A stretch of 64,000 nucleotides of DNA from Promethearchaeota archaeon (GCA_048940645.1 JBHLOI010000001.1:1-64000); one strand, 5' to 3'. Shown: positions 1 to 64,000, numbered from the stretch's first letter. Made by a program: numbers and translations. The notes: generated by a model from the letters alone, not told the origin.

Positions 1-56
1 TGCTTAAATTCTTCTAATAACATTAATACAATAAAATCATAAAAATCTAAAAAACA

Positions 57-1523
57 TTAAGCTTTAAATTTAAAATTAATCAATTTTTTCTCAGCTACTT
101 TAACGATTTTCCTGAGTTTTTCCTTAACCTCTTCGGGCAATTGTTTAGATTTATAAGTTTCTAATATCTTAAGAGTTTTTATTTTTACTTTATCACCATA
201 GCTGATCTTACCTTTTTTAATCCAACTCTCAGGATCATCGCGATTTAAATATTTTGGACGCCAAATTTCTTCTCTAAAATGTTTTACTGTATGCATTTCG
301 GCTAGAAATACTCCTCCCTGGCCAACTTTGTTGATTACATCAAATGCTAGTTTTTCTTTATCGATTTTAAATCCTTTAATGAATCTTTTAACATAACTTA
401 TAATTTCATCACACATTACTATGGAGACAGGACTTCCCACTAAGCCTTGACCCAGATATCCCACATCATGAATCAGATTTGCTCCATTTAGAGAAGAGAG
501 AAGGGTTGCAAAGGAATGTTCCATAGCTGCTTGCTGGTCCAAACAATGGGCATCAGATCCTACTGTTGACCACATCGGTATTTTATAATGATGATATAAG
601 TCTGCAAATGCGGAATTTCCAAGATGAAACTCAGGTGCACCATAACAGAATGTTGCTGATTTCATATCGATTGGTACTACACCTAACCCAGAAATAATGG
701 GTGCTCCTTTCTTTCTCAACTGATGCAATACAATTCCACTCAGGGCTTCTGCGTTTGCTTGAGCAATACTACCCGCTAAAGTTACTGGTGCGGTTCCTCC
801 GATTATATCTCCTGGAGGATAACATATTGGGATTTTATGGTCAGCACAAAAAAATAATTTACTAACTGCTCCAAATGAATGACAGAGTGGTGCTGTTGGC
901 TCAGAATAATGAATGATAAACGGTTTATCTTTAAGCTCTTTTTCTCCTCCAATAATAGTTTCTGCCATTCTAAAAATAATTTCTAAATCTTCCCTTCCTG
1001 CGGCTGTGAAAAATATAGGCTTTACAGAATTCTCCATCATGGTTTTAGCACATTGAATATACATTAAGTTCATTGGGACATCACTGGGTAATGCGAATGA
1101 TGCAATAAAGTCTACGTTTTCACAATAATCAGCTACAATAGCAGCATTTTTCACATCATCTAAAACTGAAAATCTTAATTCATCAGTTTTCAGATCAATT
1201 GTTCTTAGTAGATCAGTTCCGAGTCCATAATAATTATTATTTCCCTCTAATCTCATCGTTTCTTCGCCCTCTCGATTGTAGATAATAATTTGAGAAGGAG
1301 CACTACGGATACTTTCTTCAACTAACCATTTTGGCATGTGTACGATATTGGTTTCTTCCACAAAACATTCATTATTTTCTAATAATATCCTTGCTCCTTT
1401 ATGAAATACTTTAATCCCGATTTTGTCCAGAATTTCCAAACTAGCTAAATGCAAACGATTAATTTGTTCTTTAGTTAAAAGATAATATTGAGGCTTAACC
1501 TCATTTTTCTTATATTCTCTCAT
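57..1523 (-). CDS. Trimethylamine methyltransferase (MttB superfamily), non-pyrrolysine type
   Basis: 488 aa; MttB-like motifs (LHLASLEILDKIG, GGTAPVTLAGSIAQANAE, IHDVGYL, GQGGVFL); no in-frame amber codon. Confidence 0.85.
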   Translation of the reverse strand: MREYKKNEVKPQYYLLTKEQINRLHLASLEILDKIGIKVFHKGARILLENNECFVEETNIVHMPKWLVEESIRSAPSQIIIYNREGEETMRLEGNNNYYGLGTDLLRTIDLKTDELRFSVLDDVKNAAIVADYCENVDFIASFALPSDVPMNLMYIQCAKTMMENSVKPIFFTAAGREDLEIIFRMAETIIGGEKELKDKPFIIHYSEPTAPLCHSFGAVSKLFFCADHKIPICYPPGDIIGGTAPVTLAGSIAQANAEALSGIVLHQLRKKGAPIISGLGVVPIDMKSATFCYGAPEFHLGNSAFADLYHHYKIPMWSTVGSDAHCLDQQAAMEHSFATLLSSLNGANLIHDVGYLGQGLVGSPVSIVMCDEIISYVKRFIKGFKIDKEKLAFDVINKVGQGGVFLAEMHTVKHFREEIWRPKYLNRDDPESWIKKGKISYGDKVKIKTLKILETYKSKQLPEEVKEKLRKIVKVAEKKLINFKFKA

Positions 1524-1778
1524 TCTTATAAAACCTTAGGGTTATTCAATACAGTATCATTTAATTATACTTCAATATTTGATAGGATATACTTTTGAAT
1601 TTCATAAAAGTAAAATCATCATAATTAATTTGGGACTTATTATTAAGCTTATTAATATTCTATAAAAGGGAAAGTTAACAAAATACTTAGTTTGAGTATA
1701 AAAAATTAGCAGAAAAAATTAGGTTTAATATTTTTAAAGCATTTTTTAAACATAACAACATTAAAATAATTCCAAGAA

Positions 1779-2099
1779 ATGATAGCAAGAATCTGGCATG
1801 GTTGGACCACATTTGAAAATGCAGATACTTATGAAAGCTTACTTAGAAATGAGATATTCCCGTCTATTGAAAATAAAAACATAAAAGGATATAGAAAAAT
1901 AAGTCTTTTAAGACGCCCCTTGAAAAATGAGGTTGAATTTATTACAATTATGCTATTTGAAAATTTGAGTGCAGTAAAAGAATTTGCGGGTAACGAGTAT
2001 GAAAAATCCTATGTTCCTCAAAAAGCACAAAATGTTCTTTTAAGACACGATAAAATCTCACAGCATTACGAAATAGTAAGTGAATTCTATTATAAATAA
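1779..2099 (+). CDS. Antibiotic biosynthesis monooxygenase-like (dimeric alpha/beta barrel) protein
   Basis: MIARIWHGWT start and C-terminal HYE typical of this ABM-like subfamily. Confidence 0.7.
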   Translation: MIARIWHGWTTFENADTYESLLRNEIFPSIENKNIKGYRKISLLRRPLKNEVEFITIMLFENLSAVKEFAGNEYEKSYVPQKAQNVLLRHDKISQHYEIVSEFYYK

Positions 2100-2176
2100 A
2101 TTTGATTGAGATAAAGATAAGGATGTTCTTTCATTTGACATTAGAAAGTTCGAGATTCTTATACTTGAATTATTAA

Positions 2177-3502
2177 TTATTTAAAATTAGGTAAATAATT
2201 TTTTTGAATATCCATCATTTCATTAAATATTGTTTCAGCTATTTCAAAACTGCCACAATTCACATCAATAGCTATACAATCAATAGCTAGTTGTTTCGAT
2301 TCCTGTAGTATAGCTTCAACGCATAAATCTTGAATAGAAGATTCTATACGTAAGATTGCCGCAATATTACTTGGAATATTCCCTAATTTTACTCCATGAA
2401 TACCATTCTTATTAACTATTCCGGAACATTCAATCACTAAATCTTGAGGTAGATTTTCAATAATCCTATCATTAGGGATGTTTACAGCTATTTCATATGA
2501 ATTACTATCTTTGATTATAGCTTCGATAATGGGGATTGCTCTCTCTCCAGATGGTTCTTGCATTAACATACCTTTTTTAGGATATCTTCCTTTCTTTAAT
2601 CGATTATAAAATCTCGTTAATCGAGCAATACCACCCTTATTGGCTTGCTCCATCCTTGAAATCCAGTCTGTTAAATCTTCTTCTGTAGTGTATTGAGACC
2701 CTATTTGTAAATATTCACAAATATGATTATCGCCGACATAAGGAAACCATCCAAACCTTTTATATAACTCAAATGTAAGATCAGCAAAATGAAATCTATC
2801 CCACTTATCCTTAAAATACTCCATACATTTTGAATTGAATTCAGGCATTAAATCAGCTCCGGATTTTAAATTTTTTAATCCAAGTAAAAATGCAAAATGA
2901 TTAAGTCCTCCGGTAATTAGCTGCATATCACTTAAATCTCTATTCATCATAGTAGGTAAGTGATGTGAAGTTAAGAGTCCTATTTGGTGACAAAGCCCAA
3001 GCATTTTCAATTTAGGAACTACTCTTTTCAACGCAAGACATATACGTGAAACAGGATTTGAATAATTTATAAAAAAAGCATCGGGACATATTCTTTGAAC
3101 ATCTTTAGCAATTTTGATAATTTCTGGAATTTGACGTGCACTATGGAAGAATCCTCCCGCACCACCATTCTCACCCATTCTTTCAGTTGTCCCGTGTTTT
3201 CTAGGGATTGTATTATCCTGCCAACGTAACTCAAATCGATCTCCATGTTCAGTAGAATTAATAACAAAATCTGCGTCTTTAAGAGCTTTTTCTCTATTAA
3301 TTGTAGATTCAATTATGAATTTATTGCCAATTTTCTTATTATCCTCTGATACAACTTCGTAAACCATCTGTAACTTATTTTCGTCTATATCTAGAAGCGT
3401 AATAGTAGATCCAGCTAAAATCTCACTTCGGTTCAAATCGATGAATGTTGCTGGACCAAAAGAAGGACTTCCTGCTCCAATTAGAACAATTTTAATATCC
3501 AT
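2177..3502 (-). CDS. Glycoside hydrolase family 4 (NAD-dependent alpha-galactosidase-like)
   Basis: KIVLIGAGS Rossmann start, NYSNP, GLCH and GLNH motifs of GH4. Confidence 0.9.
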   Translation of the reverse strand: MDIKIVLIGAGSPSFGPATFIDLNRSEILAGSTITLLDIDENKLQMVYEVVSEDNKKIGNKFIIESTINREKALKDADFVINSTEHGDRFELRWQDNTIPRKHGTTERMGENGGAGGFFHSARQIPEIIKIAKDVQRICPDAFFINYSNPVSRICLALKRVVPKLKMLGLCHQIGLLTSHHLPTMMNRDLSDMQLITGGLNHFAFLLGLKNLKSGADLMPEFNSKCMEYFKDKWDRFHFADLTFELYKRFGWFPYVGDNHICEYLQIGSQYTTEEDLTDWISRMEQANKGGIARLTRFYNRLKKGRYPKKGMLMQEPSGERAIPIIEAIIKDSNSYEIAVNIPNDRIIENLPQDLVIECSGIVNKNGIHGVKLGNIPSNIAAILRIESSIQDLCVEAILQESKQLAIDCIAIDVNCGSFEIAETIFNEMMDIQKNYLPNFK

Positions 3503-3601
3503 TATACATCTTAAAATGAGGATAAAATAATAAATTTCATTAAGTTCTATTAAAATAAAAAAAATTGTAGTTAAAAAAATTCTTTAAAATTTCTAAGAGA
3601 T

Positions 3602-4792
3602 TTATTGATATGCTTTCCATTTTTGCTCAAGATTAGGATCTTGAATTGTTTCCATTATGTATTTTGCATACTCTTCTCCAGTGGCTCCATTATCTCGCCC
3701 TGTAATTTTTACTTTTGCTTCAAATTGGGCACAGATATCAAGTGCCATTTCTAATTTCCTTCCTTTTTGATTAAATCCTATATGATTAAGTAGCAATGCT
3801 GCAGCTTTAATTATACTCGACGGATCAGCATAAACTGCCCTTCCCTCTTCTACCATTCGAGGGGCAGTTCCATGAATTGCTTCAAACATTGCATATTGTT
3901 TGCCAATATTTGCACTACCTGCAGTTCCAACTCCACCCTGAATCTGTGCTGCCTCATCTGTTATTATATCTCCATATAGGTTTGGAGCGACAAAAACTTT
4001 GAAATCTCTTTGACGCGCTGGATCTACTAACTTCGCAGTAGCAATATCAATATACCAATCATCCCATTTTACCTGGGGATATTCTTTAGCAATTTTTTCA
4101 GCCATCGCGAGAAATTTGCCATCAGTAGCTTTTACTACATTTGCTTTTGTTACTACAGAAACTCGATTAATGTTATTCTTTGATGCATAATCAAACGCTA
4201 AACGTATAATTCTATCTGAACCTTGTTCAGTTATTACTTTAAAATCAATAGCTAAATCATCAGTAATATTTATTCCTTTTGAACCTAATACGTATGCTCC
4301 CTCAGTGTTTTCTCTGAAAAACATCCAATCTATACCTAATTGAGGAACTTTAACTGGACGTACGTTAGCAAATAAGTCAAGTTCTCGACGCATAGTAACA
4401 TTGGCACTTTCTATATTAGGCCAACCATCACCTTTTCTTGGAGTATGCGTTGGACCCTTCAAAATTACATGACATTCCTTTAATTGCGCTAAAACATCAT
4501 CTGGTATAGCCTTCATATGTTTTGCTCTATTATCTATAGTTAAGCCTTCGATAATGCGCAGTGTTACCTTTCCATTTTCTATTTCATCTTTCAACAAAAA
4601 CTCTAATATGGTTTGAGCATGTTTAGTGATATATGGTCCAATCCCATCTCCACCAGCAATTCCAATGATTATAGGCTTTAATTTCGAGTAATCTGTCCAA
4701 TCTGCTGCTTTTTTCATTTGTTCAACTCTTTCTAACTGCTCCTCTACAAGTTTACCAAAATGTTGCCTTGCCTTTTCTACGATATCATTCAT
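3602..4792 (-). CDS. icd: Isocitrate dehydrogenase (isocitrate/isopropylmalate dehydrogenase family)
   Basis: GDGIGP, LKGP, SANVTMRRELDLFANVRP, RENTEG, KANV, NLYGDIITD, EAIHGTAP; directly downstream of aclBA. Confidence 0.8.
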   Translation of the reverse strand: MNDIVEKARQHFGKLVEEQLERVEQMKKAADWTDYSKLKPIIIGIAGGDGIGPYITKHAQTILEFLLKDEIENGKVTLRIIEGLTIDNRAKHMKAIPDDVLAQLKECHVILKGPTHTPRKGDGWPNIESANVTMRRELDLFANVRPVKVPQLGIDWMFFRENTEGAYVLGSKGINITDDLAIDFKVITEQGSDRIIRLAFDYASKNNINRVSVVTKANVVKATDGKFLAMAEKIAKEYPQVKWDDWYIDIATAKLVDPARQRDFKVFVAPNLYGDIITDEAAQIQGGVGTAGSANIGKQYAMFEAIHGTAPRMVEEGRAVYADPSSIIKAAALLLNHIGFNQKGRKLEMALDICAQFEAKVKITGRDNGATGEEYAKYIMETIQDPNLEQKWKAYQ

Positions 4793-4892
4793 CAGAAAAA
4801 CCTTTTTTTAATTTTAAATATTTTTTTTTCCAATTTTGATATTAAATTTTTTATCTATTTTAAATTAATTTTTTCCTTATAAGTTATAAGAA

Positions 4893-6740
4893 TTAATCTG
4901 ATGAGAATAAAATCTCATCCCAAGGTTGGCGATACAGTCCAGCTCTCTGCCTTTTTTGATCAAAAACATGGCCCATCATACCAATACTTCGTCCAAGTAC
5001 AAAAAGTCCATTTAATGCCTCGCTATATATAACATCTTCTATTTCTTCTTCTGTGAAATCTAAATTTTCTAATAGATCTAAGAATGTAATGCCAATACAT
5101 CCATCAACATTTAAAATTAAATTATTTCTTTTAGCAGTTGTTAATTTTTCAACTTCTAACGCAAAATCAAGGTGAGGATGTTTTTTAAAGTTCTTAAACA
5201 CAAATTCTTTTAGCAGCTGAACTCTCACATCTGGGTTCTGAACAGATTTAATTCTATGTCCTATTCCAGGAATATTAATTTGAGCAACATCTTTCATATA
5301 TTTAACAAATTTTGATGGATTCATATCCTTTTGTAATGCTTCTCTAATGTATTTTGCAGCATCAGAAATTGCACCCCCAAAGCGAGGTCCTATAGTTAAA
5401 ATACCACTTGCGAGCGCCGACATCAAATCTTTACCAGCTCGGGCGGTAATAATAGCATTATGAGCTCCAGAAACTGCGGGTCCATGGTCAGCAGTCAATT
5501 TAATCACCATTTCAATAAATTGTTGAGCAAAATCGGGAAGTTCACGCTTGAACCATAAAAGTCCAATTACATATCCTATAGATTTATTTTCTTGTATGAT
5601 TTTATCTAGTCCAACTGTAGCAAAAGTAGGAACATCGCCTCTATCATCTGAGATTGTAACAACAACATCACTAGGTCTTCTGACTATACCCAATCTTGTA
5701 GCATCGCCAAAATCTAATGGAATTTTAGGTGGTTCAAATTCTTCGACTTCTCCAATTTTCCCTTCAGATATTAGCTTTTCAAATACTTGTCTTATTTTTT
5801 TATCTAAATCTTCATAAGAATCGGGTACAACAGCACCAGCTTCTTTCAATGCTTTATTTTTTGCTTCAGCAGTTTCCATTGCACTTCCTGCCATAGCACC
5901 AGCATGTCCAAATTGTAACCCAGAGGGTAAAATTCTTGCAGCAGTTCCTGCGACCCATATCACAATCGGTTTAGTTATCTTTCCAGATTTTAAAGCATCG
6001 ACAATAGCATACTCATCTTTTCCTCCTATTTCTCCTAGAGCTACAATCATTTTGATGTTTGGATTTGCTTCATATCGCATGATATGGTCAATCAAAACTG
6101 AACCCGCATATCTATCTCCACCTATTGCTATTCCCTCATATATTCCATCTGTAGTTTGAGAAATCATAAAATTCATCTCATTTGATAAACCACCTGATTT
6201 CGATACAAACCCTACAGAACCAGGTCTATATAATTTTGAGAGTATAATATTTTCAACAGTTCCAGCAGTATTAGCAATTTTAAAAGCCCCTGCTTTTATT
6301 CCACCTACAGTTGCAGGTCCAATTATTATTTTCTTTTTCTCATCGGCAATTTTAATTAAATGACGGCTTTGTCGTTCTGGAACTCCTTCTGCAATAATGA
6401 TTATTGTACGTATTGTGTCCGATTCTAATGCTTCTTTACTAGTTGGATAAGCAGATCTAAATGAAGAGAAGTTTATCATTACATCTGTATTTGGATGCTT
6501 TTTAACGGCTAATTCTAAGGTTTTATAAACAGGAATGACAATTTCTTTATTTCCCCAGAAAACCTTATGATAATTAACAGCGGCTCCCTGAGTAGGTCTT
6601 ATAACAGCAGCTACTGAAGGTGTTTCACGTTTACATAAAAAATCAAAATCAAGCATCCTTTGGATTGCTCTAGCTTGAAACCCATAAATAATTGCTTGTG
6701 TTTTCCTATCAAATAATTCATAATCTTTCATTTTTCTCAT
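4893..6740 (-). CDS. aclA: ATP-citrate lyase alpha subunit (CoA-binding, phosphohistidine and citryl-CoA lyase domains)
   Basis: QRMLDFDFLC, GPATVGGIK, QFGHAGA phospho-His motif, ADHGPAVSGAHN, GIGHRIKS, NLILNVDG. Confidence 0.95.
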   Translation of the reverse strand: MRKMKDYELFDRKTQAIIYGFQARAIQRMLDFDFLCKRETPSVAAVIRPTQGAAVNYHKVFWGNKEIVIPVYKTLELAVKKHPNTDVMINFSSFRSAYPTSKEALESDTIRTIIIIAEGVPERQSRHLIKIADEKKKIIIGPATVGGIKAGAFKIANTAGTVENIILSKLYRPGSVGFVSKSGGLSNEMNFMISQTTDGIYEGIAIGGDRYAGSVLIDHIMRYEANPNIKMIVALGEIGGKDEYAIVDALKSGKITKPIVIWVAGTAARILPSGLQFGHAGAMAGSAMETAEAKNKALKEAGAVVPDSYEDLDKKIRQVFEKLISEGKIGEVEEFEPPKIPLDFGDATRLGIVRRPSDVVVTISDDRGDVPTFATVGLDKIIQENKSIGYVIGLLWFKRELPDFAQQFIEMVIKLTADHGPAVSGAHNAIITARAGKDLMSALASGILTIGPRFGGAISDAAKYIREALQKDMNPSKFVKYMKDVAQINIPGIGHRIKSVQNPDVRVQLLKEFVFKNFKKHPHLDFALEVEKLTTAKRNNLILNVDGCIGITFLDLLENLDFTEEEIEDVIYSEALNGLFVLGRSIGMMGHVFDQKRQRAGLYRQPWDEILFSSD

Positions 6741-6748
6741 CCTCTTAA

Positions 6749-8020
6749 TTATTTTATTAATGATACTATTCTTGTCATATGGGTATATCTATCATATACC
6801 TCAATGGGAATTCCTGTTTCTTCACCGACTTGCTTCATTAATTCTAAACCTTGTTTTTCATTAGGACCACCTCTCCGTACTAAGATTTTTACATTTGCCT
6901 TTTTTAATTTATCAACTGATTTTCTAATCGCACTTACAATTCCAGCAAAAGTAGCTTTTACGTCTGTAAAATTAGCAATTCCACCGCCTATTATAAGATA
7001 TTTTGTTCTTCCTTTAGGATCAGGACTTTCGGTGATCAAGTCTATTATGGTTTGAGCGTATATCTCTGTGTGTTCCCTAGAGGGATTTCCTGAATATTCA
7101 CCATAATTTCCAAGCTCCTCTCCGAGCCCAAGATCAACCACTGTGTCAGTATAAATAACTGAGGCTCCTCCTCCAGCAACCATGGTCCAGATTCTAGCCT
7201 CTCGATTTAAAATTTTAAGTTTTAGTGATGCTCCAGTCTTTTCATCTAATTCTCTAATTAATTCTTCTTCCTCTGATAATACTTGCCCAAAACCGGCTGG
7301 AAATTCAATGGGATTATCTGGATTTCCCCAAGTATCCAAATGAAGGAAGGCAGCAGTATCATCTAATCTAGCTTTTACATCTAGTGGTACAATTTTTTTA
7401 TCTTTGGTAATCGCAAAAGGATTAATCTCAAGAAAAGCAAAATCTTGATCCACATACACTTGAAACAAACCTTTAATGAATGGTATTAAAACATTTTCAA
7501 ATTCGCCCAAGTTTGGTAATTTACTTATTAAATCAAAGGAATTAATTTCTGTACCTAGAGGAACAGGTATATGTGAGACTTTATCCCAATTCTCTTCAAT
7601 AAAAATTCCTCCTTCGAAGCTGAAATGGATTATATCATTTTCTCTATCAGAAGTTATAGAAATATAGTATTCCTTTTCATGGGAAACAAAGGGTTCAACT
7701 AATAGTCTTTTTAATTCTCCTCTAACATTTCCAATTTCGCACACTCTATCCAAATTACTATAACAAAAATCTTTCATTTCATCGCAATTTGCGTCTAATA
7801 AAATGAGATTAGCTTTACCTCTTTTTCCAAATAGTTGGTCAGGCTTAGCAACAACTTTTTCTGATTGAATCCAAGGATTTTCAGATATAGCTTTTTCTAA
7901 GTCTGTATCACAGTCGATAACTACGAGTTTGTTGTGGTAGTTAAAGTCCGAATAATATTTAGGCAATTCACCCGCTAATAATTTTTTAGCATCATATTCA
8001 TAAATATTTTTTTGCGCCAA
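6749..8020 (-). CDS. aclB: ATP-citrate lyase beta subunit (ATP-grasp and citrate-binding)
   Basis: IYEYDAK, VAKPDQLFGKRGK, LEINP, MVAGGGASV, NYGEYSG, IGGGIANFT, RRGGPN; TTG start after GGTGGAG. Confidence 0.95.
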   Translation of the reverse strand: MAQKNIYEYDAKKLLAGELPKYYSDFNYHNKLVVIDCDTDLEKAISENPWIQSEKVVAKPDQLFGKRGKANLILLDANCDEMKDFCYSNLDRVCEIGNVRGELKRLLVEPFVSHEKEYYISITSDRENDIIHFSFEGGIFIEENWDKVSHIPVPLGTEINSFDLISKLPNLGEFENVLIPFIKGLFQVYVDQDFAFLEINPFAITKDKKIVPLDVKARLDDTAAFLHLDTWGNPDNPIEFPAGFGQVLSEEEELIRELDEKTGASLKLKILNREARIWTMVAGGGASVIYTDTVVDLGLGEELGNYGEYSGNPSREHTEIYAQTIIDLITESPDPKGRTKYLIIGGGIANFTDVKATFAGIVSAIRKSVDKLKKANVKILVRRGGPNEKQGLELMKQVGEETGIPIEVYDRYTHMTRIVSLIK

Positions 8021-8346
8021 TTCTCTTTTTCTCCACCTTATTATATATAATAATTGCTATTATGTGTAAAATTGGCTTTTATAAAAATTTTCCCTACAGA
8101 AATTATATGGGAATATTTTCCCTCCTTTTCCTATAAATCGATAAATTCTTTAAGAATATTTGAAAATTGAAAAGCTAGATTGTCCACAATATCTAATAAC
8201 TTGAAATTGTAAAATCAATTTAAAATAAACTACAAGAAAATTGATAAATCATGGGAAAAAATCTTAAAAAGTTAAATGTAATAGTATGCGTATTCAATAT
8301 AGAAATATATCCTCTTTATAGGATGTCTATGACAGAATATGAATTT

Positions 8347-9624
8347 TTATCTTTTAATTTTAATTTTTGTTACTAATATAATGGCTAATAACCCTAATCC
8401 AATAAAAATGAATACGAAAAAATACCAGTTCATTCCATTAACTTTATCTAAAGGAGCTATTGAAGAACTACAGTAATTATCAGTAATAACATTTCCTTCA
8501 CAAGATGTCTCTTTAATACATCCTAATAGGTATTCCGTAATTTTGTTGTATTTTATAGTATTATAATTACTTAATGATAATTCAATACCGTATTTACCAT
8601 TTCTTAGTGTATTGTTTAAAACAATATTGAAATTACTTTCAGAAATAGTAATTCCATTACCATTGGTGATCTCATCATTTTTAATATATTCGATTTGATT
8701 CAGGATAATTAGATTATTGTTAGATTCCTGGGATATTCTTATTCCATCATAAGTATGACTAATATTATTATAAAGTATTCTGTTGTTACAACATTCCTCC
8801 CATAAAATTATTCCTTGAGATTCTTCTTGAAATGAATTATTTGTTATATTATTAAAACTACTTTCTTGTAAATATAAGCTACTGAAGCCGTGAGATGATA
8901 AGATTGAATTGTTATGAATAAAATTATAATTGCTGTAATGTAGAAAAATGTGGTAATCTACCTTCAAAAATTGCATTATATTTCCAATCATTTTACTAAA
9001 ATTGACATTTGAGAAGTAAATGCTTTTAAGTAGATGATAATGATACGTATCCATTGTTATTAAGTAATTATTTACTATATTAAGGTTCAAACAATCTGTG
9101 CAATATATCGCATAATTGTTTATTTCGATTAATTTATTGTTAGATATTGTAAAATTATTACATAAATTCAGACTAATTCCATATGTTTCTGAGCGAAATA
9201 TATAGTTATTGGATATATTGAAATTCTTAGATTCTATAATTGTAATATCATTATAATAACGAAGAGAATTATTGAATAATACACCATTAGATGTATTGGA
9301 AATCAATAGATGAGTAATGCAATATCTAATAACAAAAAAGCAATTAGAATTAATAATATGGATACCAGCACGTATATTTTCAATCAAATAAGGATCATTC
9401 AAAGTACCATTACCAGCACACCATTCCTGTGAACTTGCCCACGTCCAATTATGAGCTCCTACTCCATGTGCAGTTCCATTTATAAAAATAGGCCCCACTA
9501 AAGGTTTATCACTTTTATTATAATTAGCTGAATATAATTTAATTATGCCAGAATTATGATTTATTGGTAATAACAATGTGATCAATACGAAAACTATTAA
9601 TTTCCTTAAATTTGATTTTTTCAA
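8347..9624 (-). CDS. Membrane-anchored right-handed beta-helix (NosD/PbH1-repeat) surface protein
   Basis: N-terminal signal-like segment, GTLNDPYLIEN motif, many GI.L..S.NN.I..N repeats, C-terminal TM helix with basic tail. Confidence 0.75.
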   Translation of the reverse strand: MKKSNLRKLIVFVLITLLLPINHNSGIIKLYSANYNKSDKPLVGPIFINGTAHGVGAHNWTWASSQEWCAGNGTLNDPYLIENIRAGIHIINSNCFFVIRYCITHLLISNTSNGVLFNNSLRYYNDITIIESKNFNISNNYIFRSETYGISLNLCNNFTISNNKLIEINNYAIYCTDCLNLNIVNNYLITMDTYHYHLLKSIYFSNVNFSKMIGNIMQFLKVDYHIFLHYSNYNFIHNNSILSSHGFSSLYLQESSFNNITNNSFQEESQGIILWEECCNNRILYNNISHTYDGIRISQESNNNLIILNQIEYIKNDEITNGNGITISESNFNIVLNNTLRNGKYGIELSLSNYNTIKYNKITEYLLGCIKETSCEGNVITDNYCSSSIAPLDKVNGMNWYFFVFIFIGLGLLAIILVTKIKIKR

Positions 9625-9718
9625 TATTTATCTTTCTCTTATTAAATTCATGGACTATTATGTTAAAAAAATATTTAAACTCTTTCTGTTCAAGAAGGAT
9701 AAGTTCAAATAATCAAAT

Positions 9719-11128
9719 TTAATACTTTTTTTTTATTTGACTTAAAAGGTTTCCCAAAACTTCTATTATTTCTGGTTTATCGGTCCATAGATTATGCTTT
9801 TCTTCTGGATCTTTTTCTAAATTATATAGTTGCCCTTTAGGATCTCCCTTCTTAGGGTAAATCTTAGCAGGTAATGTAAACCCTCCTGAACCTAGTCCTC
9901 TAATGAATTTCCATTTTCCTTGACGAATAGAAAATACTCCCCACATAGAATGGTGAATAATTGAATCGCGAACTATTTTTGTAAGATTTTCCCCTAATAA
10001 AGCGGGAAGCATGTTGAAACTGTCTTCAGCAACTCCATCAGGAACAGATAAGTCTAATAGAGCTGCAAAGGTGGCAAAGAAATCAACTAAACATAAAGGT
10101 TCTTTAGAAATTATATTTGGTTTAATATGATTAGGCCATCTCACAATTAAGGGTTCTCGATGTCCACCTTCCCAGATATCTCCCTTTTGGCCTCTCCAAG
10201 AACCATTTGAATTATGTCCATAATCTTTACCGTTGAAACAAGTAGCTCTAGCTCCATTATCGCTTGTGATCATGAATAAGGTATTTTCGTTTAGTCCTAA
10301 ATTTTCCAGTTCGCCATTAATTTGTTCAACTACCCAATCAACTAAAACTACCATGTCTCCTCGATCACCAGCTTGACTGTTGCCTTTTACAAATTCAGGT
10401 TGTACATCACATGGACGATGAGGGGCAGATGTACATAAATATATAAAGAATGGATTAGAACTATCATTTTTAACATGATCTTGAATAAATTGAATTGTTT
10501 TTTCAGTAAATTTTATATCAACATTATCATCACGCCAACCTGGAACCATTAATCCCTCTCTTTGTTGTTGATATAAAGGTTTTTTTGGAAGAGAAGGTAT
10601 TCCTACAGTATGCTCATTTTCAATAAAACAATAGGGTGGCATATCAAGTGATCCAGATATTCCAAAAAAGTAATCAAAACCGAGAGACGTAGGCCCTCCC
10701 TTTATAGGTTTTGAATAATCGATATCTGGATTGCTGTCATTAGGATTATTAAGAGGCTGATATTTTTGGGTTGGCCATTTAAGACCTACATGCCATTTAC
10801 CAATTGCAGCTGTGCTATATCCTCTTTTTTTCAATAACGTAGCGATCGTTGGTCTTTCTGGCTCAATAAGTGGAAAGCTATATCCCCATAAGACACTCCG
10901 CTTTAATTTAGTTCGCCAGCAATATCGACCAGTGAGAATTGAATATCTACTGGGAGTACAAACAGCAGAAGACGAATGAGCATCAGTAAAACGAATTCCT
11001 TCAGAAGCAATTTTATCTATATTAGGTGTAGGAATCTTTTCAGAGCCATAGCAACCCAAATCCCCATACCCTAAATCGTCTGCTAAAATGAAAATTATAT
11101 TAGGATAATCTTTTGTTTTGGAAGGCAT
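9719..11128 (-). CDS. Arylsulfatase (Cys-type formylglycine sulfatase)
   Basis: PNIIFILADDLG, CTPSR signature, GKWH, SDNG, EGGHR. Confidence 0.92.
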   Translation of the reverse strand: MPSKTKDYPNIIFILADDLGYGDLGCYGSEKIPTPNIDKIASEGIRFTDAHSSSAVCTPSRYSILTGRYCWRTKLKRSVLWGYSFPLIEPERPTIATLLKKRGYSTAAIGKWHVGLKWPTQKYQPLNNPNDSNPDIDYSKPIKGGPTSLGFDYFFGISGSLDMPPYCFIENEHTVGIPSLPKKPLYQQQREGLMVPGWRDDNVDIKFTEKTIQFIQDHVKNDSSNPFFIYLCTSAPHRPCDVQPEFVKGNSQAGDRGDMVVLVDWVVEQINGELENLGLNENTLFMITSDNGARATCFNGKDYGHNSNGSWRGQKGDIWEGGHREPLIVRWPNHIKPNIISKEPLCLVDFFATFAALLDLSVPDGVAEDSFNMLPALLGENLTKIVRDSIIHHSMWGVFSIRQGKWKFIRGLGSGGFTLPAKIYPKKGDPKGQLYNLEKDPEEKHNLWTDKPEIIEVLGNLLSQIKKKY

Positions 11129-11156
11129 AATTATGAATCAAAAAAGAAGCAATGAA

Positions 11157-12017
11157 TTAAATACTTTCTTTAATTAATTTCGGCACATCCCATGGAGTTT
11201 CTGCTATTAATACTCCTACTTTTTTTAATACCTCAATTTTACCTTGCGCTGTACCAAAATCACCGGAAATAATTGCACCTGCATGTCCCATTCTTTTCCC
11301 TTCTGGGGCACTTTTTCCAGCAATATATGCAACCACCGATTTTTCAACATATTTTTCAATAAATTTAGCTGTCTTTTCTTCCTCATCACTACCTATTTCA
11401 CCTATAAGAACAATAAGTTTTGTGTGCAGGTCTTTCGAATAATATTCGACAGCTTCTACCATTGTAGTACCACGTACAGGGTCTCCTCCAATTCCAATAT
11501 ATGCTGAAACTCCTATATTTTGATCTCCAATAGCTTTTGTTATTTCATAAGAGAGGGTGCCGCTTTTTGAGATAACAGCAACATTCCCAAAATGGCACAT
11601 ATCACCTGGCATTATACCAAGTTTGATTTTATCGGGGATCAACATTCCAGGACAGTTTGGCCCAATTATATGGACTGTTTTTTCATGAGCCATCTCAATT
11701 AAACGAAGCATATCAAAAACAGGAACATTTTCACTGATGATACAAGTTATATTAATTCCTGCAAGTATACTTTCTTTTACTGCTCCAAAAGTGAATTTAG
11801 CGGGAACAAATACAATACTTGTATCACAATCGGTTTCCTTAATAGCTTCTTTCACTGTGTTATACACAGGAACTCCAAATATTTCCTGTCCTCCCTTACC
11901 TGGTGTTACTCCTGCTACAATATTAGTTCCATAATCAAGCATTAATTTCGTATGAAATATACCTTGGTTTCCTGTAATTCCTTGAACTAAAACTCTTGAA
12001 TTATGATTGATATACAC
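11157..12017 (-). CDS. sucD: Succinyl-CoA synthetase alpha subunit
   Basis: VQGITG, GVTPGKGG, GPNCPG, SKSGTL, RMGHAGA. Confidence 0.95.
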   Translation of the reverse strand: MYINHNSRVLVQGITGNQGIFHTKLMLDYGTNIVAGVTPGKGGQEIFGVPVYNTVKEAIKETDCDTSIVFVPAKFTFGAVKESILAGINITCIISENVPVFDMLRLIEMAHEKTVHIIGPNCPGMLIPDKIKLGIMPGDMCHFGNVAVISKSGTLSYEITKAIGDQNIGVSAYIGIGGDPVRGTTMVEAVEYYSKDLHTKLIVLIGEIGSDEEEKTAKFIEKYVEKSVVAYIAGKSAPEGKRMGHAGAIISGDFGTAQGKIEVLKKVGVLIAETPWDVPKLIKESI

Positions 12018-12031
12018 ACTATCTACCCCCT

Positions 12032-13156
12032 TTAATTTACTAAGACCTCTTTTAATTTTTCTACAGCTTCCATAACATTCTTATATGCATTAATGTCAGC
12101 CTCTTTAAGAATAGCTATTCCTTCTTTATCGTTTGTTCCAGTTAGTCTTATAACTAATGGTGGTATTTTCTTAAAGTCTTTAAGAGCTTGGACAATCGCT
12201 GCTGCAACGATATCACAACGTGTTATACCTCCAAATATATTTACTAATACTGCTTTGGGCTTCATTTTAAAAAGTAATTCTAAGGCTTTATAAACACGTT
12301 CTTTACTGGCACCACCTCCAACGTCCAAAAAATTTGCTGGTTTTAAATCTTGCTCGGATAGAACATCCAATAGAGCCATAGTTAAGCCTGCGCCATTTGC
12401 TAAGATACCAATATCCCCTTCTAATTCCACAAAAGAGAATCCTGCTTCTTCTGCTACTTTTTCTAATTCCGAAAGTTTTTTTGATTGAAATTCTCGAACA
12501 ATGGGCTGTCTAAATGCACTATCATCATCTAGAATCATTTTACCATCCAAAGCCACTAATCCAGTGGAAGTTAATACTAACGGATTAATTTCGACTAATT
12601 GTGCTTCGAGGTTTAGTGTTATATCCCATAATTTTAAAAATATAGCTTTAATGTCATTTAATAGTGATTCTGAAAAACCTAATCGTTCGGCAATGCTGTT
12701 AACGATTTTTTCTGATAATCCTTGCTTATAAGTAAAATTTTCTTTAATAATTGCTTCTGGATTATTTTTAGAGACTTCTTCAATATCAATACCACCTTCT
12801 TCGCTAGTAATAATAAAAAATTGTCTTCCCGAAGCATCCAATGCTATAGAACAATAATATTCATGTTTAATATCAACTAACTCTTCAATGAGAATGGCTT
12901 CTACTCCAAAACCAGCGATAATTCTTTTAAAATATTCCTTACATAATGAAATTGCTTCTTTTCTTGACTGAGCAATCTTTATTAGACCAGCCTTTTTTCT
13001 ACTTCCAATAGCAATTTGAGATTTGACAATGGCAGGGAAGTTAAATTGATTTACTTTCTCTTCTATATTATCTCCTTTTATAATAATGATATTTTTTGCT
13101 AGTGGGATATCAAATTTACCAAAAATTTCTTTACTTTCATACTCAAGTAATCTAAT
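12032..13156 (-). CDS. sucC: Succinyl-CoA synthetase beta subunit, full length 374 aa with a probable ATT start
   Basis: Frame stays open 105 codons upstream of the track ORF (12841), reading IRLLEYESKEIFGKFDIP...VKSQIAIGSRKKAGLIK...EYYCSIALD; in-frame TAA at 13160-13162; RBS GGTGGAG just upstream of ATT; EGGIDIEE, EINPL, NGAGL, NFLDVGGG, GGITRCD motifs. Confidence 0.9.
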   Translation of the reverse strand: MRLLEYESKEIFGKFDIPLAKNIIIIKGDNIEEKVNQFNFPAIVKSQIAIGSRKKAGLIKIAQSRKEAISLCKEYFKRIIAGFGVEAILIEELVDIKHEYYCSIALDASGRQFFIITSEEGGIDIEEVSKNNPEAIIKENFTYKQGLSEKIVNSIAERLGFSESLLNDIKAIFLKLWDITLNLEAQLVEINPLVLTSTGLVALDGKMILDDDSAFRQPIVREFQSKKLSELEKVAEEAGFSFVELEGDIGILANGAGLTMALLDVLSEQDLKPANFLDVGGGASKERVYKALELLFKMKPKAVLVNIFGGITRCDIVAAAIVQALKDFKKIPPLVIRLTGTNDKEGIAILKEADINAYKNVMEAVEKLKEVLVN

Positions 13157-13372
13157 CTTTTACTCCACCTATCTTTTAAAGCATCAAGCAAATTAAACGG
13201 AATTTTAATTAAGTATGAATTCTCTTCTTAAATTATTAAAATTTCTTCTAATAAACTATAATTAAGATCAAAAATTTCATTCAGTTTCTTTAATTTTTGA
13301 GTTTTAATATATTACTTTAATATAGAATTAAAAGAAATTAATTATATTGAAAAAAACATCTAAAACCTAATT

Positions 13373-14806
13373 TTGAAGTCATCAGAAAAAGGTTCAGGAC
13401 AAACTAAATTGAAAGAGAAAAACATAGGAAAAACAATTCTGTTTTCCATGGGATACTTCTTTAATACCTATATTATTGTAGCTTTTAATAATTATGTTTG
13501 GACTTATTATGAAGGAGAACTGGGTTTAATTAGTTTAGTATATCCGATTGGGTCATGGGCAATTTATATGGCGATTGCAAATACAATATATACAATTTGG
13601 AGTATGATAAGTAATCCTCTTTTAGGATACTATACAGATCGCCCCTTAAAATCAACGAGAAGGATTGGATTCCATACACCTTGGATCTTCATTAGCGGAA
13701 TACCAACAATCTTTTTATTCTTTTTCATTTTTACGCCGCCTTCTGTTTCAGGGCCAGAGAGCGCATTGCCAATTATAATATACTATCTATTAATTGTATG
13801 CTCTTTTGATATATTCAACTCGCTTTTTCAAACACATTCATTTGGAGCATTTGCTGCCCATTTTAGGAGTGATACAGCACGTAGAAGAGCAGGATTTTTC
13901 ACTCAACTCTTCACATTTCTTGCGAATTTTTTAGCAATAACTATATGGTCTCAAATAATTGATCCTGGTAATCCGACCACTTTTATAATCGCTGCATTAA
14001 TAAGTAGTATAGTCATGGGGATTTCTTTAATAATTTTTTTTCCTGGTGCAAAAGAATCTAATGAGATAAAAGAAAGATTTATAATGGGTTATGAAACGGC
14101 GGAAAAAATTCCTTTTTTTCGAACTATGAAAATGATGCTCAAGCAAAAAAACTTTATGTTAGCTCTTTTTACATACATCTCATTCATGATAGCAATTGGT
14201 TTGACAAGTATGAATGCTGTAAATTTCGTAGATGATGTCTTACAGGAAGGACAACACATAAGGTCAATCGGGGCAGTTATAACGCTTATCTTCTCATTAT
14301 TAACAATGCCAATTTGGGCTCTGCTTGCGAAAAAAATTGGCCATTCTAATACTTATTCAATAGGGTTAGTAGCTTTTGGTCTTAGCCTATTACTGAATTT
14401 ATTTATTACGAATGCATTAGAATTCTATATAATTAGTTCTTTTAATGGTGTAGCAATTGCAATGTACATGATTATGTTATCACCTGTTTTAGCAGACTGC
14501 TATGACGAAATTGCTGTGAAGACTAAAAAACACCATCAAGCTACATTAATAGGAATCCGAAATATTTTTGTTAGATCTACTCTATTAATTCAAAGTTTTA
14601 TCATAGCAATAATTCATGCTTTAACTGTTTATGATCCAAATAATTTAATCCATACTAATGAGGCATTATTAGGACTCCGTTTGATTCAAGGCTTTTTCCC
14701 TTTCATTTTTTGTGTAATCGCAGCTCTAATATTTCTAAAATGGTATGATTTAAAAGGCAAGAAAAAGCAAGAAATAATGCAAAAATTACAGAATATGGGT
14801 TTATAA
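13373..14806 (+). CDS. MFS transporter, glycoside-pentoside-hexuronide (MelB-like) family
   Basis: About 12 hydrophobic segments, NPLLGYYTDR, ADCYDE, WYDL C-terminal motif. Confidence 0.8.
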   Translation: MKSSEKGSGQTKLKEKNIGKTILFSMGYFFNTYIIVAFNNYVWTYYEGELGLISLVYPIGSWAIYMAIANTIYTIWSMISNPLLGYYTDRPLKSTRRIGFHTPWIFISGIPTIFLFFFIFTPPSVSGPESALPIIIYYLLIVCSFDIFNSLFQTHSFGAFAAHFRSDTARRRAGFFTQLFTFLANFLAITIWSQIIDPGNPTTFIIAALISSIVMGISLIIFFPGAKESNEIKERFIMGYETAEKIPFFRTMKMMLKQKNFMLALFTYISFMIAIGLTSMNAVNFVDDVLQEGQHIRSIGAVITLIFSLLTMPIWALLAKKIGHSNTYSIGLVAFGLSLLLNLFITNALEFYIISSFNGVAIAMYMIMLSPVLADCYDEIAVKTKKHHQATLIGIRNIFVRSTLLIQSFIIAIIHALTVYDPNNLIHTNEALLGLRLIQGFFPFIFCVIAALIFLKWYDLKGKKKQEIMQKLQNMGL

Positions 14807-14924
14807 GTTTATTGGTATCAAATTAATATCAAATTAATTTGTTAAGATATCTTTTAAAAGATAGATTTATTAAAGATACCAATATTCTTTATAGGTTGAA
14901 TTACAATATGAGGGAAATTTAAAA

Positions 14925-15728
14925 TTGTCTGGATATATTGGCAAGAAAATTAGATTAGAAAGAATAATTAATAGAGAAACAAATAGGACTATTATTATTC
15001 CAATGGATCATGGATTAACTGTTGGACCAATTAAGGGAATTGAAAAAAAACTAGGAGAAATGGTTAATAAGATTGCTCTTGGTGGAGCTAATGCTGTTTT
15101 AGGTCACGTTGGAATCCCTTTATATGCGCATAGAGGTTATGGACCAGATATTGGCTTAATTCTGCATTTATCTGGTTCAACTTCATTAAGTCCAGATGCA
15201 AATTATAAAGTTCTGGTAAATACTGTGCTAGAAGCTGTTAAATTTGGAGCGGATGGTGTGTCAATTCATATTAATATTGGAACATCATCAGATCCAGAAA
15301 TGCTAGAAACTTTAGGAAGAGTATCAAGAGAATGTCGAGATCTTGGAATGCCACTTCTCGCTATGATGTATCCAAGAGGGGAAAATATTGACGATGAATA
15401 TAATGTCGAAGTGGTTAAAATAACTGCTAGGGTTGCTGCTGAGTTAGGCGCCGATATTGTCAAGACAAATTGGACTGGAGACCCTGATTCTTTTAAAGAA
15501 GTGGTTGACGGATGTATGGCGCCTGTGATAATTGCAGGAGGAGAAAAGGCAGGAATCAGAGAAATTCTTGAGATAACTAAACAATCAATAGACGTGGGCG
15601 GAGCTGGCGTTGCTTATGGAAGAAATGTTTTCCAAGCAGACGATCCTACAGAATTTGTAAAAGCGTTATTTCTAATTGTTCATAAAAATTATGATGTAGA
15701 TGAAGCATTAAGAGAATTAAATCTTTGA
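14925..15728 (+). CDS. 2-amino-3,7-dideoxy-D-threo-hept-6-ulosonate synthase / DhnA-type class I aldolase
   Basis: PMDHG, PLLAMMYPRG, ELGADIVKT Schiff-base Lys, IAGG, GRNVFQ. Confidence 0.85.
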   Translation: MSGYIGKKIRLERIINRETNRTIIIPMDHGLTVGPIKGIEKKLGEMVNKIALGGANAVLGHVGIPLYAHRGYGPDIGLILHLSGSTSLSPDANYKVLVNTVLEAVKFGADGVSIHINIGTSSDPEMLETLGRVSRECRDLGMPLLAMMYPRGENIDDEYNVEVVKITARVAAELGADIVKTNWTGDPDSFKEVVDGCMAPVIIAGGEKAGIREILEITKQSIDVGGAGVAYGRNVFQADDPTEFVKALFLIVHKNYDVDEALRELNL

Positions 15729-15852
15729 TTTTCTATTTAATCCTACATTTCCTGTTTATATGAAAGAAATCTTTATAGTTTAGAAAAACAAGATTGATTA
15801 TTTATGCATCTTAAATTATAATTGACAAAATTAGTTAAAAATTGACGTAAAT

Positions 15853-17916
15853 ATGATGTTTAAGGATTTTCTTTATTTAGACTCTAATACTGATGAAGAG
15901 ATTCGTGTTGAGGATCTTGTTAAACGATTAAATATCGAAGAAAAAATTCGGCTCCTAAGAGGTGATGGTTTTTGGAGAACTAATAAAATTAAGCGACTTA
16001 ACATACCTGCTTTTGGAATGACTGATGGTCCTCTCGGAATTGCTTGGCATTCTAGCCATAGAGGAAAAAGAACCCGATTTCCAGCCACAATTGGACTAGC
16101 AGCCACTTGGAATAAAGAATTAGCGTATAAAATGGGGGAAGCAATAGGAAAAGAAGCGAAATTATCGGGAAGACATCAAGTTTTAGGACCAGGAGTTAAT
16201 ATAATCCGCTCTCCATTATGCGGTAGGAATTTCGAGTATTTAAGTGAAGACCCAGTACTATCATCTGATATTGCCGCTGAGGTGGTTAAAGGAATTCAAT
16301 CTCAGAAAATAGCCTCATGTATAAAACATTACCTAACTAATAATTCAGAAACTAAGCGTATGAAAATAAGTACTGAAATAAGTGAACGAGCCCTACAAGA
16401 AATCTTTGTTAAAAATTACAGAAGAATCATTGAAAAATCAGATCCTTGGGGCGTCATGGTATGCTACAACAAAATAAATGGCACATATGGTGCAGAAAAT
16501 AAATATATTTTACGAGATATTTTACGAGATCAACTTGGATTTACGGGACATGTTATTACCGATTGGGGTGCTGCACAGCGTACATCAAGTACCGCAAAAT
16601 GCATTAAAGCAGGATTGAGCTTGGAAATGCCAGGAAGCTTTTTCAGTAAAAAACTTACACCAAAGAAAATTCAGAAAGCATTGAATAATGGAGAAATAAA
16701 TGAGGAAGATCTGAACTATGTTTTACGTTATTTAATCCGCACGTTTATTCGGGTAGAATTATTTGAGAAAGTTGAAGAGAAAGTTCAAAAGGTATTGAAT
16801 ATCCCTGAGCATCAAAAAATAGCTCAAAGAATTGCGGAAGAAGGTATCATACTTCTTAAAAATGAACCAAAAATCTTACCGATAGATATTGGTGGTATAA
16901 ACAAAATTGCAATATTAGGTCCAAATGCTAAAAAAATCTTTGGAAAGCCGTTGCATGGAGGCAGTTCGGCTGTTGTTCCTCCAAAATTTATCACTCCATA
17001 TGAAGGAATAAAAAACTATACTCTAGGAAAAGTTAATATCGTAGAGTCTCCTGAAGAAGCTGATATAGTGTTTTTAGTCCTTGGACTTAATCATGGGGGG
17101 AGTATACTTTCGATGTTTTTTTCTAAGAAAGAAGGTGATACTGAGGGCAGAGATCGAACTCGATACTCACTTCCTGATAAACAGATACATTTAATTCACG
17201 AAACTCTAAAAAGAAATCCAAATGTTGTGGTTATACTAGTGATGGGAAGTCCAATAGAGCTTTCGGATTGGTTTGAAAAAGTACCTGCTGTTATTAATGC
17301 ATGGTATCCTGGAATGATGGGAGGAGACGCAATAGCCCGGGTTATTTTTGGAGATTTAAATCCTTCAGGTAAATTACCCATCACTTATCCTAAAAAATTA
17401 GATGATCACCCTGCCCATAAATCGAATAAAAGGTTTCCAGGAGATTTAGACAACTTAAAGATCTATTTTGATGAAGGTATTTATGTAGGATACCGGTTTT
17501 TTGATAAATTTCAAATTGAACCTTCTTTTCCATTTGGATTTGGTCTTTCATACACGAGCTTTGAATTTTCGAATATCAAGATAGATAAATCCCATGTGAA
17601 AGGACAAAATAATTTTACTGTTTCTCTAGATATTAAAAATATTGGAAAGTTTCCAGGGGCAGAGGTTGTTCAGGTTTATATTAGTGATGATGATTGTTCC
17701 GTGGATCGCCCACCAAGAGAACTCCAAGGTTTTGAGAAAGTCTTTTTAGAATCTGGTGAGATAAAAACAATATCAATCACGTTAGATGAATCCGCTTTTG
17801 AGTTTTATTCTGAAGATGATCATAGATTTAAAAGGGAAGCAGGAAGCTTTACAATTTGGGTTGGAAATTCCTCGAGGAATCTTCCCTTATCTATTAAAAT
17901 TGATTACTCTAGTTAA
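15853..17916 (+). CDS. Glycoside hydrolase family 3 beta-glucosidase with C-terminal Fn3-like domain
   Basis: TDGPLG, GRNFEYLSEDP, KHY, ITDW nucleophile, EGIYVGYR, FPFGFGLSYT. Confidence 0.93.
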   Translation: MMFKDFLYLDSNTDEEIRVEDLVKRLNIEEKIRLLRGDGFWRTNKIKRLNIPAFGMTDGPLGIAWHSSHRGKRTRFPATIGLAATWNKELAYKMGEAIGKEAKLSGRHQVLGPGVNIIRSPLCGRNFEYLSEDPVLSSDIAAEVVKGIQSQKIASCIKHYLTNNSETKRMKISTEISERALQEIFVKNYRRIIEKSDPWGVMVCYNKINGTYGAENKYILRDILRDQLGFTGHVITDWGAAQRTSSTAKCIKAGLSLEMPGSFFSKKLTPKKIQKALNNGEINEEDLNYVLRYLIRTFIRVELFEKVEEKVQKVLNIPEHQKIAQRIAEEGIILLKNEPKILPIDIGGINKIAILGPNAKKIFGKPLHGGSSAVVPPKFITPYEGIKNYTLGKVNIVESPEEADIVFLVLGLNHGGSILSMFFSKKEGDTEGRDRTRYSLPDKQIHLIHETLKRNPNVVVILVMGSPIELSDWFEKVPAVINAWYPGMMGGDAIARVIFGDLNPSGKLPITYPKKLDDHPAHKSNKRFPGDLDNLKIYFDEGIYVGYRFFDKFQIEPSFPFGFGLSYTSFEFSNIKIDKSHVKGQNNFTVSLDIKNIGKFPGAEVVQVYISDDDCSVDRPPRELQGFEKVFLESGEIKTISITLDESAFEFYSEDDHRFKREAGSFTIWVGNSSRNLPLSIKIDYSS

Positions 17917-18033
17917 TTTATCCATCGTTACATCTTATAATAAATCTCTGCTATTTATAAAGTATAAAAAAAGTCTTTTTAACTGTATTTTTCCCTTCCT
18001 AATATAACTTAACAATTTAAACAGAAATTTATT

Positions 18034-19764
18034 ATGGATTCTCAAAATAATAAAGAAGATATTGCAATAGTTCTCTGCGGGGCTGCGGGACAAGGGATCC
18101 AGACTGTTGAAGCTGTTTTAACTAAAACTTTAAAAAGATCTGGTTATTATGTATTTGCTACTCGTGAATATATGTCAAGAGTTCGTGGAGGAGTGAATTC
18201 TACAGTAATTAGAGTCTCTTCTAAACCCGTAAGAGCATTTGTAGATCAAATCGATATTTTAATTCCACTTAGTGAGGAAGCTGTCTCACATCTAAAACAT
18301 AGAATAACAGACGACACTCTAATTATTGGTGAACAAATATTTATTAATAATGTACAAGAATTGAACTGTAAAAAAGTAGAAATTCCTTTTTTGACCATAT
18401 CAAATGACCTTGGCGGGAAAATTTATGCTAATATTATAGCTTTAGGTGTAATTTTACGTATTTTTAAAGCTGAAAAAACTGTACTTCATAAATTACTAGA
18501 GGAAAATTTTAAATCTAAAGGTCAAGGAATAGTAGAAGCTAATATAAAAGCAGCCAATAAAGGTTATGAAATCATTGAAGATTTGATAGAAAAAGGAAAG
18601 TTTCAAATTAGTTTTAATATAAAAAAAAATCCAGATATAACTGATGATTATATCCTTGATGGAACCCAAGCAGTTGCTTTAGGTGCGATTGCTGGAGGAT
18701 GTAATTTTGCTTGTTTTTATCCAATGGCTCCATCCACAGGGATTGGAACATTTTTAGCTCAACATGCTCTTGATTTTGGGATGATTGTTGATCAATCTGA
18801 AGATGAACTTAGTGTAATTAATAAAACTCTTGGAGCATCTTACGCAGGAGCAAGAGCGTTCGTATCAACCGCAGGAGGTGGTTTTTCTCTGATGGGTGAA
18901 GGTGTTAGTCTCTCAGGTATGGCAGAGTTACCAATTGTAATAGTAGTAGGACAGAGACCTGGACCAGCGACAGGAATGCCTACTCGTACGTGCCAAGAAG
19001 ATATAGAGCTTGTTTTGTACGCAGGAGCAGGTTTTTTTCCAAGAGTTATTTTTTCCCCTGGAACAATTGAAGATGCATTTAAATTAACCCAAAAAGCCTT
19101 TAATTTAACCCAAGAATTTCATGTTCCAGCCTTTATTTTAACAGATCAGTATTTAGTTGATTCCTATTATAATATTGGTTCATTAAATCATGAAAATATG
19201 AAGATTGAGAAACATATTATAAAGACTGATCGAGATTATGAAAGATATAGATATACAGAGATTGGAGTATCTCCTAGAGGGGTTCCTGGACATGGAGATG
19301 GGTTGGTTGATGCTGATAGTCATAGCCATGACGAATTTGGAGAAATAACTGAAGATCCAATCCTTAGGAAAAAAACAGTTCAAAAACGCTTTAAAAAGTT
19401 AGGTCTCCTTAGAAAAATAGCGATTCCACCCGAATTAATTGGAAAAGAAAATTACAAACATTTAATCATAAGTTGGGGAAGTAATTATTATCTCATTAAA
19501 GAAGCTCTAGAAAAGTTAGAGCGAGATGATATTGCCTTCCTGTTTTTCAAACAAATATATCCAGTTCACAAGAGCGTCCTCGATTACTTAATTAAAGCAG
19601 AAACTAAAATTGCTATTGAACAAAATCCAACCGGTCAGTTTGCTAAGTTGTTAGAAAACGAAACACATATTAATATGAATCATAGAATTTTGAAACATAG
19701 TGGTTACGTTTTTTCTGTTGAAGAAATTATTACTGAATTAAAAAAATTTATTGGAGATGGCTAA
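18034..19764 (+). CDS. korA: 2-oxoacid:ferredoxin oxidoreductase alpha subunit (gamma-alpha fusion), probably 2-oxoglutarate-specific
   Basis: GAAGQGIQT, SRVRGG, FYPMAPST, QSEDE, QRPGPATGMPT; substrate inferred from TCA context. Confidence 0.85.
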   Translation: MDSQNNKEDIAIVLCGAAGQGIQTVEAVLTKTLKRSGYYVFATREYMSRVRGGVNSTVIRVSSKPVRAFVDQIDILIPLSEEAVSHLKHRITDDTLIIGEQIFINNVQELNCKKVEIPFLTISNDLGGKIYANIIALGVILRIFKAEKTVLHKLLEENFKSKGQGIVEANIKAANKGYEIIEDLIEKGKFQISFNIKKNPDITDDYILDGTQAVALGAIAGGCNFACFYPMAPSTGIGTFLAQHALDFGMIVDQSEDELSVINKTLGASYAGARAFVSTAGGGFSLMGEGVSLSGMAELPIVIVVGQRPGPATGMPTRTCQEDIELVLYAGAGFFPRVIFSPGTIEDAFKLTQKAFNLTQEFHVPAFILTDQYLVDSYYNIGSLNHENMKIEKHIIKTDRDYERYRYTEIGVSPRGVPGHGDGLVDADSHSHDEFGEITEDPILRKKTVQKRFKKLGLLRKIAIPPELIGKENYKHLIISWGSNYYLIKEALEKLERDDIAFLFFKQIYPVHKSVLDYLIKAETKIAIEQNPTGQFAKLLENETHINMNHRILKHSGYVFSVEEIITELKKFIGDG

Positions 19765-20623
19765 AATGACTGGATCAATATTTGATTATGATGGAGAAAT
19801 TCATTGGTGTCCAGGTTGTGGGAATTACAATGCCCTTAAAGTTATGAAAGAGGTATTAACAGAATTAGAAATAAAACCGCAAGATTTAGTTTTAGTTTCT
19901 GGCATAGGACAAGCAGGTAAATTTCCCCATTTTATAAAGGCACAGAGCTATAATGGTTTGCATGGTCGTTATTTATCTGCAGCTTTAGGGATTAAAGCAT
20001 CTAATCCACAACTTACTGTGATTGCAGTAAGTGGAGATGGTTGTACTTATAGTGAGGGTGGAAATCACTTCATCCATACCATTCGATATAATCCAGATAT
20101 AGTTAATATAGTACATAATAATCAAGTATATGGTTTAACAAAAGGTCAAGCATCTCCCACCTCTCAATTAGGATTTAAAACAAAAGTACAAGTTTTTGGT
20201 GTTATTAATGAACCTTTTAATGCTGTTGCTGTTGCTATCTCATTGAATGCATCATTTGTTGCGAGAGCTTTTGTGGGAGATATAGAACAAACAAAAAAAA
20301 TATTAAAAAAAGCGATTAAGCATAAAGGGTATGCATTAATAGACCTTCTATGCCCATGTGTTACTTTCAATAGAGTAAATACTTTTCAATGGTACAAAGA
20401 GAATAGTTACTACATTAATGATTCTCATGATCAATATGATCAAGAAATAGCAATGAAATTAGCATTAGATACCAAAAAATTTGCGTTAGGGATTTTATAT
20501 ATTAATCTTAATAGAAGACCCTATGAGGAAAATGTTCGCATCTATGATGAAGATAAACGCCCTTTATTTCAAAGAGATCTAGATAAGGGAAAATTCAATG
20601 AACTATTAGATTCATTTCGTTAA
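19751..20623 (+). CDS. korB: 2-oxoacid:ferredoxin oxidoreductase beta subunit (TPP-binding)
   Basis: WCPGCG, SGIGQ, LHGR, GDG...NN TPP motif, YGLTKGQASPT, PCVTFN. Confidence 0.88.
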   Translation: MEMAKMTGSIFDYDGEIHWCPGCGNYNALKVMKEVLTELEIKPQDLVLVSGIGQAGKFPHFIKAQSYNGLHGRYLSAALGIKASNPQLTVIAVSGDGCTYSEGGNHFIHTIRYNPDIVNIVHNNQVYGLTKGQASPTSQLGFKTKVQVFGVINEPFNAVAVAISLNASFVARAFVGDIEQTKKILKKAIKHKGYALIDLLCPCVTFNRVNTFQWYKENSYYINDSHDQYDQEIAMKLALDTKKFALGILYINLNRRPYEENVRIYDEDKRPLFQRDLDKGKFNELLDSFR

Positions 20624-20657
20624 TTCACCTAATTATCAAAAAATGAGTTGAAATCTG

Positions 20658-22370
20658 ATGAGAGTTGAAGATTTTGATGTAGTTATTGTGGGAGCAGGAC
20701 TTAGTGGTTTACGAGCAGCTCTGGAGCTTTCAAGTCAATGGAATACAGCAGTAATTAGTAAAGTTTATCCTGTAAGAAGTCACTCTGGAGCAGCTCAAGG
20801 CGGTATCAATGCAGCTCTGGGAAATTTAGAAGTTGGAAAAGGTGATACACCTAAAGATCATGCGTTTGATACAGTCAAAGGATCCGATTATCTCGCGGAT
20901 CAAGATGTTGTTATGTTTATGTGCGAAGAAGCACCAAAAATAGTTATTGAATTTGAAAGCATGGGAGCTCCATTTTCAAGGTTAGATTCGGGTTTAATCG
21001 CTCAAAGACCATTTGGTGGAGCAGGATTTCCTCGAACTTGTTATGCAGGTGATAGGACAGGCCATGCTTTACTTCACACTTTAAATGAGCAAAGTATACG
21101 TAAGGGAGTTAAATTTTTTGATGAATATTTCTTAGTAGATCTTTTTAAAGCCTATGGAAAAATTGTTGGTTTATTAGCTATTGATATTGCAAAGGGGGAA
21201 TTTGTATCCTTTAGAGCACCATATGTGGTTCTAGCTACAGGTGGTTTTGGGAGAATCTTTAAGAGCTCTACGAATGCAGTTATTAACACGGGAGATGGAG
21301 TTGGAGCTGCGTTTAGAGCGGGCGTTCCTATGCAGGATGTTGAATTTGTTCAATTTCATCCTACTACCCTATATGGGACAAATATATTGATAACTGAAGG
21401 TGCCCGAGGTGAAGGTGGATATTTGTTCAATAATAATGGCGAAAGATTTATGAAAGGAACTGCTCCTGATGCTATGGAACTTGCACCAAGAGACATTGTT
21501 GCACGAGCTATTGATACTGAAGTGTTAGAAGGGAGTGGTTTTGAGGATGCATATGTTCACTTAGATCTTACTCATCTTGGAGCCGAGCGCATTAAGGAGC
21601 GACTACCTGGAATACGTGAAATAAGTATATATTTTGCTGGAGTAGATCCTATTGAAGAACCTATACCCGTACAACCAGGTCAACATTATTCTATGGGAGG
21701 GATTGGAACAAAATATAATGGTAATTATGGAGAAACAGAGTTACCAGGTCTTTATGCCATAGGAGAGAACTCATGTTTATCTGTACATGGAGCCAATCGA
21801 TTAGGAGGAAACTCACTATTAGAAACTTCAGTATTCGGAAGGTACATAGGGAGAAATCTGCTTAAAAAAGGTTTACCAAAACCGATTGCATCAAAACATA
21901 TCAAAGAAGCAGAGGATGAAAAATTAAGAAGCGTTGATAAGTTATTAAAAAGCTGGGAAAATAATACCGGTAAAAAGCCTATTGAAATAAGAAATGAGAT
22001 GGGGGATGTATTAAATAAGAAAGTTGGAGTATTTCGGAATCATGATGATCTTGAAGAAGCAGTTAATACAATACTTAGATTGCTAAAAGAATTCCGAAAT
22101 ATTCATATAGCAACTGAAGATCGAAGATTCAATTATGGTTTACTTAGAGCCTTAGAACTAAGAAATATGTTAGATATAGCAGAAGCTACAGCTTATGCTG
22201 CATTATGGAGAAAGGAAAGTAGAGGTGCTCACTTCAGAAGAGACTATCCCAAACGTAATGATACTGATTATTTAATACACACCATGGTTTATCGAGAAAA
22301 TGGTAGTTTAATAATTAAAACAAAACCAGTTAAATTAGGAATTTTTGAGGTAAAGGAGAGGAAATACTAA
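20658..22370 (+). CDS. sdhA: Succinate dehydrogenase/fumarate reductase flavoprotein subunit
   Basis: [16 protein letters not shown] (covalent FAD His), [37 protein letters not shown]. Confidence 0.93.
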
Positions 22371-23131
22371 TGAGTATATTAAAGAAATTTTTAATTTATA
22401 GGAATGATGGTAATAGAAATATCCGTTATGACCAATTTGAGATTCCAATTAAAAAAGGAATGAGTATATTAGAAGCTCTTTTTTACATACAAGATTATTT
22501 TGATTCAAGTCTCGCATTTCGTTATGCTTGTAGAGGTGCTATTTGTGGATCCTGTGGAATGACCATTGATAAAGTACCTTTATTAGCATGTAGAACTCAA
22601 GTTTCTATGGTTAAAACTATGAAAAAACCAATAAATTTACCAGAGTTTAAATTTGGTGATAATTCAAGCTGGAATAAAGAAAATGAAATTCTAATTGAAC
22701 CTTTACCCAATATGGCAGTTTTAAAAGATTTAGTAGTAGATATGGAACCTTTCTGGAAATTCTATAAAGAAGTAGAGCCATATTTTGCGAGGAGTTGGAA
22801 TGATATTGCCCCAGAATCAACACAATCTCCAACTCAAATGAAAACGATTGAGCCTTTGGTCTACTGTATATTATGTGGATTATGTTGGGCTTGCCCTGTA
22901 AATAAAAAGAATCCGAATTATTTAGGACCTGCTCAATTAGCTAAGGCAAACCGATTTGTAAGGGATTCTCGTATTGATGATCAAATAAAAAACACAATTC
23001 TATCTCGGATTTTAGAAGATGATGCTGTTCCAGCATGTGAAAAATTTTTCGTGTGCAATAGGGTATGTCCTAAACAAGTCTTACCGGGTACGGCAATTAA
23101 AGACTTCAGAGATAATTGGATTCAAGAATAG
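22370..23131 (+). CDS. sdhB: Succinate dehydrogenase/fumarate reductase iron-sulfur subunit
   Basis: CRGAICGSC..LAC [2Fe-2S], CILCGLCWACP and CEKFFVCNRVCP motifs; TAATG overlap with sdhA. Confidence 0.9.
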   Translation: MSILKKFLIYRNDGNRNIRYDQFEIPIKKGMSILEALFYIQDYFDSSLAFRYACRGAICGSCGMTIDKVPLLACRTQVSMVKTMKKPINLPEFKFGDNSSWNKENEILIEPLPNMAVLKDLVVDMEPFWKFYKEVEPYFARSWNDIAPESTQSPTQMKTIEPLVYCILCGLCWACPVNKKNPNYLGPAQLAKANRFVRDSRIDDQIKNTILSRILEDDAVPACEKFFVCNRVCPKQVLPGTAIKDFRDNWIQE

Positions 23132-23146
23132 AAATCAAATTTTTTA

Positions 23147-23701
23147 TCAATCTTTCTCTTTTTTCTTAAAATTACTGGATTTCGAATCTTTTAGATAAAT
23201 TCTTTTATCTTTGAACATCAACATTTTATAGAGTAGATATATAATTCCAAAAAGACTAATTAAACAAACTAAGAATATAGCAGCCATTTTTAACAATACC
23301 AAAGAAATGGGGGGAAATTCATTAGGTTCTACAACATGAAGTAAATATATGATGTTAATGCAGTGGCCGTAACACGAGCGGCCTATTCCACTTGAGTGAA
23401 ATATTCCAATAGCATTTACTTCTAAACCATTTTGCATATATTCAGGGTAATCATCGGGATTAGCTATAACAAATACAGATGAACATGACGAATCATCAAA
23501 TACTATTAAATATCCAGGACGATACGTCGTCCTTAGGGATGTACCCCTAATTGTAGCCTTTCCGTATATGAACTTCTTACTCAATATAAAACATAAAGAG
23601 ATGATAATACAAAAAGCGATAACGCTAAAAATCTGTTTATTCTTTATCTTTATTAGTTCATCATTTCCTCTAACTTCTTTTGATAGTTCAGTCGTACTCA
23701 T
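23147..23701 (-). CDS. Hypothetical membrane protein (two TM helices flanking a small soluble domain)
   Basis: 184-aa ORF with two hydrophobic segments. Confidence 0.55.
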   Translation of the reverse strand: MSTTELSKEVRGNDELIKIKNKQIFSVIAFCIIISLCFILSKKFIYGKATIRGTSLRTTYRPGYLIVFDDSSCSSVFVIANPDDYPEYMQNGLEVNAIGIFHSSGIGRSCYGHCINIIYLLHVVEPNEFPPISLVLLKMAAIFLVCLISLFGIIYLLYKMLMFKDKRIYLKDSKSSNFKKKEKD

Positions 23702-23781
23702 TTGGAAATAAACTTTTTTTATAAGCTTTCTAATTTAGTCTTTACAAATATAGATAATTCTTCAATTTAAAAACATTGGTG

Positions 23782-23815
23782 TGTTCAAACTTTTGAACAG
23801 CAATTAACAGCAATT
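23782..23815. promoter_or_regulatory. Putative operator: inverted repeat TGTTCAAA-ct-TTTGAACA overlapping a tandem 10-bp repeat (AACAGCAATT)x2
   Basis: Perfect 8-bp inverted repeat at 23782-23799 and direct repeat at 23796-23815, in a divergent intergenic region upstream of a wHTH gene. Confidence 0.5.
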
Positions 23816-23892
23816 TGCATTATTTAAAGGAATTTAATAATGTTTAAAAACTGAAAATGGATAAACAATATTAAGGAGGAATTGGATTCACA

Positions 23893-24666
23893 ATGGTATT
23901 TAAAGAAGTAGAATATAAGGATAAAAGTTCTACAGAGGTTAAATCTCGAAAAACGTATTCAAAAAATATTATAAGTTATTTTCTCAAAAAAATTTTACAT
24001 TATCTTACTATTTTGCACGGAATAATAACAATCATATTTTTAATAATGTATTTTCAAGGAGTAATTAGTCAAGTAAACATAGTATTTTATCTATATTTCT
24101 CTATAGTTGTCTTTATTGTTTATGGCTTTATGATCCTGGGGATTAACATATTACAGAAATCTGAAATTGACGCATTTATTTATAAACCTACTAAAATAGT
24201 AAAACCTATAAAAGAAGCTAAAGCAGAATTATCTGAAGATTTACTGCAAGGCAAAACACTTCAAATTTACTGGTATATCTTTACTCATGGTCATGCTGGT
24301 GTTAGGGAGATTCAGAAAGCATTAAATTTATCCTCTTCTGGAACAGTTTCTTATCAAATAACTAAATTATTGGAAGCTGGAGTTATATCGAAGAACTCTG
24401 AAGAAGGTAAATATTCACTAAATGAAGAAATAAAAATTGGAATATTAAAGTTCTTTATACGCATTGGTAATCGAGTGATCCCACGAATTTCTTTATATTT
24501 AATCGTCTACATGTTGGGTTTTATTGTATATTTTATTCTTGCTATAATAAGAGGGAATGAATTTGTTACTGACCCGGTTAGTTTACTTTTATTAACCTTT
24601 TTGATTTTAGGAATGGTTATATTTATTCTCGAGGCATTAAAAATTAGGAAATTAAAACCTATTTAA
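23893..24666 (+). CDS. Membrane-anchored winged-helix transcriptional regulator
   Basis: Central GVREIQKALNLSSSGTVSYQITKLLEAG HTH flanked by two N-terminal and two C-terminal TM segments. Confidence 0.75.
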   Translation: MVFKEVEYKDKSSTEVKSRKTYSKNIISYFLKKILHYLTILHGIITIIFLIMYFQGVISQVNIVFYLYFSIVVFIVYGFMILGINILQKSEIDAFIYKPTKIVKPIKEAKAELSEDLLQGKTLQIYWYIFTHGHAGVREIQKALNLSSSGTVSYQITKLLEAGVISKNSEEGKYSLNEEIKIGILKFFIRIGNRVIPRISLYLIVYMLGFIVYFILAIIRGNEFVTDPVSLLLLTFLILGMVIFILEALKIRKLKPI

Positions 24667-24733
24667 TCTATTTTCTTATTAACTTAGTTATATAAGAAAC
24701 AAACCTTAAATAATTAAAAAAAAGGAAAAAAAA

Positions 24734-25096
24734 TTATTCTATTTCAATTTCAACAGTATCTTTCAATGTGTCTAAATAAGGAACTTCAATCTTTAACAAT
24801 CCATTGTTATAGGTTGATTTAGCTTTTTCTGTATCTACTGGGCAACATAATTGAAAAAGACCACCATACTTTAATGTATCAGATTCGCCATAAATAATTA
24901 AATTGTCCTTATTCATTTTTAGCTTAATCGTGTCTTTCTCTACACCAGGTAATATTACTTCAATTATATAACCAGTACTGTCTTCATTATCATACATGCA
25001 TAACTCTGGAATAATATATCTTGTTTTAGGTTCTTCTTCTGTTTCTTCAATATCACTTTTTTCTTCTACTTCTGCTAATTCTTCCAATATTTTCAC
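24734..25096 (-). CDS. Hsp20/alpha-crystallin small heat-shock protein
   Basis: EVILPGVEKDTI and AKSTYNNGLLKIEVP motifs; true start may be TTG at 25087 after GGTGA. Confidence 0.85.
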   Translation of the reverse strand: MKILEELAEVEEKSDIEETEEEPKTRYIIPELCMYDNEDSTGYIIEVILPGVEKDTIKLKMNKDNLIIYGESDTLKYGGLFQLCCPVDTEKAKSTYNNGLLKIEVPYLDTLKDTVEIEIE

Positions 25097-25352
25097 CTTT
25101 AATTTTTTATAGTCTCTAATTAAATAAATAGCTAAATCTAGCCATTTCTATGTTCGTATTATAAATTATTAAATAATTATTTGAATTAAGTTAATAAAGT
25201 TAAGCAATTATCAAAATCCACTTTCATATTTAATGTTTGAAACTTCTAAATTAGGAATAACTTATAAATTGATTATTAAAAAATAGAATTTATAGTGTAT
25301 TAATATAAACTTTTTTTATAGTTTTGATCTTTATTACCTTATTAATAATTAT

Positions 25353-26756
25353 ATGAGTGTTGAGAAAATCTTGGATTTTCGTATAGAAAAAGATATATTG
25401 GGCGATATAGAAGTTCCTAGTGATGTTTATTGGGGTATTAATACTCAAAGAGCTATAAAAAATTTTAATATAAGTGGTAAAACTTTTCCAGAAATTTTTA
25501 TCATATCTTTGGCACAATTAAAGAAGGCTTGCCTTTTAGCTAATCTCGATATTAATTTAATTGAACATGACATTGGTGAAGCTATTCTTAAAGCTTTAAA
25601 CGAAATCTTAGAAGAGAATAGGCATTTGGACCAGTTTCCAATTGATATCTTTCAAACAGGGAGCGGTACACAGACTAATATGAATATGAATGAAGTTTTA
25701 GCTAATAGAGCAAATCAAATACTTGGGCATCCTATGGGTCAAAAAAAGCCCGTGCATCCAAACGATCACGTTAATAAAGGGCAATCCTCCAATGATGTAA
25801 TTCCTAGCACCATGCATATATCTTCCTTATATATAATAAAGAAAAACTTGTTTCCTTCTTTAGATAGATTGATAGAATCTTTATCAAAAAAAATTGAAGA
25901 ATTCAAAGATATTGTCAAAGTTGGTAGAACACATCTTCAAGATGCGGTACCTATACCCTTATCATTAGAATTTGAAGTTTATAAAAAACAAATTGAAACA
26001 AATAAAGAAAGATTGAAAAGAATATGCGAAGAACTTCATTATATTCCAATAGGTGGTACAGCAGTAGGAACTGGATTAGGTACCCATGAAAAATTTTCTG
26101 AACTCGCAGTTAATCATCTTTCAAAAATAACTAATATACCATTTAAAGTTAATCCAATCATGGCAGAAGGTATTTCTTCTCATAATATTATTGTTAATGC
26201 AAGCAGTGGTATTAGATTACTTGCTCTTTCCTTATTGAAAATGGCAAATGATATCAGATGGATGGGTAGTGGGCCAAGAACGGGTCTATCTGAACTGATT
26301 TTACCCCAAAATGAACCAGGGTCCTCAATTATGCCTGGAAAAGTTAATCCAACTCAATCTGAGGCATTGATACAAGTATGTCTACAAATCATTGGAAATG
26401 ATTCAGTTATTTCATTTGCAGAAGCTTATGGTAGTATTTTAGATTTAAATGTCTGCAAACCTATTATGATTGTTAATTTACTTAACTCAATCCAGATTCT
26501 AAGTAATGCAATTAATTCTTTTATGGAAAATTGTTTATTAGATATAGAAGCCAACCAAGATCATATTAAATCTCAACTTGAACGATTACTGATGATTGTC
26601 ACAAATTTAACACCTATACTTGGTTATGATAAATGTTCTGCAATTGCAATGAAAGCTTATGATGAAAATAAAAGTATTAAAGAAGTTATTGATGAGATGG
26701 GTTTAAAATTTGAAGAAGACTTAGATAAACTTTTAGATCCTAAAAGAATGGTTTGA
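25353..26756 (+). CDS. fumC: Fumarate hydratase class II
   Basis: QTGSGTQTNMNMNEV, HPNDHVNKGQSSND, GRTHLQDA, GSSIMPGKVNP signature. Confidence 0.93.
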   Translation: MSVEKILDFRIEKDILGDIEVPSDVYWGINTQRAIKNFNISGKTFPEIFIISLAQLKKACLLANLDINLIEHDIGEAILKALNEILEENRHLDQFPIDIFQTGSGTQTNMNMNEVLANRANQILGHPMGQKKPVHPNDHVNKGQSSNDVIPSTMHISSLYIIKKNLFPSLDRLIESLSKKIEEFKDIVKVGRTHLQDAVPIPLSLEFEVYKKQIETNKERLKRICEELHYIPIGGTAVGTGLGTHEKFSELAVNHLSKITNIPFKVNPIMAEGISSHNIIVNASSGIRLLALSLLKMANDIRWMGSGPRTGLSELILPQNEPGSSIMPGKVNPTQSEALIQVCLQIIGNDSVISFAEAYGSILDLNVCKPIMIVNLLNSIQILSNAINSFMENCLLDIEANQDHIKSQLERLLMIVTNLTPILGYDKCSAIAMKAYDENKSIKEVIDEMGLKFEEDLDKLLDPKRMV

Positions 26757-26771
26757 TGAGGTGATTATATA

Positions 26772-27824
26772 TTGTCTGAAAATTTATCCTTAGAAGATAT
26801 TCGTGAGGAAGCAAGAAAGAAATTAATGGGAATTTGCGGGGTTTACAAAATATGTGACGGAGATTCAATAAGAATTTGTCAAGGTCAGAGTTATGGAAGA
26901 GCCTTGAATTTTGGTGGAATTGGAAGTGGATCTAGTTTTTATAATAATGTTAAAGCGTTAAAGAAAATTAATCTGAAAATGCAGTTAATTGGAGAACATT
27001 TTGAACCGGATACTTCATATGATCTCTTTGGAAACAAGTTAAGTATGCCGATTATGGGAGCTAGTGTAGCAGGTGTGAATAGTTTTGGTGGTGAGAAAGT
27101 AATAACAGAACAAGAATTTTGCCGTTCTGTTGTATTTGGATGTAAAAAAGCTGGAACTGTAGGTTGGCGAGGGGATACTTATACATATTCCATTGAAAAC
27201 TCATATGGAATTGATGCTATTGCTGAAGCAGACGGGTGGGGTGTTAAAATAGTAAAACCTAGAGATCAGGAAACAATAAAACAATTTTTCAAAAAATCTG
27301 AAGAAGCTGAATGTATTGCTGTAGGTATTGACATAGACGGTTGCGGATCATATGCCATGGCTACCCATAATAAACCTGTTTATCGTAAAAATGTTGAGGA
27401 GATCAAAGAAATTGTTTCTGATACAAAATTACCAGTTATTATTAAGGGAATCATGTGTATTGAAGATGCCCAATTAGCCTATGAAGCAGGAGCTTCTGCA
27501 ATTGTTGTATCTAATCATGGTGGAAGGGTTCTAGACCATACACCAGGGACTGCTGAAGTTTTACCTGATATAGCTGCAAATTTTAAAGGGAAAACAAAAA
27601 TAGTTGTAGATGGGGGAATTAGAACCGGTTATGACGTACTTAAAATGCTTGCCTTAGGAGCGGAAGCAGTATTAATAGGGCGGGATATAGTTAGAGCCGC
27701 GGTTGGGGCAGGAATTGAAGGAGTAAAAATCCATATGGATTATATGAGAAAAACTTTAGCAAAAGCAATGAAGATGACAAATTGTAAAAACTTGAGTGAA
27801 ATAAATGCTAATATTCTCTGTTAA
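26772..27824 (+). CDS. FMN-dependent alpha-hydroxy acid dehydrogenase (lactate/glycolate oxidase family)
   Basis: IIKGI, VSNHGGRVLD, VDGGIRTGYDVLKMLALGA, IGR; N-terminal Cys motif CGVYKICDG..RIC. Confidence 0.88.
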   Translation: MSENLSLEDIREEARKKLMGICGVYKICDGDSIRICQGQSYGRALNFGGIGSGSSFYNNVKALKKINLKMQLIGEHFEPDTSYDLFGNKLSMPIMGASVAGVNSFGGEKVITEQEFCRSVVFGCKKAGTVGWRGDTYTYSIENSYGIDAIAEADGWGVKIVKPRDQETIKQFFKKSEEAECIAVGIDIDGCGSYAMATHNKPVYRKNVEEIKEIVSDTKLPVIIKGIMCIEDAQLAYEAGASAIVVSNHGGRVLDHTPGTAEVLPDIAANFKGKTKIVVDGGIRTGYDVLKMLALGAEAVLIGRDIVRAAVGAGIEGVKIHMDYMRKTLAKAMKMTNCKNLSEINANILC

Positions 27825-27934
27825 TTTTCATTTAAACTATTTTTATTAATGATTTAAAAGCCTAATAATTAAATATTTCACTTCTTTACTTAAAGCTAAA
27901 CTGGAAATTTACAAAAATTAACCATGTAAAAACC

Positions 27935-29197
27935 ATGAATAAAGAAGTAAATAAGTGTGAGACTCCAGATACCTTTGTTTGCGAAGATTATGCAGAGGAG
28001 GAACAAAAACTCTGTGAGCTAGATCAATCAAAAACCTATAAAGGTTTAGTTGGAATTTATGTAGATGAGAGTTTAATCACTTACATTGATGGAATCCAAG
28101 GAAAATTATATTATAGGGGTTATACACTTGAGGATTTAGTCAAGAAATCTTCTTTTGAAGAAGTAGCGTATCTATTAATATATGGAAAATTACCAACAAG
28201 TTCCCAACTTCAAAATTTTAATGAACAATTAGTTAAAGAACGAAATATTCCTGATAATATTTTAACTATTCTCAAAATGTATCCTAGAAATACAACACGA
28301 ATCGAATTATTAAGAACTTCCATTTCAGCCTTATCTCTTTACGATCCAGATGATTATGATTTTTCTGAAGAGGCAAATATTCGGAAAGGGATAAGAATTA
28401 TCGCCAAAATACCTACTGTTTTAGCTTTTTCTCATAGAATTCAAAGCAATTTGCCGTTGATAGAACCTTCAGATGAATTATCTCATGCGTGTAATTATTA
28501 TTATATGATGACTGGAGAAGTTCCGAATAAGGAATTTGAGGATGCATTTGATAAGATTCTAATTTGCCATATGGACCACTCAATCAATAGTAGCACCTTT
28601 TCTTGTCGTGTAACTGTATCAACTCTATCAGATATCTACAGTGGAATCACAAGTGCTATTGGAACATTAAGAGGTCCTCTCCATGGAGGAGCAAACGAGA
28701 GAGTTATGAGACTTATGTTAGAAGAAATAAAGAAAAAGGAAAATGTTATTCCCTGGGCTAAATCAAAACTTGAAAATAAAGAGAAAATTATGGGTTTTGG
28801 ACATAGAGTATATAAAACTTGGGATCCAAGGGCTAAAATTCTAAGAGAAATGTCAAAGAAATTGTGGCATCATCCAGATGTAATTGAAAAAATTCCCGAT
28901 ATAGTACACGAAAGGGAGCATGAAGAAATTGATAATATTTTTGAAATGACGGAAATACTTACAGATTTTATGATAAAAACTAAAAATATCTATCCAAATG
29001 TTGATTTATATTCCGCAGGAGCATTACACGCATTAGGCATCCCTACCCCTATATTTACACCTCTCTTTGCCGCTTCTAGAAGTGCTGGTTGGGTTGCACA
29101 TGCGATTGAACAATTATCTGATAATAAATTAATAAGACCAAGACTCCGATATATTGGAGAATTAAATAAAAAATATATAAAAATAGAAGACAGATAA
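27935..29197 (+). CDS. gltA: Citrate synthase (or 2-methylcitrate synthase)
   Basis: LYYRGY, GPLHGGANE, MGFGHRVYK..DPR, PNVD, RSAGWVAH, LIRP. Confidence 0.88.
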   Translation: MNKEVNKCETPDTFVCEDYAEEEQKLCELDQSKTYKGLVGIYVDESLITYIDGIQGKLYYRGYTLEDLVKKSSFEEVAYLLIYGKLPTSSQLQNFNEQLVKERNIPDNILTILKMYPRNTTRIELLRTSISALSLYDPDDYDFSEEANIRKGIRIIAKIPTVLAFSHRIQSNLPLIEPSDELSHACNYYYMMTGEVPNKEFEDAFDKILICHMDHSINSSTFSCRVTVSTLSDIYSGITSAIGTLRGPLHGGANERVMRLMLEEIKKKENVIPWAKSKLENKEKIMGFGHRVYKTWDPRAKILREMSKKLWHHPDVIEKIPDIVHEREHEEIDNIFEMTEILTDFMIKTKNIYPNVDLYSAGALHALGIPTPIFTPLFAASRSAGWVAHAIEQLSDNKLIRPRLRYIGELNKKYIKIEDR

Positions 29198-29225
29198 CTT
29201 CTGTCCTTTAGAAAATTGGTTAAGA

Positions 29226-31190
29226 GTGATGGAAAAAGGTTATAATGTTTCTCAAAAATTAATAAAATCCCATCTTTTAGAAGGAGAGATGATTGCTGCT
29301 CAGGAAATCGGCTTGAAGATTGATCAAACTCTAACTCAGGACGCTACAGGAACAATGGTAATGCTTGAATTAGAGGCTATGGAGTTGGATAGAGTAAAAA
29401 CTGATATTTCAGTTCAATATGTGGATCACAATCTTATAAGAGCTGATTTTAAAAATTCAGATGACCATTTATTCCTTTATACTGCTTGTCAAAGATTTGG
29501 ATTATGGTATAGCAGACCAGGAAATGGTGTGAGTCATCCAATTCATATGGAAAGATTTGGAATCCCTGGTAAGTCTCTTTTAGGATCTGATTCTCATACT
29601 CCTGCGGGAGGCTCTTTAGGGATGTTAGCGATTGGGGCAGGTGGGTTAGAAGTAGCGTTAGCAATGGCAGGAAATCCTCTTTATATTAAGATGCCTGAAA
29701 TTTGGGGGGTAAAGTTAGTTGGAGAGCTTTCAGAATGGGTTAGCGCAAAAGACATCATTTTGGAGATGTTGCGACGACATGGTGTTAAAGGAGGAGTAAA
29801 CCGAATTATTGAATATTACGGACCGGGATTAAAATCGTTATCTGCTATGGATAGACATGTTATAGCTAATATGGGGACTGAATTAGGTGCTACTACAACT
29901 GTGTTTCCTTCTGATGGAGTTGTTAAGCATTTTATGGACCAACAGGAAAGAATGAATGAATGGAAAGAATTAAATGCAGATGAAAATTGTGAATATGATA
30001 TATATGAAGAGATCGATTTATCTAAAATCGAACCTCTGATTGCATTACCAAGCAGCCCAGGCAAGGTTAAACCTGTTACCGAAGTAGCAGGAAAAGATAT
30101 TTTGCAATCTTACGTTGGATCTTCTGCCAATCCAGGTTTACGTGATTTTGCTATCTGTGCTCTAATGTTAAAGGATCAAAAGATTAAAGACACTGTTTCT
30201 TATGATGTGAATCCATCAACTAGACAAGTATTAGAAAATTTACTTGAAATGGGGCTTTTGAGAGAATTTGTGAAAGCGGGTGCTCGAATCCATGAACCAG
30301 GATGTAATGGATGTATTGGAATGGGTCAAGCTCCACCCACGGATGCGATTAGTCTAAGAACAGTTCCTCGTAACTTTCCTGGAAGATCAGGCACAAAGGG
30401 GGACCAAGTTTACCTTTGTAGTCCAGAAACTGCAACTGCTTCGGCATTAAAAGGAGTTATAACTGATCCGCGAACTTTATCTATGCCTTATCCTAAGTAT
30501 TTCGAACCAAAGAAGCTAATTATTAACAGGAATATGTTAATTCCTCCACCAATTAAATGCTTGACAATTGATTTGAGAAAAGGACCAAATATCATATCCT
30601 TACCTCAATTTTCAAAATTACCTGATAGCTTAGAACTACCAGTTATTTTGAAAGTTGGAGATAACATTTCAACAGATGAAATTATGCCTGCGGGAGCAAA
30701 AGTTTTACCTTTTAGAAGTAATATCCCAGAAATTAGTAAGTATGTCTATGAAATAGTGGATAAAAACTTCTATAGTCGGGCTCTTAAATATAAGGAAGAA
30801 GGATTTGCTATAATAGGTGGGGAGAACTATGGTCAAGGATCGAGTAGAGAACATGCCGCAATAGCTCCTCGTTACCTAGGTTTAAGAATAGTAATAGCAA
30901 AATCTTTTGCTAGAATCCATTGGCAAAATTTGACTAATTTTGGTATCCTACCGTTAACTTTTGAAAATAAACAAGATTGGGATAGCATCGATCAAAATAA
31001 CAGATTAATTATTCATAATGTTAGAGAAGAAATTGAAAATAATGTCAATATTAAAGTTATAAATGAAACTAAAAAAGAAACTTATGATACTAAGCACAGC
31101 TTAAGTAAACGACAAATTAAAGCGGTTCTTGCTGGTAGTTTGATTAATTTAAAACCTGAAGTGGAGGCAAGGATTTGTGAATTTGATTAA
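29226..31190 (+). CDS. Aconitate hydratase, short (about 650 aa) type; first cluster Cys replaced by Ser
   Basis: DQTLTQDATGT, DHN, GSDSHT, VGSSANP, GCNGCIG, RNF.GR, STDEIMP, GQGSSREHAA. Confidence 0.85.
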   Translation: MMEKGYNVSQKLIKSHLLEGEMIAAQEIGLKIDQTLTQDATGTMVMLELEAMELDRVKTDISVQYVDHNLIRADFKNSDDHLFLYTACQRFGLWYSRPGNGVSHPIHMERFGIPGKSLLGSDSHTPAGGSLGMLAIGAGGLEVALAMAGNPLYIKMPEIWGVKLVGELSEWVSAKDIILEMLRRHGVKGGVNRIIEYYGPGLKSLSAMDRHVIANMGTELGATTTVFPSDGVVKHFMDQQERMNEWKELNADENCEYDIYEEIDLSKIEPLIALPSSPGKVKPVTEVAGKDILQSYVGSSANPGLRDFAICALMLKDQKIKDTVSYDVNPSTRQVLENLLEMGLLREFVKAGARIHEPGCNGCIGMGQAPPTDAISLRTVPRNFPGRSGTKGDQVYLCSPETATASALKGVITDPRTLSMPYPKYFEPKKLIINRNMLIPPPIKCLTIDLRKGPNIISLPQFSKLPDSLELPVILKVGDNISTDEIMPAGAKVLPFRSNIPEISKYVYEIVDKNFYSRALKYKEEGFAIIGGENYGQGSSREHAAIAPRYLGLRIVIAKSFARIHWQNLTNFGILPLTFENKQDWDSIDQNNRLIIHNVREEIENNVNIKVINETKKETYDTKHSLSKRQIKAVLAGSLINLKPEVEARICEFD

Positions 31191-31388
31191 TTTTTCTTAT
31201 CTTAAATCTTCTTGAGGGATATAAATCGCAACTTCACATTTTTCTTCTCCTTTAAGAAGTGATTTTAATAGTTTAATTTTTATCGGTTTTTCGTATATAT
31301 AAATATTTATATGAATAATATACATTACTGTCAAATACAAAACTGTATGAAATAAAAACTTAAAATACTACCATAAACCTAAAAGAGG

Positions 31389-32102
31389 GTGATGAAAATT
31401 AAGAAAATGAAATTTGGATTTGCAGCTTTAATTTTATTAACTGTAATGTTTTCAGTATCATCCCCAGTTTTTGCTTTTGATATAAATGTCCCGTCAGAGG
31501 GTTTAGAAGCCAAGGCTTCGGGTACTTATGCTGGCCAAGCGCTTTCGATCCATTTAACATACACTCATTCTTCAGGAAATATATATCATGCTCATGTAGC
31601 TATGACTGGTTATTTAGATGGATATATGGCTTGGAATGTAGATAGCATTACAAGAGTAATATCAAGTCCAACATCAGACATGGGCTTTGCCCTTGTTTCG
31701 GGTAGTCATGATATGTGTTGGATTATAATAACAGGTGTTTCTATAGGAAATTATATCCCTCTCTCAACTAATGGATATGGAGATTATTCTTATGAAGTAA
31801 TTGCGCAAGAAATCATTACTACTGCTGGAGCAAGTACAACTTGTTGGAAGTTGGAACATGCAGACTCTGGAAGTTTAATGTGGTTTGATGTAGATTCGGG
31901 AATAAATCTTAAAGGCATTATGGATATTGGTGGTGGTTACTTCATGGAATGGACAGTAACAGAGCTAATTACACCAGGTATTCCAGGGTTTGAATTATTA
32001 TTTGTAGTGATTAGTATTGCTGTTGCATTTTTAACAATACTTACTTGGAAAAAAATATCCATAATAAAGGGATATCCAATAAAAGAAATAAAATTTGATT
32101 AA
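31389..32102 (+). CDS. Secreted/surface protein with C-terminal IPGF sorting-signal-like tail
   Basis: N-terminal signal peptide; PGIPGFEL followed by TM helix and basic residues. Confidence 0.7.
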   Translation: MMKIKKMKFGFAALILLTVMFSVSSPVFAFDINVPSEGLEAKASGTYAGQALSIHLTYTHSSGNIYHAHVAMTGYLDGYMAWNVDSITRVISSPTSDMGFALVSGSHDMCWIIITGVSIGNYIPLSTNGYGDYSYEVIAQEIITTAGASTTCWKLEHADSGSLMWFDVDSGINLKGIMDIGGGYFMEWTVTELITPGIPGFELLFVVISIAVAFLTILTWKKISIIKGYPIKEIKFD

Positions 32103-32135
32103 GTTCATAGATAATTTTCTATAAAGGTATTATTC

Positions 32136-32903
32136 TTAAAAAGTTCCATAATATACTTCTGTATCATATTCCAGTTTTATTGTCCCATCATGTTGATATT
32201 TATCAAAAATAAAAGCTAATTCTTTTATCATATCCTCATATTCGGGGCTATTTTCGAGAGGAATATAAGAAGCAGACAATAAACGCCCCTTTAAACCTTC
32301 AAAATCAAAATCTTGGTAATTATAAAACACTTCTTTTTCATATTTAAAGAAATTATTGATATCCGTTTCATCTTTACGTGTAAATTTATAATCTTTACCA
32401 TATTTTATGATAAATTTCTCATATTCAGTCGAAAATCCACTATCTGATTTCTTGCGATTATTCCAAATTAGTATGACATAACCTCCTTCTTTAAGTATTC
32501 TCCTAAATTCTTTTTGCGTTTGTTTAATATCAAACCAATGGAAAGCCTGACCAACAGTTATAATGTCAATGCTTTTTCCTTTTAGATTAGTACTTTCAGC
32601 TGAACCATCAACAGTTATGAAATCTGAATAGTTTTCTAATAATTTTTCAGCAGCGTTTCTCATATCTGCATTTGGTTCAATCCCATATACTACATTTCCA
32701 TTTTTTAAGAAAATTTCACTTAAGATACCTGTTCCTGAACCAATATCTGCGATAATTGAATCTTTTATTAAGATCTTTTTTTCTTTCAAAAATTTTATAA
32801 TTTCAGAGGGATAATTTGGTCTAAATTTGATGTAATTCTCAACACGAGATGAGAATCTCTTTTTAGGGTCTAATATGAATTTCTTCTTCGGCATACAATT
32901 CAA
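32136..32903 (-). CDS. Class I SAM-dependent methyltransferase
   Basis: RFS....Y...RP.YP, ADIGSGTG, QAFHWF. Confidence 0.88.
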   Translation of the reverse strand: MNCMPKKKFILDPKKRFSSRVENYIKFRPNYPSEIIKFLKEKKILIKDSIIADIGSGTGILSEIFLKNGNVVYGIEPNADMRNAAEKLLENYSDFITVDGSAESTNLKGKSIDIITVGQAFHWFDIKQTQKEFRRILKEGGYVILIWNNRKKSDSGFSTEYEKFIIKYGKDYKFTRKDETDINNFFKYEKEVFYNYQDFDFEGLKGRLLSASYIPLENSPEYEDMIKELAFIFDKYQHDGTIKLEYDTEVYYGTF

Positions 32904-32943
32904 ATAAAAAAATGAAAAAAGTAAAAAAAAGTTATTTTAAATA

Positions 32944-34881
32944 TTAATTGGCATGTTTTTGTTTAATTAATGTAAGTTTCCCACCAGCTTTCAATTCCTC
33001 AATTTCAGTTTGACTAAGAGAATGAGTTAATTGAATTTCAGTATTTTTAGTTAAGTTTTTTAAAGCTACTCTTCCTGTTTCTAAGGTAGTGAGATCAATT
33101 TCAAATTGATCTCCTTTTTCTATTTTATCATAATCGCCCTTGTCAACAAAAGTTAAAGGAACAATACCAAAATTAATAAGGTTTGCTAAATGAATACGAG
33201 CAAAAGATTTAACGATAACTGCTTTTACTCCTAAATACTTAGGAGCTATTGCAGCATGTTCTCTACTGGAACCTTGACCATAATTATCTCCACCAACTAT
33301 AAACCCCCCTCCTTTTTCTAAAGATGCGTCATGAAAATTTTCATCAATTACACTAAATACAAATTTACTGATTTCAGGGATATTAGATCTTAAGGGAAGG
33401 ATTTTAGCTCCTGCTGGCATTATATGGTCAGTAGTAATGTCATCCTCCACTTTAAGTAAGACTTCACCTTCTAATTTTTCTGGTATTGGATTAAACTCTG
33501 GTAATGGTTTAATATTTGGTCCCCTCACTATTTCAACCTTTTTAGCTTCTTCTGGAGGTATAGGAGGAATAATCATATTATCATTAACTATAAATTTCTT
33601 GGGCATATCAATTTGGGGTAATTTACCAAATTTACGTGGATCCGTGATAATACCTTCAATTGCAGCCATAGCTGCAGTTTCAGGACTAACTAGGTATACA
33701 TTTGCACTTTTAGTACCAGATCTACCCAAAAAATTCCTATTAAATGTTCTCAAGGATATTGCGTCTGTTTTTGGAGCTAATCCCATTCCAATACAAGGTC
33801 CACAAGCATTTTCTAAGATACGAGTACCAGCTTCTACTAAATAAGTCATTTCTCCCGAATGAATCATATGGTCTACTACTTGTCGAGAACCAGGAGAAAC
33901 TGTTAGGACAGTATGTTTGCTGATAGTTTTTCCTTTTAACATATTAGCTGCAATTTTAAGATCCCTCAGAGAGGAGTTCGTGCAACTACCGATACATACT
34001 TGATCGACGTTTAATCCTTCAAGTTCTTTTACGGTTTTAACATTTCCAGGACTATGTGGTTCAGCAATAAGAGGTTCCAACTCACTTAAATTTATCTCAA
34101 TTACTTCATCATACTGAGCATCTTCATCTGGTTCTAAGCTTATCCATTGATCTCCCCGTTCTTGTGATTCTAAAAACTGTTTCGTAATTTCATCAGAAGG
34201 AAATATTGAAGTTGTAGCCCCAGTTTCTGTACCCATATTAGCAATAGTTCCTCTTTCAGGAACAGATAATGTTTCAACCCCTGGACCCGTATATTCTAGA
34301 ACTTTATTAACAGCTCCTTTAACACCAATCCTTCTTAAAACTTCCAATATAACATCTTTTGCAGAAATAAAGTCTTGTAATTGCCCTGTTAGATAAACTT
34401 TAACTATTTTTGGCATTCTTAAGCGAAATGATTCACCTGCCATTGCTGCTGCTACATCTAAACCACCAGCGCCAATAGCAATCATTCCAACACCTCCACC
34501 TGTAGGCGTATGCGAATCTGAACCAAGTAGAGTTTTTCCAGGTCTAGAAAATCTTTCTAAATGTAATTGGTGACATATACCATTTCCAGGTCTAGAAAAA
34601 TAGAGTCCATATCTTGCTGCTATACTCTGAAGGTATCTATGATCATCTGGATTTTTAAAGTCTGTTTGTAAAGTATTATGATCTACATAGCTTACAGATA
34701 ATTCAGTTTGAACGCGATCTATGCCCATAGCTTCAAATTGAAGGTAAGCCATAGTACCTGTAGCATCTTGAGTAAGAGTTTGATCGATTTTTATAGCTAT
34801 ATCTGCATTTTTTTCTAAAGTACCTTCTACTAAGTGTTGTTCTAAAACTTTTTCAGTTAGGGTTTTTCCCATAAATTCCAA
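32944..34881 (-). CDS. Aconitate hydratase, short type, canonical three-Cys cluster
   Basis: DQTLTQDATGT, DHN, GSDSHT, IGSCTNS, ACGPCIG, TTDHIMP, GQGSSREHAA; true start probably ATG at 34872. Confidence 0.9.
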   Translation of the reverse strand: MEFMGKTLTEKVLEQHLVEGTLEKNADIAIKIDQTLTQDATGTMAYLQFEAMGIDRVQTELSVSYVDHNTLQTDFKNPDDHRYLQSIAARYGLYFSRPGNGICHQLHLERFSRPGKTLLGSDSHTPTGGGVGMIAIGAGGLDVAAAMAGESFRLRMPKIVKVYLTGQLQDFISAKDVILEVLRRIGVKGAVNKVLEYTGPGVETLSVPERGTIANMGTETGATTSIFPSDEITKQFLESQERGDQWISLEPDEDAQYDEVIEINLSELEPLIAEPHSPGNVKTVKELEGLNVDQVCIGSCTNSSLRDLKIAANMLKGKTISKHTVLTVSPGSRQVVDHMIHSGEMTYLVEAGTRILENACGPCIGMGLAPKTDAISLRTFNRNFLGRSGTKSANVYLVSPETAAMAAIEGIITDPRKFGKLPQIDMPKKFIVNDNMIIPPIPPEEAKKVEIVRGPNIKPLPEFNPIPEKLEGEVLLKVEDDITTDHIMPAGAKILPLRSNIPEISKFVFSVIDENFHDASLEKGGGFIVGGDNYGQGSSREHAAIAPKYLGVKAVIVKSFARIHLANLINFGIVPLTFVDKGDYDKIEKGDQFEIDLTTLETGRVALKNLTKNTEIQLTHSLSQTEIEELKAGGKLTLIKQKHAN

Positions 34882-35056
34882 CCTTTCAAGCTGTAAATAA
34901 TTAATATTTCAATATTTTAGTATTGATAGTGAAACCCTTTATTTAAATTAGTCAATTATAAGAATTAGAAAATTAATAGAAGCTATGAATTCCCATTTAC
35001 TTCCCTTATCAATTAATAAAAATGAAGTGATTAATGTTTTTTTAAAATATAAATTT

Positions 35057-36169
35057 TCATTTTCGAACTACCCAGAAATAAGTTCCCTTATCTTTTATGA
35101 ACTCTGCTCTATTAAAAGGTGTAGAATCAACAAATTCTTTAAAAGATTTCTCATCGTAAAAACCTGCAAAATCAGCTTCAAGAAACTTATGCATAACATC
35201 AAAAAGTTGGAATTCTTCTGGTGGATCAAAGGTTCCGTGAATCATACTCTCTGCAACTAGTAAAATTCCATCTTCTTTCAATAAAGTATTGAGATCATTG
35301 AAAACACTCAATCGATAAGCTTTATCCTTTTCCATCTCATGAAGTACTTGATTTAGTAATATCAGATCAAATTTCGTTTCTGATTGTTCAGTATATTTAT
35401 CAATTGAAGTTTCAAGAATTTCAACTCTATCACTCCAATTATTTTCTTCTATTAACCTTTGAGAAGCTGATATCCCTCGAGAATCAATGTCGATGCCTAC
35501 AAACCTTGCTTTCTTATACTTTTTTGCCCAAATTGCTAGAGTATAACCATAACCGCATCCAACTGATAAAATAGAAGATTCTTTTCGTAAATTTCTACAA
35601 AAATCCTTGAAATTCTTAGCAAATAGCCTTTCAATCAATGATCCAACCCTAGAACTCATCATCTGCGTAGCTCTAATTACTTCTTCAGGATAGTCGTTAT
35701 AGAATTCGCTAGTAGATAACTTTCCTGCTCCTTTAATATATTCAAGTATTGAATCTTGATATGGTGCAAGATAATAAAATGCTCCAATAGTGTCTCCAAC
35801 ATAAAACATATGATTGCGATCAATTAATAAACTATATACATGTGGTGCAGTTTTTATTTCTCTTTTAAATGAATCATTAATTTCGAAAAGACCACACTCG
35901 AGACCTAAATGAACCCAAGCATCTACATATTTTAGATTTAAATTGAGGTTTTCAGAAATTTCTTCTATTGTAAAAATCATTGAAGATATAGTAGTTGTTT
36001 CAGATAAAAATTTGGCTTTTTTGTAAAGATAATCGAAAATACCAAGCCGTAGACCAAGACCATATGTTAATATTGTATTAAATCCATAAAAGCCTTTTAT
36101 CAAAAATTTTTTCATTTGTTCTTTTATTGTGATTTCTTTTTCATTTTGAGACATATTAGTTTCACCCAA
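35057..36169 (-). CDS. SAM-dependent methyltransferase with N-terminal winged-helix/dimerisation domain
   Basis: GLRLGIFD and wHTH-like N-terminus; SVGCGYG, GIDID, LHEM; true start likely ATG at 36154. Confidence 0.8.
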   Translation of the reverse strand: MGETNMSQNEKEITIKEQMKKFLIKGFYGFNTILTYGLGLRLGIFDYLYKKAKFLSETTTISSMIFTIEEISENLNLNLKYVDAWVHLGLECGLFEINDSFKREIKTAPHVYSLLIDRNHMFYVGDTIGAFYYLAPYQDSILEYIKGAGKLSTSEFYNDYPEEVIRATQMMSSRVGSLIERLFAKNFKDFCRNLRKESSILSVGCGYGYTLAIWAKKYKKARFVGIDIDSRGISASQRLIEENNWSDRVEILETSIDKYTEQSETKFDLILLNQVLHEMEKDKAYRLSVFNDLNTLLKEDGILLVAESMIHGTFDPPEEFQLFDVMHKFLEADFAGFYDEKSFKEFVDSTPFNRAEFIKDKGTYFWVVRK

Positions 36170-36481
36170 AAAATTAGTTAATTTTTATGTAATATCTAGT
36201 TATATATCAATTTATAATTTAGGTTTAAGAATTAGTTATCTTAAGGAAGAAAATATTCAAAAATAGTACAAAAAGGTTTAGTTATAAGGATTAGAACTCC
36301 CAAAAACAAAAAATTAATATTTCAAAGTTTTAGTTAAGATAATGAAACCCTTTCTATTGATTTTCCATATTTGTATAGATCCAGTTTCAAACAGATAAAT
36401 CTTTAAATCTTTAAATAATTCAAATAATAATAATCGTATTTTTAAATTATACTGGTTTTTAGGTTAATTAATAGTTAATAA

Positions 36482-36973
36482 TTGGTGGAAATTATTAAAC
36501 AAGAGGAACATATTAAAACAATTAACAGAGATATTAGAGCAGAAAATCTTGTTAGGGAAACCAAGGTGCTTAATATAGCAAGATTAGCTAAAATGCTTGT
36601 AGATTTGTTTGGTTTAGATGAACCTTTCCAGGATATTGGAAAAGAATTAGAAGGTCAAGAAGTTGAATTATATTTAAAAAATTTAAATGGATATATTACT
36701 TTCATTTTAACATCAGATAGGCAGAAATTTGATTGTCACGCAGAAAAAGCCAATAATCCAATTGCTAGACTTATCATTACGATTAAAGAAGAAAAAATTA
36801 TTAAGGTCATCAGTGATATAATACGCTCTAAAAACAATATATTTGGATTAGCTAAATTATTGAAGTATTTAATTCCAGGTAAAGCAAAGGTAAAAGGGTC
36901 TCTTAAAGCAGCATTAAAGTTGGTCAAATGCCTAATGATTGGTAAAAATGATGTGTATAAAAAAAGGAAATAA
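36482..36973 (+). CDS. Hypothetical protein, probable SCP2 (sterol carrier protein 2)-like lipid-binding fold
   Basis: C-terminal PGKAKVKGSLKAALKL resembles the SCP2 GKxKxxG motif. Confidence 0.5.
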   Translation: MVEIIKQEEHIKTINRDIRAENLVRETKVLNIARLAKMLVDLFGLDEPFQDIGKELEGQEVELYLKNLNGYITFILTSDRQKFDCHAEKANNPIARLIITIKEEKIIKVISDIIRSKNNIFGLAKLLKYLIPGKAKVKGSLKAALKLVKCLMIGKNDVYKKRK

Positions 36974-36984
36974 GGTTAACTTTT

Positions 36985-38136
36985 ATGAGTCTAAAAAATG
37001 ATTTTTTTTTGAACATTTCGACTTCAATTATAAATCCGTACATAGAGGATTGGCAGAAATCCAATAGGAAAGTGGTGGGTTATTATTGCACTTACATTCC
37101 TGAAGAATTACTCCATGCTGCTGAATTGCTTCCTTTTAGAATAAGGGCAACAGGGACTAAAGATACTGATTTAGCTGATATCTATATGGTGAGATTCACT
37201 TGCTCTTTTGTAAGGGCTACTTTGGATTTGGCGCTTAGAGGAGGTTATGATTTTCTTGATGGATTTCTAGTATGTAATAGTTGTGATCACAGTAGAAGAA
37301 TGTTTGAATTATTCAATCTAAAGGTATTTAATAGAGAAAATTTCAATAAGAAGGTTCCTCAATTTTACATAGCATTGCCACATGTGATAACAGATGAAGG
37401 TTTTGAATGGTATAAAAAGGAAGTTGAAGAATTAAAGGAAGAACTGGAAAAAGCCTACCAAATTAAAGAGATTACAAATGAAAAGTTATTAAAATCGATT
37501 CATATATACAATGAAAATAGAAAATTACTAAGAAGTATCCACGAGCTTAGACTTCAGGAAAAACCAAAACTTACTGGTAGTGAGTTTTTAAAGATAAATA
37601 TAGCTAATTCGTCAATCCCAAAAGAGATCGCTAATCAAGAATTAAATAGAATAATTATTGCTTTAAAAAGTCGCAAGTCTATAGATGTAAGTAACAAAAA
37701 AAGAATCTTACTAGTTGGAAGTATTGTAGATAACCTTGATTTTACACAATTAATTGAAAACTCAGGTGCTTTCATTGCCTCTGATTTTCTTTGTTTCGGA
37801 ACTAGATATTTCTATGATGATGTACAATTGGTAAATCGTGATGATCCCTTAGAAAATATCACTAAGCGAGTATATTATAGAATTTCTTGCCCTAGAATGA
37901 TGGATGACCATTTAAGACGTTTAGATTTTTTAAAAGAAGAAATAAATCGAGCTAAAGTCGATGGTGTACTTCTACAGAGGATTAACAATTGCGATCTTCA
38001 CGGGTGCGATAATATGCTTTTTACGCATGAATTAAAGGAATTAGATGTCCCAGTTTTGAATATTGATAGGGAATTTTATCAATCTGACACAACTCGTTTA
38101 CAAACTCGGATCGAAGCATTTATAGAAATGATTTGA
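36985..38136 (+). CDS. 2-hydroxyacyl-CoA dehydratase family subunit (HgdB/FldC/BcrC-like)
   Basis: GYYCTYIPEELLHAA, CSFVR, NSCDH, LCFG, NCDLHG, LQTRIEAFIEMI. Confidence 0.88.
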   Translation: MSLKNDFFLNISTSIINPYIEDWQKSNRKVVGYYCTYIPEELLHAAELLPFRIRATGTKDTDLADIYMVRFTCSFVRATLDLALRGGYDFLDGFLVCNSCDHSRRMFELFNLKVFNRENFNKKVPQFYIALPHVITDEGFEWYKKEVEELKEELEKAYQIKEITNEKLLKSIHIYNENRKLLRSIHELRLQEKPKLTGSEFLKINIANSSIPKEIANQELNRIIIALKSRKSIDVSNKKRILLVGSIVDNLDFTQLIENSGAFIASDFLCFGTRYFYDDVQLVNRDDPLENITKRVYYRISCPRMMDDHLRRLDFLKEEINRAKVDGVLLQRINNCDLHGCDNMLFTHELKELDVPVLNIDREFYQSDTTRLQTRIEAFIEMI

Positions 38137-39452
38137 AACTATTTAAATTTACAGTGATTATCATGTCTAACAAAAATCAAAACGGAAATCGAATAATTCC
38201 TTATAAAATGTTTTTAAAAGCATTATTAACAACACGAGAATTAATTGAAAGAATATTACCTAAACAAGGAGTTCCCTCATTAAGAATAGGAACAAAAAAA
38301 ATAGAATCTGTTATAGCTAGTTATATTGAAAAAGCAGAGGAAGGTCTTCCAGTTATTGGGTATCATTTTTCTTTTCCTGTTGAATATCTTAAGTGTTTTG
38401 ATTGTGTTCCTGTCTGCTTAGAAGCGACATCATATTTCATGGCTACACTCTTAGAGGGCGGTACGGAAAATTATTACGATCTCATGAATAGCTGGGGTCA
38501 TCCATTTCATACTTGCACATCTCAAAAGGGAGCGATGGGAATGACTTTAGAGGATCTATTCAAATTTGATGCTATTATAACCCCTACAGCTCCCTGTGAC
38601 TGTACTATTGCATCTTATCCATTTTTTAAATATAAGAAAAACTTTCCACTTGTTATGGTTGATTTACCGTTTCTACATGAGGAAAAAAGTTACCTTTATT
38701 ATGCAGATCAGCTTAAATCTGGATTATTAAACCTTGGTAAGATTATTGGTCAAGATCTCAATTATAAAAAACTTAAGGAAGCTATAGATATTGAAAATCA
38801 AGTTAATAAAATAAAATTTGAGATATTTGACTTAATCAAAGCTGTACCTAGCCCAATCGAAAATTTATACAATCCTGTTTCTGCTGGAGCCTATATATTT
38901 ATAGGAGGTATGCCTGAAAATCTTTCCTTCCATAAAGAAATGCTAGAAATAACCAAACTGAGGTATAAAAATAAAGAACATCATGGTGGAGAAGAAAAGG
39001 TAAGAAGTATATGGCCTTATATGATAACTTGGTTCTCTATAGATTTAATGGAATGGTTGGATAGAAATTTGGGCTTAAGTGTTTTATTCGATATTTTCAA
39101 TTACAATTTTTCAGAGCCTATTAATACAAACTCTGATTTGGATACGATTTTCTTAGGTATGAGTAAAAAAGGAATGGATTTTTCTATGATAAAGCAATCC
39201 ACTGAATTTTTTGAACCTTTTATTGAATATTGCATTAGTTTTGCGAAAGAGTTTTCTGCAGATTGCTTTATATACACTCAGAGCATCGCATGTAAGCAAT
39301 TTGGTTCTGTTCCACAACTTTTAAAAGAAGCATTAATGGATGAGGTTGGGATCCCTATGTTGCTCATTGAGTTTGATGCAGGCGATGCTCGTATGACTTC
39401 TCTTAAAACATTTAAAGAAAAAATAAGTATCTTTGTTCAAACATTAATTTAG
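38133..39452 (+). CDS. 2-hydroxyacyl-CoA dehydratase family subunit (HgdA/FldB-like), paralog 1
   Basis: HTCTSQKG, APCD, ACKQ, DAGDAR; true start may be ATG at 38163. Confidence 0.8.
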   Translation: MKLFKFTVIIMSNKNQNGNRIIPYKMFLKALLTTRELIERILPKQGVPSLRIGTKKIESVIASYIEKAEEGLPVIGYHFSFPVEYLKCFDCVPVCLEATSYFMATLLEGGTENYYDLMNSWGHPFHTCTSQKGAMGMTLEDLFKFDAIITPTAPCDCTIASYPFFKYKKNFPLVMVDLPFLHEEKSYLYYADQLKSGLLNLGKIIGQDLNYKKLKEAIDIENQVNKIKFEIFDLIKAVPSPIENLYNPVSAGAYIFIGGMPENLSFHKEMLEITKLRYKNKEHHGGEEKVRSIWPYMITWFSIDLMEWLDRNLGLSVLFDIFNYNFSEPINTNSDLDTIFLGMSKKGMDFSMIKQSTEFFEPFIEYCISFAKEFSADCFIYTQSIACKQFGSVPQLLKEALMDEVGIPMLLIEFDAGDARMTSLKTFKEKISIFVQTLI

Positions 39453-39485
39453 ACTTTCAATATTATAAAATCAATTTAGAATAAA

Positions 39486-40796
39486 TTGAAAAATTGGGAT
39501 AAAAGTATGGTCAACAGAATTAAAATGGAAAATCGCATCATTCCCTATAAAATGCTTTATGAAGCTGTGGTTTCTACTCAGAGATTAGTTAATGGAATTC
39601 TTCCAGAAGATGGTATTCCTTCTTTAAAGTTGGGTCTAGGGCACATAAAATCTGTTATGGAAGACCTTATTAATAAAGCCAGAGAAGGATTCCCGATAAT
39701 TGGACATCATTTTTCATTTCCAACTGAATATTTATATTGTTTTGATTGTGTACCTGTCTGTATTGAAGGAACATCATATTTTTTAGCTGCTTTATTACCT
39801 AATGGTTCTGAACCCTATTATGATTTGATTACACAATGGGGTCACCCGTTTCATACTTGTAGCTCCCAAAAGGGTACTATGGGGATGACTCTTGACGATT
39901 TATTTAAATTTGATGCTATTATCACTCCTACTGCTCCATGTGATAATACTTATGCTTCATATCCTTTTTTTAAGTATTACAAAGAAATTCCTTTAATCAC
40001 CCCAGATTTACCATTTCTTCAAGCAGAAAAGAGTTATCGATATCATGCTGACGAAATAAAATTGGGATTAGAAAAAGTTGGAAATATTATTGGTCAGGAA
40101 CCTAATTATAATAAATTAAAGCAAATATTAGAATTAGAAAATCAAGTAACCAATCTTCAATTGGAAATTTTTGAATTGAAAAAAGCAACCCCATGCCCTG
40201 TAGAGAATATGTTCAATGTAATGGCTGCCGCAGCTCAAATTTATCTAGCTGGTCGAGAAGAGAAACTTGAGTTCTATAAACAGATGTTAGAAATTGCAAA
40301 AACTAGATACAAAAAGAAAGAGCATCATGCGGGAGAGGAAAAAATAAGAAGCATTTGGCCTTATATGATCGTCTTCTTTGACTTAGCTATGTGTGAATGG
40401 TTAAATCGTGATCTTGGAATGTCGATTTTATTTGATATCTTTAATTATAATTTCGCGGATCCTATCAATACAAAGTCAGATTTAGACACTATGTTTTATG
40501 GTATGGCGAAAAAAGCAATGGAAGCTCCAATGACTAAACAGAGTGCTGAATTTTATTATCCTTTTATTGAAACCTGTGTTCAATTAGCTAAAGATTTTTC
40601 AGCAGATTGTTTCATTTTTACTTCTCATATTGGATGTAAGCAATTTGGTAGCATACCTCAAATTCTACGGGAAGCCTTAAGGGATGAGATTGGAATTCCT
40701 ATGTTATTAGTTGATTTAGATGTTGGTGATGCACGGTTCGCATCTGAGAAGATTATTAGAGAAAAAATAAAGTTGTTTGCTCAAACATTACTTTAA
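39486..40796 (+). CDS. 2-hydroxyacyl-CoA dehydratase family subunit (HgdA/FldB-like), paralog 2
   Basis: HTCSSQKG, APCD, HIGCKQ, DVGDAR; closely similar to the preceding ORF along its length. Confidence 0.8.
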   Translation: MKNWDKSMVNRIKMENRIIPYKMLYEAVVSTQRLVNGILPEDGIPSLKLGLGHIKSVMEDLINKAREGFPIIGHHFSFPTEYLYCFDCVPVCIEGTSYFLAALLPNGSEPYYDLITQWGHPFHTCSSQKGTMGMTLDDLFKFDAIITPTAPCDNTYASYPFFKYYKEIPLITPDLPFLQAEKSYRYHADEIKLGLEKVGNIIGQEPNYNKLKQILELENQVTNLQLEIFELKKATPCPVENMFNVMAAAAQIYLAGREEKLEFYKQMLEIAKTRYKKKEHHAGEEKIRSIWPYMIVFFDLAMCEWLNRDLGMSILFDIFNYNFADPINTKSDLDTMFYGMAKKAMEAPMTKQSAEFYYPFIETCVQLAKDFSADCFIFTSHIGCKQFGSIPQILREALRDEIGIPMLLVDLDVGDARFASEKIIREKIKLFAQTLL

Positions 40797-40898
40797 TTTC
40801 AAATAATATCTAATAAAATGATAAGTAAATCATATAATTTTTTTGCTTTGTCATATTTTTAAATTGAATAATTATTATTTTTGCTTAGGTTATAAATA

Positions 40899-41414
40899 TT
40901 GAGAGAAGATTTAATTAAATTGTCCAAGGAAGAGTTAATAGATTATATTGAACATATATCCAAGCTATGGCTTGCTATTGACGGGACTTGGTTTCAAGTT
41001 GCTGAGAAGGAATATGGATTGGATAAAGCCATAGATATCGATGTTAAACAATGGAAAAGATTTACAGTAATCGAAGCAAAAAGAATTATAAACTTACTTA
41101 ATCTTCCTAAAAATGGAGGGATTCCAGCTCTAATTAAAGCTCTTAAATTTAGAGTTTATGCTAATATTAACATTCAAGAAATTGTAGAAGTCTCTAAAAA
41201 TAGATGTGTGTTCCGGATGAAAAATTGTCGTGTTCAATTTGCAAGAAAAAGTAGAAATCTTCCTGATTTTCCTTGTAAACCAGTAGGTTTAGTTGAATAT
41301 GGTGATTTTGCTAATATTATAGATTCACGTATTGAGACAAATTGTATTTGTTGTCCCCCTGATTCTCATCCTGCTGATTATTACTGCGCTTGGGAATTTA
41401 TCCTAAAAGATTAA
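40899..41414 (+). CDS. DUF6125-like Cys-containing (V4R-type ligand-binding) protein
   Basis: WLAIDGTWF, CRVQ.AR, FPCK, CICCPPD.HP...CAWEF pattern. Confidence 0.7.
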   Translation: MREDLIKLSKEELIDYIEHISKLWLAIDGTWFQVAEKEYGLDKAIDIDVKQWKRFTVIEAKRIINLLNLPKNGGIPALIKALKFRVYANINIQEIVEVSKNRCVFRMKNCRVQFARKSRNLPDFPCKPVGLVEYGDFANIIDSRIETNCICCPPDSHPADYYCAWEFILKD

Positions 41415-41505
41415 CCGAAACTGTCAATCTTTTTTAATTGTATTTATATTATATCCATTTTTCATTTTAAATAATAATTCATTAAAATACAAAATTGATA
41501 AATTT

Positions 41506-42528
41506 ATGTTTGACAAATCACATTGTGCTGAATGTAATAATGTTGATTGCTTAATACGCTGTCACTACATAGTTTTTTCTGGTGATGATGAAGCTCGACT
41601 AGAGATGACTAAAATGATTAATGGAGAGGAATCTAGAGTGTTATCTGATTGCGTAACGTGTTTTGCGTGTGATGAGTATTGTCCCTATGAATCCCATCCA
41701 TTTGATTTGATTATAGAATTGCAGGAAAAATACAATAGTCTAAATCTAAATCCAGAAATTGTAGAATCGACGATCAAGCGTTATCAACCTCACGCTGAAT
41801 TACGATTAAAAGATATAAATCCAAATAAACCAGTATTAAATAAATGCGCTTTTCCAAGAACAAATGCGAGAAATATGCAAGGTCAATTGTTTGATAATCT
41901 TCAATATGTTAGCGGTCTTTCTTATTTTTGTAATTTAGCTTATCACCATTATGGGAAAGATTCTATAACACGAGAGAGAGCAACAATAATTATTAATAAT
42001 ATTAAAGCTCAAGGAATAAAAGAGATGATATGCTTCCATGATGAATGCTACGGTTTTTATGCTTCTTATTGTCCTAGAAATAATATAGAATTACCAGAAG
42101 ATTTCAAACCAATGCATCTTTTTGAATATCTTTATCATTATTTGAAAGAGCATGAATCAGAAATTACAAAACTTAATTTGAAAATTGCTTATCAACGACC
42201 TTGTTCTAATCGTTTTTCACCCGGAATCGATGAATGGGTTGATAAGGTCTGTGAATTGATTGGAGTTGAAAGAGTTGATAGAGAATATGATAGAGAAAAT
42301 GCTTTATGCTGCGCTGGTACAATTGTTTCTTTAGGAAAGAAAAAATTAGCTCGAGAAGTTCAGAAAAAGAATGTTGAAGATATGATAAAACATGGAGCAA
42401 AAATATGTGTATATAATTGTCCTGCTTGCATGGATTCTTTGGGTTCAAGAGTAGTAAGAAGCGGTTTGAAAAATTACTTTCTCAGTGATTTATGTCGAAT
42501 GGCATTAGGAGAAAAACTAGACTATTAA
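41506..42528 (+). CDS. Fe-S oxidoreductase with ferredoxin-like and CCG domains (HdrD/GlcF-like)
   Basis: CAEC..DC..RC, CVTCFACDEYCP, YQRPC, LCCAG, NCPAC. Confidence 0.8.
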   Translation: MFDKSHCAECNNVDCLIRCHYIVFSGDDEARLEMTKMINGEESRVLSDCVTCFACDEYCPYESHPFDLIIELQEKYNSLNLNPEIVESTIKRYQPHAELRLKDINPNKPVLNKCAFPRTNARNMQGQLFDNLQYVSGLSYFCNLAYHHYGKDSITRERATIIINNIKAQGIKEMICFHDECYGFYASYCPRNNIELPEDFKPMHLFEYLYHYLKEHESEITKLNLKIAYQRPCSNRFSPGIDEWVDKVCELIGVERVDREYDRENALCCAGTIVSLGKKKLAREVQKKNVEDMIKHGAKICVYNCPACMDSLGSRVVRSGLKNYFLSDLCRMALGEKLDY

Positions 42529-42647
42529 AGTTGGATAGATCTAAAATAACCAACTGGGTATTAATTAGTGCAATAAAAAAAATTTTTATCTTACAAAAAA
42601 TAAAACAACCTAATACAAAATTGAAAAATTAAAAAGGAACATGCAAA

Positions 42648-43064
42648 ATGGCTGAAGAAGAAATTAGAACTAAAATTAGTGATTTAAAGGACGATATAAC
42701 TCGGATTGAAGAAGATGCGACTAAAAAGGAAGCAAATGCCGAGAAAGAGATAGAAGCAGATTGGGATTCCAAAATCCATAATACAAAATCAAATTTAGAT
42801 ACAGCTGAAACAGATATAAAAGAAGCTATTGAAAAAGCAGACGAATGGGTATCCAAGAGAAATAGATTAACAGTGGAAGTGAAATCGTTAAAGAAAGAAC
42901 ACGCTAATTTGCTTAAAGGTAAAGATAAAGCGTTAAAAGATAAATTGAATAATATTGAAAAAGAAAAGAAATCTAAGATAAAAGCGAAGGAAAAGGATAT
43001 AGCTTCCTTAGATAAAAAATTAGAAAAACTAGAAAACGAAAAACTGAAGCAAAAATTAGCTTAA
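42648..43064 (+). CDS. Hypothetical coiled-coil protein
   Basis: 138 aa, K/E-rich heptad pattern. Confidence 0.65.
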   Translation: MAEEEIRTKISDLKDDITRIEEDATKKEANAEKEIEADWDSKIHNTKSNLDTAETDIKEAIEKADEWVSKRNRLTVEVKSLKKEHANLLKGKDKALKDKLNNIEKEKKSKIKAKEKDIASLDKKLEKLENEKLKQKLA

Positions 43065-43109
43065 ATTATTTAATTCATTGACTTTTTATTAATTTTTTAT
43101 TTTTAAATA

Positions 43110-43661
43110 ATGATAGTTTTAACTGGTTTTGAAAAGTTTGGTAAATATCCTCTTAATAATAGTGAAGAGATTGTGAGAAGTTTTCCAGAAAATTTCGAAG
43201 GTTTTCTATTTATAAAAAAAGTTTTACCTGTAAGTTGGAAGAGAAGTATTAAAGATTATGAGAGAATATTACAAATACTAAAGTGTGATCCAAGATTAGT
43301 AATCCTTACTGGAGTTTATTCAGGTAAAAAAATTTTAATCGAAAGATGTGGATGGAATTTAGCTTTTGGATTAGATAATGAGAATAAATTTAGAATAGGA
43401 ATTGTTAAATTTAAAAAATCTATGAGATTAAAAATGATTCTAAATGTAGAAAAAATAATATCAAATAGGATAAGTTCTAAAATTATATCGTTATCTAGTT
43501 ATGCTGGTCTTTTTCTCTGCAATTATATCTATTATTGGGCTTTATATTTAGCAAAAGGAAATTATCCCGTAATATTCATCCATTTACCATCAAAAGGGAA
43601 TATTAACAGTATAAAAAAGAATTTTTACAATATAATTAAAGCTATTTTGGCCTTAATTTAA
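43110..43661 (+). CDS. pcp: Pyroglutamyl-peptidase I (peptidase C15)
   Basis: LTGFEKFG...NNS, LPV, IER, AGLFLCN, FIHLP catalytic triad motifs. Confidence 0.85.
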   Translation: MIVLTGFEKFGKYPLNNSEEIVRSFPENFEGFLFIKKVLPVSWKRSIKDYERILQILKCDPRLVILTGVYSGKKILIERCGWNLAFGLDNENKFRIGIVKFKKSMRLKMILNVEKIISNRISSKIISLSSYAGLFLCNYIYYWALYLAKGNYPVIFIHLPSKGNINSIKKNFYNIIKAILALI

Positions 43662-43674
43662 TAATTTTACATGT

Positions 43675-43818
43675 TTATAAATTAAGAGGTAATTTCTGAC
43701 CTTTTTCATTTAAAATATCTTTGGAGAGCTCTTTTTGTAATTTTAACTCATCATATAGCCAACTTAATAATCGCATCTTAGAATTATAAATTTCAATTTC
43801 TTCCTCAAATAATTCCAT
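43675..43818 (-). CDS. Small hypothetical protein (47 aa, MELFEEEIEIYNSKMRLLSWLYDELKLQKELSKDILNEKGQKLPLNL)
   Basis: Manually translated ORF filling the gap between pcp and the 311-aa membrane protein; helical composition; below the track length cut-off. Confidence 0.35.
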   Translation of the reverse strand: MELFEEEIEIYNSKMRLLSWLYDELKLQKELSKDILNEKGQKLPLNL

Positions 43819-43899
43819 GTAATAGTCAGAAGTTCTTATGGTTGTCTAATGATATGAATTGCTGTGAAAACACATATTATTGATTATAATATGCGGATA

Positions 43900-44835
43900 T
43901 TATTCATTAGATCTTTCTAATAAATCGTTTAATTCAGGTAATTTAAATTGTGGCAGATTATATTTTGAAAACCTTGAATTAACACGTTTAAGAGATTTGG
44001 ATAACATTTTCTCATAAATAAATATGGGGATCGCCAAAAGTCCTGTAATTATAAAAGGCAGAAAAAGTACAATTAGAGGGGTTAAAATTGCTGGATCAAA
44101 AGGTGGCATTTGACCAACTACGCGAAATGTAACATAGATTTGACGAATATAAGCAAGTATTGTAGCTATACCCGTATATGTTTCTAATACTTTGAAATAT
44201 GAATTATGCACACCCTCAATTATGGGAGTTCTACGTTGTTCTGGAAATGTTCTATATAGCATTAATCCGCAATCCTCCAAAAGCCAAATTGGTAAAAATA
44301 AAAGTGAACAAAATGATGTAAGAAAGAATGCCATGAAAAAGGTACCCTCAGCAACATATAAGTATTTTAAATCAGGATTAAGAATTAAATCTGACCATGA
44401 AAATCTTCTAAATGCCTGTGGAGGTAAATCTAAAAGTTGCATAACTAATATTGTTGTACTAAATGTAAAGAAACTTAATATTATTGCGCGATATAAAATG
44501 CGTGTTGGTTTAATATCCCTATTGAATTCTAAAAATCCATATTCCGGTTTTTTCCTGAAAGTGTATGTTAGTTTATTGATTTTAAACAGCATTTGAACCA
44601 GAAAAGGAGAAATAGCGAAAAAGATTAAATAAATTAGAATAGGGAAAAGATAGAAAAAAATCGTATCGGTATACATTGTCCCTGGAAGCAAAGGAAGAAA
44701 CCAATATACATATTCTATAGGAATCAAATCTAAACCAGGATTATTAACAGTCAAGATTCCCAAAATCAAAAATGTGAGAAAAACTATAATTGAAAAGATA
44801 AAACATATTAAAACGGGTACGAATTTCTTCTCCAA
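43900..44835 (-). CDS. Hypothetical polytopic membrane protein
   Basis: 311 aa with about 6 hydrophobic segments; GGTGA RBS before TTG. Confidence 0.7.
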   Translation of the reverse strand: MEKKFVPVLICFIFSIIVFLTFLILGILTVNNPGLDLIPIEYVYWFLPLLPGTMYTDTIFFYLFPILIYLIFFAISPFLVQMLFKINKLTYTFRKKPEYGFLEFNRDIKPTRILYRAIILSFFTFSTTILVMQLLDLPPQAFRRFSWSDLILNPDLKYLYVAEGTFFMAFFLTSFCSLLFLPIWLLEDCGLMLYRTFPEQRRTPIIEGVHNSYFKVLETYTGIATILAYIRQIYVTFRVVGQMPPFDPAILTPLIVLFLPFIITGLLAIPIFIYEKMLSKSLKRVNSRFSKYNLPQFKLPELNDLLERSNE

Positions 44836-44854
44836 TTATATCACCTTTAATTAA

Positions 44855-45271
44855 TTAATCCCTTTTATACATATTTTTGATTTTCTCTAATTCATAGGCA
44901 ATATTTTCAATAGGATCTCCATTAATAACCTTATCTAAGCGTTCTATTAGGTCTTTAGGGAACATATCTATTTCTGAAGCACCCTCTCTAAAGTCTTTAA
45001 AATCATCTGTAATCATGTATTCACTTGTACTCCTTTTAGTATCAAATTCATTCATAACAACCTTCTCGAAAGTATCAATTATATTATTCATTAGATTATC
45101 TTCTAACAATTTTACATCTTGTTTCACATCATCAACCATGTGATCATATTTCTTATTGACTTCTGCTAATTCTTCTTGACGTGATAGTTCAACCTCCTCT
45201 ATTTTAGGTCTAACTTCCCTTTTTTTAGCTTCTAATTCTTCCAATTTAGATTTAATCTCTTTTATTGCCAT
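44855..45271 (-). CDS. Hypothetical coiled-coil protein
   Basis: 138 aa, charged helical N-terminal half. Confidence 0.65.
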   Translation of the reverse strand: MAIKEIKSKLEELEAKKREVRPKIEEVELSRQEELAEVNKKYDHMVDDVKQDVKLLEDNLMNNIIDTFEKVVMNEFDTKRSTSEYMITDDFKDFREGASEIDMFPKDLIERLDKVINGDPIENIAYELEKIKNMYKRD

Positions 45272-45420
45272 AGAACAATCTATAAAATTTTTAATTATAA
45301 CTTTTTAAATTAAGAAGTTACTTAAAAATTTATTTAAATCATATGTGCTCTTAAAATAAAAGTTATATTTTCTAAACAATTACCTAGCAAAAGATAATTA
45401 AACAAAATATCTCTTAGATT

Positions 45421-46329
45421 ATGCCTAAAAAAATTGTTGTTCCCGAACCAGAAGATGGGCTTAAATTTATTGATGTTCATTGCCATTTACCATTTCCGAG
45501 ACCTAAGAAAAATAATAGATTACCTTCAGACGAGTTACAATACAGAGATTATTTTAAGATTGGAGGAATTTATTTAATAACAAGTTCTATTGATAACACG
45601 ACTCTTGATTTAATTTTAAATTTTATAAAAGATAAACATAATATTGGTTTTACGTGCGGATGGGCGCCACAAACGGTTACCTATACTCCCAAGACACAAT
45701 ATAAGGGAAATTGGAATAAATGGATTGATTTTATCAGAAATAATAAAGATAAATATTTAGCTATAGGTGAAATCGGATTAGATTTTCATCATGCTCAAAG
45801 TCTTGAAAAAAGGGAAAAGCAAGTCTCTGAGTTAAAAAAAATCTTTGAAATAACAAAAAGTTTCGCAAAACCCTATGTTCTTCATGTTAGAAATGCTGCT
45901 GAACGTGAATATGATAGGGAAAACCCTAAGCACAGATATAATAAAAGAGATGGTGCTTCTAAGGAGATTTTAAACATAATTAAAGAATTTAATATTAATC
46001 CAAAAACAATTATGTGGCATTGTTTTTCTGGACCAGATGATTATGGAATTATATTACCTAAACAAGGATTTAAATTATCAGTACCAAGTTCGGCGTATGG
46101 TAATAGTAGATGGCGTAATCTTACTAAGAATTCTCCTTTAGATGCTTTATTAACTGAGACAGACAGTTATTATCAACACCCCTATCTCAGAGGGCCGATT
46201 AATGTGCCATCAAATGCTCGTTTTTCTATTGCCGCGATTGCTTATTCTCATAATGTTTCTCAAGAATTAGTTAGTGAAAAAACAATTGAGAACGCAGAAA
46301 AATTCTTTAATTTAGATTTGGCAAACTAA
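45421..46329 (+). CDS. tatD: TatD-family metal-dependent hydrolase/nuclease
   Basis: IDVHCHL, AIGEIGLD, LHVR, WHCFSG, LTETDS. Confidence 0.88.
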   Translation: MPKKIVVPEPEDGLKFIDVHCHLPFPRPKKNNRLPSDELQYRDYFKIGGIYLITSSIDNTTLDLILNFIKDKHNIGFTCGWAPQTVTYTPKTQYKGNWNKWIDFIRNNKDKYLAIGEIGLDFHHAQSLEKREKQVSELKKIFEITKSFAKPYVLHVRNAAEREYDRENPKHRYNKRDGASKEILNIIKEFNINPKTIMWHCFSGPDDYGIILPKQGFKLSVPSSAYGNSRWRNLTKNSPLDALLTETDSYYQHPYLRGPINVPSNARFSIAAIAYSHNVSQELVSEKTIENAEKFFNLDLAN

Positions 46330-46440
46330 ATTGTTTTTAGTATAAAATTGTCTTAATTTCAAGTCAAATTGCAAAATTTTTATTTAATCATAGTTTAGAA
46401 GCAAATATTATAATAAAATTAGTTTAAGATTGAGTAGGCA

Positions 46441-46956
46441 ATGAAAATACTCATAACTTTTTATAGTCAATCTGGAAACACAAAGATGATTGCTGAAGCA
46501 ATAAAAAATGGCTTATCGACTGAAGGAGTAGATCTTAAGCCAATTAATGAGATGGAACCGACGGATTTTGGTAGATATGATCTAGTTTTTCTCGGTTCTG
46601 GAGTTTATGCTAGTAGAGTACATAGCTCTGTTGTAAATCTAATGAAAAAAGTTACCGAATTTCCTATTAAATTTATATATTTTTGTACCCATGCAAGTTT
46701 AAAGCTTTATCAGACTCCCTTTGCAAAAGTAACTAAAATTCTTGAGAAAAATAATTGTAAAATCATAGGAAAATTTGACTGTGTCGGTGAAAATAAGGTT
46801 ATGTCGTTAGAAAGTCGAATGCAAGCAATAAATAGTTTACCTGCTGAAGAAAGAGATAAAGCTCTAAAAAACTTAAAATTAACAGAAGGACATCCTAATG
46901 AAGATGATATAAAAAGCGCTGAAAAATTTGCCGAATTTATTTTACAAAAATTTTAA
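46441..46956 (+). CDS. Flavodoxin-family protein
   Basis: YSQSGNTKMIAEAI FMN loop, LGSGVY, GHPNEDD. Confidence 0.85.
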   Translation: MKILITFYSQSGNTKMIAEAIKNGLSTEGVDLKPINEMEPTDFGRYDLVFLGSGVYASRVHSSVVNLMKKVTEFPIKFIYFCTHASLKLYQTPFAKVTKILEKNNCKIIGKFDCVGENKVMSLESRMQAINSLPAEERDKALKNLKLTEGHPNEDDIKSAEKFAEFILQKF

Positions 46957-47077
46957 ACCAAATTCCTTTTTCCCTACTTTTTAAAATAAAGGCTTATAAA
47001 AATTAGACTAAATTTTATTTAAATACCAACCTTTAATATCATTTCATAATACTAAAAAAAAAAAATTGTGATAAATT

Positions 47078-48172
47078 TTGAGAAAAAATGTTAGAACTGC
47101 AATAATAGTTCTTTCAGCATTGATTGGTGGGGGCGCAATTGGTTTTGTTATAACAGGTTTTGCGATGTCAGGTACAATCGAGGAATCTTTCACTTTTCAT
47201 TATCAAGCTGTTCCTTCATCAATGGAAGACCTAACTTTAGATGTTGGTCTTGGATCTTTAGATATTCGATATAACACGTCTAATACTCCCTACCTAGTTA
47301 AAATTGATGTAGATATAAAAATTTCAGGACTATTCATGGCAAATAGAGGATATGCTGAATTTTTTGGACCATCTACAGATTGGTGGCAAAATACAACCTT
47401 CCCCCCAATTACTTTTAGATTGGATCCTCTCCCACAAACTTGGTTTAATCCTACATTTTGGTTCAAGTCATATGATATCGATGTAAATGTTACATTGAGA
47501 ACGGATGTTATATATAAAATCAATGCAGATACAGGTACTGGATCAATAAAAATAGTTACACTTAATAATGTGATTTTAAACGATTTATCTCTTTCTTCTG
47601 GTACTGGGAGCATTTATTTAGATATATCCGATAATACGACAATCCAAGATACTTTAGATTTAGATGCTGGAACTGGTAGTATATCTCTCTATGGTAAAAG
47701 TGCAAATTTTTCAAAAGGGTTATTAATGGATGCGGGTACAGGATCCATAGTCGCAAATCTCAGTAATAGTATTATTGGCGGCGATATTGCTTTATCCACG
47801 GGTACCGGAAGTATAGGTTTTAAAACATATCATATAGAATATGCTAAGAACAGTGCTTGGGCATTATCTACCGGAACCGGTGGAATAGATGTTGTTATAA
47901 ATCAACATGGTCTTATGGGTGCAAATGTTACAGGGACTCTATCTACTGGAACTGGAAGTATTAATATTATATATATAGACACAAGTGCTAGTGTGGGAGC
48001 AAGTTTCTTTGGAAGTACAGGAACCGGAAGCTTTAATCGAATAAATTCTGGAGGTTTCACTCCTACTAATTTTAATCCATTTATGTCACTTGATTTCCCA
48101 ACAACATACCATTATAATTTTAACATAAATACAGGAACTGGAAGCATTACAGTGGATGGTTCAAGTAGTTAA
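47078..48172 (+). CDS. Membrane-anchored DUF4097-like beta-strand repeat protein
   Basis: N-terminal TM anchor; nine GTG(S/G) repeats. Confidence 0.75.
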   Translation: MRKNVRTAIIVLSALIGGGAIGFVITGFAMSGTIEESFTFHYQAVPSSMEDLTLDVGLGSLDIRYNTSNTPYLVKIDVDIKISGLFMANRGYAEFFGPSTDWWQNTTFPPITFRLDPLPQTWFNPTFWFKSYDIDVNVTLRTDVIYKINADTGTGSIKIVTLNNVILNDLSLSSGTGSIYLDISDNTTIQDTLDLDAGTGSISLYGKSANFSKGLLMDAGTGSIVANLSNSIIGGDIALSTGTGSIGFKTYHIEYAKNSAWALSTGTGGIDVVINQHGLMGANVTGTLSTGTGSINIIYIDTSASVGASFFGSTGTGSFNRINSGGFTPTNFNPFMSLDFPTTYHYNFNINTGTGSITVDGSSS

Positions 48173-48182
48173 AATCCTTTAC

Positions 48183-48199
48183 TTTTTTTTATTTTTTTT
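48183..48199 (+). terminator. Oligo-T tract terminator candidate
   Basis: T8-A-T8 run just after the stop of the DUF4097-like gene, between convergent genes. Confidence 0.4.
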
Positions 48200-48281
48200 G
48201 TACTTATTACTCTTTTTTAGGAAATTTTTATTAGATTAATTTTAATAAGAACTACAAATTAAATAGTTGTTAAAAATAGAA

Positions 48282-48992
48282 TTACCAGCAATACATGTCA
48301 TAAGTTGGTTTTTCACTTAATTCTCCATCTTTAATCCAAATATTTTTTCCTAGAGGATGTTCTCCGACAACTTGTGCTATCCGAGGATCATGAGTAACTA
48401 TTATTATAGTTTTCTGTTCTTCTTCAGCTAGCTTGATCAATAATTGTATAATCGATTTTCCTGTCTCTGAATCTAAGTTCCCAGTGGGTTCATCTGCTAG
48501 TATTACTTTTGGGTTATTAATGAGAGATCTTGCAATCGCTACGCGCTGTGATTCTCCACCAGATAATTTTCCTACCTTACTGTGAGCTCTATCTCCTAAG
48601 CCTACTATGCTTAATAATTCTTGAGCTCGTTCTCGATCTTTATCATTAATTCTATATGGAATTAAGGGTATAAGAACATTCCCTATAACATCAAGGTTAG
48701 GCAATAAGTAAAAACTCTGAAACACAAACCCTATTGTTTCCTTTCGATATCTCGCTAGTTTACGCTCAGGCAAACTTCCTATATCAATCTCATTAATTAA
48801 TACTTCTCCTGAGGTTGGTTTATCCATAGCACCCAGAATGTTTAATAAAGTGCTTTTTCCGCTTCCTGAGGGTCCCATTATGGTAAAAATCTTTCCTCCT
48901 TCAATTTCTAAGTCTACTTGATTAAGTGCTTTTATAGTAGTTCTCTCTTCGCCATAAATTTTGCTCACATTTTTCAAACTTATGAGTGAAAT
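48282..48992 (-). CDS. ABC transporter ATP-binding protein (LolD/MacB type); probable ATT start
   Basis: GPSGSGKST, LSGGESQR, LADEPTGNLD, VTHD; frame extends 5 codons upstream of the track start to ATT-TCA-CTC-ATA-AGT-TTG, 7 nt after GAGGTGA. Confidence 0.88.
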   Translation of the reverse strand: MSLISLKNVSKIYGEERTTIKALNQVDLEIEGGKIFTIMGPSGSGKSTLLNILGAMDKPTSGEVLINEIDIGSLPERKLARYRKETIGFVFQSFYLLPNLDVIGNVLIPLIPYRINDKDRERAQELLSIVGLGDRAHSKVGKLSGGESQRVAIARSLINNPKVILADEPTGNLDSETGKSIIQLLIKLAEEEQKTIIIVTHDPRIAQVVGEHPLGKNIWIKDGELSEKPTYDMYCW

Positions 48993-49007
48993 TTTTTTCT
49001 CACCTCA

Positions 49008-50252
49008 TTACTCACCTTTTAAGACCACTACAGGTCTAACTCTTGATGCTTTAATTCCAGGATATAATCCACCCACTACGCCTAAACCTAAAGCGTATGC
49101 TAGGACTTCAATAACACCTTCTAAAGTTACTATTGCTGATGCTCCTCCGAATGGACTTGCACCACTTCCTAATACAATGATTAATATACCGCCAATACCC
49201 ATCCCAATTGCAGCCCCTAAAAAGCCTAAAGTGAGAGATTCATACACTACATTTAAGAAAATATGACGATTTTTCCATCCAGTCGATTTTAGTATAGCAA
49301 ATTCTTTCATTCGTGCTGTTACCGACATCAATTGGGTAACAATTATTGCCATTCCTCCCGCAATTACTGTTATAATGCCTATTATTCCTGCAAAAGCGTT
49401 AAAAATAGCAAATGTCTCCTCTATAGATTTAAAAAATGTAGCAAGTGCAACAGCTGTAATAAAAGTAGGGGAATATCCTCCACCATCAGAATTTTCATTA
49501 ATTAAATCGGCGAAATTTTCTGTTTCTTCCGTGGTTTCAACATTAAATCTCAAATCAATTGTGCTATACACGTTAGTCTCCTCTCCAGCTAGATATAAAT
49601 AATTCCACAGAGTTTGAATATCTGTATAAATATAATATTCTCTAGGAACAAAATCAGGAGCCCCAATATCTTCTTCTTCATATATACCTACAATGGTTAA
49701 AGTTGTTGTGTTAATTCCACCTGGATCAAGACTTATTGTAATATTCACTCCTATGGATACTGGAAATTGAGCAGCATCTAATAAACGATTATCTACGATT
49801 GCTTCATTATTTCCGATAGTAAAGGATCTTCCTTGCAGTAATTTTGTAGTTGATCCTCCCCAATTTTGATCCAGACTCTGATTTAAACCTATTAAAGTTA
49901 ATGTATCACCTAAATTTTGTAATTTTGAGGGACCTGAATAATTAGATGTGAAATATATAGGCGCTTGAGTTTCAACATTATGGTTAATTATAAAATTTCC
50001 TACATTAGGAGTCTCATATAATTTATTTGGTAAATTTAATGGTAAATGACTATTTGCTCGACCTTCAACATCCTTTTCTATAATTTCTACAATACCAATA
50101 CTTCTTGTTAAACTATCTTGGAATTGAGCGTTTACTCCTGCTGTAAATGCTCCTATAACAAAAACAAGCATTAATCCAAATCCAACACCAATACTAGCTA
50201 AAATTGCGGTTCCTTTTTTTCTAAACGCATTTTTTATACTGAATTTTAGCAA
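49008..50252 (-). CDS. ABC transporter permease (MacB/FtsX type)
   Basis: N-terminal TM, large extracytoplasmic domain, SVTARMKEFAILKSTGW, GLYPGIKASRVRPV. Confidence 0.88.
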   Translation of the reverse strand: MLKFSIKNAFRKKGTAILASIGVGFGLMLVFVIGAFTAGVNAQFQDSLTRSIGIVEIIEKDVEGRANSHLPLNLPNKLYETPNVGNFIINHNVETQAPIYFTSNYSGPSKLQNLGDTLTLIGLNQSLDQNWGGSTTKLLQGRSFTIGNNEAIVDNRLLDAAQFPVSIGVNITISLDPGGINTTTLTIVGIYEEEDIGAPDFVPREYYIYTDIQTLWNYLYLAGEETNVYSTIDLRFNVETTEETENFADLINENSDGGGYSPTFITAVALATFFKSIEETFAIFNAFAGIIGIITVIAGGMAIIVTQLMSVTARMKEFAILKSTGWKNRHIFLNVVYESLTLGFLGAAIGMGIGGILIIVLGSGASPFGGASAIVTLEGVIEVLAYALGLGVVGGLYPGIKASRVRPVVVLKGE

Positions 50253-50453
50253 TTTTAAACATAGCTCTTAATATTTTGCTTTTTGGGTAAATATAAATTA
50301 ACAAATCGGTTAATTTTTTTAGGATAATGAGATTTTTATTATTTCTCCTTTTAATCTATAAATACTAATTTAGAAATAATATACAGAATAATTGACTCCC
50401 ATTCTTTTATGAAAATAAATTTAGAGGGTTTAAATTTGAAACAAAGGCTTTAT

Positions 50454-52415
50454 TCACTTGAATATCTCTTTAATTAATTTTTCAATAGATTTTTCGATTT
50501 TGAATTGTGTTTTAGTAATACTGGAAAAAAGAACTCCATTATGAAAACGAGCAACTGCCTTTTGACCTAGAGTTCTCGGTTTATTGCTGATCTGTTTCAA
50601 AATCTGTAAAAAGTGCTTTACTTCTTTTTCATTATTTTCAATACCAAAACTCATCCTAATAATTCCTGGAAGAATCATATCTGTCATTTCTGGGATCAAA
50701 CTTGCAAGTAGAATAGAACCATATGTCCTAAAAGCATTAATCTTGAGCAACTGTCGAATTAGAATATGCGCACAAAAGCATCCATTACGAATACCTATAC
50801 CTCCTTCTTCTGTAAGTTCTTTTGCAGCAAGATTATGTGGAACTTTTTTCATACTAAAAGTGATAATACCTCCCTTTCTATTGAACTTGGGCGATTGTAT
50901 ATCCTGCAAACCAAAAATTTCAATATCTTCTATAGCATTAAGGCCTTTTAAAGCGATTTTAGTCAACTTCCTCTCATAATTCTCAACTATTTTCATCCCT
51001 ATTCTTTTTAGTAACAATAGCGCTTTCCCCATGGCAGCTATTCCCGCTGTATTTTCTTCTCCTGATAATTTGATTGCCTTTAATCCACTTGGGTTAAATC
51101 TCAAAAGGTTTTTTTTAGCTATCAGAACCCCAGTACCAAACGGTGCATATAGTTTATGACCAGCAAAAGCAAAATAGTCAATATCAATTTCTGCTAATTT
51201 AACTTTGCGATGTCCTACTAATTGTGCTGCATCTACTAATAGATGTGCACCATATCTGTGGGTTATTCTACTTATTGCTTTAAGATTATTAAAAGACCCT
51301 AAGACATTAGAGGCTCCACATATAGCTACAATTTTAATTCTCTTTTTTCCATGTTTATGATTTTCATTATAATCCCGAAGGAGGTGTTCTAATTTTTTTA
51401 AATGTATAAAACCATCATTATCTATTGGATTTCTGATTAAATAAGCACCAGGAATATAACGCCAAGGAAGTTCATTAGAATGGTGCTCTAATTTTGTGTT
51501 GAGAATGACTAGTTTAATACTTTCTTCAAATGTAAGAGAAACATTTTGAGTAGCAATGTTAATTGCTTCAGTTGTATTTGATGCAAATATAATATCATAT
51601 AGTTCTAATGGTGCCTGTAAAAATTCTGAGCAAATTTTTTTAACTTCTTTAACAATTTTCTGTTGCATTTCTCTCGGTTGAATTAAAGTTTGGCGGAAGG
51701 CATCCCAAATTGGCCGAAATGTAGGTGTACTAGCAGCATTATCAAAGTTAACATAATGATTTTTTCCCTCTACAGTTGGAATTAATAAACCATAGCCAAC
51801 CAATTCTTCTCTGAGTTTAAATAATAAATCCTTACCTTTGTATTTTAATAAATTATCGAAATAAAGAATTTTCTCAACGGATAAGTTTCGACTTTTTTGC
51901 TCTTTAGTAAAATCATTTCCAGTATCTTTTTTTATTAAAAGCGCTTTAGCAAAAGCAATAACATTTATGATGTTTGGCGTTCCAGCCTCAAATTTTTCTG
52001 GAATTTCAGCCCAAACAACAGACTTTGCGGCGACATGCTTTATCATTCCGCCTCCTGTATGAAATAGGGGTACCCTTTTTAAATCTTTTACTTTTACTGC
52101 AATTGCTCTTATTCCCAAAGGCAAACCAATCTCTTTACTTGAAAGAATGTGGAGTGATGTTTTTTTAAGCTTTCTCTTAAATCTTTTCATTCTTAGAGAA
52201 GTTGTGAAAATAACAACATATTTCTCTTTATCTAAATCTAGATACTCAAGTATAATCTCTCTTGCTCTCTCGTATAAAGCAGTTGTTACCATTGAATTAT
52301 ATCCAGTGCCTCTATGAACATTGGAATATGTCTCTAATGCCACATACACACTTCTTTCGAGTTCTGTTAGAGCTTTTGAATGTACAATCTCAGACTCCAT
52401 CACGGCTAAACACAT
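50454..52415 (-). CDS. Cysteine desulfurase/selenocysteine lyase-like (class V PLP) enzyme with extra N-terminal partial SufS copy
   Basis: FDNAASTP, NTTEAIN, EHHSN, DAAQ, AGHKLYAP, IRNGCFCAH in the C-terminal part; YSNVHRG and GGG...FEAGTPN in the N-terminal part. Confidence 0.82.
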   Translation of the reverse strand: MCLAVMESEIVHSKALTELERSVYVALETYSNVHRGTGYNSMVTTALYERAREIILEYLDLDKEKYVVIFTTSLRMKRFKRKLKKTSLHILSSKEIGLPLGIRAIAVKVKDLKRVPLFHTGGGMIKHVAAKSVVWAEIPEKFEAGTPNIINVIAFAKALLIKKDTGNDFTKEQKSRNLSVEKILYFDNLLKYKGKDLLFKLREELVGYGLLIPTVEGKNHYVNFDNAASTPTFRPIWDAFRQTLIQPREMQQKIVKEVKKICSEFLQAPLELYDIIFASNTTEAINIATQNVSLTFEESIKLVILNTKLEHHSNELPWRYIPGAYLIRNPIDNDGFIHLKKLEHLLRDYNENHKHGKKRIKIVAICGASNVLGSFNNLKAISRITHRYGAHLLVDAAQLVGHRKVKLAEIDIDYFAFAGHKLYAPFGTGVLIAKKNLLRFNPSGLKAIKLSGEENTAGIAAMGKALLLLKRIGMKIVENYERKLTKIALKGLNAIEDIEIFGLQDIQSPKFNRKGGIITFSMKKVPHNLAAKELTEEGGIGIRNGCFCAHILIRQLLKINAFRTYGSILLASLIPEMTDMILPGIIRMSFGIENNEKEVKHFLQILKQISNKPRTLGQKAVARFHNGVLFSSITKTQFKIEKSIEKLIKEIFK

Positions 52416-52443
52416 TAAATTACTTTTCTATTATATTTCAATT

Positions 52444-52956
52444 TTAATTAGGTTGATAATTTTTCAATTTTGGAAATATTGCATGTACATTCTTTTTATA
52501 GTGAATGTATTTTTCACCAAATTTTTTCAAACAATAGTTTTCCTCTTGTATAATAAAGATTCTAAAGATAATATAAAATACAAATGGAAGAAAATAGAGA
52601 ATCCAACTATTAATGATAATTACTATTCCAGGAATAATTAATAATATAACTGAACCATACATAGGATGCCTCATATGTCCATAAAATCCTGTTACAAGTA
52701 ATTCGGATGCATTGTATGCTTTTCTTAGAAGGATTTCAGATTTTATAAAGATAAATACTCCAATTATTATTAACACAATACCTAGAGGGATCATCCAAAT
52801 TTGATATATAGGAAGTTGAGAAACTGAAGAAAAAATAAAATTCAATATACCTAGCAGCACTATGAATGGAACTAATGTTAATGTCATTTTTGGGCCTACA
52901 CCATATATTGAAATCTCGTCATTTTTGTTAATAGATTTATCTCTACTTTTTTCCAT
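52444..52956 (-). CDS. Isoprenylcysteine carboxyl methyltransferase/PEMT-family membrane methyltransferase
   Basis: LLVTGFYGHMRHPMY and EE..C...FGEKY..YK motifs, several TM segments. Confidence 0.82.
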   Translation of the reverse strand: MEKSRDKSINKNDEISIYGVGPKMTLTLVPFIVLLGILNFIFSSVSQLPIYQIWMIPLGIVLIIIGVFIFIKSEILLRKAYNASELLVTGFYGHMRHPMYGSVILLIIPGIVIIINSWILYFLPFVFYIIFRIFIIQEENYCLKKFGEKYIHYKKNVHAIFPKLKNYQPN

Positions 52957-52957
52957 C

Positions 52958-54499
52958 TTAATTCCTTATTTCTAATAAACACGTTGGATCTGTTCCTAGT
53001 GCGCTTCCTGATGTTATAAATACCTTGGCTCTACAACCCCCACATATAGTTTTATAATTACATTTACCACATTGACCTTCGTATTTCAAACCACGATATT
53101 TATTTAGAATTGGCGAGCCAAGCCAGATCTTTTGGACATGATGTTTTTTTATATTACCAAGAACCGCAGGATTTAAAGGACAAGGTGTCACATCTCCATT
53201 TGATTTAATATGCAAAGTAAAAACCCCACACTCACATCCACTTATAAAAGGGTCGAAAGGGCTTTGTTTACTAAAAACACCGCTACTAAGCCTTTCAGAA
53301 AAATTGAAGTATGAAAGTGCCTCTTTTGAGAATATAATTTTAAAAAAGGGAGCTATAAACACTTTTGGAAATCTTTGGGCCATAATTCTAGCAAAAACAG
53401 GATTTTTATATGAAAGAGTTAAGGGATAATCTTCTTCAATAATTTTTTGCCAAATATCACATACTATAACACTAAACTTTTCTATCTGGAGAGGTGTCAA
53501 TGATATGTGGGCTTGTGAAGCTGCTTTACCAGAGGGAACAAAATCAACCATCTGAAATTTTTGAATTTTTAAGGCTTTAGCCAGATCAACTATTTCATAA
53601 ATTTGATGGACATTTAATTTCGTAATTGTAGTCCCTATACAAGTATATATACCTTCGTTAAGACAATTTTTAATAGCAGATATTGCCTTTTCAAAGGCGC
53701 CATTACCACGTATTTGATCATGGACATCTTTTAATCCATCAATGCTAACTTGAACATAACCAACACCTATATCCTTTAACTTTTTAGCCATTTCTGTGTT
53801 TATTAAGGTTCCATTGGAGGCGAGAGCAACATTGATGTGTTTTTTTGACGTATATTTCATAAGATCAAATATATCTTCACGAAGAAGAGGTTCACCTCCG
53901 AAAAAAACGAGAATAAAATTTTTAGCTTCAGATAATTGATCTATGACAGTACAAGCTTCTTCATAAGAAAGTTCATTTGAATCTTGGTCAACATAACAAT
54001 GAGTGCAATTCAAATTACACCGTTGAGTTACTGACCAAAATACAACTGGGGGTCCTATAGGGATAGTTGGTAATTTAAAACCATACCTACCGATTCCCTC
54101 TATATAAGATAATGCTAATTGTTTTAAAGGTTCACTTTCTCTCAAAATTTCTGAAAACTTTTTTTTAGGTATATTTAAACTACGACTCACAGCATTTAAA
54201 ACGAAGGAAATCAAAGTTGTATAAAAAAGCGTCTTATATTTGCATTTCCTACATAAAATCTTTTTGTTTATATAATAGTCTATAAAAATTTCAGAATAAT
54301 TTCGACCACATGTTGGACATTGTTTTATAAATAAATGAAAAAACCTAGTGATATGAAATTTATTTATTAAATTCCAAATTGCTAAATCTATCTTTATGGC
54401 TTTTGTTTTTAATTTTCTTTGCTCAATTCTTTTTGGAAATTCTTTGCTTACACTTTCTGGTAATTCAATATAGCTTAACTTTGAATATACTTTTACCAA
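52958..54499 (-). CDS. Radical SAM/SPASM domain protein with N-terminal CxxC...CxxC extension
   Basis: CNLNCTHC, GGEP, SIDG, CECG..GDVTPC, CGKC.YK.ICGGCRA..DPTC. Confidence 0.88.
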   Translation of the reverse strand: MVKVYSKLSYIELPESVSKEFPKRIEQRKLKTKAIKIDLAIWNLINKFHITRFFHLFIKQCPTCGRNYSEIFIDYYINKKILCRKCKYKTLFYTTLISFVLNAVSRSLNIPKKKFSEILRESEPLKQLALSYIEGIGRYGFKLPTIPIGPPVVFWSVTQRCNLNCTHCYVDQDSNELSYEEACTVIDQLSEAKNFILVFFGGEPLLREDIFDLMKYTSKKHINVALASNGTLINTEMAKKLKDIGVGYVQVSIDGLKDVHDQIRGNGAFEKAISAIKNCLNEGIYTCIGTTITKLNVHQIYEIVDLAKALKIQKFQMVDFVPSGKAASQAHISLTPLQIEKFSVIVCDIWQKIIEEDYPLTLSYKNPVFARIMAQRFPKVFIAPFFKIIFSKEALSYFNFSERLSSGVFSKQSPFDPFISGCECGVFTLHIKSNGDVTPCPLNPAVLGNIKKHHVQKIWLGSPILNKYRGLKYEGQCGKCNYKTICGGCRAKVFITSGSALGTDPTCLLEIRN

Positions 54500-54520
54500 T
54501 TATTATCCCCCATATTCCTA

Positions 54521-55885
54521 TCATTTCTTTGCCTCAAGCCACCATTGACCGGTTAATCTACCCTTATAACCCCCTTTGTACTGCGGATTTTTCGCTAATG
54601 AAAACTTTTCAAAAGTTCCTAAATGATCCTTTATTTGAGATAATAGTTCTTCTTTTGAAAGGGCCACATTGAATTCTTTCACTACTATTTCAGCCCATGC
54701 ATCCTCTCGGTACCTTCCATGCTTGAAACCATAATCTATCGGAGCATAACATCCCGTACAAGGCACATTAACATTTATACACTGTGCTCCGCATCCTGCA
54801 TTAGTTCTTGGACCCAAGCAAATATATCCCTGCTCTATAAAACAATCTTCTTCATTTGGCAATCCTTCATAGTCTCTTTTAACTCTCGTCATTTTCATTC
54901 TTCCCCTAATTCTTCCGCAAGTATCACAAACAGAGGATAATGGAATGAAATCTGAAGAGAGCTTAAGCCTCTTTGGAAATCTTGTGAATCGTAAGAAATC
55001 AACAATCTTTACTATAATTTCTTCAGTTTCTGAAGGCATTTGAGGTAGTTTCGGCCCTACTAAGAGAAAATTCGCTAGCATTGGTAGGTTTAGGAATAGA
55101 GGATAGAATTCTTGTAAAGTCTTTCGACTTATTTCATCTAAATTATCTAAATTATTGGTAATCTCTTTTAATTTTTCTGCCTTAGATGACAGAGTATTTG
55201 AAGGGCCTCGGCAACCCACGCATGGTGATTCCTTACTTGTGCATCTTGTTGTGCAGCCAGAGCTAGTTATTGGCCCAAAACAAAGAGTTCCTGAATCCAA
55301 AAGACACCCAGAATTATCTAATATACATTCATTACAGTAAGGATCATCCATCATCGGGAGTGGAGTTTTCCCTAATAATGATAGTATATTACTTACTATT
55401 GCTTCCGTCCTAGGTGGACAACCCACAAAATATGCATCAATGTTGATGCAATCGTCAATACCTTTAACGGATTCTTCGAAACCAGAAAGATGAGTAGTTG
55501 GTTCTTTTGAATTCTCAGTTGTTATAGATTCGACTTCCATAAATTTTCGTTTTATTAAATCTTCTAATGGAAAATTATTTGCCATTGCAAATACACCCCC
55601 CTGACATGCACAAGTTCCAAATGTAGTAAGTAATTTACACTTCTCTCTCATTAGTCTTAAATTTTCTAAATCTTGTTTTGTTCTTACAGCGCCCTCAACT
55701 ATTCCAACATCAATTTCACCATCTTCCCTTGCTTTCAAAGAATCGAGTTTATAATCCAGTACTGCTGGCCAATACACAATCTCTAACTCAGGTAAAACAG
55801 GCAGTAATCCGAGATGAGCATTTAAAAGACTTTGGTGGCAACCCCAACAACTGGATAATTGCACAAAAGCTATTTTAATTGACAT
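54521..55885 (-). CDS. mvhG: Group 3 [NiFe]-hydrogenase small subunit-like protein (MvhG/VhuG) with duplicated C-terminal Fe-S module
   Basis: SSCWGC, EGAVR, GTCACQGG, GCPP, then two copies of CxxC...C...G.(L/I)C.GP.T..GC...C......C.GC. Confidence 0.75.
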   Translation of the reverse strand: MSIKIAFVQLSSCWGCHQSLLNAHLGLLPVLPELEIVYWPAVLDYKLDSLKAREDGEIDVGIVEGAVRTKQDLENLRLMREKCKLLTTFGTCACQGGVFAMANNFPLEDLIKRKFMEVESITTENSKEPTTHLSGFEESVKGIDDCINIDAYFVGCPPRTEAIVSNILSLLGKTPLPMMDDPYCNECILDNSGCLLDSGTLCFGPITSSGCTTRCTSKESPCVGCRGPSNTLSSKAEKLKEITNNLDNLDEISRKTLQEFYPLFLNLPMLANFLLVGPKLPQMPSETEEIIVKIVDFLRFTRFPKRLKLSSDFIPLSSVCDTCGRIRGRMKMTRVKRDYEGLPNEEDCFIEQGYICLGPRTNAGCGAQCINVNVPCTGCYAPIDYGFKHGRYREDAWAEIVVKEFNVALSKEELLSQIKDHLGTFEKFSLAKNPQYKGGYKGRLTGQWWLEAKK

Positions 55886-56089
55886 TATTTTTGCAATATT
55901 TTATACTATTAAATTAAGATATAAGCTAAAATTATAGAATCATATAAAAACATATACAAAAATTTACACAAATTTGTAATCAAAAATGAATATTCAAAAC
56001 TGATATTGGAAACATTTACTTTTTCCGAATTTCATTTTATGCTAATTAACCTTTAATGCAAGCAAAATAAGTGGAAAGAAAATTATCCT

Positions 56090-56356
56090 TTATTTTTTAT
56101 AATGTGTTATTAAAAAGCTAATTAATTTGATTAATAAGAAGAAGCAAACTATCCAAATTGCGCAATCAAAAAATAAATTAAGCCAAGAAACTTCAACTGG
56201 GGCATTAGGATATATTGCTTGACTTAGCCAATAAAGTGGATAACCCCATTTCTGAGTACCAATTAAATCTCCCGTTGGATAAGGAACAAAACCTAAAATA
56301 ATATTTAAAACAATCCCGCTTATTATTGAAAGAATAAGAATTAATTTATTTTCCAT
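56090..56356 (-). CDS. Small hypothetical membrane protein
   Basis: 88 aa, two hydrophobic helices around WGYPLYW. Confidence 0.6.
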   Translation of the reverse strand: MENKLILILSIISGIVLNIILGFVPYPTGDLIGTQKWGYPLYWLSQAIYPNAPVEVSWLNLFFDCAIWIVCFFLLIKLISFLITHYKK

Positions 56357-56440
56357 GAGCCTTACAAAAATCTATCTTATTTAAGATTTTCACTAAATTT
56401 GTTCAGGTGTCAAAATAAAGAAAGAAAATTAATTAAGTTG

Positions 56441-57628
56441 TTATTTAACCTCTACTTCTATTTTATCAATTATTTCTATTAAATCTAATACTTCAAAGTT
56501 AAAATTATAGTTATTATTGGCATCGCTTAGATTTCTGTGACAGAAAGGGCAAGTAGATGATATTATAGCTGCTCCAGTTTCTTTTGCTTCCTCTAGTCTT
56601 TCTTTTGAAATTTCTACTGACCATTCTGGATAACCAATTTTTACTCCACCTCCTGCACCGCAACACCAAGCAAAATTTCTGTTTCTTTTCATTTCTACTA
56701 GCTTTAGACCAGGAATTTGTTTATAAATATCGCGAGGAAGTTCATAAATCCCCATATGCCGCCCCAAATGACATGGGTCATGATATGTAACTGTTTTATT
56801 ATATTCTGATTTAAATTCTATTTTTCTTTCATCTAACAATTGTTTAACTAATTCGAGTGTATGAAAAACCTCAAAATCATGATCCTCTCCAAATTTTTCA
56901 AAATCTTTCATGAAAGTTCTGTAACAACCAGCACAGGAAGTTATTACTTTTGTAGCTCCAGTATCTTTAATTTGAGCATTGTTGTAATTCATATAATCTT
57001 TAACAATTCCTAATTGGCCTGTTCGTATCATTGGACTTGTACAACAATGTTCATCAATTAAAGTAAAATCAATGCCTACTTTTTTTAAAAATTTGAGAGT
57101 AGCATCTCGTATCGATTGCTGTCTATAGTTTGAGGTACAACCTATAAAGTAGACCCATTCTGCTTTATCTGGGAGTTCATATTCCTTCTTTAAATCCTCA
57201 TTATTAGAATTTATCTCTCCATATGGATTACAATTTTCTTCACATCGAGAGACTAAATAGTTCTGATTTTTGGCTGGGCCAATATGCTTCACGGCTAATT
57301 CTCTCAATGCTTCAATCATATCTACAATATAGTCTCTGTGAGGTGCTTGACAGGCATCCATACAAGCGCCACAAGTGGTACAAGCATAAATAGGATCTAT
57401 TAATTCATCATTCCATTCTAATTCTCCTCTCAAAGTACCACGAATGATTCTAATACGACCACTAGGCCAATATGATTCAAATAAGTATTTTTCACCTGAT
57501 GGGCATATTTTATCAAAACTCTTATATCCATATTTACACGAACTACATTTTATACAGTAATCGAATGCCATGTCAAGAAAATCTTTTCCATGCAATTTTT
57601 TATCAACTTCAACCATTACAAGTTCCAC
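56441..57628 (-). CDS. Fe-S oxidoreductase, GlcF/HdrD-like (ferredoxin plus two CCG domains)
   Basis: CIKCSSC..CP, CTTCGACMDAC, FIGC, HCC, SCAGC, YHDPCHLGR, CCGAGGG, TCPFC. Confidence 0.88.
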   Translation of the reverse strand: MELVMVEVDKKLHGKDFLDMAFDYCIKCSSCKYGYKSFDKICPSGEKYLFESYWPSGRIRIIRGTLRGELEWNDELIDPIYACTTCGACMDACQAPHRDYIVDMIEALRELAVKHIGPAKNQNYLVSRCEENCNPYGEINSNNEDLKKEYELPDKAEWVYFIGCTSNYRQQSIRDATLKFLKKVGIDFTLIDEHCCTSPMIRTGQLGIVKDYMNYNNAQIKDTGATKVITSCAGCYRTFMKDFEKFGEDHDFEVFHTLELVKQLLDERKIEFKSEYNKTVTYHDPCHLGRHMGIYELPRDIYKQIPGLKLVEMKRNRNFAWCCGAGGGVKIGYPEWSVEISKERLEEAKETGAAIISSTCPFCHRNLSDANNNYNFNFEVLDLIEIIDKIEVEVK

Positions 57629-59094
57629 CTTCCTGGATTAAAGATATTATTAGGGTCCATACAGTTTTTAATTTTTTCAAATAATTTAATCCATCCTGGA
57701 TTGATTTTTCTTCTCATCTTTTCAGTCATCCATGTTGGTGTTTTATATGGAATACACCCATATTCTAAACAGATATCTGTAATCTCTTCCATTATTTTAT
57801 GAACGTGTTCTTCTTCCTTATATTTATTATAAGGTAGAATAGGACGAAATATTCCATAATGCCCATATTTCATGATTTTTCCATAAAGGATAGGGTTCTG
57901 AAAATCATGTTTCTTAAAAATTGCATCAACTTTTTCGATCAATTCTTCAAATTTATGGGTTGGAGCATAACTCCCGAACCATGTAAGGCCAGATTTAGGA
58001 ACGGTCGGAATTACAACAGCTGGTAAATCATATGCACATCGAGCTCTAAGATCAAAAATCCTAGCAAAATCATCTAAGTCAAGTAAAATAATATTCTTGC
58101 CTTGTTCATTTAGGTCACTTATGACTTTATGTAATAATTTCTCCTTAGCTTTAAATAATTCTTCAGTTTTCGCAGATATAGGCATAACAGCGATAAATTC
58201 AGGCTCACCAGGAAATTTCTTTGGATTTTCAATTTCAACTACTAATTTTACGGCTTGAATATTGAAATAAGAAATATCATCTACAGTTTCAGATTTACCT
58301 ACCTCTCTCAATAAAGCTGCAATATCAGTCAGACCAAAAAGTGCAGCAACAATTCCTTTCTGATAGGGATCATTTGGCCATAGTTGTACTGCACATTTAG
58401 TAACCAATCCTGTTGTACCTTGCCAATTAACAAACAATCCCATTAGATCTGGCATAGGATAACGTGACCACCATGAATCTGGATCAGATTCTTCTTCACC
58501 ATAAAAACAAGAACCAATTCTTGCTATTGTTCCATCCGCGAGAATGACCTCTAATCCATTGATAGAATCTCCCATTGAACCGATTTTACATGATAAATTA
58601 TTCATCCCACATAATATTGCATTGCCTACAACTCCTGCGTAGGGAGGAGCATAAGGATAACTATATCTTAAATTTGGATAATTTTTATCTAAATAATTTT
58701 TTAATTGACCAAAAGTAACACCAGGTTCAAGGATAGCATACATCATAGTTTCATTAATATGGAGAATTTTATTCATTTTTTTACCAAAATCTACAATAAT
58801 CCCCCCATGCTCCGGTATAGTAAGACCTCCTACATTATTTCCAGTAATATAAGGTGTAATTGGGATTTGATTAACGTTACAATATTTAACCAACTCTATT
58901 AACTGATTATTATTCTCTGGGATGACTACAAAGTCAGGCATATGAGGTTTAGATTCAGTCATATCATAAGAATAAGGGTATAAATCAACTTGTTTAGACG
59001 TTACATTTTCTATACCAAAAATATCTTTAAGTTTTTTAAAAACATCTTCCTTACTAACTTTTTCAAATATATTCCTCTCTTCTATTTGGGTCAT
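57616..59094 (-). CDS. FAD-linked oxidoreductase, VAO/GlcD family
   Basis: PDFVVIP, EPGVTFGQL, GLEVILADG, GTTGLVTK, DPNNIFNPG. Confidence 0.85.
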   Translation of the reverse strand: MTQIEERNIFEKVSKEDVFKKLKDIFGIENVTSKQVDLYPYSYDMTESKPHMPDFVVIPENNNQLIELVKYCNVNQIPITPYITGNNVGGLTIPEHGGIIVDFGKKMNKILHINETMMYAILEPGVTFGQLKNYLDKNYPNLRYSYPYAPPYAGVVGNAILCGMNNLSCKIGSMGDSINGLEVILADGTIARIGSCFYGEEESDPDSWWSRYPMPDLMGLFVNWQGTTGLVTKCAVQLWPNDPYQKGIVAALFGLTDIAALLREVGKSETVDDISYFNIQAVKLVVEIENPKKFPGEPEFIAVMPISAKTEELFKAKEKLLHKVISDLNEQGKNIILLDLDDFARIFDLRARCAYDLPAVVIPTVPKSGLTWFGSYAPTHKFEELIEKVDAIFKKHDFQNPILYGKIMKYGHYGIFRPILPYNKYKEEEHVHKIMEEITDICLEYGCIPYKTPTWMTEKMRRKINPGWIKLFEKIKNCMDPNNIFNPGRWNL

Positions 59095-59105
59095 TTCTCA
59101 CTTTC

Positions 59106-59528
59106 TCATCTCGTTTTTTTATTCAATTCATAGTAATTTAGGTTTTCTTGTTGAGCAACTCTCTGTAAACTAACCATAAAGATACTATAAAATCTAGCCA
59201 ATTTAGAACTATCTTGACCTAATCCTTCAATTTCCATATGTCCCTCCTCGATAGCAAAAAAAGGGTTTATTCTTTCATATGCCATATCTAGCATAGCGTT
59301 AATATGCATTTTAACCTTCAAATCAGGAATTTCAGGTTCGCCTATTTGGAAGGATATTTGATCTCCTTCAAAAACAACTGTTACAGGATAAAATGGTTCT
59401 ACATAAATAACAATTTTTTTATTCCAGTTATGGACTAGCTTATAAAACTCCTTTTCATCTTTTCTCTTGGAAAGCACATTATATAAGGCTATAGAAATCA
59501 AGTCTTCTGGTTCTTGTATTGAAATCAT
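59106..59528 (-). CDS. SCP2-like sterol/lipid-binding domain protein
   Basis: PDLKVKM....LDMA...INPFFAIEEGHMEIEG matches the SCP2 C-terminal pattern. Confidence 0.65.
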   Translation of the reverse strand: MISIQEPEDLISIALYNVLSKRKDEKEFYKLVHNWNKKIVIYVEPFYPVTVVFEGDQISFQIGEPEIPDLKVKMHINAMLDMAYERINPFFAIEEGHMEIEGLGQDSSKLARFYSIFMVSLQRVAQQENLNYYELNKKTR

Positions 59529-59530
59529 TT

Positions 59531-59554
59531 TTATTTCCCTCTTTATTTCCCTCT
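59531..59554. repeat. Tandem 12-bp duplication (TTATTTCCCTCT)x2 covering the purine-rich leader of the SCP2 gene
   Basis: Exact duplication seen at 59531-59542 and 59543-59554. Confidence 0.7.
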
Positions 59555-59669
59555 GTTTTTAATAAAAAATATTTTCAATCTTAAATTATAAATAATTAAT
59601 TATTTTGAAAATAAATTGATTTCTAATAAACAATGAAGTCTAGTTAGGATTTAGGCAGACAGTTTAAAA

Positions 59670-60929
59670 TTAGGGGAACAAACCTCTCAATTCATGGGAT
59701 TTAGCTACATTTGAAATTGCTATCATGTAAGCAGCATTCCTAAGTGAACAATTTTGATTTTTTGATAGGTTCCAAACTTTTTCAAACGCTTCCAGTAAGA
59801 TTGTTTTCATTTCGCTATTTACTCGTTCCAAATCCCAGAAATAAGCATGAATGCTTTGAATATATTCGAAATATGATACAATTAAAGCTCCACTATTTGC
59901 TAAAATGTCAGGAACAACAATGATTCCTTTCTCATCTAGCACTTTATCCGCTTTGGAAGTCACAGGTCCATCAGCGCCCTCAAAGATAATCTGACAGTTA
60001 ATCTCATCAACGTTTTTGCTTGTTATTTGATTTTCAATAGCAGCAGGTATCAAAATATCACATTTAATTTTAAAAATATCTGGGATCATAATGTTTTTAA
60101 TCCCATCTGCTTTAAAATCCTTAAATTGTTTTCCTTCTTGCTTCCATTTTAAAAGGCTATTAGTAATCTCTAGACCTTTTTCTGAATAAATTCCCCCAGT
60201 ACTATCAGTAACCGCTAGAATCTTACAACCCTGTTCATGGAGAATTTTTGCGATTACACTACCTACTTTACCAAATCCTTGTATTACAATCTTTAAGGAT
60301 TTTAAATTAAAATTAAGTTTTTCAGATAATGCCTGTAATATATAATACATACCTCTACCTGCAGCTTCGTCCCTTCCTACTGTACCTCCTATTTCCAAAG
60401 GTTTGCCAACAGCTACACTGGGAACGGATCTTCCTTTTTGCATTGAATAGACATCCATCATCCAAGCCATTGTTTCTTCATTTGTATTTACATCTGGGGC
60501 AACGATATCTATATCAGGACCAATCATATTTATTATTTCAGCTGTATATCTTCTTGTAAGTCTCTCTAATTCTTTTTTAGATAAACTCTTTATATCCACC
60601 CGTACTCCCCCCTTAGAGCCTCCTAATGGGATTCCTAATAACGCATTTCTAAACGTCATTAAAAACGCTAAAGCTTTAATATCATCAAGTGTTAGATCAG
60701 GTAAATATCGTATGCCTCCTTTTGCTGGTCCACGAAGAGTAGAATGATGAACCCTATATCCTTCAAAAATTTTAAGTGACCCATCATCCATAATAATAGG
60801 AATGGAAACTATTAACGAACGTTCAACACGTTTAAGATATTCAATAGTATTAGGATGTAGATTAATTAAATGAGCAGCTATTTCTAATTGCTTTTTCCGA
60901 GTTTCGTATGGATTGGGTCTTGGAAGCAT
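59670..60929 (-). CDS. gdhA: Glu/Leu/Phe/Val dehydrogenase family protein (glutamate dehydrogenase-like, divergent active site)
   Basis: GYRVHH, GPAKGGIRY, GGSKGG, APDVNT, QGFG.VG, PDILAN. Confidence 0.8.
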   Translation of the reverse strand: MLPRPNPYETRKKQLEIAAHLINLHPNTIEYLKRVERSLIVSIPIIMDDGSLKIFEGYRVHHSTLRGPAKGGIRYLPDLTLDDIKALAFLMTFRNALLGIPLGGSKGGVRVDIKSLSKKELERLTRRYTAEIINMIGPDIDIVAPDVNTNEETMAWMMDVYSMQKGRSVPSVAVGKPLEIGGTVGRDEAAGRGMYYILQALSEKLNFNLKSLKIVIQGFGKVGSVIAKILHEQGCKILAVTDSTGGIYSEKGLEITNSLLKWKQEGKQFKDFKADGIKNIMIPDIFKIKCDILIPAAIENQITSKNVDEINCQIIFEGADGPVTSKADKVLDEKGIIVVPDILANSGALIVSYFEYIQSIHAYFWDLERVNSEMKTILLEAFEKVWNLSKNQNCSLRNAAYMIAISNVAKSHELRGLFP

Positions 60930-60967
60930 TATTTCACACTTATTAAATATTTTTTATTTATAAATCC

Positions 60968-62002
60968 TTATAAATTTACTAAACAATATTCGACAAATTT
61001 TAGAGGGTCTATAGCACATCCTCCTGAATCTAAACCTCCCAATTCATTTAATATACTCTCATCAATTGGATTTTCATTGAGCCATAAACCCTTCAAGTTC
61101 AATAAAGATTCTAAACCTTTAATTTTAGATATTTCGTTATTACCTAAATCTAAAGTCTCTAATTCTTGTAGTGTTTCTAATCCTTTAATTACGGAAATTT
61201 GATTTCCAGAAAGAAATAATTGATTTAATTTTACCAAAGGATATAATCCACTTATTTGACGTATTTTATTATTCTTTAAATTTAATACTTGTAAATTTTT
61301 ACAATTCTCCAATCCTTGGATTTTTTCTATTTGATTTGAAGTAATCTGAAAAGTATTCAAGTTTTTGAGTGAGCCTAATCCTTTTACTTCTGTTATTATA
61401 TTATCATTAAGATATAACTCTGTGAGGTCAATTAAGTTATCCAAGCCTTCTATTTCGGTTATTTGGTTTCCCGCAAGATTTAAAACTTTAAGCTTTTCCA
61501 AATTTTCAATCCTCTCTATTTTCTTAATTTGATTCCCAGCTACCCACAGAACTTCTAAATTCTCCAGATAATCAAGTCCTTTTAGTTCAGTGATCTCATT
61601 CCATGAAAGATCTAATTTTTGAACTGCTTCTAAAGTATCTAAACCTTTTATTTCTTCTATTCTATTACCTCGAAGATATAATTCTTTTAAATTAGTAAGG
61701 TTTTCTAGTCCTTTTATTTCAGTGATTTGATTTGAGATTAGGTGTAAAATCTGTAAATTTTCTAATTGATCCAGTCCTGATATATCAATTATACTATTAC
61801 TTCCAAGGTTTAAAATTTCTAGAGAAATTAGATGTCCTAAGCCTTTAATTTCAGTTAAGTCATTAGAGCTCAATTCAAGATTTTTTAAATCAATTGACTC
61901 TAATCCCTTAATTTCAGAGATGTCTTCGATACCTAATAATCCAAGATCAAGGAAATCCTCCTCAACTCCATATCTCTCACCCTTATATTCTACATAACTC
62001 AT
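60968..62002 (-). CDS. Leucine-rich repeat protein (22-residue SDS22-like repeats)
   Basis: 13 counted LxLxxNxIxxIxGLxxLxxL repeats. Confidence 0.92.
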   Translation of the reverse strand: MSYVEYKGERYGVEEDFLDLGLLGIEDISEIKGLESIDLKNLELSSNDLTEIKGLGHLISLEILNLGSNSIIDISGLDQLENLQILHLISNQITEIKGLENLTNLKELYLRGNRIEEIKGLDTLEAVQKLDLSWNEITELKGLDYLENLEVLWVAGNQIKKIERIENLEKLKVLNLAGNQITEIEGLDNLIDLTELYLNDNIITEVKGLGSLKNLNTFQITSNQIEKIQGLENCKNLQVLNLKNNKIRQISGLYPLVKLNQLFLSGNQISVIKGLETLQELETLDLGNNEISKIKGLESLLNLKGLWLNENPIDESILNELGGLDSGGCAIDPLKFVEYCLVNL

Positions 62003-62136
62003 AACATTCCCATGACTAAAAATAACTATTTAAATAAAAATGGAAGCTCTGAAAAATATATTAATTCATATAAAATTTATAATTTATCTTTATAAAATTA
62101 GAATTTCATTTTATTTGATAAAAATAATGTGAAAAA

Positions 62137-63096
62137 TTATGAGAAAATATAATTATCAATATTATTATCCATTTCTAATACTTCATTTATCATCATCAAC
62201 AATTCTTCATGATTGAACTTATCTACATTTATAAACTTATTTGCTAATTCATAATATTTATGATAAATTTCACGCTCTACTAAATTTTTTAATTTAGAAC
62301 TAAAAGAATAAAGATAAGAATAAACCTCCTTATATTGCCCATGAGTTACTGATCCTTTAGCTAAAACCAAATTTAGTGATTCCTTTGCTTGGCTTAAGTA
62401 ATATCGTAATTTAGCTTTTCTTTCCTCTATTTCATTTATTAATGTTTTTGCACTTTTCTGGAATTCCACTAATGTATTTTTATCTAATAATTTCTCACTA
62501 ATGTTGATTATATCTTGGCATTTCTCGAGCTTTTTGAGTAAAATGATTTCCTTTTCAAAATTTTTTATTAGCTCATCTCTTTCTATTCTAAGTCTTTCTA
62601 TCTCATCCTTTATTTTTATAGAAATTTCTCCCTTTTGATCCCATATAGACTTTAAAATATCCCCGCGTTTCTCTATAATAAAATTTGGATCTAAAATACC
62701 TTTTTGAGATAACATTATTTCATTTATATCTTTATTAAAATTCTCGAATAAATCGCGGTTTACTTGATTTTCTTCAAACAAATCTTTATATTGTAACATA
62801 AGAGCGGTAATTTTTGGATTTAATTTACTGATATTTTTGCTGTCTTCTTTATCAGCTATTAAAATAAGATCAATTGAAAGTTCTGGAATTTGGGAAATAT
62901 AAGCATTAACTTCTCCTAATCCGACTGTTTTTAACTCATCTTTTTTATCGGACATGACTCCAGAAATAAACGCCTTCAATGCAGTATAAAAAGAGCCAAA
63001 CATATCCATATGTTTTTTATCCTTAACTTGAAAATCTTTATCGTATAAGAGTATTCCCGAATCAGATCGATAAAGAAATAAAAAGTAAAGCAACAA
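62137..63096 (-). CDS. Longin-like domain protein with C-terminal coiled-coil/helical region
   Basis: N-terminal LYFLFLY..DSGILLYDKDF...MFGSFYTALKAF...ELKTVGLG...LILIAD pattern resembling Asgard longin domains. Confidence 0.65.
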   Translation of the reverse strand: MLLYFLFLYRSDSGILLYDKDFQVKDKKHMDMFGSFYTALKAFISGVMSDKKDELKTVGLGEVNAYISQIPELSIDLILIADKEDSKNISKLNPKITALMLQYKDLFEENQVNRDLFENFNKDINEIMLSQKGILDPNFIIEKRGDILKSIWDQKGEISIKIKDEIERLRIERDELIKNFEKEIILLKKLEKCQDIINISEKLLDKNTLVEFQKSAKTLINEIEERKAKLRYYLSQAKESLNLVLAKGSVTHGQYKEVYSYLYSFSSKLKNLVEREIYHKYYELANKFINVDKFNHEELLMMINEVLEMDNNIDNYIFS

Positions 63097-63256
63097 AATG
63101 ACCTCTCTATGGTGATATCTTAAAAAATGTTAATTTTTAATACTTATATTTCAATTACTTCTTGATATTATAAATATAATAAGAAATATTTATTCTACCT
63201 TTATTCCATAACTTTAAATTTTATAATTTTTCAAATAAATATCTAAATGAAATAAT

Positions 63257-63370
63257 ATGTTGATTTGTAGAAATTGTGGTATGATAATTGATGGGAACAA
63301 TGAAGGATATCTTTTCTGCCGTTCTTGTAATAAGATTACATATTTTATATCATATAGATTTAAGTGATAA
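63257..63370 (+). CDS. Zinc-finger microprotein, candidate selenoprotein: MLICRNCGMIIDGNNEGYLFCRSCNKITYFISYRFK(U)
   Basis: ATG at 63257, Cx2C-x13-Cx2C, TGA at 63365-63367 immediately followed by TAA at 63368-63370; TGA aligns with Cys of the downstream paralog; SECIS-like hairpin follows. Confidence 0.65.
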
Positions 63371-63403
63371 AAAGTATAATTTAAAAAGAATTTTGAAAAT
63401 AGA

Positions 63404-63439
63404 ATGAAGCTTGCATTAAAATATTAGATGCAAGTTGAC
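63404..63439 (+). ncRNA. Eukaryote-like SECIS element candidate (cis-acting 3'-UTR structure)
   Basis: AUGA + AGCUUGCAU / loop UAAAAUAUUAG / AUGCAAGUU + GAC: 9-bp helix (one G-U) closed by AUGA...GA tandem G-A core, with an A-run at the 5' side of the loop. Confidence 0.65.
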
Positions 63440-63440
63440 G

Positions 63441-63461
63441 ACCCTGCGAGGGTGCTTTTTT
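63441..63461 (+). terminator. GC-rich mini-hairpin plus T-tract (possible transcript end)
   Basis: ACCCT-GCG-AGGGT followed by GCTTTTTT immediately 3' of the SECIS-like hairpin. Confidence 0.4.
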
Positions 63462-63583
63462 GACCTAATTTATGAAATATTACTATTTCTTAAAATTTGA
63501 GTTATCTAGTTAAGATATTAATATAGAACTATTTCTGTATTAAAATAAGAACTTTTTAAAAGTCAATTCTTTATTCATTTAGT

Positions 63584-63748
63584 ATGAAGGTAGTGGCATG
63601 TAAAGAATGTGGATTCTCCATTGAAAATAAGGATCCTGGAGTTTATTATTGCGAAAATTGCGCTAAAAATAAGAAATTTTTTACAGTTCAAGCTTTTTGC
63701 GGCGCAAAACCTGATAGTGAACTCTATGAACATGAAGAAGCTTCATAA
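63584..63748 (+). CDS. Zinc-finger microprotein (54 aa), Cys-containing paralog: MKVVACKECGFSIENKDPGVYYCENCAKNKKFFTVQAFCGAKPDSELYEHEEAS
   Basis: Manually translated; identical Cx2C-x13-Cx2C spacing to the upstream micro-ORF plus a fifth Cys. Confidence 0.75.
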   Translation: MKVVACKECGFSIENKDPGVYYCENCAKNKKFFTVQAFCGAKPDSELYEHEEAS

Positions 63749-63831
63749 AAGTTAAAAAAAGTATCCTTTTTCTTTTGATTTTTAATTTTATTGTGCAATA
63801 ATATTTTATTAAACCGCTCTTTCCTTATACT

Positions 63832-64000
63832 ATGACAGAAGCGTTATATATGGACGACTCCTATCTTAAGAAATGGGATGCGAGTGTTGTTAGTGTAAAG
63901 GAAGGTAAATACATCGTGCTAGATAAAACTGCATTTTACCCTAAGGGAGGAGGCCAACCTTGGGATGAAGGTTATATTGGTAAAAATGGTAATATGTTCA
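63832..64000 (+). CDS. alaX: Alanyl-tRNA editing protein AlaX (N-terminal fragment, runs off the window)
   Basis: MTEALYMDDSYLKKWDASV...IVLDKTAFYPKGGGQPWDEG. Confidence 0.85.
   Translation, partial: MTEALYMDDSYLKKWDASVVSVKEGKYIVLDKTAFYPKGGGQPWDEGYIGKNGNMF

Follow-up and report, generated by a model that had tools for sequence, protein, structure and literature searches.

A putative 37-residue selenoprotein with selenocysteine as its C-terminal residue and a Lokiarchaeia-type SECIS in a Promethearchaeota genome

In Lokiarchaeia, selenoprotein genes such as PrxL, HdrA-VhuD/FrhD and VhuU/FrhA are served by the lokiSECIS, an element which consists of AUGA, a 9-bp stem, an 11-nt loop that is A-rich at its start and ends in AG, and then GA (Mariotti 2016; PMC4989117); the same study reported that existing SECIS covariance models miss this element. 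Huang 2024 (PMC11227280) described a type I eSECIS-like element, whose features match those of the hairpin reported here, as well as seven Asgard selenoprotein families (i.e., SelD, FrhA/VhuU, HdrA, FrhD/VhuD, PrxL, AhpF-N-like and DsbA-like), all of them found via homology, and a 2026 review gives the same seven families. As the case reported here illustrates, micro-selenoproteins escape both gene callers and homology pipelines.

The locus reported here lies in a stretch of 64,000 nucleotides from a Promethearchaeota archaeon (GCA_048940645.1, JBHLOI010000001.1:1-64000), which is referred to as the window throughout; its features are collected in Table 1. ORF1 resembles the lokiSECIS genes of Lokiarchaeia (PrxL, HdrA-VhuD/FrhD and VhuU/FrhA; PMC4989117, PMC11227280) in the type of its 3'-UTR signal, in the organisms that carry it and in the decoding machinery. 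Compared to the selenoproteins encoded by these genes, the ORF1 product is only 37 aa long and unrelated to all seven families, with Sec as its last residue and a stop directly after it. Moreover, UGA and SECIS are 33-55 nt apart in ORF1 as opposed to roughly 200-360 nt (estimated) for VhuD and PrxL in this genome, and, unlike in the other Lokiarchaeia selenoprotein genes, an additional hairpin joins the SECIS of ORF1 in a three-way junction. Judging from comparative sequence analyses, in which the evidence on ORF1 comes from MAG sequences throughout (the carriers found are known as MAGs), we consider it highly likely that ORF1 is a real gene for a four-cysteine knuckle protein in which UGA37 would be read as a C-terminal Sec via a lokiSECIS.

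Table 1. Features of the ORF1 and ORF2 locus, with positions counted from the first base of the window
Feature	Position	Strand	Description
Putative ORF1 promoter (AT-rich TATA/BRE-like block)	63204-63230	+	about 30-50 nt 5' of the ATG
(A/T)TGA(T/A) motif, possible Shine-Dalgarno-like site	63247-63251	+	6-10 nt before the start codon
ORF1, candidate Sec gene	63257-63370	+	36 sense codons (63257-63364), TGA (63365-63367), TAA (63368-63370)
Outer (lower) helix, 5' strand	63383-63388	+	closes the SECIS and the second hairpin; pairs with 63455-63460 in the MFE fold
lokiSECIS	63404-63439	+	AUGA 63404-63407; 9-bp stem 63408-63416/63428-63436; loop 63417-63427; GA 63437-63438; C 63439
Second G+C-rich mini-hairpin	63441-63453	+	ACCCU-GCG-AGGGU; directly 3' of the SECIS; present in orthologs
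U-run	63455-63461	+	forms the 3' side of the lower helix, is a putative archaeal terminator signal, or both
ORF2, Cys paralog, 54 aa	63584-63748	+	CxxC…CxxC…AF-C39-GAKP plus acidic tail; Cys39 is TGC (63698-63700)

The reading frame of ORF1 (M-LICRNCG…CRSCNK…RFK-TGA-TAA; 37 codons including the TGA) was compared among 29 same-genus sequences, i.e., ORF1 and 28 orthologs (set A). Throughout this alignment there were no indels, the ATG was invariant and the sense length was constant at 36 codons. Residues M1, C4, C7, G17, C21, C24, K26, F35 and K36 were invariant, and the codons for the invariant Cys (TGT/TGC), G17, F35 and K36 showed synonymous changes only. Mean column entropies at the first, second and third codon positions were 0.72, 0.53 and 1.15, respectively, a variation by codon position that is typical for coding DNA; these data show in silico that ORF1 is coding. 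The 36-aa sequence of ORF1 was absent from a collection of 15 billion proteins, and one 37-aa Cys form that was looked up was likewise absent from this collection.

The genes 5' of ORF1 are on the strand opposite to ORF1. In this part of the window, the minus strand encodes a protein of 319 aa, much of it predicted coiled coil (62137-63096), and a 344-aa leucine-rich-repeat protein (60968-62002). The AT-rich block that precedes ORF1 is probably its promoter; most same-genus orthologs have a block resembling it (…ttataa(t/a)tt…aaa(c/t)tttaaaa) at an equal distance from the ATG. The (A/T)TGA(T/A) motif could possibly serve as a Shine-Dalgarno-like site. A tgat/tgaa motif is found at about -8 to -12 from the start of ORF1 in nearly all of the 29 same-genus orthologs and is presumably complementary to the GAUCA portion of the archaeal 16S 3' tail.

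The first-pass annotation had proposed that ORF1 and ORF2 are micro-ORFs with a common cysteine pattern, and both were indeed found to contain CxxCG-x13-CxxC. As single sequences within the genome, ORF1 and ORF2 show 28-29% identity (E 0.016-0.05), and hhalign joined the two ortholog families in an ungapped alignment (residues 2-34 versus 4-36) with a probability of 96.5% (E = 9.9e-10). On the evidence of these sequence comparisons, ORF2 is a true paralog of ORF1. A further claim had been that the UGA of ORF1 falls on the fifth Cys of the paralog (Cys39); the constant offset of +2 in the alignment does place U37 on C39, with the last three residues matched by ungapped extension only. None of the recovered ORF2-type orthologs has lost Cys39. 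At six loci of the same genus (L048, L049 and L061-L064), the cluster also contains a paralog of a third type (M-K/Q-YYIICKxCG…ELF-D-GSKPG…), in which Asp occupies the position of Cys39 in ORF2 and of Sec in ORF1.

ORF2 is present in protein databases as a "hypothetical protein", and a locus search with ORF2 returned relatives named Promethearchaeia or Promethearchaeota (i.e., Lokiarchaeia) MAGs, plus three chance zinc-ribbon matches from Clostridia; the host is of the Lokiarchaeia type that had been assumed at the outset. As ORF2 contains no in-frame TGA and the genes 5' of ORF1 are on the opposite strand, there is no other client gene for the hairpin. The idea that ORF2 represents a "Cys backup" of ORF1 is unlikely, since ORF2 is a diverged paralog that ends in a conserved acidic tail of its own and is found alongside ORF1. 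The further suggestion of a "selenium-sensing unit" is likewise speculative. The Sec/Cys pairing of ORF1 is decided by its orthologs (51 with TGA versus five with TGT) rather than by ORF2.

A profile of the ORF1 family was searched against 154 genomes of the order, and matches from outside the genus were then retrieved; in this search the family was confined to the window's own taxonomic family. In addition to set A, 22 further Sec forms (set B) were available, of which 4 belong to the same genus and 18 to eight others. All 51 Sec-form orthologs, which represent nine genera of one family of Promethearchaeia, end in K-TGA-TAR, a count which overstates the number of independent events as the orthologs are related by descent, and this end is still kept where protein identity to ORF1 is down to about 39-40%. 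The second stop across the 51 Sec forms is TAA in 42 and TAG in 9. Among set-A sequences, the end reads (R/Q)FK-TGA-TAR in 29/29, with TGA at codon 37 in all 29; codon 36 (Lys) is AAA in 17 and AAG in 12 sequences, and codon 38 is TAA in 23 and TAG in 6. Five orthologs (L095, L099, L101, L105 and L106; genera g27 and g28) are Cys forms with K-TGT-TAR at this end, and codon 37 is neither TAA nor TAG in any of the 51 + 5 ORF1-family orthologs.

Long open frames of this genome (29.8% G+C) use TAA, TAG and TGA as stops at 73%, 15% and 12.7%, respectively, and an in-frame TAR directly follows the TGA in 14 of the 203 TGA-ended long frames. ORF2 orthologs from the same genomes were used as a control; their stops are a mixture of TAA, TAG and TGA, which indicates that a true stop codon at this locus does drift. 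The retention of TGA-TAR in all 51 Sec forms is far beyond chance, and, in silico, the UGA is kept where a plain stop codon would be expected to drift.

The genomes that carry Cys forms are still Sec users. This was judged from an in-frame TGA in the PrxL gene that immediately follows the Cys form and from the presence of SepSecS, since a tRNA-Sec above the Rfam cut-off was found in only one of these five genomes, with sub-threshold 103-nt matches in the others. In G090, G095, G099 and G125, the best tRNA-Sec candidates were 103-nt full-model matches with only 38-40 bits, and these lineages may have a tRNA-Sec with an insertion or an intron. SepSecS was found in 128 of the 135 genomes of the family, including all Cys-form genomes, and a comparison between ORF1 presence and Sec use is thus uninformative. 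The locus L112 (G153:C10:34655-35568, minus strand) reads …YHYCPL-U-KSIQYFMVFSFK-U-stop, with a second in-frame TGA exactly at the position of the fourth Cys ligand and with the SECIS kept (51.7 bits); this single MAG sequence may represent a variant with two Sec residues, one of them a selenolate ligand to the metal, or else an assembly error.

The hairpin 3' of ORF1 agrees in each feature with the lokiSECIS of Mariotti 2016, and its AUGA starts 36 nt 3' of the ORF1 UGA, just as the first-pass annotation had described. AUGA is located right before the main stem; its UGA is invariant among the 29 set-A sequences, and the preceding base is A, with G in one sequence. The stem has 9 bp and the apical loop (UAAAAUAUUAG) has 11 nt (11-12 nt in orthologs), with an invariant AAA run and an invariant final G that is preceded by A in at least 90% of sequences. 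After the stem, the GA/AA position shows G in at least 90% of sequences (A in a few), followed by an invariant A and an invariant C. The hairpin was found 3' of the TGA in 51/51 Sec forms, in 50 cases at a distance of 33-55 nt and thus in the 3' UTR near the end of the coding sequence, and in 0/5 Cys forms. RNAalifold and explicit pair counting with the 29 sequences found 91% of the stem cells paired, with compensatory changes at 8 of the 9 pairs; none of 500 shuffles reached the observed stem score, and slid controls of the stem were 25-47% paired. The UGA-SECIS spacing of ORF1 is below the minimum reported for a eukaryotic gene (51-111 nt) and also below the spacing in this genome's other selenoprotein genes, which may limit the efficiency of recoding. 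An Rfam scan of window positions 62000-64000 (E up to 10) gave chance matches only and no SECIS family (SECIS_1 or others), a result to be expected as the lokiSECIS is missed by existing SECIS models (PMC4989117) and is not in Rfam.

SECIS and second hairpin are enclosed by the outer helix, which has at least 4 bp in 35/50 orthologs; the sequence of this helix is lineage-variable, and its covariation was judged by eye. In the second hairpin, pairs 65-75, 66-74 and 67-73 are retained, with some compensatory changes. The SECIS, the mini-hairpin and the outer helix together form a three-way junction in most orthologs, and the U-run at its 3' side may act as a terminator.

A covariance model (R1) was built from the 29 ORF1 hairpins alone and searched over the whole genome. 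In addition to the self-match at ORF1 (65.9 bits), R1 matched directly 3' of PrxL, of HdrA and of two HdrA-VhuD pairs in the same genome, at positions 8-10 nt or less past the ends of PrxL, HdrA and VhuD. The matched PrxL gene reads …GNW-U-NHC…, and VhuD in both HdrA-VhuD pairs contains two in-frame TGAs. As a model made only from ORF1 hairpins retrieves the SECIS of PrxL, HdrA and VhuD, the ORF1 hairpin is the very element used by the accepted selenoprotein genes of this archaeon. With filters off, R1 also matched 22/22 of the set-B Sec forms (29-66 bits), none of which had been used in building the model. No second R1 element was found on contig C11, and thus no SECIS is located 3' of ORF2, in keeping with the earlier remark that the Cys paralog has no such hairpin. 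One R1 match (C64:3000-3047; 26.9 bits) was rejected as a false positive, as it has neither an AUGA nor a plausible UGA-containing gene 5' of it.

R1 also pointed to a second unannotated candidate selenoprotein on contig C120 (11535-11776; L076:1309-1550, plus strand), i.e., a 47-codon ORF ending in TGA with a lokiSECIS (31.5 bits) approx. 55 nt after the TGA. This ORF encodes a basic N-terminus and a single TM helix followed by …NGGG, and read-through would give GGG-U-x-C and a tail of 13-20 aa; at least 10 genomes of the genus share both the motif and the SECIS. R1 matches 3' of this membrane ORF family carry the same ACCCCGCAAGGGU hairpin as the ORF1 locus.

The genome contains a tRNA-Sec (62 bits; ARAGORN call SeC(tca)) whose gene adjoins SepSecS and is near an EFSec-like gene (236 bits). 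The latter as well as a PSTK-like gene (168 bits) gave strong matches, albeit with scores short of the equivalog cut-offs set for the euryarchaeal and bacterial models, and SelD contains an in-frame TGA. The ORF1 locus thus presents the standard in silico marks of a selenoprotein gene, i.e., a UGA/Cys column, co-occurrence with a SECIS and a set of decoding machinery. The first-pass annotation had expected TGA or TGY in this column across orthologs, the hairpin beside TGA alleles and a Sec machinery in the genome, and all three were found; its proposal of a C-terminal Sec in ORF1 is supported by these data.

Searches of ORF1 against Pfam and NCBIfam gave sub-threshold zinc-ribbon matches only and matched no known selenoprotein model, which bears out the initial view that ORF1 is unrelated to known selenoprotein families. 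A PDB profile search with ORF1 returned chance matches (designed "Cake" repeat proteins and CD8) and very weak zinc-ribbon ones. AlphaFold2 with the 29 sequences gave a weak model (mean pLDDT of 66.6), in which the knuckles are flanked by short β-strands and the tail is disordered (residues 34-37, below 50). Based on the invariant CxxC pairs, ORF1 is predicted to be a zinc-ribbon or rubredoxin-like knuckle protein whose candidate metal site would hold either Zn or Fe, and the terminal selenolate may represent a redox-active or soft-metal-binding flexible arm.

At 13 loci in genera g24, g26, g27, g28 and g29 (5-6 other genera), an ORF1-family gene directly precedes PrxL in the same orientation, a placement that hints at a redox partnership. 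In the window's own genus, the neighbors of ORF1 are ORF2 and an AlaX-like gene and not PrxL, and the link between PrxL and ORF1 is thus indirect. In view of the 13 loci we favor a putative redox role with PrxL, with soft-metal binding as a second choice. The more specific idea that the ORF1 product serves PrxL as a dedicated partner with a selenolate "swinging arm", and that its SECIS works below the known eukaryotic spacing, is a speculative one that we consider rather unlikely. In the PrxL genes located 3' of the ORF1-family gene in L102 and L103 (g27) and in L116 (g26), which read …FFRGGW-U-VY-U… or …W-U-HG-U…, both redox positions are TGA (UxxU); the corresponding motif is UxxC in this genome and in g28.

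We propose that UGA codon 37 of ORF1 would be decoded as Sec to give the C-terminal residue, with termination at the adjacent UAA. Recoding would be directed by the Lokiarchaeia-type SECIS (a kink-turn AUGA…GA core, a 9-bp stem and an A-rich 11-nt loop), which would act from the 3' UTR, 36 nt downstream, and be read by the tRNA-Sec/PSTK/SepSecS/EFSec system of the genome. Sec is replaced by Cys in orthologs that lost the SECIS, and the likeliest partner of the protein would be the Prx-like (UxxC) selenoprotein. Termination at the UGA would yield a product only one residue shorter than the Sec product, and Sec may thus be present in only part of the protein made.

That UGA is the last sense position, with two products one residue apart, would also be compatible with ORF1 being a selenium-sensing leader peptide, in which the terminal UGA reports on Sec-tRNA and tunes the downstream PrxL or ORF2 and the peptide itself is of minor importance. 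The location of the gene immediately upstream of PrxL at 13 loci, and upstream of the Cys paralog ORF2 here, would fit such a role. Unlike typical leaders, however, the peptide shows strong purifying selection from end to end (four Cys, G17, K26 and F35-K36), and the Cys forms keep their terminal Cys but lose the SECIS, which argues for a chemical role of the last residue; in addition, the U-run and the hairpin after the SECIS resemble a terminator that would separate ORF1 from ORF2. We regard a leader function as improbable.

Chance TGA-TAR tandems occur in AT-rich genomes, as the 14/203 observed here illustrate, and kink-turns are common in archaea as L7Ae sites. Together with the lack of a match to any Rfam SECIS model, this could be taken to mean that TGA-TAA is an ordinary double stop, that ORF1 is a 36-residue zinc ribbon and that the hairpin is some other kink-turn element (L7Ae-binding, stabilizing or terminator). 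Under 70% A+T and a TAA share of 73%, an ordinary stop should have changed; however, TGA became TAA or TAG in 0/51 sequences, and the sole change observed, TGA to TGT, is always accompanied by loss of the hairpin. Moreover, the model of this hairpin finds the SECIS of PrxL, HdrA and VhuD, and existing SECIS models miss the lokiSECIS anyway (PMC4989117). An ordinary double stop is thus very improbable. The absence of ORF1 from the 15-billion-protein collection, i.e., its not being predicted by gene callers, would be expected if the region were a conserved non-coding RNA and ORF1 fortuitous, yet this is at odds with the three-base periodicity, the synonymous changes at invariant codons, the fixed length of 36 codons without indels and the homology of the ORF1 family to the annotated ORF2 protein family, and the probability of a non-coding origin appears close to negligible.

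A literature search found no paper joining selenoprotein, Asgard and zinc ribbon. The ORF1 family is missing from the searchable published catalogues of Asgard selenoproteins and is very probably new, whereas decoding via the lokiSECIS is known. Unlike the seven published Asgard families, which are all shared with other prokaryotes, the ORF1 family has so far been found in one Promethearchaeia family only; it would be the smallest Asgard selenoprotein family, with Sec as the literal C-terminal residue. ORF1 bears on the minimal UGA-SECIS distance and on how release factor and EFSec compete when the UGA is terminal, and the natural Sec to Cys orthologs represent built-in controls. If the "swinging arm" idea, rather unlikely in our view, were true, ORF1 would be a stand-alone, minimal counterpart to the Sec arm at the C-terminus of eukaryotic thioredoxin reductase, as well as a natural minimal system for archaeal or proto-eukaryotic communication between SECIS and ribosome without SBP2.

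Several described proteins resemble the ORF1 product in part. SaoC (NCBIfam NF040734; PMC13188914) is a bacterial "Cys-Cys-COOH" selenoprotein with a C-terminal CU, for which a role as metal or substrate ligand has been proposed. Like the ORF1 product, it is small and has Sec at its extreme C-terminus; it differs in its bacterial origin and in its CU end, as compared to FK-U in ORF1. SaoC is decoded via a bacterial in-frame SECIS. A comparison of ORF1 with the SaoC model (NF040734) listed no match at E up to 10. NCBIfam family NF041197 (OS_HP3; RxU motif) is similar to ORF1 in being tiny, with a dual CxxC and with Sec near the C-terminus, and is different in being bacterial and marine and in the position and motif of its Sec; membership of ORF1 in this family was rejected (12.2 bits as compared to a cut-off of 40, with residues 18-27 and one CxxC matched). 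Zinc-ribbon miniproteins (Zn_ribbon_RRN7, Zn_ribbon_Nudix, DUF7577 and HVO_2753-like) have the CxxC-x13-CxxC spacing of ORF1, but the matches of ORF1 to them are all below the Pfam and NCBIfam cut-offs, and they have no Sec.

Among eukaryotic proteins, thioredoxin reductase (GCUG) as well as SELENOK and SELENOS carry Sec on a flexible C-terminal tail and use a kink-turn SECIS in the 3' UTR. Compared to ORF1, these proteins are much larger and show no homology, and their Sec is located at the penultimate or antepenultimate position.
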